This document shows, piece by piece, positions 1 to 59,327 of a stretch of 59,327 bases of DNA (within the stretch, counting starts at the first letter, position 1; each line of letters starts with the position of its first letter). This stretch comes from Pirellulales bacterium (lineage in GTDB: Bacteria; Planctomycetota; Planctomycetia; Pirellulales; UBA1268): positions 1 to 59,327 of the forward strand of contig JBIIQM010000006.1 in NCBI GenBank assembly GCA_044342075.1, given 5' to 3'. Under the pieces are notes generated by a model. It saw only the letters and a program-made list of their open reading frames with translations, did no database searches and had not been told where the DNA came from. Position numbers and translations under genes: made by a program.

Positions 1-758
1 CGAAACGCTGGATGGGCGAGATCGTTCGCGTGCTCAAGCCCGACGGCACCTTCTGGCTGGCGATCGGCGACGAATACGCCGCCGAATTGAAGGTCACCGC
101 CACCCGCGAGCTCGGCCTCACCTGCCGGTCGTGGGTGGTCTGGTATTACACGTTCGGCGTCAACTGCAAGCAAAAGTTCAGCCGCTCGCACGCCCACATC
201 TTTCACTTCGTGAAAGATCCCGAGGCGTTTACATTCAACACCGAGGCGATCCGCGTGCCGAGCGCCCGCGAGCTCGTCTACGGCGACCGGCGGGCGAATC
301 CGCAGGGCCGTCTTCCGGACGACACCTGGATCCTCCGGCCGCAGGATCTGCCGGAGGGATTCGGCGCGGATGCCGATACCTGGTACTTCCCGCGGGTCTG
401 CGGCACGTTCAAGGAGCGCTCAGGCTGGCACGGCTGCCAAATGCCGGAGCAACTGCTCGGCCGGATTATCCGCGCCTCGAGCAACCCCGGCGACGTCGTG
501 CTCGATCCCTTCGGCGGCAGCGGCACGACGCTCGCGGTGGCCAAGAAGCTCGGCCGCTCGTTCCTGGGCCTCGAACTCTCGGAGGCCTATGCGGCGCGGA
601 TCAACGAGCGGCTTGCCGGCATCACGTCGGGCGACCCGCTCGACGGCGCCCCGGAGCCGCTCAAGAGCGTGCCCGCCACGAAAGACGGCCGTCGGCTCAA
701 GCCTGGCCACGGAACGTCGTCCCGCGGCCCGCGCCTGCGGCGCGCGAATGCGAGATAG
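1..758 (+). CDS. Site-specific DNA methyltransferase (N4-C/N6-A, beta-class order), 5'-truncated by the window edge
   Basis: [16 protein letters not shown] and the SAM-binding motif DPFGGSGTT near the C-terminus; the frame is open to the window start; no restriction gene follows it. Confidence 0.88.
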
Positions 759-821
759 CCGAGCGAGCGACGCTCCCACGAATCAACCGTCCCGTCCATC
801 TTTTTCCTCCGGAGCCAACCC

Positions 822-1673
822 ATGAAATACGGCCTCAACCTTCTTCTTTGGACCGACCGGATGCACGAAGGCATGGTGCCGGTCGTCGAGCGCGTGAAGA
901 AGTTCGGCTATGACGGCGTCGAGATTCCGATCTTCGAGCTCAACGAGCCGCTCCATAAGGACTGGGGCAAGCGGCTCGACGACATCGGCCTCGAGCGCAC
1001 GGCCGTGACGGTCCGCGGCGCCGGCGACAATCCGATCAGCCCGTCGGAGAGCGTACGGGCCGCCGCGGTCGACGCGATGAAGCGCACGCTCGACTGCTGC
1101 CGGGCGGCCGGCGTGAAGACGCTCGTCGGCCCGTTCCACTCCGCGATCGGCGAGTTCACCGGCAAGGGACCGACCGACGATGAGTTCAAGTGGGGCGTCG
1201 AGACGATGCGGAAGGTGGCCGAGCATGCGGCGCAGGCCGGCGTCACGCTCGCCACGGAGTATCTCAACCGGTTCGAGAACTACTTCCTCACGAGCGTCGC
1301 CCAGACGGTGAAGTTCGTGCAGGCGGTGGACCATCCGCACGTGCGGATGATGTACGACACATTCCACGCGAATATCGAAGAGAAGGATCTCACCGCGGCG
1401 ATCAAGGCGGCGGCGCCCTATTCCGCGCTCGTCCACATCTCGGAAAACGACCGCAGCATCCCCGGCACCGGCCACGTCCACTGGAACGAGACGTTCGACG
1501 CGCTGCATGCGGCCGGCTACGACGGCTGGATGGTGGTGGAGGCGTTCGGCCTCGCCCTGCCAAACATTGCCGCGGCCACGAAGATCTGGCGCAAGATGTT
1601 TCCGTCGGAGGATCAACTCGCGACCGACTCGCTCGCCTTCATGAAGGCCCACGTCGCCAAACGCTGGAAGTAG
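822..1673 (+). CDS. Sugar phosphate isomerase/epimerase (D-tagatose/psicose 3-epimerase family TIM barrel)
   Basis: GYDGVEIP, EYLNRFE, DTFHANIEE and HISENDR motifs; GGAG RBS. Confidence 0.88.
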   Translation: MKYGLNLLLWTDRMHEGMVPVVERVKKFGYDGVEIPIFELNEPLHKDWGKRLDDIGLERTAVTVRGAGDNPISPSESVRAAAVDAMKRTLDCCRAAGVKTLVGPFHSAIGEFTGKGPTDDEFKWGVETMRKVAEHAAQAGVTLATEYLNRFENYFLTSVAQTVKFVQAVDHPHVRMMYDTFHANIEEKDLTAAIKAAAPYSALVHISENDRSIPGTGHVHWNETFDALHAAGYDGWMVVEAFGLALPNIAAATKIWRKMFPSEDQLATDSLAFMKAHVAKRWK

Positions 1674-1691
1674 GGTAGCCTTCAGGCTGCC
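1670..1691 (+). repeat. GTAG-family REP (stem-swapped variant)
   Basis: GTAGGGTAGCCTTCAGGCTGCC; its TAG is the upstream gene's stop. Confidence 0.8.
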
Positions 1692-1700
1692 ACTCTCCCC

Positions 1701-2447
1701 ATGCCCAAAAAACCCCCCGCCGCCGATCCACCCCCGTCCACCGGCCTCCACGCTCCGCCGGCCGATGGCGGGCTCTCGATCGACCGGCTGGCGCAGGCGT
1801 TTGCGGCGATGATGGGCACGGCCGATCCGTATGCCGCCGGCGAGCCGAAGCCGCCCGCCGACGTGGTGCAGGTTGACGCCTCCCCCGATCTCGACGACGG
1901 CTTCTCTTCCACGGCCGATGATGCGACCTGCCGCGTGAGCCCCTCGAGCATCCTGGAGTCGCTGCTCTTCGTGGGGCTGCCGGGGGGCGAGCCGCTGACG
2001 AGCCGCAAGGTGGCGAGCCTGATGCGGGGCGTGCGGCCGCAGGAGGTGGACGAACTCGCCGAGGAGCTCCGTCGCAAATACATCGCCAACAACTGCCCCT
2101 ATGAGGTCGTCTCGAAGGGGGCCGGCTGGGTGATGCGGCTGCGGCCCGAGTTTGCCCAGTTCGGCAACGTCCTCGAGACGCGGGCCCGGCTCGTGCGGCT
2201 CGACGGCGAGTCGCTCGATGTCTTGGCCGTCGTGGCCTGGAATCAGCCCGTGGGCCGCGACCGTCTGGTCGAGTTGGGCTGCGATGCTTCGCCGAGCGTC
2301 TTGCGCACGCTCGTGCGGCGTGGCCTGCTCGAGCTCGCGCAGGAAGGAGACGGCGAGCCCTCTTACCGCACGACGAAAAAGTTCCTCGAGGTCTTCCGGC
2401 TCGAATCGCTCGCCGACCTCCCGAAGCCCGACGCCCCGCCGACGTAG
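1701..2447 (+). CDS. scpB: SMC-Scp complex subunit ScpB
   Basis: ILESLLFV..EPL, LAVVAWNQPV and YRTTKKFLEVFRLESLADLP are ScpB-typical. Confidence 0.85.
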   Translation: MPKKPPAADPPPSTGLHAPPADGGLSIDRLAQAFAAMMGTADPYAAGEPKPPADVVQVDASPDLDDGFSSTADDATCRVSPSSILESLLFVGLPGGEPLTSRKVASLMRGVRPQEVDELAEELRRKYIANNCPYEVVSKGAGWVMRLRPEFAQFGNVLETRARLVRLDGESLDVLAVVAWNQPVGRDRLVELGCDASPSVLRTLVRRGLLELAQEGDGEPSYRTTKKFLEVFRLESLADLPKPDAPPT

Positions 2448-2522
2448 GGTAGGCTTCAGCCTGCCACCGGTGGGGCAGGCTTCCAGCCTGTCTGAAGTGG
2501 GGCAGGCTGAAGCCTACCCTAC
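2444..2522. repeat. REP cluster (3 units)
   Basis: GTAGGGTAGGCTTCAGCCTGCC ... GGCAGGCTGAAGCCTACCCTAC; supplies the stops of both convergent genes. Confidence 0.9.
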
Positions 2523-3781
2523 CGCCTCACCCACTCAATCGCCGCCTCTCGGCTCGTGATCTCGCCGTCGAGTTGCTTGGCTCGCAAGGCGGCAAGCGCC
2601 GCCCCAAGGGCGCGCCCCTCCGGAATGCCCGCCGCCATCAGATCGCTCCCCGTCACGAGCGGCGGTGGGTCGAGTTCGGCCTTTGGCCGCGAAGCCTGCG
2701 CAGTCACCCAGGCCGCGGCCTCGGGATTCCCGCGACCGCAGTCGGCCCGCGCCCGCAGCAGATCTGCCAGCAGGTAGGCATCATCATGGGCGAGCCAGGG
2801 CTGCACCTGCGACCAAGGCCGCGCGGCGAGTTCCCCGGCAGTTGCGTTGCCGATTGCCGCCACCGCATCCACGAGCCAGCAGGCGAGCTTCACCTCGCGG
2901 TTGGAAAGCCGGAGCCTGTGGGCGGCATGCCGGAGCCGTTCCTCGCCGGCCGTTTCGAAGAGCGCCGCCAAGGCCGTGGAGAGATCAGGTTCGTCGAGCG
3001 CATCGATGATCCGGGCGGCTTCCTGCCAGGATGCGCGGGCTGAAGCATCGCCATCGGCGGGCGCCACTTCCGGAAGCACCTCGCGGGCGAGGCCCGTCTC
3101 GTCGAGCAGATCGAGCGCCCGCCGCCTGCCGGGCCGCCCGACCATTGCCCGCAGTTCCGCGGCGATCCTTTCGGGGCTGACGGTGGTGACAAGGTGCGTC
3201 ATCCTCTCGATCGCGGCCCGCGTCTCGCCGTCGAGGGCGAAGCCAAACGCAGCGGCGAACCGGATGGCCCGGAGCATCCGCAGGTGATCCTCCCCAAACC
3301 GCATCGCTGGCACGCCGATCGCCCGCACGACGCCGGCCTTGAGATCCTCGCGACCGCCGACGTAGTCGTGCACTTCGCCGGACAGTGGATCGAGAAACAG
3401 GCCGTTGATCGTGAAGTCGCGCCGCTGGGCGTCTTCTTGGGGGCTCGAAAACCTGACACCGGCCGGGTGGCGGCCGTCGGTGTAGGCCTCATCGGTCCGA
3501 AACGTGGCCACCTCGATCTGCCCGGAATCCCGCGCACCCAGCACCGTGATCACGCCAAATGCCGCCCCCACGGCAAGTGTCCGCCGGCGGCCAAACACCT
3601 CCCGCACCTCGTCGGGCTTGGCCGACGTGGCCACATCGTAGTCCGCCGGAATCCGGCCAAAAAGCTCATCCCGGACGCAGCCCCCGGCCCAAAAAGCCTG
3701 GAAACCGGCCGTCCGCAGCCGCTCGACCACGTCGATTGCAAACTGTCTGGCCCGCTCCGGGTCGGACACTTTTGGCTGCAT
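2519..3781 (-). CDS. cca: CCA tRNA nucleotidyltransferase / poly(A) polymerase family
   Basis: GGCVRD, DYDVAT, EVATFR, RRDFTIN and EDHLRMLRAIRF motifs. Confidence 0.9.
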   Translation of the reverse strand: MQPKVSDPERARQFAIDVVERLRTAGFQAFWAGGCVRDELFGRIPADYDVATSAKPDEVREVFGRRRTLAVGAAFGVITVLGARDSGQIEVATFRTDEAYTDGRHPAGVRFSSPQEDAQRRDFTINGLFLDPLSGEVHDYVGGREDLKAGVVRAIGVPAMRFGEDHLRMLRAIRFAAAFGFALDGETRAAIERMTHLVTTVSPERIAAELRAMVGRPGRRRALDLLDETGLAREVLPEVAPADGDASARASWQEAARIIDALDEPDLSTALAALFETAGEERLRHAAHRLRLSNREVKLACWLVDAVAAIGNATAGELAARPWSQVQPWLAHDDAYLLADLLRARADCGRGNPEAAAWVTAQASRPKAELDPPPLVTGSDLMAAGIPEGRALGAALAALRAKQLDGEITSREAAIEWVRR

Positions 3782-3792
3782 GGGTTTGCTCG

Positions 3793-3822
3793 TTGACGGC
3801 GGGGGGCAACAGCCGATATTAT
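3793..3822 (+). promoter_or_regulatory. Candidate sigma70-like promoter for the DUF1559 gene
   Basis: TTGACG-N18-TATTAT about 160 nt upstream of the start, in the divergent intergenic region. Confidence 0.45.
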
Positions 3823-3982
3823 GAATGAGTTAGGGGCAAATCGGAAAACGCTTCAATCGGCAGGGATTCCGGGGACCATTCATTCTTTTTCAGACGGTTC
3901 CGGCGTCGTTTCCGAAGGTTCGTTTCCGAGCCTGTTTTTCATTTCTTCATAGAAAGGCCCGCGAGGGCGAAAGGTGTTTCAA

Positions 3983-4960
3983 ATGACGCTTTCAACCTTC
4001 AATTCGAAGCGGCGAGGCTTCACGCTCGTCGAACTGCTGGTGGTGATCGCCATCATCGGCACGCTGGTCGGCTTGCTTCTGCCTGCCGTGCAGTCGGCAC
4101 GTGAGGCTGCCCGTCGGAGTTCATGCAGCAATAACCTCAAGCAGTTGGGGTTGGGGCTTCACATCTTTGCGGACACGAACCGCAGAGGCAGTGACAATAC
4201 GTTTCCCAGGATCAGCAGTACGGGCGTTGTGGCTGCCTCTGGATCCACTTCGGCAGGATTTGGTTGGATGTCGCGAATCCTTGGTGGAATGGAGGAAACC
4301 AACCTCATGCGGCAACTGACGGGCACCGCGACTCCGCCTACTGTTTCCATGGTCACCGGCACGGTCACGTTGTCTGTGTCGGGATTGGCTCCGAGCGGCG
4401 CCACGTTTACCCCACTGAAGTTCGCTCTGTGCCCGAGTTTTTCGGGTGAAACGACGAGCGTGAGCGGAGGCACCGGCGAAGGCATTAGCAACTATCGCGC
4501 TAATGCCGGCGTCTGGACAAGTGGTTCCGCGATCGACAACGGCGGACTTTCCTTCACGCAGCAGGTGGGCTTCGGAGGTTTTTCCGACGGCACCAGCAAG
4601 ACGATCGTCGTCGCGGAAAGCCGCGAAGGAATCCGGCCGGGCGTCACAGGGACAACAGCTAATCGGTGGGCATACGGTGAGCTTTGGACACCTGCATCCA
4701 TCAACAGTGGCACTGCAGTGAATGGCGTTTGGCCGACTACGACGGTGAGCCTCCTCGGCAGCGGAAGCACAGGAGGGACGGTCGGCACGCTCGTCCCTAC
4801 GTTGTCTTTGAGCTTCGGACCTTCTAGCGACCACTCCGGCAATCAGGCGGGCCATCTGTTCGCTGACGGCCATATTGAGTTCATCAACTACGATATCGAC
4901 AAGACGACCTACCATTCGCTCAGCACCCGCAATACGGGTGACCGTGTCGGGGATTACTGA
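3983..4960 (+). CDS. DUF1559 family prepilin-type N-terminal cleavage/methylation protein
   Basis: [48 protein letters not shown]; DGTSKT; C-terminal H-x9-DG ([13 protein letters not shown]). Confidence 0.93.
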
Positions 4961-5000
4961 TCCCGTCTTGCGGCAGTCTTCTTTCCCATCGCGTAACATG

Positions 5001-5035
5001 GGTGGCCGGCGAGTTCCTCGCCGGCCACCTTTTTT
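5001..5035 (+). terminator. Intrinsic terminator
   Basis: 13-bp perfect stem GGTGGCCGGCGAG/CTCGCCGGCCACC plus T6 after the DUF1559 stop. Confidence 0.85.
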
Positions 5036-5046
5036 GATATCGCACC

Positions 5047-5397
5047 ATGAGCCAACCATCTCCAACCATCGAACTCACGTCTGCCGACGCTGCGAAGCAA
5101 GTAAAAAACGCCGCAGCGTGCACACAGCCCTTGCTGCTCGACTGCCGCACGGCCGAGGAATATGCGATCGCGAAGATCGAGGGAGCGGTTCTGATCCCGA
5201 TGCAGGAAATTGCCGAGAGGCTTTCCGAACTCGAGCCTTGGCGCGACAAGCCGATCATCGTCCACTGTCACCATGGCGTCCGCAGCCTGCGCGTCACGCA
5301 TTTCCTGCGTGACAAGGGATTCCCTCAGGCACAGAGCATGAAGGGCGGGATCGACGCCTGGAGCGTCGAGGTCGATCCCTCCGTGCCCCGGTATTGA
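5047..5397 (+). CDS. Rhodanese-like domain protein
   Basis: LLDCRTAEEY, CHHGVRS active-site loop, MKGGIDAW. Confidence 0.9.
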   Translation: MSQPSPTIELTSADAAKQVKNAAACTQPLLLDCRTAEEYAIAKIEGAVLIPMQEIAERLSELEPWRDKPIIVHCHHGVRSLRVTHFLRDKGFPQAQSMKGGIDAWSVEVDPSVPRY

Positions 5398-5403
5398 ACG
5401 TAC

Positions 5404-5485
5404 GACAGGCCTCCGTGCCTGTCATGTCCTGAGTAGGACAGGCTTTAGCCTGTCATAAATGCCGACAGGCTAAAGCCTGTCCTAC
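5404..5485. repeat. REP cluster overlapping the 3' end of the MnmE-like gene
   Basis: GTAGGACAGGCTTTAGCCTGTC and an inverted copy. Confidence 0.9.
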
Positions 5486-6529
5486 AGTAAAGGGCACCGC
5501 ACCGCTAAGCAGATCGGGATCCTGCTGCTCCTCCGGCACGAGCCACCGCACGATCGCCGCGGCGAGTTCCGCAATGCCTTCGCCGGTGACGGTTGATGTG
5601 CGATTCACGCCCGGGGGCAGCAGGTATCCCGCTGGTGCGAGATCGCACTTGGCCGCCACGGCGACGTCGCGGGGATTGTCCGCAGAGGCAGGCTGGAAGC
5701 CTGCCCCACCGAGGCGGAGCACGAGGTCCGCCTCGGCCGTCGCGGCGATCGCCCGCTCGATGCCGGCTCGCTCGGTCGGCGAAGCGTCGGCGAGATCCGC
5801 CTCTCGCAGGCCCGCCGTGTCGATGAGGTCGATCTCCCAGCCGTCGAGCACGATCCGCGTCTCGAGCACGTCGCGCGTCGTGCCCGGCTCGGCCGACACG
5901 ATGCTCCGGGCATGGCCGGCCAAGGCGTTCACGAGGCTGCTCTTCCCCGCATTCACCGGGCCCGCCAGCACCACCCGCCAGGGCCTTGTCAGCCGCAGGC
6001 CAACCCGCGAGGCCCGCACGAGCCGCGCGACGGCCGCATCGGCCTCGGCCTGCCTGCCCGTCGCCCGGAGTGCCCGGATGCGATCGATCTCGCGCCCAAG
6101 CTGCCCGGCGAGTTGCCGGGCGAGAATCCGCGCCGCCTTCGGCCCGCTCGCCTGCGCGAGCGCCTCGCGGGCCTCGACCTCGATCTCGGACGCGCCGCCC
6201 GTGGCCAGCCATTCCGCCCAAGGCTGCCGCACGGCCCCCGCGGCCTCGAGGCTCTTGATCACCGCCTCGCTCGCCGCGCGCCCGCCGTGGCAATGCACCT
6301 CGAACGATTCCGGGGTGCGGCGGACGACGACCAGTTCCTCCCCTCGCTCGGGATCGGCCCAGCGGCCGAAGACGATCTCCCCGTCGGGCCGCTCGGCGAG
6401 AGGCGCGCCGCGCGGATGGAAGAGCTTTGCGACGACGTCCAGGGCGCCGGCCCCCGCCACGCCGACGACGGCAAGCGCGCCGCGGCCCGGCGGCGTAAGC
6501 AGGGCTACCCGAACTCGTGTGTCATGCAT
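5453..6529 (-). CDS. MnmE/TrmE-like GTPase (short planctomycete form)
   Basis: N-terminal TPPGRGALAVV, EVHCHGG, G1 GPVNAGKSS, G2 PGTTRD, G3 DTAG; lacks the C-terminal FCIGK. Confidence 0.8.
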   Translation of the reverse strand: MHDTRVRVALLTPPGRGALAVVGVAGAGALDVVAKLFHPRGAPLAERPDGEIVFGRWADPERGEELVVVRRTPESFEVHCHGGRAASEAVIKSLEAAGAVRQPWAEWLATGGASEIEVEAREALAQASGPKAARILARQLAGQLGREIDRIRALRATGRQAEADAAVARLVRASRVGLRLTRPWRVVLAGPVNAGKSSLVNALAGHARSIVSAEPGTTRDVLETRIVLDGWEIDLIDTAGLREADLADASPTERAGIERAIAATAEADLVLRLGGAGFQPASADNPRDVAVAAKCDLAPAGYLLPPGVNRTSTVTGEGIAELAAAIVRWLVPEEQQDPDLLSGAVPFTVGQALACRHL

Positions 6530-6540
6530 ACAAGGTACGT

Positions 6541-6593
6541 GGCAGGCTGAAGCCTACCCTACTTGGGATACGACAGGCAGAAGCCTGTCCTAC
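6541..6593 (-). repeat. REP doublet
   Basis: GGCAGGCTGAAGCCTACCCTAC; GACAGGCAGAAGCCTGTCCTAC. Confidence 0.85.
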
Positions 6594-6607
6594 TTCGGAG
6601 AAAAACG

Positions 6608-7078
6608 ATGGCCGACTGGATCGAGGAAGGTTCGAAGGCGCCGGATTTCACGCTGCCCACCCACGACGGCACGAAACTGAAGCTTTCGAGCCTCCGGGGT
6701 CAGCCCGTAGTCCTTTATTTCTACCCCAAGGACGACACGCCCGGCTGCACGAAGGAAGCCTGCGGCTTCCGCGACACCAAGGCCAAGCTGGCCAAGCACA
6801 AGGCAGTGGTCCTCGGCGTGAGCCCCGATTCATCCGAGAGCCACGAGAAATTCCGCACGAAATACAAGCTCCCCTTCACGCTCCTGGCCGACGAGGGGCA
6901 TAAGGTGGCCGAGAAATATGGCGCCTGGCGGGAGAAAAACATGTATGGGAAGAAGTCGATGGGGATCGCGAGGAGCACGTTCATCATCGACGCCTCCGGC
7001 AACGTGGCGAAGGTCTTCAAGGCCGTGAGGGCCGACGGCCACGCCGAGCAGGTGCTGGCCGCGCTGGCGGACATGTAG
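6608..7078 (+). CDS. bcp: Thioredoxin-dependent peroxiredoxin (BCP/PrxQ)
   Basis: YFYPKDDTPGCTKEACGFRD; start placed at ATG 6608 after a GGAG RBS. Confidence 0.93.
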   Translation: MADWIEEGSKAPDFTLPTHDGTKLKLSSLRGQPVVLYFYPKDDTPGCTKEACGFRDTKAKLAKHKAVVLGVSPDSSESHEKFRTKYKLPFTLLADEGHKVAEKYGAWREKNMYGKKSMGIARSTFIIDASGNVAKVFKAVRADGHAEQVLAALADM

Positions 7079-7122
7079 GGTAGGCTTTAGCCTGCCAACG
7101 AATTGGCCTTAGCCTGTCCTAC
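7075..7122. repeat. REP doublet
   Basis: GTAGGGTAGGCTTTAGCCTGCC ... AGCCTGTCCTAC; TAG is the bcp stop. Confidence 0.85.
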
Positions 7123-7210
7123 GTACAACCCGTACGATCAGCACGCTTTTCCGTGCGGTGGCCTGCGACGGCGGCCGCATGCCCCGCGGCACGGCGCATA
7201 CTTGCTCGCC

Positions 7211-7888
7211 ATGCATACCTTTCTCGCGAAATGCGCCGCGCTCGCGGTGCTCTTGGGCGGCTTTTTCGTAACGGGCGATGTTGCGAAACTGGCCGAGCAG
7301 GGCACGAAACTGCTCAACGCCACGACGGTGCCGGACACTGGCCCGGCCGAAGACGCTTTTCCGCCGGCGCCAGCCCTAGCCTCCCCGTATCAGGCCGCCG
7401 CTCCCGCGCCTCCCCAGCCCGTCCCGTCGCCGGCACAGCCGGAGGCCCAATCAGCGGTGGCTGCGATGCAGACTGCCCCTGAGCCGGTTCCCACGCCACA
7501 CCCTCGTGCCCCACTGGGCCACCGCGTCACCCGTCCCGTCCCCCCCGCCGACTCGCCGGCGGCCCTCGAGCTGTCGACGCTGCGAGCGGGAGACCGGCTG
7601 CTTGTCTGGGTCGGCCGCTCTCCCTCCACGATGGCGCTGATCGCCTACGACATCGTCGATCCGGCCGCGGGCGAGGCCCTCGAGCACCGGCACCTGTTCG
7701 AAGACGAAGACGCTGCCGTGCACGCCGTGCCCCGGCGGGTGCAGATTGCGGGCGACTCCATCCGGGACGGCTTGATCATGCGCAGCGGCATGCTCCGGCT
7801 GCTGCCGGCAGGCATCGTGCATGGCGCCGGCACGCCGCCGCAGGCCGAAGTGATCGGCCCGGTCCGGGCGATGCAAGTGCAGCGGTAG
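7211..7888 (+). CDS. Hypothetical exported protein with a Pro/Ala-rich linker
   Basis: Hydrophobic N-terminus MHTFLAKCAALAVLLGGFFV; GC3-biased codons. Confidence 0.6.
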   Translation: MHTFLAKCAALAVLLGGFFVTGDVAKLAEQGTKLLNATTVPDTGPAEDAFPPAPALASPYQAAAPAPPQPVPSPAQPEAQSAVAAMQTAPEPVPTPHPRAPLGHRVTRPVPPADSPAALELSTLRAGDRLLVWVGRSPSTMALIAYDIVDPAAGEALEHRHLFEDEDAAVHAVPRRVQIAGDSIRDGLIMRSGMLRLLPAGIVHGAGTPPQAEVIGPVRAMQVQR

Positions 7889-7938
7889 ACCGCTTCGGGA
7901 CGAAGCGATCTGCTTCGACAGGCTGAAGCCTGTCCTAC
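7885..7938. repeat. Mixed REP doublet (second family plus main family)
   Basis: GTAGACCGCTTCGGGACGAAGCG followed by GACAGGCTGAAGCCTGTCCTAC. Confidence 0.85.
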
Positions 7939-7949
7939 CCAAAGCCGGG

Positions 7950-9638
<1,689 letters not shown>

Positions 9639-9835
9639 GAATGTGGGGGTTTCGGGGAGAAAGCGGGTTGGGGGAGCGAGACACGCGGGCCACGGGGAAA
9701 ACGAGCCTCGCAGTGTAGCAGGCCCTTCGTCCCCGAACAATCGAGCGTTTTGCCCCGGCCACCCGGTTTTCCCAGGCCGTCGACTCTGGTCCCGGGTGGC
9801 AAAGTCCGCGGCGGTCGGTCGATGGAAATGGAACC

Positions 9836-10846
9836 ATGGCGTCGCGCTTTGATCAGTCGGGCGGGAAGGGGTGGGGCACGCCTCCGGCTTGCCGCATCGT
9901 GAGCCTCTGGCTCGCGGCCCTCGCGATCTGGCTCCTGCCCTCAGCCGCTCACGCGCAATTCCTCGAGGGGGAAAAAACAGCCGCCGGCCCGAGGCTCGGC
10001 GAAGCACGGGCGCAGAAATTCCGCGTCGGGGTCGAAGTCAAGGCGGTGGGCGGACCCTGCAAGGGGATCTACGCCACCATGCCGGTGCCGGCCGACTGGC
10101 CCGAGCAGAAGGTGCAGGTCGTGAGCGAAGACCTCTCGGCGGATGTCCGCGGCCTCCGCTACCGGATGCTGCCCGGCGGCGTCCGACAGATGATCGTGGA
10201 GATTCCCGATCTGCCTTCGGGCGAGACGGCGAAGGCCGTCGTGACGTTTTCCCTCGAACGGGCGAGCATCCTGCCGCCGGAAGACACCTCGTCGCTCACG
10301 ATCCCCGAAAAGCCCGACCGGGCGCTGCGGCAGTATCTCGGCGCGAGCCCCTACATCGAAGTCCGCCACCCGAAGATCGTGAAGCTCGCCAAGGCCACGG
10401 GCGAAGGCTTCGAAGGCTGGCAGAAGGTGGAGGCGATCTACGACACGGTCCGCGAGAAGGTGGAATATCGCAACGGCGAATTGAAGGGGGCCGCGCGGGC
10501 GCTCGCCGATGGCTGGGGCGACTGCGAGGAACTGACGTGTCTCTTCATCGCCATGTGCCGCGCCGAGGGCATCCCCGCCCGCACCGTCTGGGTCGAGGGG
10601 CACTGCTACCCCGAGTTTTATCTTGTCGATGCGAAGGGCAACGGCTGGTGGTTTCCCTGCCAGGCCGCCGGCACGCGGGCCTTCGGCGGGATGCCCGACC
10701 AGTTGCCGATCCTCCAGAAGGGCGATGCCTTCCGCGATCCAGACCGCCCCGGCAAGTCGCTGCGGTATGTGTCGGAATTCGTCCGCGGCTCCGCCGTCGA
10801 GGGCGGCGGCTCGCCGAAAGTGACGTGGATCCGCGAGCCAGGGTAG
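9836..10846 (+). CDS. Secreted transglutaminase-like domain protein
   Basis: Signal-like segment ending AHA; GDCEE catalytic Cys; GIPAR..HCYPEFY; start uncertain. Confidence 0.82.
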   Translation: MASRFDQSGGKGWGTPPACRIVSLWLAALAIWLLPSAAHAQFLEGEKTAAGPRLGEARAQKFRVGVEVKAVGGPCKGIYATMPVPADWPEQKVQVVSEDLSADVRGLRYRMLPGGVRQMIVEIPDLPSGETAKAVVTFSLERASILPPEDTSSLTIPEKPDRALRQYLGASPYIEVRHPKIVKLAKATGEGFEGWQKVEAIYDTVREKVEYRNGELKGAARALADGWGDCEELTCLFIAMCRAEGIPARTVWVEGHCYPEFYLVDAKGNGWWFPCQAAGTRAFGGMPDQLPILQKGDAFRDPDRPGKSLRYVSEFVRGSAVEGGGSPKVTWIREPG

Positions 10847-10850
10847 CAGC

Positions 10851-10920
10851 GAAAAAGGTGTCAGGACTCTTTTTTTCGTCCCTCGTTTGGGACGAAAAAA
10901 AGAGTCCTGACACCTTTTTC
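10851..10920. repeat. Perfect 32-bp inverted repeat (REPIN-like element / bidirectional terminator)
   Basis: GAAAAAGGTGTCAGGACTCTTTTTTTCGTCCC, loop TCGTTT, then the exact reverse complement; lies between convergent genes. Confidence 0.9.
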
Positions 10921-11856
10921 CTACTCGGCGGCGCCGGCGATGGGCTCCAGGCCGAAGGTCGGGCCCGGCTCCTTCGCCACCGGCATGAACCACCGCGGCA
11001 CGATCGGCAGGCCGGCCTCACGCCAGGCCTGTTCGAGCCGGTCGCCGGCAAGCTTCACGACCTTCTCGCGGCCGCGGCCGGCGAGACTGGCACGGTCGGC
11101 ACAGGGCGTCACCGGTCCATCGAAGCCGGCAGCCTTCGCAGCGGTCAACACCGCCGCCGTGCTGATCACGCCCGTGTCGCCAGGCAGAAGCCGATGCTGA
11201 TGATGCAGTTCGCCGGGGCTCACGTCACGCGGCGCGTCTGAGACCCTCACTTCGACGATCCGCCCGCGCGGCACCTTGGCGATCATGTCGAGCGATTCGC
11301 CCGTCGCGTGCAGCGCCCAGGCATCGACGATCGCGCCCACGCTCTGGTGCGAAACGGCCACGAGGCCGAGCAGCGCCTCAAACGTGTTGATGAATTGGTT
11401 TGCCTTCCCTTCGCGAGCCTCGGCCTCGGGCGCGATCGTCAGGCCGAGCATGATGCCCCGCTTGGCGAGCTCGTCGCCGATCGCATCGAGCCGGCGGCGG
11501 TGCAGTTCTAAGAAGTCCTTGAAGGAATGCTCGTCGGAAGCGGGTGCGATCGTCGTCCAGGCACGGAGGGCCTCGGTCGCCTGCGCGAGGTCGAGGCGCT
11601 TCGGCAGCAGCTTCATGTCGCGATCGAACGACGCGTCGTCCCCTGCCAGGTCGACCGGCAGGTGAAAGAGGCCGCTCTTCAGCCGGGCGCTCACCATCAG
11701 CCGGCGGGCGTGCTCAACGCCGAAGGCCTCGGCCTGCTGCTGGAAATCGACGATGTCGATGTCCATCGAGTCGAAGCCGAACGACAGGGCCAGTTCGATC
11801 AGTTCGCTGGGGCGTCCGGAGAGCGGCAGGCAGACGGTGCTGAGATTGCGAAACAT
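10921..11856 (-). CDS. Sugar phosphate isomerase/epimerase-like TIM barrel protein
   Basis: MFRNLS..ELIELALSFGFDSMDID, VSDAP..RLLPG, GFDGPVT; start at 11856. Confidence 0.75.
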   Translation of the reverse strand: MFRNLSTVCLPLSGRPSELIELALSFGFDSMDIDIVDFQQQAEAFGVEHARRLMVSARLKSGLFHLPVDLAGDDASFDRDMKLLPKRLDLAQATEALRAWTTIAPASDEHSFKDFLELHRRRLDAIGDELAKRGIMLGLTIAPEAEAREGKANQFINTFEALLGLVAVSHQSVGAIVDAWALHATGESLDMIAKVPRGRIVEVRVSDAPRDVSPGELHHQHRLLPGDTGVISTAAVLTAAKAAGFDGPVTPCADRASLAGRGREKVVKLAGDRLEQAWREAGLPIVPRWFMPVAKEPGPTFGLEPIAGAAE

Positions 11857-11974
11857 GCGGCGATTCACTCCTCTGAAAAATTGGGGCCGACAGTATGACC
11901 GACCGGCGGTGTAATTTGAAGCGGTCCGGGTCCGGGACGGGATTCCGCGACCGCTTTCACCGGCGGAAGATTGC

Positions 11975-12809
11975 ATGACGAACCTCGAAGCGATCGTTTT
12001 GGGAGTGGTGCAGGGGCTGACGGAGTTCCTGCCGATCTCGAGCACGGCCCACCTGCGGATCGTGCCCGCCCTGCTCGGCTGGAACGATCCCGGGGCCGCC
12101 TATTCGGCCGTGATCCAGTGCGGCACGCTGGCGGCCGTCGTGCTCGCCATGCGGCGCGACGTCGCGGCGCTTGCCAGCGGCCTGCTGCGCGGCATTCTCT
12201 CGGGTCGCCCGCTCTCACTTCCTGAGTCGCGCACCGCCCTGCTCATCGTTCTCGGCACGCTGCCGATCGTGGCCGTGGGGTTCGCCGCTCGGCACCTCAT
12301 CCGCGGCGAGGCGCGGCGGCTGGAGGTGGTCACCGCCGCCCTGCTCTTCACGACGTTTCTGATGGCGGCCGCCGAGTGGCTCGCCTGGCGGCGGTCGCGG
12401 CGCGGTGAGATCGGCCGCGATGGCCTCGAGCGGGTGACGCTCGCCGACGGCCTCGCGATGGGCCTGGCGCAGGTGCTCGCGCTCGTGCCCGGCACGTCGC
12501 GCAGCGGCGTGACGATCTCCTCCGGCATGGCGACCGGCCTCGACCGCCGCACGGCCGCGCGGTTTTCATTTCTGCTCTCGCTGCCTGCCGTGGCGGCGGC
12601 CGGACTGCTCGAGGCCTGGCAGCAGCGGGAGGCGATCTTCGGCTCGCCCGAAGCCATCACGACGGCTCTGCTGGGCACGCTCTCGGCTGCGGTCGTGGGC
12701 TATCTCGCGATCCGCTGGCTCTTGCGCGTGCTCACGAGCCACACGCTCTGGCCGTTCATTCTCTACCGGCTCGCGATTGCCTCGCTCTTGGCGTGGTCAC
12801 TCACCGCGG

Positions 12810-12832
<23 letters not shown>
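11975..12832 (+). CDS. uppP: Undecaprenyl-diphosphate phosphatase
   Basis: QGLTEFLPISSTAH and PGTSRSG motifs; multiple TM segments. Confidence 0.95.
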
Positions 12833-14195
<1,363 letters not shown>

Positions 14196-14335
14196 GCGAC
14201 GAGGTGACTCCGGAGAAAAGGGCTCTCCATGTTCCTAGGTCGCAAAAAGGCGACGTCAAAGTCGCCGTGGGGAGACAACTCACCGAAATCCATACCCACG
14301 GAACGTCACGATCGCGCCAGCCGCTACGACCGGAC

Positions 14336-14381
14336 GTAGGACAGGCTTCAGCCTGTCTCGACAGGCTGAAGCCTGTCCTAC
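14336..14381. repeat. Perfect REP doublet (REPIN-like)
   Basis: GTAGGACAGGCTTCAGCCTGTC-TC-GACAGGCTGAAGCCTGTCCTAC. Confidence 0.92.
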
Positions 14382-15085
14382 TTCTCTACGTTCTGGTCGA
14401 CGTCGCCCAGATGGACCGCGTCGGCGATGCGGTCGGCGGCGGGGCCGAGCAGGATCTCGCGATTCTCGAAGAGGGCCTCGGGATCCTGGTCGAGCATGCG
14501 GATGCGTCGCTTGCGAAACGAGAAGAAGGCGATCACCGCCAGCGCCGCCAGGGCCGCCACGATGATCACCGCCGTGAAGCCCCGTTCGGCCGACTGGATC
14601 AGCCCGGTGATCCGGTCGCCAAAGAGGTAGGCCAGCCCGAAGAAGCCGCCGATCACGACCGAGGCGCAGATGAAGTCGGCCAGCAGGAACCAGCGATACT
14701 TCACCTTCAAGATGCCGGCGGTGAGATAGAAGGGGCTCCGCAGGCCCACGAGAAACCTCGCCACGAAGAAGGCCTTGATGCCATGCTTCTTGATCAGGTC
14801 TTCGATCGTCTTCTCACGCTCCGCGGTGAGGAAGCCCGACCACCAGGGATGCTCCTTGAGCACGCGGGCGCCAAAAAACCGCCCGATCGCATACATCAGG
14901 CTGTCGCCAAGGAGCGCCCCCACGAGGCAGGCCGGCAACGCGTAATACCAGTGGAGGGCACCCGCCCGACTGGCCACGCCCGCCGCCACGATCGGCACCT
15001 CTTCAGGCACGGGCAGACCGATGCCCGTGAGCGTCAGGAAGAAGATGATGCCGAGGTAGGACCCCTGCTCGAACCACTCGATCAT
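14378..15085 (-). CDS. DedA family membrane protein
   Basis: GLPVPEE, LGDSLMYAIGR and ARFLVGLR motifs. Confidence 0.9.
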   Translation of the reverse strand: MIEWFEQGSYLGIIFFLTLTGIGLPVPEEVPIVAAGVASRAGALHWYYALPACLVGALLGDSLMYAIGRFFGARVLKEHPWWSGFLTAEREKTIEDLIKKHGIKAFFVARFLVGLRSPFYLTAGILKVKYRWFLLADFICASVVIGGFFGLAYLFGDRITGLIQSAERGFTAVIIVAALAALAVIAFFSFRKRRIRMLDQDPEALFENREILLGPAADRIADAVHLGDVDQNVEK

Positions 15086-15159
15086 GTTTGGCAGCTATTC
15101 GAAAGCGGGGCTTGGCCGTGTTGCGAAGTCCCGGCAGTATAGCCGCCCCGGACTAACTT

Positions 15160-16185
15160 TCATGGCCTTGCCGGGGGCCCCGCCACGAGTTCGAGGGCGG
15201 GATCGGCCGCGGGGTCGATCGAGAGCGTGTCGGCATCGAGGTTCGCGGTCTGCACGCGCAGCGAGCCGGGGGATGATCCCGGCTCGACGAGGAGCGCCGC
15301 CACGGGGCCGCCCGCGGGCGCGATCTGCGGAAGCGCCGTGGGGCCGAGCACGTAGAGCGCGGTCGAAAGCGCGTCGGCGTCGGCGGCGCATGGCGCGAGC
15401 ACCGTCGCGGAGAGCACTCCCTCGGCCGGCAGACCGGTTCGCGGGTCGAGGATGTGGCCGAGCCGCTTGCCACGATCGATGAAAAACTGAGTGCCCGAGC
15501 CACTCGTGCCGAGCGCCCGATCCTCGAGCGTGATCGTCGCCAGCCGCACGGCCGGTCGAAGCGGATGTCGCACGCCCACCTTCCAGCCGTGCCTTCCCGG
15601 CAGCCGCGGCCCCTGCACGCCCACGGCCCGCACGCTGCTCTGCCCGCCATGCACGAGCACGCTCGGCACCCCCGCATCGACGAGCCGCTCGATCGCGCGA
15701 TCCAGCGCCCAGCCCTTGCCGATCGCGCCAAGATTCAGTTCGACACCGGGCCGCGTGAACCGGATCATCCGCCGCTCCGGATCGAGCTCCACCCACCGCA
15801 TGCCCGAGGCCTCCCGCGCCGTGGCGAGCTCCTCGGGCGAGGGCGTCCGCCCCTGCCGACGCAGAAATCCCCAGGCCCGCGTGAGCGCCCCCGAGGCGCA
15901 GTCAAAGCCGCCGCCGGTCTTTTCATTGAGCTCGCGGGCGTGCTCCAGAAGCGCGAAGAGATCCGTTGCCACCGGCTGCCAGCCCGCAGCGGCGGTGGCG
16001 TTGAGCCGCACGAGTTCGCTCGTCTCGCGATAGACGGTGATCCGGTTTTCGATCTCGTCGACGAGGTCGAGGGCGTCGACCGCGAGCTCAGTCGCGTTCT
16101 CCACCTCGCCGGCGTTGAAAACCACCTCGAACCGGCAGGCCATCGCCTCGCGGCCCACGACGATCGTGTGGAGGTCGGATTCCAT
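15160..16185 (-). CDS. apbE: FAD:protein FMN transferase (ApbE family)
   Basis: AMACRF, LNLGAIGKG, GTSG, GHILDPRTG, ADALSTA. Confidence 0.9.
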   Translation of the reverse strand: MESDLHTIVVGREAMACRFEVVFNAGEVENATELAVDALDLVDEIENRITVYRETSELVRLNATAAAGWQPVATDLFALLEHARELNEKTGGGFDCASGALTRAWGFLRRQGRTPSPEELATAREASGMRWVELDPERRMIRFTRPGVELNLGAIGKGWALDRAIERLVDAGVPSVLVHGGQSSVRAVGVQGPRLPGRHGWKVGVRHPLRPAVRLATITLEDRALGTSGSGTQFFIDRGKRLGHILDPRTGLPAEGVLSATVLAPCAADADALSTALYVLGPTALPQIAPAGGPVAALLVEPGSSPGSLRVQTANLDADTLSIDPAADPALELVAGPPARP

Positions 16186-16203
16186 CGGGTAACGGGAATC
16201 GCT

Positions 16204-17673
16204 TTACCGCGGCGCGAGGCCGCGATCGAAGGCGTCTTGGTCGCGGCGGAAGACGGCGAGCACCGTCTCGAAGCGTTCGAGCGGAATCCGGTAGACGGGC
16301 TGCTCGCCGGTGTGGGCATGGCAGTGGGCCACGAGCAACCGGTAGAGAAACTTGAAGAGCTGCCGCGGCACGCGGAGGCTGCGGAGACCGTCGAGCAGCC
16401 GCCGCTGATCGACCTCCGGCTCGAAGAGCTGCGCGAGCGTGGCGGGCGGCGTGCCCACGCTCGCCGCCTTCACCCGCGTCGAGGCGATGTCGTAGAGCGT
16501 CTCCCCCGACCATTCGAGCGACGGCACGAGGTTTTGCTTGTCGAGCCGGGCCCGCTGGTTGAATTGTTCGTCCTCCCGCTCGATGAAGCGGTAGAGCTCG
16601 ACCGGGAGGAGGAGCTTGAACCCCATCCCCGGCGACTTCAGAAACTTGTTGTCGAGCATCGGCCAGATCACCTGCTTCATCCGCTCGGCTGAGCCATTGA
16701 TGAGATGCGGCTCGTCGAGGCGGTCGACGATCACGACCATCCCCGAATAGCCCTGCGCGGCGAGGATGCCCTGAAACTTCGCGAGCAGTTCGTAGCGGTC
16801 GTCGCTGCGGGCGTGGAGCGGCAGCGGCTGGCCGGCAAGATCCACTTCCGGCATGCGGGCGAGCGCCGTGGCAAGCTGGCCGAGGGTGCGGTTGCCCGTC
16901 CGCATGCTGCGGACGATCCGGATCGCGGTCCAGAGCGACTTCACCCGGCGCACGGCCCACGGCCCCCACGCGGCGGCGAGCAGGAGCCACGGCCACCAGG
17001 CGGTGAGCCAGCCCGTGGTGCCGCGGGAGATGCCGACCGCGACGGCGGCGGCAAACGCCACCGTCGCCACGAGGCCGAGCAGCAGCGGCCAGAGGCCGAG
17101 CCAGGCCGAGTAGCCGGTGCGGCTCCGCAGCCGTCGCCAGCGCGATGGAAACGTCTCGCCCGTCGATTGGTCGTAGCAGGCGGCGAGGAGCGCGAGGTCG
17201 CGGGCCTGCGGCGGCGTGAGCTTCGCGGCGGAGCGGCGGTTGGCCGGATCGTTCACCTCCGTCACGAACTGGGTCACGGCGAGCGCGAGGATCGCGTCCA
17301 TGTGATCCCAGAGCTTCCACTGCCCGAGGACCTTGTCCACCGGACGGTTCGGCCCGACGCGGCTCACGAAACGGTCGAGGAAGGGATTGAAGTCGTCGTA
17401 GAGCACGACGAACGTGCGGCGGTCGGGCACGGCCGCGTTGTGGCGGTCGAACTGCCGCACCATCTGCAGCTTGAGGGCCGTCTTGCCGGCGCCCTTCTCG
17501 CCAAACACGATCGACGTGCTCGGGTCGGAGGGATCGCCGTAGATCTTGTCCCAAGACGGATGAAACGTCGTCTCGAGACAGGTGCGTTTGAAGACGGTGT
17601 CGTTCTGCGCATCCTCCTCGGCGAAAGGATTGCCGGCGATGCCGTGGTGCTCGAGAAATTCCTGAATCTTCAT
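16204..17673 (-). CDS. P-loop NTPase with two TM helices between Walker A and Walker B (KAP-like architecture)
   Basis: Walker A GEKGAGKT; hydrophobic hairpin WLGLWPLLLG..WWPWLLLAAAW; Walker B-like VVIVDRLDE. Confidence 0.7.
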   Translation of the reverse strand: MKIQEFLEHHGIAGNPFAEEDAQNDTVFKRTCLETTFHPSWDKIYGDPSDPSTSIVFGEKGAGKTALKLQMVRQFDRHNAAVPDRRTFVVLYDDFNPFLDRFVSRVGPNRPVDKVLGQWKLWDHMDAILALAVTQFVTEVNDPANRRSAAKLTPPQARDLALLAACYDQSTGETFPSRWRRLRSRTGYSAWLGLWPLLLGLVATVAFAAAVAVGISRGTTGWLTAWWPWLLLAAAWGPWAVRRVKSLWTAIRIVRSMRTGNRTLGQLATALARMPEVDLAGQPLPLHARSDDRYELLAKFQGILAAQGYSGMVVIVDRLDEPHLINGSAERMKQVIWPMLDNKFLKSPGMGFKLLLPVELYRFIEREDEQFNQRARLDKQNLVPSLEWSGETLYDIASTRVKAASVGTPPATLAQLFEPEVDQRRLLDGLRSLRVPRQLFKFLYRLLVAHCHAHTGEQPVYRIPLERFETVLAVFRRDQDAFDRGLAPR

Positions 17674-17709
17674 GCGGTCAGATTTTCATGCGGTCAGGTC
17701 TTCAGTCCG

Positions 17710-18330
17710 TCACTTCGCGGCGGCGACGAGCCCCTCGACCATCGTGCGGAAGCCGTCCGCGTGCTTCGCGACGGTGGCCGCCGGCCCGTAAAACTTGAGG
17801 AAGTAGCTGCCCTTGCCCGGCGTCTCGACGATCGCGGCGAGCATCCGGTAATTGGGGCGATCGATCGACTTGCCGCCGGCGAACGGGCCGCCCGGCATGT
17901 CTTTGTAGGTGCCGCCCACATCCACGAGCGTCACGCTGCAGCCGGCGAGCTTGAGCGTCTTCGTGGTGGCCTTGTCCTTGGTGGCGCTGCCGTCGGGCTG
18001 CGCGAACTGGCCATACCAGCGGTCCACGTTGGCCTGCACGCTCCCGCCGGCGCCCATCACGGTCATGCGGCCGGGCTGCTCGTCACCGGCTTCCGGCGGG
18101 ATTGCAAACTCCGTCTCCACGATGCCCGACTTCGGCGGCACGCGTTTCCAGCCCGCGGGTGCCTCGAGCGAATAGCCGCCGGAGGCGATCGTGAAGGCGC
18201 GGGTGTCTTCCGCCACGGCGGCCTGTGCTGCGGCTTCCCGCGCGGCAGCCGAAGAAAACACCCCGGCGACGAGGCAGACGATCGCACAAAACGAACCAAA
18301 GCGAGAACCAAAGCTGGCGGGGAATCGCAT
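17710..18330 (-). CDS. Secreted hypothetical protein
   Basis: Signal peptide; GGSVQANVDRWYGQF and YFLKFYGP conserved-looking blocks. Confidence 0.7.
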   Translation of the reverse strand: MRFPASFGSRFGSFCAIVCLVAGVFSSAAAREAAAQAAVAEDTRAFTIASGGYSLEAPAGWKRVPPKSGIVETEFAIPPEAGDEQPGRMTVMGAGGSVQANVDRWYGQFAQPDGSATKDKATTKTLKLAGCSVTLVDVGGTYKDMPGGPFAGGKSIDRPNYRMLAAIVETPGKGSYFLKFYGPAATVAKHADGFRTMVEGLVAAAK

Positions 18331-18391
18331 GGCGAAGCTCCGGTGAAGAGGGACGGCGAAATCCAATCCGCCCAAGTCTACCAGACCGCCA

Positions 18392-18967
18392 TCAGCCCGT
18401 TTCAACCGGCAGCAATTCGGGCATTGGCTGCAGCGAGGCCATTTCGGCGAGGCCGGCCTTCACCATTTCACGGCCCGTGACGTAGCGGTGGGTCTTGATC
18501 CACTGGGCGATGAGCTCGGCCGACGTGCCGAAGAGATCGCCGAGCAGCACGTCCATGTCGCGCTCGAGCTCGGCGAAGTGTCGCGACCATTCCGCCGCCT
18601 CGGTGATGCCGATGTGCTCCTCGCTCTGCCACTTCATCGGGTGGAAGAGGAAGACGCTGTAGGGCGTGACGATCCGCCGCGTGCAGGTGGCAAACGGCCA
18701 GAGCGCCGCCGACGAGCATTCGCCCGTCACGACGCCGGTGGCGCGGATGCCGCGGAGCCGCATGAGCGTGACGAGCGACATGGCGCAGTAGGGGCTGCCG
18801 CCGGGCGAGTCGAAATAGATCGTGCACTCGCCGCCGGGCTCGATGCCGAGCAGGCGGTCGGTCATGTCGGCCTCGTTGTCGGTCAGGTCGCCGACGAGGG
18901 CGATTTCAACGGGGCCGCGACGCTCTTCCGCGTCTTCCTCTGGCTGGGGCTTGTCTCGGCGTGGCAT
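18392..18967 (-). CDS. ClpP/crotonase-fold protease-like protein
   Basis: YFDSPGGS, GECSSAA (Ser), FLFHP (His); start placed at MPRRDKPQ. Confidence 0.78.
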   Translation of the reverse strand: MPRRDKPQPEEDAEERRGPVEIALVGDLTDNEADMTDRLLGIEPGGECTIYFDSPGGSPYCAMSLVTLMRLRGIRATGVVTGECSSAALWPFATCTRRIVTPYSVFLFHPMKWQSEEHIGITEAAEWSRHFAELERDMDVLLGDLFGTSAELIAQWIKTHRYVTGREMVKAGLAEMASLQPMPELLPVETG

Positions 18968-19027
18968 GATGAGCAAAAGGTTAAGACGGCCTGGCAAAAA
19001 CAGCAAGTTCGAGAAGCGGAACATCGC

Positions 19028-19270
19028 ATGGGGATCGTGGTGTATTGCCCAAACGGGCACCGCGTGAAGGTGAAAGACGTCTTCGCCGGCAAGCGGGTGC
19101 ATTGCCCCATCTGCCAGGCGAAGACGCGCGTGCCGCGATCGGCGTCTTCGTTCGCGCCCGCCCCCGAGGAGGCCATGCATTCCTTCCCCGAGGCGCTGCC
19201 GACGGCGGAACTGATCTCACCTCCACCCGCCGGGATCGAGAAGCTGCCGCGGGCGCGGCCGCTGCACTAA
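19028..19270 (+). CDS. Small zinc-ribbon protein
   Basis: MGIVVYCPNGH...AGKRVHCPIC, a planctomycete-type Zn-knuckle N-terminus. Confidence 0.7.
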   Translation: MGIVVYCPNGHRVKVKDVFAGKRVHCPICQAKTRVPRSASSFAPAPEEAMHSFPEALPTAELISPPPAGIEKLPRARPLH

Positions 19271-20241
19271 TTCCTATAAGCCCCGTGGCAGGTGTCGCAC
19301 GATTTCTTGAGTTCGCCGACGGCGGCACGGGCGGCGTCGTAATCGGATCGCCTCGCGGCGGCGCGGGCCTTCACGGCGGCGTCGCGCATCTCGGCCGCAT
19401 AGCCGCGGTAGGTTTCGTCGTCGTGGTATTCGTGGTCGGGCCGTTGGATCGCTTCGCCGATCAACGCCACGAGTTCCACTTCGTGCAGCAGCTTGGCAAC
19501 CTGCTTGCCGAAATCTTCCTTCGAGGCGACGGCGGCGCTGGCCACCTCGTCGGCCGTTCCGAGCCGCGACATCAGCGCCGGCCGGGCGGCGATCTTGCTC
19601 CACGAAGGCTCCCCCGCGCCGCCATCGGGGAGCGCCTCGAGGCTGTTTCCCTGAAGCAGTAAGTCGAGGTCGGCCACGCGAGCCTTCGCTTCATTCAGCG
19701 ATTGCTGCGTGCCCACCTTGCAATTGCTGCCCGCCCGCGCGAAGAGATCGCGGGCGATCGCGGCGTCTCTCTTGAACCGAACGTCGCCGTCGTAGCCCTT
19801 GATCACGGCGAAGCAGAGCGCGATGGAACTGAATGCCTGCCGCACGTCGTTGTAGCCGCCGCCTTTGAAATCGGAGGCTGAGGCAACGGCCTTCGCCGCG
19901 ATGCCCTTCATGTGCTTGATTTCGTCCACGAGCGTGTCGGCCGAAACGAGCGACGACCACTTGAAGCCACCGGCTGCCGGCGCCGCCTCGGGCAATGCCG
20001 CCGCCTCGGCGTCGTTTTCGGCTGCCGCGAAATCGGGCCGCTCTCCTTCGAGCGTGGCGAAGGCGTCGGTGAAGAAGGCCGAGGCCATGGCCTTGTCCCA
20101 GGCGGCGGTTGGCTTCGCCCTTTCCCTGGGCCTGACGCGATTGATCCGAATCTGAGACCAGGCCGCCGGGGTGCCGCAGAGGATCGCCGCCGCAAGGGCC
20201 CCGACGAGCGTCGCCCGCAGCCGCCACGGTGATGGATGCAT
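19267..20241 (-). CDS. Secreted cytochrome c (class II / c'-like, C-terminal heme)
   Basis: Signal peptide; terminal CDTCH motif followed by GAYRN-stop. Confidence 0.75.
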   Translation of the reverse strand: MHPSPWRLRATLVGALAAAILCGTPAAWSQIRINRVRPRERAKPTAAWDKAMASAFFTDAFATLEGERPDFAAAENDAEAAALPEAAPAAGGFKWSSLVSADTLVDEIKHMKGIAAKAVASASDFKGGGYNDVRQAFSSIALCFAVIKGYDGDVRFKRDAAIARDLFARAGSNCKVGTQQSLNEAKARVADLDLLLQGNSLEALPDGGAGEPSWSKIAARPALMSRLGTADEVASAAVASKEDFGKQVAKLLHEVELVALIGEAIQRPDHEYHDDETYRGYAAEMRDAAVKARAAARRSDYDAARAAVGELKKSCDTCHGAYRN

Positions 20242-20443
20242 TCGGTTGCCGGCAGCCTGAATCGCCATGCCGGAAAGCATAGCAAACGCCGGCTGTTTTC
20301 CCGTTTTTACCGGGCATTTTCCGGCTTGACCGCCACTCCTCATCCCGTCAGTCTCTCCGCCCCCCAAGAACCCCGTTTCAAGACCCCGCGTTTCCTCCGG
20401 CACCGTTGGCCCCCCGTTGGATACAGCACAGGAGTTCCGAGCG

Positions 20444-21085
20444 ATGACCACCGAATTCACGAGCCCCCGTACATCATCGACCGCCACCGCCCGCGCGTGG
20501 ACGCTCTGGGCCGCCTGCTTCGTCGCGGGCTGCGGCCTCCTGGCTGCGGTGACCGTGCCCGGCTGCTCGGCCGGTGGTTCCGGCGGGTCATCGGCCGCTG
20601 CTGAGCCGGCCAAGTCGGCGGTGATCACGTTCCTCGATGCCGTGAAGCGCGGCGACGATGCGGCGGCCAGCGGCATGCTCACCAAAGTGGCTCGCGCCAA
20701 GACTCAGGAACTCGGCCTTTCGGTCGCGCCGCCCGTGAATCCCACGGCCACATACGCCGTTCGCGACTGCGAGGTGGTGGGCGAAGGGGGCGACCTCGTG
20801 CATGTGGGCACCACCTGGACCGACACGGATGCCGACGGTTTTACGAGCACGGATAACGTCGTCTGGGTCGTCCGCCTCGATCCGGAGGGCTGGCGGGTGG
20901 TCGGCATGGCGATGAAGATCTTCGACGATCTCCCGCCGCTGCTTTTGAATTTCGAAGACCCCGAAGACATGCTCGCCAAGCAGGAGCAGGTCGCGGCCGA
21001 GTTGCAGAAGCGGTCCCAGCAGGCCGCCGCCAAGGCCCAGGCCGAAAGCCGCACCGCCCAGGGCCCCGCCCCCACGCAAAAGTAG
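20444..21085 (+). CDS. Hypothetical lipoprotein (NTF2-like fold possible)
   Basis: Lipobox-like VPGC; FLDAVKRGD..LTKVA; GWRVVGMA. Confidence 0.7.
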   Translation: MTTEFTSPRTSSTATARAWTLWAACFVAGCGLLAAVTVPGCSAGGSGGSSAAAEPAKSAVITFLDAVKRGDDAAASGMLTKVARAKTQELGLSVAPPVNPTATYAVRDCEVVGEGGDLVHVGTTWTDTDADGFTSTDNVVWVVRLDPEGWRVVGMAMKIFDDLPPLLLNFEDPEDMLAKQEQVAAELQKRSQQAAAKAQAESRTAQGPAPTQK

Positions 21086-21210
21086 GACAGGCTTCAGCCT
21101 GTCTCCCGTAGGACAGGCCTCCGTGCCTGTCTCCGGTGGGGTAGGCTTCCAGCCTGCCTCCGGACACCCGGCCTCTGCGCCGGTCCTCGACAGGCTGAAG
21201 CCTGTCCTAC
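21082..21210. repeat. REP cluster (4-5 units)
   Basis: GTAGGACAGGCTTCAGCCTGTC, GTAGGACAGGCCTCCGTGCCTGTC, GTGGGGTAGGCTTCCAGCCTGCC and an inverted terminal copy. Confidence 0.9.
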
Positions 21211-21264
21211 GTGGGCGCCAGGCAGCCTCAAGGCTGCCCGAATTCCCGGCATATACGCCGGTTC

Positions 21265-21292
21265 TTGACACCGGGCGGTCCACGGATAGCCT
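21265..21292 (+). promoter_or_regulatory. Candidate sigma70-like promoter for the Cys/His-rich gene
   Basis: TTGACA-N16-TAGCCT. Confidence 0.4.
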
Positions 21293-21502
21293 AATTGCCC
21301 AGATTCCCCAGGCGGAAATCTTTCGCCAACCGTCAGCCCTTGCAGGGGAGTGCTGCCGGTTGTCCGAACGAGGTCCCGCCCAAGGTTTCTTCGGTTGACC
21401 GCTCGTTTTGCTGCGGTCCGGTGGCCGTCCCGGATCCGGTGTGTTTCGTGACGGCTTCAGGAACGCATGACGCGTTAAGTTCCCTTTTATTGGAGGAATG
21501 TG

Positions 21503-21949
21503 ATGAAGCGTTTTCTCGGATTCGCGGTTGCTATGTTCTTTGCCCTCGTCGCCATCGCCCTCGTGGGTGGTGAGTCGGGTGCCGTTGCCGGCCACGGCTG
21601 CCACGGCCGCGCTCGTTGCCATGGCCGCGCCCACCGCTGCCACGGTGGTCTCCTGGCTCGTCTCCACGCCAAGCACAAGCGTTGCCACGGCGAAGAGGCT
21701 GCCGCTGCTCCGGCCTGCGAGTCGGGCTGCGGCGAAGCTGCTCCGGCCTGCGGCGGTTGCGGTGAGGCTGCTGCCGTCGAAGGCGGCTGCTCCAGCTGCG
21801 GCGGCGAAGTCGTCGAGGGTGGTGCGGTCAGCGGCGGCTGCGTTGGCGGCGGCTGCTCCGGCGAAGGCGTGATCTCGGAAGGCGTGCCGACCGAGGCCGC
21901 TGCCCCGGTTGCCCCGGCCGCTCCGGCTGCCCCGGCCACTGGCACCTGA
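21503..21949 (+). CDS. Secreted small Cys/His/Gly-rich protein
   Basis: GGAGG RBS, signal peptide, four CHG units followed by CxxC/CxxxC motifs, own terminator. Confidence 0.8.
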   Translation: MKRFLGFAVAMFFALVAIALVGGESGAVAGHGCHGRARCHGRAHRCHGGLLARLHAKHKRCHGEEAAAAPACESGCGEAAPACGGCGEAAAVEGGCSSCGGEVVEGGAVSGGCVGGGCSGEGVISEGVPTEAAAPVAPAAPAAPATGT

Positions 21950-22020
21950 GCCTAAACGCCTCTTCTTCCCGATCTCCCGCCTGCCCTGAGGCAACGGGAA
22001 GAAAAGCGTGATCAAACGAG

Positions 22021-22054
22021 ACCGGGCCTCCCGCAAGGGAGGCCCGGTTTTTTT
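22021..22054 (+). terminator. Intrinsic terminator
   Basis: ACCGGGCCTCCC-GCAA-GGGAGGCCCGGT plus T-tract; GNRA loop. Confidence 0.9.
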
Positions 22055-22060
22055 GTGCAA

Positions 22061-22210
22061 GTAGGACAGGCCTCAGCCTGTCACCAGTTCCAGTAGGGCA
22101 GGCCTCAGCCTGCCTGAATTACGACACTCCTCCGCGCCTGTCCCAGCCTCTTCCCAGACACGCGGAGACGCCTGTGCTACTTACGTGCGACAGGCTGAAG
22201 CCTGTCCTAC
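22061..22210. repeat. REP cluster with degenerate internal units
   Basis: GTAGGACAGGCCTCAGCCTGTC, GTAGGGCAGGCCTCAGCCTGCC ... GACAGGCTGAAGCCTGTCCTAC. Confidence 0.88.
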
Positions 22211-23842
22211 TCACTGGGCGGGTGGTGGCTGGAGCCTGCGCAGCAGCCGGCCGCGGCGCGGGGGCGGGGCGGCGTCGGGATTCTCGGCCGCGGCGGCGGC
22301 CCGCTCGGCGCGGCGCTTCGCCACCTCGTCGAGCACGCCGCCTACGAGATCGATCACCGCGTCGGCCGACGGGTTTTGGCTGATCTCCGCCGGCAGTTTC
22401 GACTTGATGTCGTTGAGCTTCTCGGCCGTGGTCTCGGCCGGCTTCGCCCCCTCTTGCGGTTCCGATCCCGCCTCCGCTTGCGATCCCGCCTCCGCTTGCC
22501 CTTCCGATAGCTTCGGCGGCACCCAGTTGGGCGCGGGTGCACCCGCGGGCCGCGGCGGCAGCGGCTGCCCGCGCGACCGCAGCCGATCGATCAATTCCGC
22601 GGCCACCTCGCCGGCCGTCGCCCGGATCGAGCCGTCGAAATTCACCTTCGGCTCGCCGAGCATCCCGCCGATGCCGACGGAAATCGACTTCCCCGCGAGC
22701 GACGCCAGCAGCGGGCGATCGGCGGGCAAATCAGCCGGGATCGGCAGCGCGAGCTTCAGGTCGAGCGACTTGTCGTCGAGCCCGACGGAGCCGCTCGAGT
22801 TGATGTCGAGCCGCTGTCCGGGCTTCGCCAGCGGCAGGCCGAATTCGAGCCCCTTGTGCCAGACGCGGCGGTCGGCCAGATGAAATTCCACGTTTGAATC
22901 ATCGGCAATCCGCACGGAGGTGGGGAGCTGCAGCCTTCCGGGCAGCGATTGCATGACGTTCTTCGCGAGCGGTCCTGGGCCGAGATCCACCTCGTGCATC
23001 GAGAGCGTTCCCGCGAGCCGGGCCGCCTGCGGCGCCCCGACGGGAAAAGTCGCGCCGTCGAGCTTCAGCGAAAAGCGGCCGCTCGTCCGCGTGGCATCGG
23101 CCATGACAGGCGCGATGTAGGCCAAAACGCCCTGCGCCACGTTGGCCTCGAGCTTTGCGTCCTTGAGCAGTTGCACGCGATCGACCGTCCATTCGCTGAA
23201 ATTCCCGTCGGGCGAGGGCGCGAGCCGGGCCTTGATGTCGGTGGGGTCGCTCACCCAAACGTCCGGCGCCCAGGGACCTTCGATCTTCGCGATCGCGTCT
23301 TCCACTTCGAATCGCACCCGCACCGGGCTCTTGCGCGGGCCGGCCGGGCCGGTGCTGACGCCGGTCGGCGCCGGCGGCAGGAACAGTCCGGTCAGGTTGG
23401 AGTCGCGGTTGGCTTCGAAAACGATGTCGGCCTCGAGCCCCTCGATCCGAAAGCGGCCGAGATCGCCGAGCGAGAGCAGCATCGCGGCCAGGCCGTGGTT
23501 CCCTTCGATCCGCTTGATGGAGACGGGCGGGCGGGCGCCGTTCCGCGGCACCACGCGAATATCCTCGATCACGATCGGCCCCGACCAGCCAACCTGCGCC
23601 TTCCCGATCGTCACGTCGGCCTGCAATCCCGGCACGGCCTGGGCGATCCACCGGGAGAGCCTCGCGGGATCGGAGGCGAGCCATGGCACGAATCCGGCCC
23701 CAAGCAGGATTGCGGCCACGCCGGCCAAGACGGCCGTCCAGATCGTCGTTGCGGCCAGCGATGAGAGAAAGTGCCGGGGAGCCTGAGGTTTGGCCGCGGC
23801 AGTGTCCGCTGCGGCGGATGGCTGATCCTTCGGGCGGGTCAT
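22211..23842 (-). CDS. Membrane-anchored AsmA-like hypothetical protein
   Basis: N-terminal TM helix, beta-rich body, C-terminal SGSVGLD..LDL..IGGMLGEP pattern. Confidence 0.6.
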   Translation of the reverse strand: MTRPKDQPSAAADTAAAKPQAPRHFLSSLAATTIWTAVLAGVAAILLGAGFVPWLASDPARLSRWIAQAVPGLQADVTIGKAQVGWSGPIVIEDIRVVPRNGARPPVSIKRIEGNHGLAAMLLSLGDLGRFRIEGLEADIVFEANRDSNLTGLFLPPAPTGVSTGPAGPRKSPVRVRFEVEDAIAKIEGPWAPDVWVSDPTDIKARLAPSPDGNFSEWTVDRVQLLKDAKLEANVAQGVLAYIAPVMADATRTSGRFSLKLDGATFPVGAPQAARLAGTLSMHEVDLGPGPLAKNVMQSLPGRLQLPTSVRIADDSNVEFHLADRRVWHKGLEFGLPLAKPGQRLDINSSGSVGLDDKSLDLKLALPIPADLPADRPLLASLAGKSISVGIGGMLGEPKVNFDGSIRATAGEVAAELIDRLRSRGQPLPPRPAGAPAPNWVPPKLSEGQAEAGSQAEAGSEPQEGAKPAETTAEKLNDIKSKLPAEISQNPSADAVIDLVGGVLDEVAKRRAERAAAAAENPDAAPPPRRGRLLRRLQPPPAQ

Positions 23843-23929
23843 GAAAAACGCTCCTGAAAAATGTAGACCGCTATTGTACGTGATGTGCCCGCGGAAAGAT
23901 TTGCTAGACTTCCGCTGTCAGAAATCAAC

Positions 23930-24002
23930 GCGGGTGTAGCTCAGTTGGTAGAGCACTGGCTTCCCAAGCCAACGGTCGCGAGTTCGAATCTCGTCGCCCG
24001 CT
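23930..24002 (+). tRNA. tRNA-Gly(CCC), CCA not encoded
   Basis: Acceptor stem GCGGGTG/CGCCCGC, D-arm GCTCAGTTGGTAGAGC, anticodon loop TTCCCAA, T-loop TTCGAAT; TGcTAGACT extended -10 at 23902-23910. Confidence 0.95.
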
Positions 24003-25083
24003 TTTTCTTCGAATCGGCACAGGCTTTCTCCCACTCCAGCCAGGCCGCTCGGGCTTCCTCCGCCTCAGCCGCTCTAGCGGCCTTGCGATACGCCATTCCT
24101 GCCTCCCCGGGGGTATCGAACGTGCCGAGGTGGCAAGCCTTTCCGCCTCGCTTGATTTGCGCCGAAAACCGCCGGCCGTTTTTCCTTACACCCACCGGCA
24201 GGCCGGTCGCCTTCGAGTGCTGGGTGCGATTCCGTTGATTCATGGCGGGCGAAGCCGGGCGCAGGTTGCAAAGCCTCGCATCGAGTTTATTTCGGTTGCG
24301 ATGATCAACGAGATCTGGAAGCGGTCCTCTCTTCATGCGCCAGACACAATGGTGCAAAAAGACGATCCGGCGTTTCCCGTCCAATGCCATTGAAGTGGCC
24401 GGATATCCATCGTGGAGATACCAACTTTTCGATCTCACAAAGCCGGCCAAGTCCGCGTCGACGGTGATGCGTTTCGGGTCGATGCCCGCCCCCTGCCTGC
24501 GGCCCGTGGATCGCCGCTTCATGGGAGTTCGCTGCATTGCCGCCGTTACGCGAGTAATTAAATGAGCGGCCGCGGCGGTTGCTGAAAGCACTTCGGGCCC
24601 GCCGGCTTCTCTCGCGATGAGGAAGTCCCGAAAAACCGCGGCGGCATTTCGCGCATCGCGTAGCGATACAAACGAACCGAGACAAACCCTGCGCCCCTCG
24701 AACGACGCTTTGACTTCATACGGTTTTTTACGGTTGCGATGGCGGTAAACACCGCAATTGCCTGCCTTTGCGACTGCCTTACGGGAGTTCAGTTGATTCA
24801 GCGAGGCCGTCGCCGCTCGCAGGTTACGGAGCCGGTTGTTCAATGGGTCGTGGTCGACGTGGTCGATGATGCGCGGCACCTCACCAAAAGCCAAAAACCA
24901 GACAAACCGATGCTGAAGCCAAGTCTTCGCTTTGCCGCCATGGCGAACGGTTCCGATCGCGTAGCCGCCCTTGTGTCGTTGCCATCCGTAACAATCGACC
25001 TGTTTACGAAAGCGTTTATCAACCCGATATTCGCCTGGCTTCAGGCTATTTCGCCCGGTACCACGGCGGCGTCCTGCTGGCAT
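23941..25083 (-). CDS. Phage-type HNH endonuclease with two tandem HNH+AP2 units
   Basis: Unit 1: QHRFVW..IDHVDHDPLNNRLRNLR..N..GV..CLGSF. Unit 2: LHHCVW..VDHRNRNKLDARLCNLR..N..GV..HLGTFDTPGEAGMAY. DNA is visibly more AT-rich than the flanks. Confidence 0.88.
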   Translation of the reverse strand: MPAGRRRGTGRNSLKPGEYRVDKRFRKQVDCYGWQRHKGGYAIGTVRHGGKAKTWLQHRFVWFLAFGEVPRIIDHVDHDPLNNRLRNLRAATASLNQLNSRKAVAKAGNCGVYRHRNRKKPYEVKASFEGRRVCLGSFVSLRDARNAAAVFRDFLIAREAGGPEVLSATAAAAHLITRVTAAMQRTPMKRRSTGRRQGAGIDPKRITVDADLAGFVRSKSWYLHDGYPATSMALDGKRRIVFLHHCVWRMKRGPLPDLVDHRNRNKLDARLCNLRPASPAMNQRNRTQHSKATGLPVGVRKNGRRFSAQIKRGGKACHLGTFDTPGEAGMAYRKAARAAEAEEARAAWLEWEKACADSKKKRATRFELATVGLGSQCSTN

Positions 25084-25213
25084 TGCATTGCCCTCGTGCG
25101 GTTCCCCTTCAGCAACCAATCTTTTTTCTTTGTCGAGGATTTGAAAAAAGACTATATCTCTCCGTAGATTTTACGTCCTTGCACAAGCTCCAACCCCGAC
25201 GGGATTCTCCACC

Positions 25214-25891
25214 ATGGCCAAAAAAACCAAGTCTTCCGGCATCTCGGCTGATGTGATCCACCTTCCGGCCGACGTGGTCAAGCGGGCGAAGGATCTGCTG
25301 ACGGGCGCCGAAAAGAAGTTTTTTGACTCGAGCTTCGGCGCCTCGCTCACCAAGGCCACGCAGGCCCAGGTGCAATCGGCCGTGAAGCAGGCCCGCATCC
25401 TCCGCAACAAGTGGCGGGATCTCTATCAGGAGCAGACCCGTTCGTCGAAGCGCGGTGGAAAGCCCGCCGCCGGTGCCGGCAACGCCCGCACGCAACACAA
25501 GCACGAGCTCTTCGCGGGAGCCGTCGAGCGGTTCGAGAAGCGGCTGTCCGACCTGAAGGAGTATGTCGCGGAGGCAGTGTCGGCCCCGAAGGCCGCTGCC
25601 AAGCCGGCGAAGAAGTCCGTCGCCAAGCCTGCGGTCGCCAAGAAGGCAAAAGCGTCTGCCAAGCCCGTGAAGGCGATTTCGAAGAAGGCCCGCCAGGCGG
25701 CCTCCCTCACCACGCTCGCCAAGTCGCCCGCCGCGCAGGCGATCCGGTTCGATGGCGCGAAGCAGCGTTCGGCGCTGACGGCCGCGAAGGCGGGCCGCAT
25801 CAAGATGCAGGGCCTCGACACGCAACGCGTGAGCCACATTGCCGCCCGCGGCCGGCGGGCCCAGGCCCGTCGCGACATGCGTTCGCGGTAG
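25214..25891 (+). CDS. Highly basic Lys/Ala-rich hypothetical protein
   Basis: MAKKTK start; APKAAAKPAKKSVAKPAVAKKAK tract; host-like codon usage. Confidence 0.75.
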   Translation: MAKKTKSSGISADVIHLPADVVKRAKDLLTGAEKKFFDSSFGASLTKATQAQVQSAVKQARILRNKWRDLYQEQTRSSKRGGKPAAGAGNARTQHKHELFAGAVERFEKRLSDLKEYVAEAVSAPKAAAKPAKKSVAKPAVAKKAKASAKPVKAISKKARQAASLTTLAKSPAAQAIRFDGAKQRSALTAAKAGRIKMQGLDTQRVSHIAARGRRAQARRDMRSR

Positions 25892-25961
25892 CCAAGAGTT
25901 TTTCCGTCCCGGAAGTCCCCGCGTTTGATCGCTCGTTCATGGACGACGCACCCTTCGTGCG

Positions 25962-27812
25962 ATGCCCATGCAACCGCTGCCGATCGATGTCGCGCTCGAC
26001 CACCATCTGGCCGGCCGCCGCGACGAGGCCGAACGGATCTACCGTGAGATTCTCGACGGGGATCCAGACCACCGCGACGCCCTGCATCTGCTGGGAGTCA
26101 TCGCCTATGAGGCCGGTCGGCACGAAGAGGCGCTCGATCGGATCCGGCTCGCCATCGCCGCCGACGGCAGCCACGCCACGTTTCACAACAGCCTCGGGGC
26201 GGTCTACCAGGCACTCGGCGACCTGCCCCGCGCCGTCTCCGCCTACCAGACGAGCATCCTGCTCGACATCGACTATGCCGACGCCCACGGCAATCTCGGC
26301 CTCGCGCTCCGCGAACTGGGCAGGACGGCCGAATCGGTGGAGAGCCTGCGTCGGGCCTTGCAGCTGAAGCCCGGCAATCCAAACCTCCTCAACAGCCTCG
26401 GCATCACGCTGCGTTCACTTGGCCGCATCGCCGAGGCGGCTGATTGCTATCGCGGCGCGATCGCAGCCCGCGAAGCCTTCTGGGAGCCCCACAGTAACCT
26501 CGGCAACATCCTCAAAGACCAGTGCCGCACCGACGAGGCGATCGCGCATTACCGTCGCGCGATCGAACTTGCGCCGCACGTTCCCATCATCCACAGCAAC
26601 CTGCTCTGCGCGTTGCACTATCGCGATGGGATCAAGGCGGGCGAGCTCGCCGCGGCCCACGACGAGTTTGAGAAGTCGTTTGGCGCGCCGCTGCGATCGG
26701 CCTGGAAGCCGCACAAAAATGGCCGCGATCCAGACCGCCCGCTGCGGCTGGGATTCATTTCGCCCGACCTGCACCGCCATCCGGTCGGCTATTTTCTGAT
26801 CGGTCTCGTAGAGCATCTCGACGCCTCGCAGGCGCAGGTGTTTTGCTACAGCACGGGCGGCACGCCCGACGATCTCACCGCTCGCCTGCGGGCGGCGTCA
26901 ACGCAATGGCATGACGTCGGCCCGCTTGCCGACGACGGGATCGCGGAGAAAATCCGCGAAGATCGCATCGACATCCTCTTCGACCTCGCGGGGCATACCG
27001 GCAATAACCGGCTGCTCGTGATGGCCCGCAAGCCGGCGCCGATCCAGATCACCTGGGCGGGATACGTCGGCACGGCGGGGCTTGCGGCGATCGACCATCT
27101 GCTGGCCGACCGGTTCGAGGTGCCGCCCGAACTGGAGCATCACTACCGCGAAAACGTGCTGCGGATGCCAAATGCCTATGTCTGCTACGAGCCGCCGGCC
27201 GCTCCGCCGGTGGCCCCGTTGCCCGCCCTCGACCGCGGCTACGTCACGTTCGGCAGCTTCTCGAATCCCGCCAAACTCGGCCCGCAGATCGCGGCTCCTT
27301 GGGCGAGGATCCTCGAACGCGTGCCGAATTCGCGGCTCGTCCTCAAATACAAGGGGCTCGCAGATCCGATGCATACCGGTCGGCTGCGGGATTATTTCGC
27401 GGAGCAGGGGGTCGATTTGGCTCGCGTGGACTTGCAGGGAGACTCGTCGCAATCCGAATTGCTGCCGCATTACGATGGCATCGACATCGCCCTCGATCCG
27501 TTTCCCTATGGGGGCGGTGTGACGACGCTCGAGGCCCTCTGGATGGGCGTGCCCGTGGTCACGCTGCCCGGCGAGACGTTCGCGAGCCGGCATGCGCTGA
27601 CGCATCTGGCCAACGTGGGCGTCGAGGGCACGATCGCCCGCGATCTCGATCATTACGTCGATCTGGCCGCCGGGCTGGCGGAGGATCTTCCCTCGCTCGC
27701 CGCGCTCCGCGCGAGCCTGCGCAAGCAGATGGCGGCCTCGCCGCTCTGCGATGGCGAGCGATTCGCGAGCGACTTCATGGAGCTCATGCGGGGCGTGTGG
27801 CGGGCAAAGTAG
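25962..27812 (+). CDS. TPR-containing O-GlcNAc-transferase-like glycosyltransferase (GT41/SPINDLY family)
   Basis: About 6 TPRs; LRLGFISPDLHRHPV, DILFDLAGHT, APIQ, FGSFSN..K, DIALDPFPYGGGVTTLEALWMGVPV. Confidence 0.92.
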   Translation: MPMQPLPIDVALDHHLAGRRDEAERIYREILDGDPDHRDALHLLGVIAYEAGRHEEALDRIRLAIAADGSHATFHNSLGAVYQALGDLPRAVSAYQTSILLDIDYADAHGNLGLALRELGRTAESVESLRRALQLKPGNPNLLNSLGITLRSLGRIAEAADCYRGAIAAREAFWEPHSNLGNILKDQCRTDEAIAHYRRAIELAPHVPIIHSNLLCALHYRDGIKAGELAAAHDEFEKSFGAPLRSAWKPHKNGRDPDRPLRLGFISPDLHRHPVGYFLIGLVEHLDASQAQVFCYSTGGTPDDLTARLRAASTQWHDVGPLADDGIAEKIREDRIDILFDLAGHTGNNRLLVMARKPAPIQITWAGYVGTAGLAAIDHLLADRFEVPPELEHHYRENVLRMPNAYVCYEPPAAPPVAPLPALDRGYVTFGSFSNPAKLGPQIAAPWARILERVPNSRLVLKYKGLADPMHTGRLRDYFAEQGVDLARVDLQGDSSQSELLPHYDGIDIALDPFPYGGGVTTLEALWMGVPVVTLPGETFASRHALTHLANVGVEGTIARDLDHYVDLAAGLAEDLPSLAALRASLRKQMAASPLCDGERFASDFMELMRGVWRAK

Positions 27813-27838
27813 ACCGCTTCGTCCCGAAGCGGATCTGC
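27809..27838 (+). repeat. Second-family GTAG REP
   Basis: GTAGACCGCTTCGTCCCGAAGCGGATCTGC; homologous to 7885-7913. Confidence 0.8.
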
Positions 27839-28098
27839 ACGACTAGATCGCCCCAGCCCCAATCCACAGTCCGCAAAGGGACTCCAGAGGTGTGTCTCGC
27901 GGCGAAATGCCGCTGCGTCCGCTGGAAACACCGATTCGTTTTTTCATTTGCCTTCGCGAGAAAGCGGCGCGTAGAGATTGGTTGACGAGCGATTCGGCGG
28001 GAGACGCGAAGGCGTCGCCCACGAATCAAACAATCGAATGTCGGATAACGAGTTGAAGGAACAGCCTGGCTGATCGCTGGGAGGTTCTGCCACGCGTG

Positions 28099-28147
28099 AG
28101 CCGGCGCGAGTGAACACCAAGGGGTGTTCGTTCGCGCCGGCTTTTTT
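28099..28147 (+). terminator. Strong intrinsic terminator inside the 5' leader of the large surface-protein gene (attenuator candidate)
   Basis: 20-bp stem AGCCGGCGCGAGTGAACACC/GGTGTTCGTTCGCGCCGGCT with two G-U wobbles, loop AAGG, then a U-tract; about 62 nt before the ATG. Confidence 0.8.
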
Positions 28148-28209
28148 GTTTTCAAGCCACGAGCCAGCAACGCCAACCACGAGTTTTGCCACGAGCACGG
28201 GAGACCGCC

Positions 28210-31200
28210 ATGAGCCTCTTCGACACGCTTTTTCCGCCGCGCATGCGCAGCCCCGCCATTCGCCGGCCATCCGCCCGCACACGGGCGACGATTCGCAGGC
28301 ATCGCGACGGCGCGTTCGGCGAGCAACTCGAGCAGCGGCTCGCGCTCGCGGTGACGTTCGCTCCTCGGTTCACGATCGATGCCCCCGGCGACATCACGTT
28401 CGCCGCAAACACGATGATGACCGCCGTGGAGGGACAGCCCGGCACCGCGACCCAGGTCACCAATGCGCAGAACGGGACGGGCACAAACCCCAACGTCTGG
28501 AACGACGACTTCTGGAACATGCAATACATCAACGTCGATCCGACGGGCGGTAATTTTGCCTCCAGCTCGGCCGACCTGTCGCTTCCGGCCGGCGCCAACG
28601 TGCTCTTTGCGGGGCTGTACTACGGCTCCCGCACTAACACGAATGTCAGCGACGACGTCCTCAAGACGGTGAAGTTCAAGGGCCCCGGCGACGCCTCCTA
28701 CACCACGCTCACGGGCGCCGCCGGCCCGAATCAGGTCGCGCTCCTCGGCAAGGTCATCGGCCAGGTCAGTAACCTCCCGCCCAACGTCCAGACGTACGGC
28801 GCGTTCGCCGATGTGACCGATCTCGTGTTCGCGCGCGGCCAGGGCACCTACACGATCGCCAACGTGAAGGGTGACCCAGGCATCATCAACCATTTCGCCG
28901 GCTGGTCGCTCGTCGTGGCCTACGACGCCCCCGGAGCGAATCTTCGCAACCTGAGCGTATTCGACGGCTTCGCCGACGTGAGCGCTTCGAACCCGAACGT
29001 CGAGGTCAACTTCACGGGATTCACGGCGCCCCCTTCGGGACCCGTGAAGGCGAATCTTGGCTTCGTCTCCTACGAAGGTGACTTGGGCATCGACAACGAC
29101 ACGGCGTCGTTTTTCGGCGGCGTCAGCACCACCCAGCTCTCCAACGCGACGAATCCAGCCGACAATTTCTTCAACAGTTCGATCTCCACCAACGGCGTGA
29201 CCGTCACGAGCAAAAATCCGAATTACCTGAATCAGCTCGGCTTCGACGCCGACATCCTCAACATCGATGGCAAGATCGCCAACGGCGCCACCTCCGCGAA
29301 GCTCACGCTCACGAGCACGCAGGACCAGTACTATCCGGCGGTCGTCACCAGCGCGATCGACCTCTACGCGCCGAAGGTCTCGGTCGACAAGTCGGTCGTG
29401 GACGTCAATGGGGGCATCGTCGAACCGGGCGACACGCTACGCTACACGATCACGGTCGCCAACGATGCAAACGCCTTCGACACGGCGGCGAACGTGATTC
29501 TCAATGACTCCATTCCTTCATTCACCACCTACAAGCCGGGCAGCCTGTTCATCACTGCCGGTGCCAATTCCTCACCGACCGCCAAGACGGACGCCATCGA
29601 CGCCGACCAGGCCGAGGCCTTGCCGACCGGTGCCACGCCACCGACCACATCGGTCCGGTTCCAACTCGGCACCGGAGCCGGCGGGGGCGCCCCGGCCGTG
29701 GGTGGCGAACTGGCGAAGGGTGAATCCACCACCCTGACCTTCGAAGTCACGGTGAACGCGGGGTTTCCGAGCGAGGGCTTCATCACCAATAAGGCCATCG
29801 TGAACTACACTTCGAAGTTCACCGGCAAGCCCTTCAGCACGAGCGACACGGCAGTGATCCAGTGCCCGCCGGTCATCGATCTGGCGATCACGAAGACAAG
29901 CCCCGGCAGCGAGTACGTGCCCGGCGCACCCGTCAACTACTCGTTCACCGTCACGAACAACGGCCCGGCAGCCTCGCCCGGCTCTATCGTCACTGACACG
30001 CTGCCGTCGCAGACGACGTTCAACCCGGCGATCAATCCGGGCTGGACGCTCGTCGGCTCAACGCTGAGCTACGTCACGCCCGCGCTCGTCTCCGGCGGCT
30101 CGACGTCGTTCGCGCTCGTGCTCCTACCTGCGTCCGATCGCCTCGGACCCCTCGTGAACACGGCCTCCGTCGCCGTACCCCCGGGCTTTTTTGATCGCAA
30201 CCTGTCCAACAACACCGCCACCGAGACTGACACCGCCAAACCTACAGTCACGCTCGGCGTCACCAAGACCGACAACAGCGACACCTACGTCCCGGGCAGC
30301 CCCGTCACCTACACGATCGTCGTGACGAACACCGGACCCAGCGCACTCGTCGGCGGCACCGTCGTCGATCTTCTCCCGGCGGTCGCCACCAGCGGCACTT
30401 GGACCACCTCCACCACAGGCAGCGCAAGCGTCTTGCCGACAAGCGGCGGCAACAACATCAACGCCACTGTCAACATCCCCAAGGGCGACTCCGTCACCTT
30501 CACCTACATCGTTCAGACCAAGTCCGACGCCACCGCTGACCTCGTCAACACCGTCGTCGTCACGCCGCCCGCCGGCCAGGGATCCAGCACCAGCTCCACC
30601 GACCGCGACACCGCCACGCCCCAGGTCAATCTCACCGTCACCAAGACTGACGGCAGCGATACCTACATCCCGGGCAACCCCGTCACCTACACGATCGTCG
30701 TGACGAACACTGGACCCAGCGCACTCGTCGGCGGCAACGTCACCGATCTCCTCCCGGCGGTCGCCACCAGCGGCACCTGGACCACTTCGACCACGGGCAG
30801 CGCAAGCGTCTTGCCGACAAGCGGCGGCAACAACATCAACGCCACCGTCAACATTCCCAAGGGCGACTCCGTCACCTTCACCTACATCGTCCAGACCAAG
30901 TCCGACGCCACCGCCGACCTCGTCAACACCGTCGTCGTCACGCCACCCGAAGGCCAGGGATCCAGCACCAGCTCCACAGACCGTGACACCGCCACGCCCC
31001 AGGTCGATCTCGCCGTCACGAAGACCCGCACTTCGCCGCTGCCGGTCATCGCCGGCGAGGTCGTGACCTACTCAATCGTTGTCACGAGCAATGGGCCCAG
31101 CTCGATCACGACCTTCACCGGTACCGACGTCTCCGTCCCCGGCCTGCTCTCGCCCACCTATAGCGTCGACACAGGCACGTATAACCCGAACACCGGCATC

Positions 31201-33156
31201 TGGACGGCCAACCCCGGCGACACCTTCGACGACGGTGAGTCCGTCACGTTCACGCTCTCCGGCACCGTCCCAGCTGGCGCCACCGGCACCCTCACCAACA
31301 CCGCCACCGGCACCCCGCCGATCTTTGACCCGAACCCGGACAACAACACCTCCACCGCCACCGACACGATCGTCGTGAAGCCCGTCCTCTCGATTACGAA
31401 GACGGACGGGAAAGGGACCTACGTCCCGGGAACATCCACCACCTACACGATCATCGCCACGAACGCAGGCCCGAGCTTCCTCACGGGCGGCACGGTCTCT
31501 GACCCGCTTCCCGCGCAGGTCGCAAGCGCCACGTGGACGGCGGTCTATTCCGCCGGCTCGAGCGGCCCCGAGAGCGGCAGCGGCCCGCTGAACGAGACCG
31601 TCAACCTTGCCCCGGGCGGCACGGCCACGTTCCAGTTCACCGTGCAGATCAAACCCGACGCGACCGGCGACCTCGTGAACACCGTCACGATCACTCCGCC
31701 GCCAAACACGCAGGGCAACACGGCCACGGCCACAGACACCAACACGCTCTCGAGCCCACAACTGCTGCTCAACGTGACGAAGACTGACGGCAAGACGACC
31801 TACCTGCCCGGCCAGACATTCCCCTACACGATCGTCGTCAGCAACTCGGGCCCCAGCACCATGGTCGACGGCACGGTGAACGATCCGCTCGCGGCGCAGG
31901 TGGCGAGCGCCTCGTGGACGGCTGTCTATTCAGCCGGCTCGAGTGGCGCGCCGTCCGGCTCCGGCGGCATTACCAACGAGAAGATCACGCTGCTGCCGGG
32001 CGGCAGCGCGACATTCACGCTCACCGTGACGATCCGGCCCGACGCCTTCGGCCAGATGGACAACACCGTCACGCTCACGCCTCCGGCCGGTGCCTCAGTC
32101 GATCCGCAGTCGGTGCTCTCGGCGACCGACACCAACTTCGGCCCCGAGCCGCCGGCGTCGATCGGTGGCGCCCTCGTCGTCGGCAGCGACGATGGCTGCA
32201 ACGGCCCGCCGTGGGTTCGGGTGCTCAGCCCCGATTCCGGCGAAGAACTCTCGCGGTTCCTCGCCTATGACTCGCGGTTCCGCGGCAGCGTCCGCGTGGC
32301 CACGGGCGACGTCACGGGCGACGGGGTGGCGGAGATCATCACGGCCCCGGGCCGCAATGCGATCGGCGAGGTGCGGGTGTTCCAGCAGGCTCTCGGCGGC
32401 TGGGCTGAGCTCACGCAATATCGCACGCTCGCTTTTGGCCCGGGTTACCGCGGCGGCGTCGAGGTGGCTGTAGCCGACATCGACAACGACGGCGACAACG
32501 ACATTGTCACCGCTATGTCGATCCGGACTGGGATGGTAAACGTGTTTCGAGTGAACACCGGCGTCGGCGTTGTGGATCCTGTGGCCAACACGCCGTTCAA
32601 GTCGTTCCGCGGCGCCCCCGCCGGCACGAACAACGGCGTGATGATCTCAGCCGGCGACTACATCCTCGGCGGCCCTGCCGAGATCGCGGTCGGGACGAAT
32701 TCCGGCACGCGGGCGCTGGTGCGGGTTTTCGATGTCAGCGGCACCCCGACGGTCGTGCGGAGCTTCAAACCGTTCGCGAACAACTTCCGCGGCGGCGTGA
32801 CGCTCTCGACATCCGACTACGACGGCAACGGATCGCTCGACCTGATCGTCGGCGCCGGCCTCAACGGCGGCTCGAGGGTCGAGGTCTGGAACCCCTCGAC
32901 GGGCACCAAGATCGCCCAGACTTCCGCGTTCGGCAGCCTGGTGAAGCCAAACGCTCGCGTCTTCGCGGTCTTTGGAAGTGCGGCCGACGGCTTCATCGGC
33001 CCCGATTCGACGCTCTACGGCGTGCAGGGCCTCAATGGCGGCCGCGGATCGAAGGGTGTCTGGAAGGTTCTCGGTGGAACCGCAAATTCACTCGTCAACT
33101 CGCAGTCGAGTCTCCCCCCGCTCCGCATCGCCCCGATCGCCCTGCAGCTCGGATAA
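28210..33156 (+). CDS. Large extracellular Thr-rich protein: planctomycete export motif, several DUF11 (Ig-like) repeats, C-terminal FG-GAP-like domain
   Basis: EQLEQRLALA; repeated (D)LxVTKT..PG..VTYTIVVTNTGPS units; VRVATGDVTGDGVAEII and DIDNDGDNDI. Confidence 0.88.
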   Translation: MSLFDTLFPPRMRSPAIRRPSARTRATIRRHRDGAFGEQLEQRLALAVTFAPRFTIDAPGDITFAANTMMTAVEGQPGTATQVTNAQNGTGTNPNVWNDDFWNMQYINVDPTGGNFASSSADLSLPAGANVLFAGLYYGSRTNTNVSDDVLKTVKFKGPGDASYTTLTGAAGPNQVALLGKVIGQVSNLPPNVQTYGAFADVTDLVFARGQGTYTIANVKGDPGIINHFAGWSLVVAYDAPGANLRNLSVFDGFADVSASNPNVEVNFTGFTAPPSGPVKANLGFVSYEGDLGIDNDTASFFGGVSTTQLSNATNPADNFFNSSISTNGVTVTSKNPNYLNQLGFDADILNIDGKIANGATSAKLTLTSTQDQYYPAVVTSAIDLYAPKVSVDKSVVDVNGGIVEPGDTLRYTITVANDANAFDTAANVILNDSIPSFTTYKPGSLFITAGANSSPTAKTDAIDADQAEALPTGATPPTTSVRFQLGTGAGGGAPAVGGELAKGESTTLTFEVTVNAGFPSEGFITNKAIVNYTSKFTGKPFSTSDTAVIQCPPVIDLAITKTSPGSEYVPGAPVNYSFTVTNNGPAASPGSIVTDTLPSQTTFNPAINPGWTLVGSTLSYVTPALVSGGSTSFALVLLPASDRLGPLVNTASVAVPPGFFDRNLSNNTATETDTAKPTVTLGVTKTDNSDTYVPGSPVTYTIVVTNTGPSALVGGTVVDLLPAVATSGTWTTSTTGSASVLPTSGGNNINATVNIPKGDSVTFTYIVQTKSDATADLVNTVVVTPPAGQGSSTSSTDRDTATPQVNLTVTKTDGSDTYIPGNPVTYTIVVTNTGPSALVGGNVTDLLPAVATSGTWTTSTTGSASVLPTSGGNNINATVNIPKGDSVTFTYIVQTKSDATADLVNTVVVTPPEGQGSSTSSTDRDTATPQVDLAVTKTRTSPLPVIAGEVVTYSIVVTSNGPSSITTFTGTDVSVPGLLSPTYSVDTGTYNPNTGIWTANPGDTFDDGESVTFTLSGTVPAGATGTLTNTATGTPPIFDPNPDNNTSTATDTIVVKPVLSITKTDGKGTYVPGTSTTYTIIATNAGPSFLTGGTVSDPLPAQVASATWTAVYSAGSSGPESGSGPLNETVNLAPGGTATFQFTVQIKPDATGDLVNTVTITPPPNTQGNTATATDTNTLSSPQLLLNVTKTDGKTTYLPGQTFPYTIVVSNSGPSTMVDGTVNDPLAAQVASASWTAVYSAGSSGAPSGSGGITNEKITLLPGGSATFTLTVTIRPDAFGQMDNTVTLTPPAGASVDPQSVLSATDTNFGPEPPASIGGALVVGSDDGCNGPPWVRVLSPDSGEELSRFLAYDSRFRGSVRVATGDVTGDGVAEIITAPGRNAIGEVRVFQQALGGWAELTQYRTLAFGPGYRGGVEVAVADIDNDGDNDIVTAMSIRTGMVNVFRVNTGVGVVDPVANTPFKSFRGAPAGTNNGVMISAGDYILGGPAEIAVGTNSGTRALVRVFDVSGTPTVVRSFKPFANNFRGGVTLSTSDYDGNGSLDLIVGAGLNGGSRVEVWNPSTGTKIAQTSAFGSLVKPNARVFAVFGSAADGFIGPDSTLYGVQGLNGGRGSKGVWKVLGGTANSLVNSQSSLPPLRIAPIALQLG
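30259..31014 (+). repeat. Near-identical 378-bp tandem duplication (two DUF11 domains)
   Basis: 30259-30636 and 30637-31014 match at the nucleotide level with few substitutions. Confidence 0.9.
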
Positions 33157-33224
33157 ACCGCAGGGCGATCGCAGGGGCGTTTCGGTGAACCGTCCTCCGT
33201 GACGGCCACCTGGCGGATTGATTT

Positions 33225-34397
33225 CTACCAACGGGCCTCGAGGCCGAGGTTGGCACCGTGCATGAAGATCCCGCCACCGGAGGCGAGCAGCGTGCCGGAT
33301 GTCTCGGTGTTGGTAAAGTCAAACTGGTTCGGAGCCAGCGCGAGGCCGTCGATCCAGATCAGGTTGTAGCCGGCGCGAATACCCCAGACTTCGGTGAGCC
33401 GATAGATCGCCGAGAGGTTCATGTCGCCGATGAAGCCAACCGAGCTGCCGAAGGTCGAGCGAGCGGGCCGCCACTGGAAGCCCTCGAAATCGACGAGCGC
33501 GTTTTGATACTGCTCCTGGGCGTTGCCGAGGATGCCCGCCTTCGCCCAGTTTTCGATCGACCAACGGTTCCAGTCCCAGCGGGCTCGGCGGCCGACCTGC
33601 GCACCGAACATGTTGTTGCGCGTGCCCACACCATACGGCACGGTTCTAAACTCGCTATCGACCACGCAGCAGTCCATCAGGATGGCGGCCTGCTCCTCCA
33701 CGCCCACATACCGAAAGCCCACCAGCCAGTCGGTCGTGTGCCAGGCGCCGGCATCGCGGTGCCAGTGGTGCTCGGTGCTGAAGATGTTTGCCTCGGCGCT
33801 ATTGATCGTGGATTGGTACTTCACGGTCGCACGTTCGGCATCGGCCGTCAGCTGTTCGCCGATGTCGCCGGGAAACTGGATGAACTGCCCCGGCGGCGCG
33901 GCGATGACGCCCGTGGCCGATTGGCCGTAGACGCCCCAGTAGCCGAGTTCCCAGCCGCATTCGCAAGGCTGCCGCTGGCCGTAGAAGGCCCGCACGCCCT
34001 CGCTGAATGGAAACTGGAGGTCCTGTGCATTGAGCAACGGCGTGGCGGCGGGGTTTTGAGTCACGACGAGCGGCACGTTGCCCGCCTGGTTGTCGCGGCC
34101 CCAGAAGAGCGCGTCGGTGAGTGCATAGGCCGTCCACAAGGGCTCGGCCACGTTCACGCCGGTGTATTGGACGTTCGTCACGTCGTAGGCCGGCTCCTCG
34201 GCGAAGGCCGGCGTGAATTCCTCGGGCCGCGGGATGCCTCCCTGCCCAAACGCCGCAGCATCGGCGACGAAGAGCGCCGCCGCCACGAAACACAACCGCC
34301 GCACCCAGCGGACGGCAAAACCGCAGACCGTCGCGATCACAGCCATGATCATCCCCCTTCTGCTCCCTCTCGAGTGTTGAACCACGGGGGGCATCAC
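33225..34397 (-). CDS. Planctomycete outer-membrane beta-barrel (BBP7-like)
   Basis: TRNNMFGAQVG, IRAGYNLIWIDGLALAPNQF and terminal HGANLGLEARW; start may be at 34352. Confidence 0.8.
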   Translation of the reverse strand: MMPPVVQHSRGSRRGMIMAVIATVCGFAVRWVRRLCFVAAALFVADAAAFGQGGIPRPEEFTPAFAEEPAYDVTNVQYTGVNVAEPLWTAYALTDALFWGRDNQAGNVPLVVTQNPAATPLLNAQDLQFPFSEGVRAFYGQRQPCECGWELGYWGVYGQSATGVIAAPPGQFIQFPGDIGEQLTADAERATVKYQSTINSAEANIFSTEHHWHRDAGAWHTTDWLVGFRYVGVEEQAAILMDCCVVDSEFRTVPYGVGTRNNMFGAQVGRRARWDWNRWSIENWAKAGILGNAQEQYQNALVDFEGFQWRPARSTFGSSVGFIGDMNLSAIYRLTEVWGIRAGYNLIWIDGLALAPNQFDFTNTETSGTLLASGGGIFMHGANLGLEARW

Positions 34398-34532
34398 CGA
34401 CGCCCCCCGCCAGACCCACCCCTACGAGGGGGTATTCTGCCGAGGGTTGCATCGACCACCCCCGCAGAGGGGGTTCGGCTGCTGTAGAAAAGTTCCCGTC
34501 GCGCGGACTGGGGGGACTTTGCGGGGGCCGCG

Positions 34533-35837
34533 TTACTGCTTCGTCTTCCGAAACTCCCACGGTGGCGTGGGGTTGGGCTGCGCCCAGAGGCCGAGCTTCT
34601 GGGCCTGGGCCTGTGCCTGCAGGTCGGCGAGCGACTGGTCCTTCGAGTAGGCCGCGTAGTGCCAGGCGTTGCCGGTGGCAACCATCTGGCGGTTCACGTC
34701 CATGCCGTTGACATACACATGGCCGATCCAGCGGCCGTAGCGGTCTTTGCCTTCGTCCACCACCTCGACGGTCTTGCCAAACACCATCCCCGCCATGGCA
34801 TCCCGCGACACCTTCCCGAAATCCTGGCCGATCTCGGGGGCGTCGATCTCCGCCATGCGGATCTTCTGCTGCTGGTTGTTTTCATCGAGGCAGGTAATCG
34901 TGTCGCCATCGTGCACGCCCACCACCCGCCAGAGATGCGAGTTTGCAGAGCGGCCCGCCGGCGGCTGCGACTGCGTGGGCACGAGCGGCACCGATTGCGG
35001 TGACGTGCTCACCGGCTGCATCTGCGGTGCAGTCGAGACCGACGTCATCGGCGGCGGCGCAACCGAGGACGACGGCTGCGTTGCCATCGCCGCGGCGCCC
35101 GCCATCGCGGCCGGGGCGGTGGCCGCGGCCGCCGATTCCCATTGCGTGGGCGGCGGCACCGATTGCCACTGATCGGTCAGCGGTGGCTGTTGTGGCGCCG
35201 CCACATATTGCTGGGGCGGCGGCGTGTATTGAGGCGCTGGTGGCGGCGGCAACGGTGTGGCGGGCGGCGCGATCGGCGTGCCGGCGAGCTGCGGCGCGGA
35301 GGCCGGGTATTGATAGGGGGGCGGCTGGTAGCGGGACACGCTCGGCGGCGGGGGCGCGTAGGTGGCGGGAGCCGCGCCGGTCGCCTGGTAGTTCCAGCCG
35401 GCGTATTGCGGCTGGCCGTAGGCCTGCGGCCGGTTCACCGGCGAAGCAGCCACCATCGGCGGCCCGACCGGATACGTAAACGTGTAGGTCGGCGCGTAAT
35501 ACATCGTGACCGGCCTGCCGTCGGGGCCGATCGACTGATAGGGAATCGCCTGCGGCTTCCAGTCTTTGGGGATCGCTCCCCCTTGGATCACATAGCCCGG
35601 CCAAGCGTAGGTCTGCGCGACCGAAATCTGCGTGGGGCTCGCGCCGCCGGCCTTGCCGTCGGTGTCGCCCGCCTTGGTCTTCGCGCCGCCGGTCGCCCAC
35701 GGGCTCACGTCGTCATCGGCGGCCGGCGCCTTGGCCACCGCGAAGATCAGCGACGCAAACGCAAGCACGGCGCAGCATGCAGCCCTCGCGTGCGAGCGCT
35801 TCTCACCAACGATCAATTGTCGGCATCCATGCCGCAC
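34533..35837 (-). CDS. Secreted thermonuclease (SNase family) with a long Pro/Gln/Tyr-rich N-terminal region
   Basis: VVGVHDGDTI, IRMAEIDAPE, KDRYGR, GNAWHY, GLWAQPNPTPPWEFR. Confidence 0.88.
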   Translation of the reverse strand: MRHGCRQLIVGEKRSHARAACCAVLAFASLIFAVAKAPAADDDVSPWATGGAKTKAGDTDGKAGGASPTQISVAQTYAWPGYVIQGGAIPKDWKPQAIPYQSIGPDGRPVTMYYAPTYTFTYPVGPPMVAASPVNRPQAYGQPQYAGWNYQATGAAPATYAPPPPSVSRYQPPPYQYPASAPQLAGTPIAPPATPLPPPPAPQYTPPPQQYVAAPQQPPLTDQWQSVPPPTQWESAAAATAPAAMAGAAAMATQPSSSVAPPPMTSVSTAPQMQPVSTSPQSVPLVPTQSQPPAGRSANSHLWRVVGVHDGDTITCLDENNQQQKIRMAEIDAPEIGQDFGKVSRDAMAGMVFGKTVEVVDEGKDRYGRWIGHVYVNGMDVNRQMVATGNAWHYAAYSKDQSLADLQAQAQAQKLGLWAQPNPTPPWEFRKTKQ

Positions 35838-35964
35838 GTCGTCCGCCCTCAGGTCACATCACGGGCACCGCTTTGATCGGATTTCCCGTGCATTTCCGGT
35901 GAGGGGGATTTCCGGGAATTCTCCGGCTTGCCTCGCTTGGGCGACCTGGGTGAACTGGGTCTAT

Positions 35965-37278
35965 ATGCGTCTTCACTGCGTTGCCGTCGCCCTCGTTTTT
36001 CTTGCTGTGGCCCACGCTGCCTGCGTTGCCGGGCCACCCGAGGCTGACCAATTTGCCGCGACCGCGCGGCGGGCCGGCCTGCGGGTGCTCGAGGGCGCGC
36101 ACCTCGTGCTCGCAACCGACCGGCCCGTGCGCGAAGGCGACGGCGTCGATGAACTGCCGCGGATCTTCGACGCGGCGTTTGCGGAGTGGTGCCGCCACTT
36201 TCGGATCGACCCGGCCGCGCATCGCGAGTGGCGGGCGCTCGCCTGCCTCATGACCGATCGCGAACGATTCCGAGCCGCCGGCCTTTTGCCGCCCGGCGGC
36301 GCGGTCCCCGACTTCGCGAATGGCTATTGCCTGGGCGATCGCTTCTGGATGATGGATCAATCGAGCCCAGCCTACCGCCGCCATCTGCTCCTGCATGAGG
36401 GCGTGCACGCCTTCACGCTCACGCTGCGGCAGTCCTCCGCCCCCGTCTGGTACACCGAGGGGATCGCCGAATGTCTCGCCACGCACCGGCTCGAACGCGG
36501 CGCTGATGGCGTCGCTCGCTTCATCCCCACGCCAATCCCGCTCGAGGCCGGCGACGTCGAGCAACTCGGGCGGATCGAAAAGATCCGCTCGCTCCGCAGC
36601 GCACGCGGCTGCCCGTCGCTCGCCGACGTCTTCGCGACGCCCCCGGCCGCTCACCACGCGCTCGATTCCTACGCCGCGAGCTGGGCGGCCGTCGCGTTTC
36701 TCGCCGGGCATCCCGCCCATGCAGACGTCTTTCGCGCCGGCGAACAAGGAGCCCTCGATGGCTCACTCACGCAACGCCTGCAGTCCGCCGCTGGCTGGGA
36801 CGCCGCGCGAGCGGCCCGCGACTTCGACGCCTTCACCGATGAGCTCGACTACGGCTACGACTTCACCCGGTCCGCCATCGACTGGTCCGCGGGAAGCCCG
36901 CTGCAAGCAAAGCAGACGGTCGCCGTCGCGAGCGACCGTGGCTGGCAAAACAGCGGCTGCCGACTTGCCACTGGCCAGCAGTGCTCGCTGCGATCCACCG
37001 GCCGCATCCAAGTAGGACAGGCTTCAGCCTGTCTATTGGAATCCGAACCCGACGGCATTTCGCTCGAGTGGTATCGCGGTCGCCCGGTCGGACGGCTGCT
37101 TGCGGCGCAGTGGGTTGAGAAACCGGCAGACGGCGGCCGCCCGCGGTTCGTCGTGCTCGCCGAGGGCGCGGCGGGCGAGTTCGCCGCCGCGACCGACGGC
37201 CCGCTCTATCTCAAGATCAACGAAGGCCCCGGCCGCCTCGCCGACAACGCCGGCTCGTTCACCGTTGATCTCAAGTAG
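35965..37278 (+). CDS. Secreted HEXXH metallopeptidase-like protein (DUF1570/peptidase MA-like)
   Basis: LLLHEGVHAF, PVWYTEGIAE, YAASWAAV; signal peptide from ATG 35965. Confidence 0.72.
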   Translation: MRLHCVAVALVFLAVAHAACVAGPPEADQFAATARRAGLRVLEGAHLVLATDRPVREGDGVDELPRIFDAAFAEWCRHFRIDPAAHREWRALACLMTDRERFRAAGLLPPGGAVPDFANGYCLGDRFWMMDQSSPAYRRHLLLHEGVHAFTLTLRQSSAPVWYTEGIAECLATHRLERGADGVARFIPTPIPLEAGDVEQLGRIEKIRSLRSARGCPSLADVFATPPAAHHALDSYAASWAAVAFLAGHPAHADVFRAGEQGALDGSLTQRLQSAAGWDAARAARDFDAFTDELDYGYDFTRSAIDWSAGSPLQAKQTVAVASDRGWQNSGCRLATGQQCSLRSTGRIQVGQASACLLESEPDGISLEWYRGRPVGRLLAAQWVEKPADGGRPRFVVLAEGAAGEFAAATDGPLYLKINEGPGRLADNAGSFTVDLK

Positions 37279-37358
37279 GACAGGCTTCAGCCTGTCACTC
37301 GCACGACAGGCTGAAGCCTGTCCTACCAGTTTTCGACAGGCACGGAGGCCTGTCCTAC
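37275..37358. repeat. REP cluster (3 units)
   Basis: Forward unit, inverted unit and an inverted GCACGGAGGC variant between convergent genes. Confidence 0.9.
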
Positions 37359-37360
37359 GA

Positions 37361-38846
37361 CTACGCATGCACCGCGAATTCGCCGGCCGCGAGGCTCGGC
37401 AGATTCGTGGAGCCCATGAGGTAGAGATCGACCGCCCGCGCGGCCTCGCGGCCCTCGTGGATCGCCCACACAACGAGCGACTGTCCGCGCCGCAGATCGC
37501 CCGCGGCAAAGACGCCCTCCTTGCTCGTCATGTAGTTGGCCCCGGTCTTCACGTTGCCCCGCGGGTCGAGCTCGAGGCCGAGGTCGGCGATCGGCCCCTG
37601 CTTCTCCGGGCCGACGAAGCCCATCGCGAGCAGCGCGAGCTGGCAGGGCCACTCCTGCTCAGTGCCCGGCAGTTCCTTGAACTTCTGCTGGCCCGTGGCT
37701 GGATCCTGATACCACTCGATCCGCACGGTCTTGAGGCCGCGCAGATGGCCCTTGTCGTCGCCCAAAAACTCCTTCGTGAGGATGGCAAACTCGCGGCGGC
37801 AGCCTTCTTCGTGCGACGAGCTCGTCCGCAGCATCTGCGTCCAGAGCGGCCACGGGCTGTTGGCCGGCCGCTCCGCCCGCCGCGGATACTTGCCGAGGTC
37901 CGGCGGCTGCGGGAGCAGCTCGAATTGCGTGAGGCTCTTCGCACCCTGGCGGTTGCTCGTGCCGTCGCAGTCGGAGCCCGTGTCGCCGCCGCCGATCACG
38001 ATCACGTCCTTGCCTTCGGCCATGATCTGCCCCGGCACTTCGTCGCCGGCATTGCGCTTGTTTTGCTGCGGCAGAAACTCCATCGCGTAGTGCACGCCCT
38101 TGAGATCACGACCCGGGATCGGCAGATCGCGGCCGAGCGTGGCGCCGCCGGTGAGCACGATCGCGTCGTACTCATCGCGCAGTGTCTGCGTGCTGATGTC
38201 ACTGCCGACATTCACGCCGCAGCGAAACTCCACGCCCTCGGCTTCCATCTGCTCGACCCGCCGCCAGACCCGCCACTTCTCGAGCTTGAAGTCGGGGATG
38301 CCATACATGAGCAGGCCGCCCGGTCGATCGGCACGCTCGAACACGGTCACGAGATGGCCGGCGCGATTCAACTGTTGCGCTGCGGCCAGTCCTGCTGGCC
38401 CGCTGCCGACGACGGCCACCCGCTTGCCCGTCCGCACGGCCGGCGGCTCCGGGGTCACCCAGCCCTCGTCGAAGGCCCGATCGGCGATCGTCATCTCGAT
38501 CTGCTTGATCGCGACGGGATCCTCGTTGATGCCGAGCACACAGGCGGCCTCGCAGGGCGCGGGGCAGACGCGACCGGTGAACTCGGGGAAGTTGTTCGTG
38601 GCGTGGAGCCGCTGGCTCGCCTCGTGCCACTGCTCGCGATACACGAGGTCGTTGAAGTCGGGAATGATGTTCCCCAGCGGGCAGCCGGTGTGGCAGAAGG
38701 GCACACCGCAATCCATGCAGCGGGCACCCTGCGTCTTCACTTCCTCCGGGGGCAGGATCGTGAGGAACTCGTTGTAGTGCTTGAGGCGGTCGGTCACCGG
38801 CGCATAGCCCGAGACCTGACGCTTGTACTTCATGAATCCGCGTGGC

Positions 38847-38854
<8 letters not shown>
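37361..38854 (-). CDS. gltD: Glutamate synthase small subunit
   Basis: [58 protein letters not shown]. Confidence 0.97.
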
Positions 38855-43559
<4,705 letters not shown>

Positions 43560-43606
43560 TGCGATGCTCTTAACTGGTGCTGAAGACCGAAAAATGGTTT
43601 GAGAAA

Positions 43607-44539
43607 TCAGGCGTGGGCCACCACGTCGGCGGAGAAATCGGCGGCGGGCTCCATGTCGTGGGCATGCCCGCGGAGGAGTTCGACGAATCGCGCCGCCGTC
43701 GGCGGGAGCGGCTTGCCGCGGGCGTGGATGATGCCAAGCGGCCGGACGAGTTCGTCGCCGGCGATACGCACCGTGGCCAGCGTGCCGGCGGCGAGTTCGC
43801 GGCCGACGGTCGGCTCCGGGAGGAGCGCGACGCCCGCGTCGATCTCGACGGCCCGCTTGATCGTCTCGATGTTGTCAAACTCCATCACCACGGTCGGCTC
43901 GGCGCCGTGGGCGGCGATGGCGCGATCGAGTTCGTGGCGGATGACAAGGTCGGGGTCGAAGCCAACCATCCGCTGCCCGTGAAGTTCCTTCAGCGACATC
44001 TGCACGCGGCCGGCGAACGGATTGCCCGGCGCGCAGACAAGCACGATCGGCTCTTCCCGCCAGGGCTCGGCCTCGATGGCCCGCGTGCTCCGCGGGTAGC
44101 TCACGATGCCGATGTCGGCCTGCCCCTGCTCGACCGATTCGAGCACGCGGTCGGGGTGGAGGTATTCGAGCCGCACGTTGGCCTTCGGATGGCGGCTCAT
44201 GAATTCCTGCACGTAGCGGCTCATGTGGTGCAGGCCCACGGAATAGATGGCGGCCACGCGCACGCGGCCAGCCACTTCTTCATGCAGCGTGCGGACCTCG
44301 TCTTCGAGCGCGTCGTATTGAGCGATGAGCTTGCGGCAGCCGTCGAAAAACACCTTGCCCTCGCGGGTCGGGGCGAGCGGCCGCTTCGACCGCTCGATTA
44401 GCTGCACGCCGACCCGGCTCTCCAGCTGGCTGACCACCTGGCTGGCCCCCGACTGCGAAATGCCGTTGTCCTCCGCCGCGCGGGAGAAACTCCGCCGGGA
44501 GACGATGTCGCAGAAGATTTTCAGGGACTTCAGATTCAC
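43607..44539 (-). CDS. LysR-family transcriptional regulator
   Basis: [43 protein letters not shown]; GTG start at 44539. Confidence 0.92.
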
Positions 44540-44670
44540 GGGAATCCGCAAAACGCGGCCGAAAATATGAAACCGCGAACATCCCTGTTCAGGAAAACGA
44601 ATAATGCCGCCATGCATCATTCGGAAAACAAATACAGCGTAGCCGGTGCCGGCCCGCCGTCAAGCGGCCC

Positions 44671-44723
44671 GTAGGACAGGCTTCAGCCTGTCGCAATCTC
44701 CGGCAGGCTGAAGCCTGTCCTAC
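44671..44723. repeat. REP doublet
   Basis: GTAGGACAGGCTTCAGCCTGTC ... GGCAGGCTGAAGCCTGTCCTAC. Confidence 0.9.
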
Positions 44724-46054
44724 TGAAAGCCTTCCAGCTCTCGGCGGATGACCTCGAGAAACTCTAGGCCCGCGGCGGGCGGATTCCGGCCAGCCGAGCA
44801 GAGGCAGCTGAGCGTCGTCGTGCCGGCATACGGCAGCACGGCCACCGAGGCCCGCGTTCGCGGCCGCAGCGGCGGAACACCGCGGAAACCGCGAATCACC
44901 AGGCCGCCGGGCGCGTCGCGGCCGTCGATCTTTGGCACGCCCGCCCGCATCCTGCGGCTGACATCCCCCAGATTGCTGACGATCACCGTCGAGAGGCAGA
45001 TCGGCAGACGCGTCACGGCCTTCAGGAGCAAGGGGCTCTTGGACAGAAACCTCACAGCCTCCAGGAATCCGACGACGGCCCCCGACGCGAGAATCCACCG
45101 CGACGCGGCGGCCAGCGAGCCGACGAGCGATTCCCGATCGCGGCACGCCTCGCGGGAGCGATCCAGAAAAGCGTAGCTGATTTCGTTGCTGGCAGGCTCG
45201 CGCTGCCGCGGCGCCCGCGTGCTCACGGGCATCGTCACCCGCACACCTCCCCGACGCTTCCCGGCGCGATCGTTCCAGGCGACCGCCGCCCGCATCACTG
45301 CAGCCACGATCAAGTCGTTGACCGTTGCTTTCCTCGAGGCGGCAGCCGCTCGCAACCGCGAAGTCAATGCCTCGTCGAGTTCGATCGTCGCATACGGCGG
45401 CTCGACCGTGGCACTTCGCGGCTCGGTCGCGGCTGACCGAGTGCGTGCCAGCGCTGCCGGAAAAAACCGCGCGAATGCAATCGCCTCGCCCACGGGATCG
45501 ATCGCGGGGGTCTGTTCACCCGGCGTCGGCTTCGGGCCTTCGTTGCCACGCGTCGCTGGCCGCGAGAAGCCCCGTGGCTCGAGCCCCTCGTAGCAGGCCC
45601 AGAGGTCACCCATGAATTCACACGCGGCGATGCCGTCGCAGACGGAGTGATGCACCACCATCCCGACGCTGTGCAGCCGTGGGCCGATCGGGCGGGCGAC
45701 GATTCGCACGCCGCTCTCGCGCTCGAGATCGACGGGCCGCCAAGGATCCATGGCCTCGGCCTGCGGATGCCAGACGAATGCCGGCTGAACGTCCGGCAGG
45801 AGCCAATGCGGCCGGCCTCCGCGCCAGGCCACGCGACTGCAAAACCGTGGATGCCGTCGCGCCGCCTCATCGACCGCCTTTCGCAACCGCTCCTCCTCGA
45901 GATCCCCCTCGACGATGCACTCGAGGAAGAAACACATCGGGTGCCCGGGCCGCGCATCCACCAGCATGAGATGATCGAATGGCGCCAGCGGTTCACCGAC
46001 GGCAGGCGGTGGCGGGGCGGGCGGGCTGACGGCAATTTCTGGGCGGGCGAGCAT
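44720..46054 (-). CDS. Condensation-domain / PapA-like CoA-dependent acyltransferase
   Basis: HHSVCDG (HHxxxDG) catalytic motif, RRHPRF, ATVNDL, SNLG; start reassigned to MLARPE. Confidence 0.8.
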   Translation of the reverse strand: MLARPEIAVSPPAPPPPAVGEPLAPFDHLMLVDARPGHPMCFFLECIVEGDLEEERLRKAVDEAARRHPRFCSRVAWRGGRPHWLLPDVQPAFVWHPQAEAMDPWRPVDLERESGVRIVARPIGPRLHSVGMVVHHSVCDGIAACEFMGDLWACYEGLEPRGFSRPATRGNEGPKPTPGEQTPAIDPVGEAIAFARFFPAALARTRSAATEPRSATVEPPYATIELDEALTSRLRAAAASRKATVNDLIVAAVMRAAVAWNDRAGKRRGGVRVTMPVSTRAPRQREPASNEISYAFLDRSREACRDRESLVGSLAAASRWILASGAVVGFLEAVRFLSKSPLLLKAVTRLPICLSTVIVSNLGDVSRRMRAGVPKIDGRDAPGGLVIRGFRGVPPLRPRTRASVAVLPYAGTTTLSCLCSAGRNPPAAGLEFLEVIRRELEGFQ

Positions 46055-46143
46055 GGCAGCCGCGACGATACCCTCGCGGCCCGACGGTCTCGAATATGCC
46101 ATAAAAAAAGCCGAAAACAGCCACAGAGCGCCAAAACGCCAAC

Positions 46144-46171
46144 TTGACCGGATGCGGAATCTAGGCATACT
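46144..46171 (+). promoter_or_regulatory. Candidate sigma70-like promoter of the PKS operon
   Basis: TTGACC-N16-CATACT in the divergent intergenic region. Confidence 0.4.
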
Positions 46172-46366
46172 GCGTGGTCTGTAGCGACCCGGCGGCCAAG
46201 GTTTCCGCCGATTTTTCCCAGGGATGGGGCGTTCGTTTTCTTCGAGAAAAACGCCAACACCATCCATCTCTTCCCTCGACACGCATGTCGATGACGGCTT
46301 CGAGCAGGTGCGAGCGATCGCGCTCCGCTCGGCCTCACTCTTCTTTCTGACGACAAGGACGCCGAT

Positions 46367-49300
46367 TTGAACGAACCACTTGCCATTGTGGGCATGGCCT
46401 GCCGCCTGCCCGGAGCCGACGGGCTCGAAGCCTTCTGGAAGCTCGTCGTGGAGCGGAATGCCGCCTGGGGTCCGCTGCCCGAATCGCGGCTGCCTCGCGA
46501 CCTCTATTTCCATCCCGAGAAGAGCCGGGTTGGCAAGAGCTATTCGGAAATGGGCGCCGTCGTGTCTGACAGGCCCGTCGATCCGGCGGCCTGCCCGATC
46601 ACGCCCGATCTCGCCACACGCTACGACATCGCCCACCACATCTTTCTCGAAGTGGCGTCGCTGGCCTGCCGCGATGCGGGCATGGATCCCTTCGCCATGC
46701 CGGCCGATCGCAAAACGGGCGTCTACGTTGGCCACACCGGCGGCAGCACGCGGATCGGCGACATCGTCTACTCGACCGGCATTGACGAAGCTGCTTCGCT
46801 GCTCGCCGAAACGGGCCCGGCCCGCGACCTGCTCGGTGACCAAGTCGGCGACGTCGCGGCGGAGGTGGTCGATGCCGTGCGGCGGCGATATCCAGGCCGG
46901 CGCCCCGGAGAGAAGCTCGATCTCGGCGCGCTCGGTGCCGCGCAGATCGTGCATGAAGCGCTGCGGCTCAATGGCCCCTTCCTCGTCGTCGATGCGGCCT
47001 GCGCCTCGTCGCTTCAAGCGATGGCGATCGGCGCCCGGGCGATCCTGCAAGGTGGCATCGACCAGGCGATCGTCGGCGGCGCGTCGTACTGCAAGTCCGA
47101 CAGCCTCGTGCTCTTCTCCGCCGCGCAGTCGGTGAGCAACAGCGGCTCCTGCCCCTTCGGCGAGGCGGCCGACGGGCTCATCACGGCGGAAGGCTATGTC
47201 GCCCTCGTGATCAAGAAGCTCTCCCGCGCGATCGCGGATGGTGACCGCATCCGGGCCGTGATCCGCGGCCTCGGCGTCGCCAGCGACGGCAAGGGGAAGA
47301 GCCTCTGGGCGCCGCGGCAGGAAGGGCAGGTCATGGCCGTGGAGCGGGCCTACCCGAATCCCGCCGATCTCGGCCGCATCGAATACATCGAAGCGCATGC
47401 CACGAGCACGCAGGTGGGCGACGCGACGGAGCTCTCGGCGCTCTCGCGATTCCTGAAGCCACACGTCTCGGCCGGCCAGCGGATTCCGATCGGCAGCGTG
47501 AAGGCCAATATCGGCCATACGCTCGAGACGGCGGGCATCGCCAGCCTCGTGAAGGTGGTGCTGGCGATGGAGCACGGCGTGATCCCGCCGGGCTCCACGT
47601 GCGAAGAACTCAACAGCGAGTTCGATTGGCAGAATGGTCCCTTCACCGTGCCGCGGGCGCCAGTCGCCTGGCCGGCCCACGCCGATGGCTCGCCCCGCCA
47701 TGCGGCCGTCAACGCCTTCGGCATCGGCGGGCTCAATGTCCACGTCGCGCTCTCCGAGCATGTGCCGTCCACCGCGCCGCGGTCGATCGCGTCGTCGCCT
47801 TCCGACGACGACTGCATCGCGATCGTGGGCGCCGGCTGCGTGCTCCCCGGGGCGCTTGCGCTCGACGCCTTCTTCGCGCGGATCGACAGCGGTGAATCCG
47901 CGATCGGGCCCGTGCCGGCCGACCGTTGGCAGGCGGCCCGCGCCGTCGATCGCTCCGCCCCGCGCACATGGCACACGATGTCTGATCGCGGCGGATTCGT
48001 CCGCGATTTCGCCTATGACTGGCGCCGCCACAAAGTGCCGCCGAAGCAGATCGCCGCGGCCAACCCGCTGCAATTCATGCTGCTCGAGGCGGCCGATGCG
48101 GCGATCGCCGACGCCGGTGGCCCTGAGGCCGGCCTCGACCGCAAGCGCACCGGCGTCGTCGTCGGCACGCTCTTTGGCGGCGACTTCGCCAATCAGCTGC
48201 AGCTGGGCCTGCGGCTCCCCGAGACGGGCCGCGACCTGCGCGGCGTGCTCGCCCGCCGCGGCATCTCCCCGGCCGACGTCGATCGCATCGTGGAGGCCTA
48301 TGAAAAGACGCTGCTCGAACGGATGCCCGCGCTCGTCGACGAGACGGGCAGCTTCACGAGCAGCACGCTCGCCAGCCGGCTTACAAAGACATTCGATCTC
48401 ATGGGGGGCGCGCTCGCGCTCGACTCCGGCGATTGCTCGAGCGTCTCGGCGCTCGCGGCGGCGGCCGACTTGCTTCGCCAAGGCGACTGCGATGCGGTGA
48501 TCTGCGCCGCGGGCCAGCGTTCGCTCGACCTCATGGCGTTCGAGGGCCTGTCGCTCATCGGCAAGCTCGGTGACAAGGCCGATGCTCTGGTGCCCGGTGA
48601 AGGCGCGGTGGTGTTCGTGCTCAAGCGGCTGAAAGACGCCCGCGCCGCCGGCAACCGGATCCGCGGCATCATCCGCAACGCCGAAGTCCATTCCTCGGAG
48701 CCCGCATCACGTCTGGCTGCGCCCGCGCTCGCGGGCTTGTTTGGCCACACCGGCGCTGTGGCCGCCGCCGCCGAGGTGCTCTCGCTCACGAAGACAAAGG
48801 CTGAAGGCACGATCACGATCAACCACGGCCCACTCGTTGGCAGGATCGAAGTCGGGGAGACCGCGCGTCGGCCCGCCGTGTCGCCCGCACCGCAGCAATC
48901 GCCGGCGGTTGCCGGCAAGCCGCTCGTTGCCGCGCTCTTCCCGGGGCAGGGTTCGCAATACACCGACATGTTCCGCGGCCTCGTCGCGGAGTCGGCCGAG
49001 GCTCGCGACGCACTCGCGCGGCTCGATGGCGTGGCCCGTGCGCTCGGCCACGAAACGCTCTCCGAGATCGCCTGGCGGCCCGACAACGGCCTCGGCACGC
49101 GGATCTGGGACACGCAATGGGCGATGTACCTCGGCGACCTGTTCGCCTGGGACGTGCTCCGCGGCATGGGCTTCTCCCCCGATGTCGTGGCCAGCCACAG
49201 TTTCGGTGAGTTTCCGGCGCTCGCCGCGACGGCAGCCTGGTCGTTCGAGGATGGCGCGCGGGCCACGCGAGCCCGCGCCGATGCCGTCGAGCAGCACGGC

Positions 49301-52300
49301 CCGCGCGATGGCGCGATGCTCTCGGTCATCGCGGATCGCGCGACGGTGCAGTCCGCGATCGAGCCCTTTGCCGGGCAGGTCTGGGTGTGCGCTGAAAACG
49401 CGCCGGAGCAATTCGTGATCGGCGGCACGGCCCGCGTCGTCGATGCCGTCGAGGTCTTGATCGAATCGCGGCGGGTGAAGTCGAAGCGGCTCGCGGTGCC
49501 GAGCCCCTTCCACACGCCCTTGCTCGCGCGTTCGGCCGAGCAGTTGGCCGCCACGATCGATTCGCTTTCTATCAAGGCACCGGCCACTCCGGTCTTCAGC
49601 AGCACCACCGTCTCGCGGATGGCCGCTCCCTCGGCCGTTCGCGAAAGCCTCATCCGGCAGATGACGGAGACGGTCCGCTGGATCAGCGTCGTCGAAGCGC
49701 TTTACGCGGCGGGCGTCCGCACGTTTGTCGAAGTGGGCCCGTCGGGCGTGCTCACCGGCCTCGCGCGGCGGATTCTCGAGGGCCGCGAGGGCTGCACGTT
49801 CCTGCAGTTCGATCAGCGCGGCCGCGCCGCCGGCGAACACCTCGCGCGGCTGCGGGAGCAACTTGAAAAGGCCGGTGCGATCCGGGCCCCTGAGCAGGCA
49901 TATAAGAAGGCGCGGAACCAGGCGCAGCAGCCCCGCGGCACCGTCGTCTCATTCGATGCCACGGCGCGCCGCCGTGAGCGCAATCGCGCGGGCACGAGCC
50001 AGCGGGTCGCGCCGCGCGAGCCGGCCCCGAGTGCATCGCGGGCGGCGAAGCAGCCTGTCGCCGTTGCGGTGGGCGGCGGCCACAACGGCTCGTCCCATGT
50101 GAACGGCAACGGCAACGGCAACGGCAACGGCCATGGCAATGGCGACTGGCAGCGGGGCGCGAGCGCGATGCTCGTGGCCGAGCGGCCGGTTGCCGCCAAG
50201 CCCGCGGCCCCGCGCAATCCGGCACCGGTTCCGGCGCAGCCCGCGCCTCGGGCTGCCGGCAGCGAGATCGAGGCATTCCTCGTCGACTTCGTCGTGGAGC
50301 AGACGGGTTATCCGCGCGAGATCGTGGAGCTCGATGCCGATCTCGAGGCCGATCTCGGCATCGACAGCATCCGCAAGGCGCAGCTCTTCGGCGAAATTGG
50401 CCAGAAGTATTCGCTCAAGGCCGATGACAGCGTCTCGCTCGATGAGTTCCCCACGCTCCGTCATCTCCTCGACTACATGCTCCCTCGCGTCGGCACCAGT
50501 GCGGCTCCGCAAGCCAATGGCCATGCTGCCAAGACTGTCGTTGCTGCACCCGCTGCGGTGGCAGCTCCGGCGACGAGCGACCGTTCACTCGAGCTCGAAG
50601 CCTTCCTCGTTGATTTCGTCGTCGAGCAGACGGGCTATCCCCGCGAGATCGTGGAGCTCGACGCCGACCTCGAGGCCGATCTCGGCATCGACAGCATTCG
50701 CAAGGCGCAGCTCTTCGGCGAGATCGGACAGAAGTATTCGCTCAAGGCTGATGACAGCGTCTCGCTCGACGAGTTCCCCACGCTGCGGCATCTCCTCGAC
50801 TACATGCTCCCGCGCGTCGGCGCAAGCCCTGCGTCGGCCCCGGTGGCGGCCGCAGTGACAACGCCGGCTGTGGCGGCGCCGGCAGTGGCAGCCCCGGTGG
50901 CAGCCCCGCCAGTGAAGGCCGAGCCGGCTTCAGGTGACCGCTCGCAGGAACTGGAAACATTCCTCGTCGATTTCGTCGTCGAGCAGACGGGCTATCCGCG
51001 CGAGATCGTGGAGCTCGACGCCGATCTCGAGGCCGACCTCGGCATCGACAGCATTCGCAAGGCACAGCTCTTCGGCGAGATCGGCCAAAAGTATGGCCTC
51101 AAGGCCGACGACAGCGTCTCGCTCGACGAGTTCCCCACGCTGCGGCACCTCCTCGACTACATGCTCCCGCGCGTCGGCGGCGGTTCGACTGCGGCGGCGG
51201 TGAGGCCAGAGCCTGTGCGAGAAGAGCCGGTGGCCGTCGATCTGGCCGCAGCGCTCGGCGGCTTCGATGCCCTGCTCGTCGCGCCGGCGGATCCCGCGGC
51301 CCCGCGCGGTCTGATCGCGTGTTTTGGCCGACATGCCTCGCCGGTGGTGAGGCGAACCGAATCGGACGGTCTCCATGCAACGCTCGTCGGCGCCGCTGGA
51401 TTGCCCGGGGCGCTCGTGGGCTGGAATGCCGCCGGCCTTGTCGCGTGCGCGGCTGGTGTGACTGGCCGTGACGCCATGGCGGCGACGGCGCTCGTGGAAG
51501 AGATCGTCACCTCCTGCCGCTCGACCGCTGATGCCGAACGGCTGATCGGCGGGCTCTCCCGGGCGCCGCAGGGGCTCTTCGTTTCGCATGTCACCGGCAG
51601 CGCGCCGCAGGTTTTCTCCGTTTGCGATCCGAAGTCGCCGCTCCAGCGCGTGGCCCTCGCCGACGGCGCCGTCGATGCCCCCCAGGCGCTCGCGGCCCTG
51701 CTGAACCGGAATAACACCGCCGCTCGCGACGCCCTCTCGGCCACGTGCGCCTGGCTCGCCTGCGGCGTGTCAGATTCTGCTGCGACCGCGGTTTCCGGTG
51801 GTGCCTTCGCGGGCGAATGGCTCGGCGTCGATCCGGCCATCGCCGGCGCGGCCTGGCGGCCAGCCGCGGACGAGATCACGCGGCGTTATGGACTTGCCAT
51901 TCGCGAACTCGGCGCCACGCGGGCCGTGCGTAGTCTTGCCGGCGAGCGGGTGATGATCCTCGGAAGCGGTGGGCTGGCGGAATCGCTGGTGCAGGCCGTT
52001 CAGGCGAGCGGCGCCGTTCCGGTCCGCGTTGGTTGCGGCTCGGTTGAAGAGGTGATCGCTGCGGTCGAACGCGCCGAGGAAGACAAGCCGGTGCGCCACG
52101 TCCTCGTGGCCGCCCGGCCGGAGCAACCCGGAGACCATTGGGCCGGACGTCGCAACGAGTCCATCGTCGCGCCGTTCTTCGCCTGCCAGCGTTGGATCAT
52201 GATGCGGGGCAAGGCGGGCGACATCGCCTCGGCCACGCTGACGGCCGTGGTCGATCTCGGCGGTGACTTCGGCATCTCGGGGGCCATCGGTGCCGTCGAG

Positions 52301-54220
52301 GGGGGCGCGGTCGCCGGTCTTTTCAAGGGCATCGCCCGCGAGTTCCCGTCGCTCCACGTGCGCGTGGTCGATGCGCCGAAAACCGTCGCCCCGTCGCAGT
52401 TGGCCGTCGCCGTCGTCGAAGAAATGCAGGATGCCGCCGGACCGGTCGAGGTCGGCCTCGTGAATGGCCGCCGGGTGACCGTCGTGCCCTGCGAGCAGCG
52501 TCCGCAGTCTGGCAAGCCGCTCGCTTCGCTCGCGCGTGGCAGCGTATGGATCGTGACCGGAGGCGCGCGGGGCGTGACGGCGGAGTGTGCCCGCGAGCTG
52601 GGGCGCCGCCACGGCCTCGTGCTCGCGCTCGTCGGCTCGACGAGTCCCGTCGCCGTCGATTCGTCGTGGCTCGCGCTCGACGAGGCGGGGCTCAAGGAGC
52701 TCAAGGGGCGCGTGATGCTCGACGCCCGCGGTCAAGGCGCCGATCCCCGGTCGGCCTGGCGCAAGGTCGAGAAGTCGATCGAAATCGAGAAATCGCTTGC
52801 CCGATTCCGCAAGGCCGGAGTCGATGCCCGTTATTTCGCCTGCGATCTCGCCGACGAGGCCGCCGTGCGGTCACTCGTGCAGCGGGTCGCGAGAGAGTTG
52901 GGTGCGGTGCGGGGCGTGCTGCATGGCGCCGGGTTCGAGTCGGCCTGCCGCTTCGAGAAGAAGACGCTCGAGGGGCTCGCCGCCACGCTCGGCCCGAAGT
53001 GCGTCGGAATCGAGCACTTGCTCGCGTCACTCGATCCGGCCGCGCTCGAGGCGGTCGTCGGCTTCGGTTCGACGAGCGGCCGTCTCGGTGGCCACGGTCA
53101 GGCCGATTATTCGCTCGCCAACGACATGCTGGCGAAGATCCTCGGCGCGCGGCGGCAACGCGGCCTGCGGGCCACGGTGTTTCATTGGCATGCCTGGGAC
53201 GAAGTGGGCATGGCGAGTCGGCCTGAGAGCCGGTTCGTGCTGGAGCAGTTCGGCCTCAAGTTCATGCCGCTGGCCGAAGGCGTCCGCCGCTTCATGAACG
53301 AGCTCGAGGCGGGATTGCCCGAGGCCGAGGTGCTGGTCACCGAACCGGCCTGCGTGCCGGAAGCAGTAGCCGCGGGCGCGCCCGCCGCTCCTGGCAAACG
53401 AGGCAGCCTCACCGCCGGCGCCACGTCGTCGGAAGTCACATTCCAACTGGATCCGAACACGGATCGGTTCCTGCTCGACCATCTGCAGTTCGGGCGGCCA
53501 CTGCTGCCTGCGGTCATGGGGGCGGAGCTTCTCGCGCAGGCGGCAATCGCCTCCGGAGCCTGCGGCGAGGTGCAGGAGATTCGCGACTTCACCGTCGAGC
53601 GGCCGATTGCTTTCCCGACCGACCAGCCGCGGCAGGTGAAGGTCGAGCTTGCCGCCGCGGATAAAGGCGCCGTGGAAGCGGTGGGCTATGCGGCCACCGA
53701 GCAACGCCCGGCCATTCGCGGCGTCGTCTCCACGGAGGCAGCCGCGCCGATCGTGGAAAAGAAATCGGAGCCGCCGCTCCCCTTCAACCCCATGGTCTAT
53801 GCCGACGATGCGCCCCTGCGGCACGGCGCTTCTTTCCGCACGCTGACAGGCCTGTTCCTCGACCGCACCGGCGGCTGGGGCCGCCTCGTCGCTCCGGCGG
53901 CCGATGTCGTCGCGGCCCCTCGCGGTGCCGGGGGCTGGACCGTGCCGGCCGCGTTGCTCGACGGCTGCATCGTGGCCTGCGCCGTCTATTCCTACATCCT
54001 TTGCGGGCTGCGGGTGGAAGTGCCGGTGAAGTTCGAGCGGCTGCGAATCACAGGCCGGCCGCGGAGCGGCGAGACCTGCATCGCGCGGCTCGTGTTCCGC
54101 TCGAACGACGTGCGGGAGAGCGTCTACGACCTCGTGCTTTTCGGTGACGATGGCCGTGCGCTCCTCGCGCTCGACGGCTTGCATCTGGCGATCATGGGCG
54201 CCGAGAAAGGTCGCGGATGA
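46367..54220 (+). CDS. Iterative type I polyketide / PUFA-synthase-like megasynthase (KS-KS'-AT-ACPx3-insert-KR-DH)
   Basis: KS1 DAACASS/EAHATST/NIGH; KS2 DSGDCSS; AT FPGQGSQ/SHSFGE/SPFH; three LGIDSI; KR TGGARG/GQADYSLAN; DH DHLQFGRPLLP/LLDG; TTG start after AAGGA. Confidence 0.93.
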   Translation: MNEPLAIVGMACRLPGADGLEAFWKLVVERNAAWGPLPESRLPRDLYFHPEKSRVGKSYSEMGAVVSDRPVDPAACPITPDLATRYDIAHHIFLEVASLACRDAGMDPFAMPADRKTGVYVGHTGGSTRIGDIVYSTGIDEAASLLAETGPARDLLGDQVGDVAAEVVDAVRRRYPGRRPGEKLDLGALGAAQIVHEALRLNGPFLVVDAACASSLQAMAIGARAILQGGIDQAIVGGASYCKSDSLVLFSAAQSVSNSGSCPFGEAADGLITAEGYVALVIKKLSRAIADGDRIRAVIRGLGVASDGKGKSLWAPRQEGQVMAVERAYPNPADLGRIEYIEAHATSTQVGDATELSALSRFLKPHVSAGQRIPIGSVKANIGHTLETAGIASLVKVVLAMEHGVIPPGSTCEELNSEFDWQNGPFTVPRAPVAWPAHADGSPRHAAVNAFGIGGLNVHVALSEHVPSTAPRSIASSPSDDDCIAIVGAGCVLPGALALDAFFARIDSGESAIGPVPADRWQAARAVDRSAPRTWHTMSDRGGFVRDFAYDWRRHKVPPKQIAAANPLQFMLLEAADAAIADAGGPEAGLDRKRTGVVVGTLFGGDFANQLQLGLRLPETGRDLRGVLARRGISPADVDRIVEAYEKTLLERMPALVDETGSFTSSTLASRLTKTFDLMGGALALDSGDCSSVSALAAAADLLRQGDCDAVICAAGQRSLDLMAFEGLSLIGKLGDKADALVPGEGAVVFVLKRLKDARAAGNRIRGIIRNAEVHSSEPASRLAAPALAGLFGHTGAVAAAAEVLSLTKTKAEGTITINHGPLVGRIEVGETARRPAVSPAPQQSPAVAGKPLVAALFPGQGSQYTDMFRGLVAESAEARDALARLDGVARALGHETLSEIAWRPDNGLGTRIWDTQWAMYLGDLFAWDVLRGMGFSPDVVASHSFGEFPALAATAAWSFEDGARATRARADAVEQHGPRDGAMLSVIADRATVQSAIEPFAGQVWVCAENAPEQFVIGGTARVVDAVEVLIESRRVKSKRLAVPSPFHTPLLARSAEQLAATIDSLSIKAPATPVFSSTTVSRMAAPSAVRESLIRQMTETVRWISVVEALYAAGVRTFVEVGPSGVLTGLARRILEGREGCTFLQFDQRGRAAGEHLARLREQLEKAGAIRAPEQAYKKARNQAQQPRGTVVSFDATARRRERNRAGTSQRVAPREPAPSASRAAKQPVAVAVGGGHNGSSHVNGNGNGNGNGHGNGDWQRGASAMLVAERPVAAKPAAPRNPAPVPAQPAPRAAGSEIEAFLVDFVVEQTGYPREIVELDADLEADLGIDSIRKAQLFGEIGQKYSLKADDSVSLDEFPTLRHLLDYMLPRVGTSAAPQANGHAAKTVVAAPAAVAAPATSDRSLELEAFLVDFVVEQTGYPREIVELDADLEADLGIDSIRKAQLFGEIGQKYSLKADDSVSLDEFPTLRHLLDYMLPRVGASPASAPVAAAVTTPAVAAPAVAAPVAAPPVKAEPASGDRSQELETFLVDFVVEQTGYPREIVELDADLEADLGIDSIRKAQLFGEIGQKYGLKADDSVSLDEFPTLRHLLDYMLPRVGGGSTAAAVRPEPVREEPVAVDLAAALGGFDALLVAPADPAAPRGLIACFGRHASPVVRRTESDGLHATLVGAAGLPGALVGWNAAGLVACAAGVTGRDAMAATALVEEIVTSCRSTADAERLIGGLSRAPQGLFVSHVTGSAPQVFSVCDPKSPLQRVALADGAVDAPQALAALLNRNNTAARDALSATCAWLACGVSDSAATAVSGGAFAGEWLGVDPAIAGAAWRPAADEITRRYGLAIRELGATRAVRSLAGERVMILGSGGLAESLVQAVQASGAVPVRVGCGSVEEVIAAVERAEEDKPVRHVLVAARPEQPGDHWAGRRNESIVAPFFACQRWIMMRGKAGDIASATLTAVVDLGGDFGISGAIGAVEGGAVAGLFKGIAREFPSLHVRVVDAPKTVAPSQLAVAVVEEMQDAAGPVEVGLVNGRRVTVVPCEQRPQSGKPLASLARGSVWIVTGGARGVTAECARELGRRHGLVLALVGSTSPVAVDSSWLALDEAGLKELKGRVMLDARGQGADPRSAWRKVEKSIEIEKSLARFRKAGVDARYFACDLADEAAVRSLVQRVARELGAVRGVLHGAGFESACRFEKKTLEGLAATLGPKCVGIEHLLASLDPAALEAVVGFGSTSGRLGGHGQADYSLANDMLAKILGARRQRGLRATVFHWHAWDEVGMASRPESRFVLEQFGLKFMPLAEGVRRFMNELEAGLPEAEVLVTEPACVPEAVAAGAPAAPGKRGSLTAGATSSEVTFQLDPNTDRFLLDHLQFGRPLLPAVMGAELLAQAAIASGACGEVQEIRDFTVERPIAFPTDQPRQVKVELAAADKGAVEAVGYAATEQRPAIRGVVSTEAAAPIVEKKSEPPLPFNPMVYADDAPLRHGASFRTLTGLFLDRTGGWGRLVAPAADVVAAPRGAGGWTVPAALLDGCIVACAVYSYILCGLRVEVPVKFERLRITGRPRSGETCIARLVFRSNDVRESVYDLVLFGDDGRALLALDGLHLAIMGAEKGRG
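50267..51178 (+). repeat. Three near-identical ACP-coding repeats (228 bp each)
   Basis: 50267-50494, 50594-50821 and 50951-51178, each encoding FLVDFVVEQTGYPREIVELDADLEADLGIDSIRKAQLFGEIGQKY. Confidence 0.92.
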
Positions 54221-54891
54221 TCGACTGCCCTGCGCCGACGAGCCCTTCCCGTCGCTGCATCGATCGCCGTGTCGCGATCGCGGGCTGCCACGTCGATTTT
54301 TCGTTCGACTTTTCGGCAGAGGGAGGTGGTGTGTCAGGCAAGGCCGCCCGGCTCGCCGAAGATCTCGTCGCCGCGCGGATCGGATGCGAAAGGCGCCTGA
54401 TCCGCGTCGCCGCGCTGATGCCATCGGGCCGCCCGGTGGCGATGGTGCGAGGCAGGTCGGCCGCCTTATCCGTGTCGGTGTCGCACATCGGCAGCATGAT
54501 CGCCGCGGCGGTCTGCGGCACGGCCGACGTCGGCATTGATATCGTCGATCCGGCGGAGGCCGGCCGCTCGCTCGATGTGTGGTTCACGCCCGACGAGCTC
54601 GCGCTGCTTCCAGACGAAGACGGCCTCTTGCGGGCCCGGCTCTGGGGGGCCAAGGAAGCTGCCTTCAAGGCCGCCTGCATAGACGATGGATTCCGACCGT
54701 GCTCCGTCGAGATCGATCATCTCGGCTGCACGGGCTTTCGCTGGAGCGTTCGCGGCGAGCATGGCCCGGTCTGCGGCCAGGGCATCTTCACGGTGGCCGG
54801 GATGCATCTGGTGGCCATTGCCGTGGCGGCCGACCACGAGGCGGCCGATGGTTGGGCGCCGTCAGCCGCGGAGGTGGTCGCATGTTCGTGA
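54217..54891 (+). CDS. 4'-phosphopantetheinyl transferase (Sfp-like)
   Basis: SGRP, VSVSH, VGIDIV, WGAKEAAFKA; ATGA overlap with the PKS stop. Confidence 0.85.
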   Translation: MIDCPAPTSPSRRCIDRRVAIAGCHVDFSFDFSAEGGGVSGKAARLAEDLVAARIGCERRLIRVAALMPSGRPVAMVRGRSAALSVSVSHIGSMIAAAVCGTADVGIDIVDPAEAGRSLDVWFTPDELALLPDEDGLLRARLWGAKEAAFKAACIDDGFRPCSVEIDHLGCTGFRWSVRGEHGPVCGQGIFTVAGMHLVAIAVAADHEAADGWAPSAAEVVACS

Positions 54892-56033
54892 GCGACACCC
54901 ACCTGCCGCAGCTGCTGCCGCCGGAAGCGTATTACGACCGCGCCTGGTATGACCGCGAGCTTGATCGCGTCTTGCGGCCGGCTTGGTGGGCGGTGGCGCT
55001 CCTCGAGGAACTCCCGCGCGACGGCGACTTCATCACGTTCGATCACGTGGACGGGCCGGTGCTCCTGCGGCGTTCCGGCGGTCGCATTCACGGCTATCGC
55101 AATGTCTGCGCCCACCGGCTCGCGAAGCTGACTGGCAAGGCCCGCGGCCACTGCGACGTGCTCCGCTGCGAATACCACGGCTGGGAATACGGCGAATCGG
55201 GCGCCACGCAAAAAATCCCCGACGCACCGAGCTTTCGACCTCTTGAGAAGGGTCAGCTCGGTCTCGGAACGCTGCGCGTCGAGACCGTCGGAGCGATCGT
55301 GTTTCTCACGTTCGATCCTGCGGCGCCGCCGGTGCGCGAGTGGCTCGGCGATGATGCCGCGCGGATCGAGGATCGCTTCGATGCGGCCACCCGCATGGTC
55401 TGGCGGGCCGATTACGATCTGCCGTTCAACTGGAAGTTGCTCGTCGAAAACAATCTCGAGAGCTATCACGTCGGCACGGTGCATGCCGCGACGCTCGGCG
55501 CGTATCCAGCGGAGCAGGCATGCTCGCATGAACTCTCGATCGGGCGCTCGCGATTCGAAGCGCCAGGCGACCCGACCTGGTGGGGCGGCGCGAAGCGATT
55601 CCTCGCGCGGCGCATCGGCCGCCCGGCCGATGGCGGATATAACCACAGCCATATCCATCCGTCGTTCATGTGGGTCGAGACCGATCTCGGCGTGGGCTGC
55701 CAATCGGTCGTGCCGACCGGCCCCACGAGCTGCCGGGTCTCGTTTCGCAGCCTTGTCTGGCAATCCCGTCGGCCGCGGCCTCTGGCGGATGCCTGCGCGC
55801 GGGCGATGGGCCGCTGTTCCATCAAGGTCTGGCAGCGGATCATCGCCGAAGACGTGGCGATCCTGCCGCAGGTTCAGGCGGGCATCGAGTCGCCGCGGCA
55901 CCCCGGCCCCGGCCTGATCTCCCGCCGCGAGGAGCGAATCACGCACTTCCAAGGCTGGCTGCTCGAGCGGATGGGGCTCGGCGCCGCAGTGGTCGAACCA
56001 TCCATCAAGTCTCAGACGGAGGACGCGGCATGA
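54882..56033 (+). CDS. Rieske [2Fe-2S] non-heme iron oxygenase alpha subunit
   Basis: NVCAHR and CEYHGW Rieske ligands; NWKLLVENNLESYHVGTVH; ED iron-ligand region. Confidence 0.9.
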   Translation: MFVSDTHLPQLLPPEAYYDRAWYDRELDRVLRPAWWAVALLEELPRDGDFITFDHVDGPVLLRRSGGRIHGYRNVCAHRLAKLTGKARGHCDVLRCEYHGWEYGESGATQKIPDAPSFRPLEKGQLGLGTLRVETVGAIVFLTFDPAAPPVREWLGDDAARIEDRFDAATRMVWRADYDLPFNWKLLVENNLESYHVGTVHAATLGAYPAEQACSHELSIGRSRFEAPGDPTWWGGAKRFLARRIGRPADGGYNHSHIHPSFMWVETDLGVGCQSVVPTGPTSCRVSFRSLVWQSRRPRPLADACARAMGRCSIKVWQRIIAEDVAILPQVQAGIESPRHPGPGLISRREERITHFQGWLLERMGLGAAVVEPSIKSQTEDAA

Positions 56034-56875
56034 TCATGCAACCCGCGGCCGGCACGGCCACGCCGCTCTTGGAGATGGAACTGCCCGACGGCAGGCGCGT
56101 CGCCACGCACTGCCTCGAGAATACGGAGATCGCCTACGGCGAAATCTTCACCGACCGGATCTACGAGATGTTTGGAATCGTGATCGCCGATGGCGACACG
56201 ATCTTCGATGTGGGCGCCAACATCGGCCTCTGCCTGATGTGGTGCAACGATCGGCTCGCGAAGGGCGTCGTGCATGCCTTCGAGCCGATCCCCGCGACGT
56301 TCGCCGCGCTCGAGCTCAACGCCGCCCGCCACAATCATCTCGATGTCCACCTGCATGCCGCCGGCGCGTCGGACAAGGACGGTGAGGCCGAGTTCACGTT
56401 CTACCCGCTCACGTCGACCAGTTCGTCGATGTATCCCGACGATTCACCCGAGGCGCGTGCCGATTCCAACCGGTTCATCCGCGCCGACCTGCGCCGCCGA
56501 ATCGGCCCGCTCTTCAGCCTCGTGCCCGGCCGGCTGGCGGAGGCGTGGGCGGAATCGATCCGCCGCCGCTATCAACAGGCAGAGCGGGTGACGTGCCGAC
56601 TCGTCCGGCTTTCCGACGTCATCGACCAAGAGCAGGTGACGCGGATCGACCTCTTGAAGATCGACGTCGAGGGGGCGGAATTCGACTGCATGGCAGGCAT
56701 CGAGTCGCGCCACTGGCCGCTCGTTCGGCAAGCCATCATCGAGGTTCACGAGGGGGAAGAAGCCTGCGAGCGGATGGATCGGCTGCTCATCGAGCAGGGC
56801 TTTCAGACGCATCGTTTCCAGCAGGCCCCCGACGTGTTCTCGCGGCACTGGCTGATTTATGCGCGGCGGCCCTGA
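56030..56875 (+). CDS. FkbM-family methyltransferase
   Basis: DVGANIG, FEPIP, IDLLKIDVEGAE, IIEVH; ATGA overlap. Confidence 0.9.
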   Translation: MIMQPAAGTATPLLEMELPDGRRVATHCLENTEIAYGEIFTDRIYEMFGIVIADGDTIFDVGANIGLCLMWCNDRLAKGVVHAFEPIPATFAALELNAARHNHLDVHLHAAGASDKDGEAEFTFYPLTSTSSSMYPDDSPEARADSNRFIRADLRRRIGPLFSLVPGRLAEAWAESIRRRYQQAERVTCRLVRLSDVIDQEQVTRIDLLKIDVEGAEFDCMAGIESRHWPLVRQAIIEVHEGEEACERMDRLLIEQGFQTHRFQQAPDVFSRHWLIYARRP

Positions 56876-56937
56876 GGCCGCATTCACGACCACCGTCCAC
56901 CATCCACGACCGTCCATTTGGCAAGGAGCGTTTTGAC

Positions 56938-57702
56938 ATGATCGATCTCACCGGAAAAGTGGCTCTCGTCACCGGCTCGAGCCGCGGCATTGGAAGGGCC
57001 TGTGCCCTCAGGCTCGCCGAAGCCGGGGCCGACATCGTCGTCAATTACGTCACGAGCGCCCGCGAGGCGGAAGAGGTGGCCGAGGCGGTCGCCGCCATGG
57101 GCCGCAACGTGGCCTGCATCCGCGCCGACGTCGGCGAGGAGGAAGATGTCGACGAGATGATCGGCTTCGTGAAGGCCGAATTCGGCGGCCTCGACATCCT
57201 CGTGCACAACGCCGCCACGGGCGGGTTCCGGCCACTGGCCGCCACCACGCAGCGCCACTTCGACGCCGCGATGCACACGAATGTCTTGTCGCTCGTCTAT
57301 CTGCTCAAGGCGGCGTCGCCGCTGCTCGAGTCGTCGGAAGGCCGTGGCAAGGCGATCGTACTCTCGAGCCACGGCACCCACATGGCGTTGCCGATGTATG
57401 GCCTCATCGGCGGCTCGAAGGCGGCGCTCACGGCGCTCGCCCGCCACTGGGCCCTCGAACTCGGCGACCGCGGCGTGAATGTCAACGTGGTCGAGGCCGG
57501 GCTCGTGGAGACCGATTCCACCCGTCGCCTGCCGGGCGCCGCGGAGATGTTCGCGGGCCGCAAATACAAGACGATGATGGGCGAGCGGATGCTGGAAGCG
57601 GCCGACGTGGCCGACGCCGTCCTCTTCCTCGCCTCACCGCTTTCCGACCTCGTGCAGGGGCAGACGCTCGTCGTCGATGGGGGAGCCGCGATCCATGTTT
57701 AG
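56938..57702 (+). CDS. SDR oxidoreductase, FabL-like enoyl-ACP reductase
   Basis: TGSSRGIG, HNAATG..RP, Y-x6-K (MYGLIGGSK), QGQTLVVDGG. Confidence 0.8.
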   Translation: MIDLTGKVALVTGSSRGIGRACALRLAEAGADIVVNYVTSAREAEEVAEAVAAMGRNVACIRADVGEEEDVDEMIGFVKAEFGGLDILVHNAATGGFRPLAATTQRHFDAAMHTNVLSLVYLLKAASPLLESSEGRGKAIVLSSHGTHMALPMYGLIGGSKAALTALARHWALELGDRGVNVNVVEAGLVETDSTRRLPGAAEMFAGRKYKTMMGERMLEAADVADAVLFLASPLSDLVQGQTLVVDGGAAIHV

Positions 57703-57718
57703 AAAGAACGAGCCGCGG

Positions 57719-58882
57719 ATGAGCGATCCCTCCTCCTGCATCCTGCTCACCGGTGCAACCGGGCTTCTGGGCCGCTTTCTGCTCCGCGATCTTTCGGCGC
57801 AGGGCCGGCAGGTCGCCGTGGTGGTGCGCGGCAGCAAGACGGCCGGCGCCGAGGCGCGTGTGGACGACCTGCTGCGCGACTGGCGCGAGGTGGCCGGCGC
57901 CGAGGTGCCGCGGCCTGTAGTCCTTCAGGGCGACATCACTTCGCCGGGGCTTGGTCTTTCCCCGTCAGCCCTCGAGTGGGTCGCGGCGAATGTCGACGAG
58001 GTGGTGCATTCCGCGGCCAGCCTTTCGTTCGACCGACGCGAGGCTGACGGCGAGCCCTATGCGAGCAACGTGGGCGGCACGGCCAACATGCTCGAGCTCT
58101 GTCGCACCGCCGGCATCCGGCGGCTGCACCATGTCTCCACGGCCTACGTCTGCGGCCTGCGTCGCGGCCGGGTGCTCGAGACGGAGCTCGACGTGGGCCA
58201 GACGCCGGGCAACGACTACGAGCGGAGCAAGATCGAGTCGGAGCAGGCGGTGCGGGCCGCCGACTTTCTCGACGTGCTCACGGTCTATCGGCCGAGCATC
58301 ATCGTCGGTGATCTCGTCAACGGCTTCACGAACACGTTCCACGGGTTCTACAAGCCGCTGCGGATCGTGCAGCCGTTCGTCGAGGCGTTTCTGCAGGCGT
58401 CGCTCGAGTCGGGCTCCTTGCTCGACGTGCTCGGCATGTCGGGCAGCGAGTGCAAGAACCTCGTGCCGGTCGACTGGGTGTCGGCGGTGATGGCGCGGAT
58501 CATCCTCGATCCATCGCGGCACGGCACGACCTATCACCTCACCTCCACCCGGCCCACGAGCGTGGGCCTGCTCTGCCGCGTCTTCGAGCAGATGGTGGTC
58601 GAGATGGCGGAGCGTCCGAAAGCGACCGGCGGCGGCAAGCCTGCCTCCTCTTTCGATCCCGCGCTCCTCGCGCGGCTCTTCGGCGACCAGATGCAGGTCT
58701 ACCGGGCCTACTGGCGCGACGACCCGGAGTTTGATTCGTCGGCCACGCATCGCGCGGTGCCCGACCTGGCCTCGCCGGCGATCGACGAACCGACGATCCG
58801 CCGGCTCTGCCGGTTCGCCATCGAAACCGGCTTCCGCTGGCCTCCCGCGGCCCGAGTAGGACAGGCTTCAGCCCATAAGTAG
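57719..58882 (+). CDS. Extended SDR, thioester-reductase / fatty acyl reductase (NAD_binding_4) family
   Basis: LLTGATGLLG, GDI..PGLGL, HSAA, HVSTAYV, YERSK, RPSII, NLVPVD. Confidence 0.85.
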   Translation: MSDPSSCILLTGATGLLGRFLLRDLSAQGRQVAVVVRGSKTAGAEARVDDLLRDWREVAGAEVPRPVVLQGDITSPGLGLSPSALEWVAANVDEVVHSAASLSFDRREADGEPYASNVGGTANMLELCRTAGIRRLHHVSTAYVCGLRRGRVLETELDVGQTPGNDYERSKIESEQAVRAADFLDVLTVYRPSIIVGDLVNGFTNTFHGFYKPLRIVQPFVEAFLQASLESGSLLDVLGMSGSECKNLVPVDWVSAVMARIILDPSRHGTTYHLTSTRPTSVGLLCRVFEQMVVEMAERPKATGGGKPASSFDPALLARLFGDQMQVYRAYWRDDPEFDSSATHRAVPDLASPAIDEPTIRRLCRFAIETGFRWPPAARVGQASAHK

Positions 58883-58952
58883 GACAGGCCTCAGCCCATA
58901 AGTAGGACAGGCTTCAGCCTGTCGCAGGAAGACAGCCTGAAGGCCGTCCCAC
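58856..58952. repeat. REP cluster with a 23-bp tandem amplification
   Basis: GTAGGACAGGCYTCAGCCCATAA at 58856 and 58879, a full unit at 58902, then an inverted variant. Confidence 0.9.
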
Positions 58953-59025
58953 TTCCCCCATCTTGCCTTGCCGGAAAATCCTGCACGACCGGCACGATCC
59001 CACCCGATTTTGATGGTGGATCGCC

Positions 59026-59327
59026 ATGCGCGCCCACATTCCATACCTCGTGCATCTCGCCGCCCGCTGCCTGCTCGGCTGGGCCCTGATCTCGCTCTGC
59101 GCGCCGGCCCGCGCCGAGCCGGAAGAGGTCGCGCCCGTGCAGTATCTGGAGGAGCAGCTCACGCACGAGGATCCTGCGCAGGAGGCGCAGCTGCAGGCGC
59201 TGGTCGATGCGGCGGTCGCGGCGCGGCTCGCCGGCATTCCACGGCCGCGCTACATCCCGATGACCGATCTCGCGCCGCCCAAGGGCCTGATCCTGCTGAA
59301 AAACGATCCGCGCCGCGGCGAGTTTCC
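59026..59327 (+). CDS. Secreted protein, truncated by the window edge
   Basis: ATG 59026, signal peptide ending APARA, open frame to the window end. Confidence 0.55.
   Translation, partial: MRAHIPYLVHLAARCLLGWALISLCAPARAEPEEVAPVQYLEEQLTHEDPAQEAQLQALVDAAVAARLAGIPRPRYIPMTDLAPPKGLILLKNDPRRGEF

Follow-up and report, generated by a model that had tools for sequence, protein, structure and literature searches.

The window, meaning the whole stretch of DNA analysed, covers 59,327 nucleotides from a metagenome-assembled genome (172 contigs) of a lake bacterium of the Pirellulales, and within it a nuclease gene is placed between a tRNA-Gly(CCC) gene and a gene for a 225-aa protein, with no intron or intein context (Table 1). 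The earlier note had the nuclease gene as convergent with the tRNA gene and adjoining it, and the association is closer still, the stop codon lying at 23941-23943 and the final 62 nt (about 20 codons) running antisense to the tRNA. The longest open reading frame is 23941..25119 on the minus strand (392 aa, TTG start at 25119), but translation probably starts at the ATG at 25083, which gives 380 aa, the same length as each of the four close homologues that are full-length. There is one copy of the nuclease gene per genome. Between the start of the nuclease and the gene downstream lies a spacer whose last 35 or so nucleotides are similar to the ancestral one between tRNA and gene. This downstream gene has an orthologue in 14 of 15 congeners, and a Pfam search with its product gave no match. 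A promoter scan gave one sigma-70-like match (25141-25170, plus strand) and a terminator scan one match, both being consensus matches only and given no weight. In the RNA-library runs X15 and X16 cover inside the nuclease gene amounts to a single 222-nt contig at depth 3 (24295-24516).

Table 1. Features at the tRNA-Gly(CCC) locus, in window coordinates
Feature	Position	Strand	Basis or remark
tRNA-Gly(CCC), variant allele	23930..24002	+	ARAGORN
Tandem endonuclease gene, 380 aa	23941..25083	-	HNH_3, AP2-like, linker, HNH_3, AP2-like
C-terminal tail, antisense to tRNA	23941..24002	-	translation
AP2-like module, unit 2	24061..24195	-	PF00847 sub-cut-off match; model
HNH_3 domain, unit 2	24235..24360	-	Pfam 37.4 bits; D260, H261, N273, N282
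AP2-like module, unit 1, degenerate	24607..24750	-	model strands and helix; no Pfam match
HNH_3 domain, unit 1	24793..24912	-	Pfam 42.6 bits; D74, H75, N87, N96
AT-rich spacer, nuclease start to downstream gene	25120..25213	.	
Conserved 225-aa gene	25214..25891	+	directly 3' of tRNA in empty alleles
Segment missing from empty alleles	24006..25212	.	blastn boundaries 24006/25213 against G009
Stretch deleted in sister-lineage decaying allele	24048..24254	.	L040

With the whole protein Pfam finds HNH_3 in two stretches (73.9 bits), and the halves searched separately each score above the curated HNH_3 (PF13392) cut-off of 24.8. The halves align to one another at 30% identity over 136 aa (E 3e-13), so that a single 380-aa frame holding two divergent HNH units, as first read from the letters, holds up. 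Residue numbers refer to the 380-aa form. When unit 1 is aligned to I-HmuI (1U3E) the residues D74, H75, N87 and N96 are all matched, and across 23 double-unit proteins (26-34% identical to the nuclease) D74, H75, N87, D260, H261 and N273 are invariant, with N96 and N282 nearly so (90% or more); the catalytic D-H...N...N is kept by both units, which suggests that both centres are required. The predicted structure has a strand-strand-helix core at 73-99 and at 259-284 (pLDDT mostly 85-94), giving both HNH units the beta-beta-alpha-metal fold, and the best Foldseek match is 1u3e, I-HmuI itself (probability 1.00, E 0.011, 66 columns, rmsd 2.9).

Downstream of each HNH the predicted structure places a three-strand sheet and a helix. 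In unit 1 the modelled strands fall at 112-114, 122-128 and 131-138 and the helix at 141-159 (pLDDT about 70-80), and in unit 2 the strands span 299-322 with a helix following (pLDDT 85-93). Foldseek matches to AP2/ERF structures 1gcc (rmsd 1.1 over 42 columns) and 7et5 (rmsd 1.5 over 42 columns) have probability 1.00 and E 0.14-0.27, the unit aligned not being reported, and the unit 1 region aligns with AP2-scoring regions of the homologues P0078 and P0101. Both modules are called AP2-like here, rather than members of AP2, because in unit 2 the PF00847 score of 22.7 bits (E 1.3e-4, a 68-aa fragment) is under the curated cut-off of 33.3 and unit 1 has no match to PF00847 in Pfam. Of the two HNH_3 and two AP2 domains that the earlier note would have Pfam scanned for, the HNH_3 pair was found and the AP2 pair did not reach the cut-off. 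The last residues, 361-380, are predicted to be disordered (pLDDT 29-36), and the same antisense-tRNA tail is carried by the homologues P0002-P0004; it is probably read-through into the flank.

The composition of the locus sets it apart, as the earlier note had it, GC over 23750-25400 being 0.52-0.62 against 0.65-0.70 in the flanks. The nuclease gene itself has a GC of 0.593 in a genome of 0.676, and a GC3 of 0.637. Judged by composition the gene came by lateral transfer, because its GC3 of 0.64 compares with 0.80-0.85 in four neighbour genes. The absence of integrase, transposase and phage genes nearby was also borne out, Pfam finding no such family among 16 neighbour ORFs (12810-38854, within about 11 kb), seven of which have no Pfam match of any kind. 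The insert starts right after the T-run of the tRNA, and no flanking repeats were found; in particular the 3' part of the tRNA is not directly repeated where the insert ends on its far side.

Comparison with relatives supplies the empty site that the earlier note had said to look for. The nuclease is present in one of 15 congeneric species searched and in none of 25 further relatives, and in at least four congeners (G009, G008, G006 and G002) the tRNA is followed directly by the 225-aa gene. In the closest relative, G009, 42 nt stand in place of the missing segment, and a near-identical strain in the lake libraries X15 and X16 is likewise empty, with contigs that join 24005 to 25209 through 38 nt; over the 406 nt of left flank in the X16 contig there are just 7 differences. 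The nuclease is a real insertion, whose presence varies among closely related lake planctomycetes and also within them. By its flanks G009 is the nearest relative of this genome, G000 (92% versus 89% identity; dS 0.25 versus 0.35-0.48), yet is without the nuclease, and in a three-way comparison G000 groups with G010 only across 23935 to about 25237, a putative exchange tract. The difference between G000 and G009 may be a gain in the one or a loss in the other.

A decaying allele also exists. In the sister-lineage contig L040 the alignment runs to 24047 and picks up again at 24255, a deletion which takes out the AP2-like module 2 and shifts the frame, leaving a protein (P0005) of 324 aa. It coexists with a full-length allele, L041. 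The two agree without a difference over 24293-25119 (825 nt), over 24003-24047 and over 25238-25900 in the right flank; in the left flank their identity is 98.5%. The join of the two units had been open to the objection of an assembly artefact, and it is not one. An intact 1143-nt ORF is held by the independent contigs L039 (99.0% nucleotide identity to that of the window) and L041 (a contig of 172.9 kb; 88.5%), and contigs of two more runs, X2 and X3, also span the gene. That the gene might be misjoined from two single-unit genes, or be a dead pseudogene, could be argued from the 172-contig source and from the contig of the relative G010 breaking inside the gene (at 24048-24292), but these intact and spanning contigs, three more known 380-aa proteins and a dN/dS of 0.22 have already refuted it, and its likelihood is negligible.

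The tRNA beside the nuclease is itself unusual. It differs at 13 of 73 positions from a wild-type allele that is 100% identical in 12 congeners (G001-G009, G011, G012 and G013), ten of the differences lying 3' of the anticodon and three in the 5' half. It folds as a cloverleaf and is the sole tRNA-Gly(CCC) of the genome. All HNH-occupied loci carry this variant. The same variant adjoins a Fic gene in the same slot in L042 and L043, and mismatch counts allow at most 4 differences from the variant in the empty X16 contig and at most 9 in that of X15, where the wild type has 13; the variant is thus also present, probably, beside an empty slot. As it occurs with Fic and probably with nothing, the variant is not peculiar to the nuclease and does not prove co-conversion. 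In two congeners another gene, for a PEP-CTERM/PATR protein, occupies the slot beside the wild-type tRNA, so the slot has at least four states (empty, HNH, Fic and PEP-CTERM/PATR), and the tRNA-Gly(CCC) flank is a general hotspot because Fic and PEP-CTERM cargo fill it in other lineages. The Fic and HNH cargos begin at one point, just past the T-run, and no sequence common to them was found beyond a 12-mer.

Where the variant tRNA came from was pursued by several routes. In a search of species-representative genomes and viral contigs its 42-nt variant stretch turned up in G010 and nowhere else, and a donor search in 300 other genomes of the phylum gave a best match of just 88%. Simple copying from a paralogue was rejected, tRNA-Gly(GCC) matching at 56 of 73 positions and tRNA-Gly(UCC) at 55 of 71 when the wild-type CCC allele matches at 60 of 73. 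A split-and-replace model was rejected too, there being no displaced remnant of the wild-type or the variant tRNA in 23500-25600. As a separate observation, the first 27 nt of the variant are those of tRNA-Gly(GCC).

Selection on the nuclease was estimated from the two carrier lineages. The dN/dS is 0.22 overall, with 0.135 in unit 1 and 0.32 in unit 2, and at the level of sequence the two units each keep an intact catalytic centre and evolve under purifying selection. Between these lineages the dS of the nuclease is 0.32 and that of flanking host genes 0.35-0.48, a comparison which gives no sign of recent transfer between the two; and because the nuclease has diverged about as much as host genes, it points to a long residence and not to recent or active spread.

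The reading we favour, with a confidence that stands at about even, is that of a free-standing homing-type endonuclease of the HNH_3/AP2 kind known from phages, with two units fused in one protein, laterally acquired and lodged 3' of tRNA-Gly(CCC). It is a known kind of selfish phage gene, of which the fused form and the setting are unusual. From this we infer self-driven homing of the nuclease cassette and monomeric double-strand cutting by its product. Each HNH/AP2 unit would bind one half-site and nick one strand, and a single polypeptide would in this way make a double-strand break in the uninterrupted junction of tRNA 3' end and spacer. Occupied and empty alleles would come together in one cell by DNA uptake or transfer, repair would then copy the nuclease gene with short flanking tracts, and the occupied allele would be protected because its target site is split. 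The last 20 or so codons would be mere read-through into the antisense of the tRNA.

The alternative that survives best, unlikely but not greatly so, is that the nuclease is passive cargo of a tRNA-flank hotspot, or the relic of a larger tRNA-integrated island or prophage, with genes moved in and out by other machinery or by plain homologous recombination of the flanks and with the altered tRNA, changed mostly in its 3' half, being an element-borne copy from an old integration. The four or more states of the slot fit this well, as do the common start point and the variant tRNA shared by the Fic and HNH cargos, the insertion directly 3' of a tRNA gene, the co-divergence of the nuclease with its host and the concentration of the tRNA differences 3' of the anticodon, where an element-supplied part would put them. 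However the insert is just about 1.2 kb, the two cargos are without common sequence, and the 5' half of the tRNA also has three of the differences. Within about 11 kb there is no gene for an integrase or transposase and none of phage type, and the far end shows neither a tRNA-derived direct repeat nor anything left of the wild-type tRNA. An inert relic would also not be expected to have both its catalytic units under purifying selection.

It is decidedly improbable that the gene encodes a domesticated host protein, be it an anti-phage or anti-plasmid nuclease or an AP2-like DNA-binding regulator, kept by host selection. A dN/dS of 0.22 at a dS of 0.32, with divergence like that of host genes, and an ORF intact in two lineages and P0004 could be so explained, but 14 of the 15 congeners, the nearest relative among them, lack the gene, the same populations contain empty and deleted alleles, the composition of the gene is still foreign, there are no partner genes, and a search of NCBIfam with the protein gave no match.

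The tandem architecture had at first seemed singular and the tRNA setting a possible rule for the family, and neither view stood up to the survey of homologues. Among 68 relatives of 290-600 aa, 48 have at least two HNH_3 stretches, one such double-HNH_3 relative being on a viral contig, and by sequence the two-unit fused form recurs in many clusters. The single-unit homologues in 914 phage records are annotated as HNH or homing endonucleases, with matches that span about 115-160 aa, and none of the 914 covers 80% or more of the nuclease protein. Adjacency to a tRNA was found at none of 18 viral loci and, in a public-genome context survey made with two query proteins (P0078 and P0011), confidently at five of 36 genome loci, a sixth being an undetermined ARAGORN call; four of the five are one conserved locus with a different HNH type.

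That the fused form recurs with both active sites conserved suggests an uncomplicated way in which a nickase may become an enzyme that cuts both strands as a monomer. A wider proposal, which we regard as doubtful and put forward only tentatively, is that tandem HNH_3/AP2 proteins make up a widespread and undescribed single-chain double nickase class of homing enzymes, of which this member homes at a tRNA 3' junction together with a substitute tRNA-Gly. If that were so, the class would be an HNH counterpart of the single-chain LAGLIDADG enzymes, homing would take place inside cellular chromosomes among recombining free-living lake planctomycetes, and the substitute tRNA-Gly allele would allow a conserved RNA gene to be occupied without loss of function. 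The locus provides an example from nature of a selfish nuclease gene in the chromosome of a free-living bacterium. Lake metagenomes show the allele occupied, empty, decaying and filled with other genes, so that the cycle of gain, decay and loss could be traced in a setting other than phages and organelles. A further question posed by the replaced tRNA is whether such cassettes bring their own copy of an adjoining gene.

The known HNH_3 homing enzymes are for the most part phage proteins with a single domain, and I-HmuI of the Bacillus phage SPO1 has been described as a nicking enzyme. The nuclease has the HNH_3 core in common with I-HmuI (PDB 1U3E), aligning to its residues 35-101, but I-HmuI is intron-encoded and has a single catalytic domain and a DNA-binding part of another type, whereas the nuclease has two catalytic domains per chain, AP2-like modules and no intron. 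The free-standing HNH-AP2 homing endonuclease genes of phages, a family reportedly noted by Magnani et al. 2004 and Wessler 2005, have the same unit, HNH_3 then an AP2-type module; those found are single units, in contrast to the tandem of two seen here, and the nuclease is unlike them in being chromosomal, outside any recognisable prophage and abutting a tRNA. One paper names I-HmuI a homing endonuclease and gives the order HNH_3 then AP2-type module as an architecture of His-Me finger group 2, the I-HmuI-like group (PMC5714182). For phage T4 another describes SegB as the product of a free-standing endonuclease gene beside tRNA genes that undergoes intronless homing; the conserved T-psi-C stem-loop of a tRNA gene forms part of its recognition site, and neighbouring tRNA sequence is brought along as it spreads (PMC2330249). 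The likeness of the nuclease to SegB would be one of outline, both being free-standing and tRNA-adjoining, SegB being of the GIY-YIG family and moving between co-infecting phages and the nuclease being a double HNH protein, not of that family, in a cellular chromosome. In single-chain LAGLIDADG enzymes duplication and fusion have made of two identical subunits or active sites one asymmetric polypeptide that can cut both strands at a non-palindromic site. Their resemblance to the nuclease is by analogy only, the fold and the catalytic chemistry being unrelated, and the analogy serves as one hypothesis for the recurrence of the two-unit HNH form.

The gene beside tRNA-Gly(CCC) codes for a protein with two HNH_3 matches (42.6 and 37.4 bits, Pfam cut-off 24.8), both halves find PHROGs families annotated as HNH endonuclease (best E 8.8e-57) and units 1 and 2 share 30% identity over 136 aa. 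Searched against solved structures, unit 1 gives an alignment with I-HmuI (1U3E) in which D74, H75, N87 and N96 of that enzyme are all matched. Across 23 aligned two-unit proteins D74, H75 and N87 of unit 1 and D260, H261 and N273 of unit 2 are invariant, with N96 and N282 nearly so (90% or more), which bears out the premise of the earlier note that neither unit has lost its catalytic residues. Their conservation across distant two-unit proteins supports a need for both catalytic centres, for which one nick per strand by the two HNH units would be the simplest reason. The two AP2 domains also expected fared less well, PF00847 matching just a fragment of unit 2 at 22.7 bits, under its curated cut-off of 33.3. 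In an AlphaFold model (mean pLDDT 76.6, pTM 0.44, relative placement of the two units unreliable) one order of elements, a small sheet, then strand-strand-helix, then three strands and a helix, is predicted twice, and Foldseek ranks I-HmuI, WRINKLED1 and the AP2/ERF domains 7et5 and 1gcc highest, at weak E-values (0.011 to 0.27). Given the sub-cut-off Pfam score and these E-values the modules are named AP2-like rather than AP2.

Coordinates of the nuclease gene, its tRNA and the loci compared with them
Feature	Location	Strand	Remarks
tRNA-Gly(CCC)	window 23930-24002	+	
Nuclease ORF	window 23941..25119	-	convergent with tRNA-Gly(CCC)
Nuclease gene as adopted	window 23941-25083	-	start = ATG at 25083
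Fic/DOC-family ORF, 420 aa	L043:7752-9014	+	locus L043:7623-9400; also L042:1131-1495; related lake metagenome lineage
PEP-CTERM/PATR loci	L045 = G011:C245:16100-18700; L044 = G012:C75:6300-8600		
Candidate-phyla HNH loci	L078-L081, e.g. L081:2021-2722		185-aa HNH ORF

The adopted start of the nuclease gene follows from its full-length close homologues, since all four are 380 aa long and begin at the equivalent methionine. The gene lies directly 3' of the tRNA and its stop codon even falls within the tRNA gene, so that the final ~20 codons are antisense tRNA; the tail they encode is predicted to be disordered (pLDDT 29-36). GC is 0.52-0.62 in the nuclease region against 0.65-0.70 in the flanks, and GC3 is 0.637 against 0.80-0.85 in four neighbouring genes (genome GC 0.676). 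Among 16 ORFs at 12810-38854 Pfam finds ordinary chromosomal families (sigma-54 activator, ApbE, TPR glycosyltransferase, oxidoreductase) and no integrase, transposase or phage family, 7 of the 16 having no match at all. The convergent position, the AT-richness and the lack of mobility genes nearby are thus as first described. ARAGORN also calls an 82-nt tRNA-Gly(GCC) at 32140-32221 (-), inside a 1656-aa ORF (28186-33156); its sequence does not look like the remaining tRNA-Gly genes of this genome (it matches the CCC gene at 31/73 positions) and the call is probably false, and contig C164 holds a similar doubtful one.

The nuclease gene is present once in its own genome and, of 40 relatives searched, in one of the 15 congeneric species (G010, 88% identity, split across two contig ends) and in none of the 25 more distant genomes. 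The 225-aa gene that follows it has an orthologue in 14 of the 15 congeners. The empty site anticipated in close relatives exists: in G009 (the closest relative), G008, G006 and G002 tRNA-Gly(CCC) is followed after ~25-50 nt by the 225-aa gene. In G004 the two are ~200 nt apart. Alignment of the window to G009 stops at 24006 and resumes at 25213, 42 nt in G009 replacing 1206. Contigs from the lake RNA libraries X15 and X16, of one study, are also empty and join 24005 to 25209 via 38 other letters that resemble the G009 spacer, and the DNA runs X2 and X3 each give one contig from the tRNA through the entire nuclease gene to 25500. Past the 225-aa gene the window is unrelated to G009 (locus L030) from 25950 onward, at about 45% identity, and the TPR/glycosyltransferase-41 gene at 25962-27812 is not at the equivalent place in G009 and is present in G010 and L041.

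What lies between this tRNA and the 225-aa gene varies across the genus. In L042 and L043, of the same allele, a Fic-family ORF (PF02661, E 3e-15) occupies the interval after the variant tRNA described below. After the wild-type tRNA, G011 and G012 have a gene for a PEP-CTERM/PATR repeat protein of ~640 aa in this interval. The Fic and HNH inserts have no sequence in common and start at the same point, right after the T-run of the tRNA.

The tRNA beside the nuclease differs from that of empty loci at 13 of 73 positions (6, 26, 29, 41-45, 50, 52, 59, 62, 64), still gives a cloverleaf fold and is the sole tRNA-Gly(CCC) of its genome. Of the 15 congeners 12 (G001-G009, G011, G012, G013) share the wild-type allele at 100% identity, G010 has the variant, and no tRNA-Gly(CCC) was found in G014 and G015, whose assemblies are 83-84% complete. 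A search with 42 nt of the variant found no match in any other species-representative genome or in viral contigs, and matches in five metagenome contigs (L039-L043), with the nuclease in L039 (97.7%), L041 (87%) and, internally deleted, L040. The X16 contig differs from window 23600-24005 at just 7 positions, three of them listed outside the tRNA, and so its tRNA has at most 4 differences from the variant (wild type: 13); the X15 contig has 17, 8 listed outside the tRNA. These counts make it very probable that, in a strain ~98% identical to the present one, a variant-type tRNA stands next to an empty site.

In the flanks G009 is nearest to the window, by left-flank identity (92.0%; G010 89.0%, L043 87.8%), by dS in two flanking genes (0.25-0.26, against 0.35-0.44 to L041) and by site-by-site grouping. 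At 13/13 variable tRNA sites the grouping is with G010, as it is across 25176-25237 (15 sites vs 3), and that with G009 resumes beyond. These switch points delimit an exchanged tract, ~23935-25237, of the tRNA, nuclease gene, spacer and eight codons of the 225-aa gene, either gained here or lost in G009 to the wild-type empty allele. A second short tract, at 21000-21400, also groups with G010 over G009 (37 vs 16 informative sites), which suggests that recombination is frequent among these lineages.

Compared across the two carrier lineages, the nuclease gene has dN 0.072, dS 0.32 and dN/dS 0.22 (unit 1 0.135, unit 2 0.32), and with host genes at dS 0.35-0.48 there is no sign of recent transfer between the two. 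By this ratio and the host-like dS, the gene has stayed functional for roughly the time since the lineages separated. The L040 allele is decaying: loss of 24048-24254 removes the second AP2-like module and shifts the frame into antisense tRNA, leaving a 324-aa protein (P0005). Compared with full-length L041, it shows no difference across 24293-25119 (825 nt), across 24003-24047 or in the right flank (25238-25900), and its left flank is 98.5% identical. The assembly break in G010 coincides with the L040 deletion site, perhaps through mixed full and deleted alleles in the sample.

With E up to 0.001, 67,064 cluster representatives came out of a full HMMER search, and the protein's own cluster alone fell below 1e-30. 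Among the best 150 matches the 68 of 290-600 aa were scanned (five of 738-3569 aa and all shorter ones being set aside); 48 have at least two HNH_3 stretches, three of these having three, while 10 have one and 10 none. One two-unit protein, of 378 aa with two HNH_3, is on a 19 kb viral contig (L082:2453-4500), where the 292-aa ORF directly downstream may, by appearance, be capsid-type. Homologues occur in 914 of 50,697 phage records, none at 80% query coverage or more. The association with tRNA genes supposed in the earlier note is not a family trait: no tRNA lies within 2.5 kb at any of 18 viral loci, and a tRNA is called with confidence at five of 36 genome loci, a sixth having an undetermined ARAGORN call. 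Four of the five are one conserved candidate-phyla locus, where tRNA-Cys and tRNA-Leu flank a single HNH gene of another kind. The ORF there fills the gap and overlaps the tRNA-Leu start in four genomes (Saccharibacteria, Kaiserbacteria, Patescibacteria), a further case of a free-standing HNH gene situated between tRNA genes of a chromosome.

Overall the family, foreign composition, clean presence and absence, short exchange tract, selection on both active sites and decaying allele fit a free-standing homing endonuclease gene. Homing genes go through a cycle of gain, decay and loss. Three things count against active homing: the gene has diverged about as much as host genes, the interval holds other cargos in other lineages, and the variant tRNA also occurs without the nuclease. 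The main rival has the nuclease gene as cargo carried passively in a tRNA-flank hotspot, or as an island relic, a reading to which the 3' bias of the tRNA changes (10/13) lends weight and against which count the lack of an integrase among the neighbours, of repeats and of any shared remnant. For the two-unit form of the putative homing enzyme, single-chain LAGLIDADG enzymes offer an analogy. Among the papers listed by a search outside subscription journals, none deals with a tandem HNH_3 homing enzyme, judging by titles and abstract openings. The sections of PMC5714182 on HNH_3 and I-HmuI class the two together and give the binding modules of this group as NUMOD, HTH or AP2; two catalytic domains per chain go unmentioned there. 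The recognition site of SegB, described in PMC2330249, takes in the T-psi-C stem-loop motif of tRNA genes.
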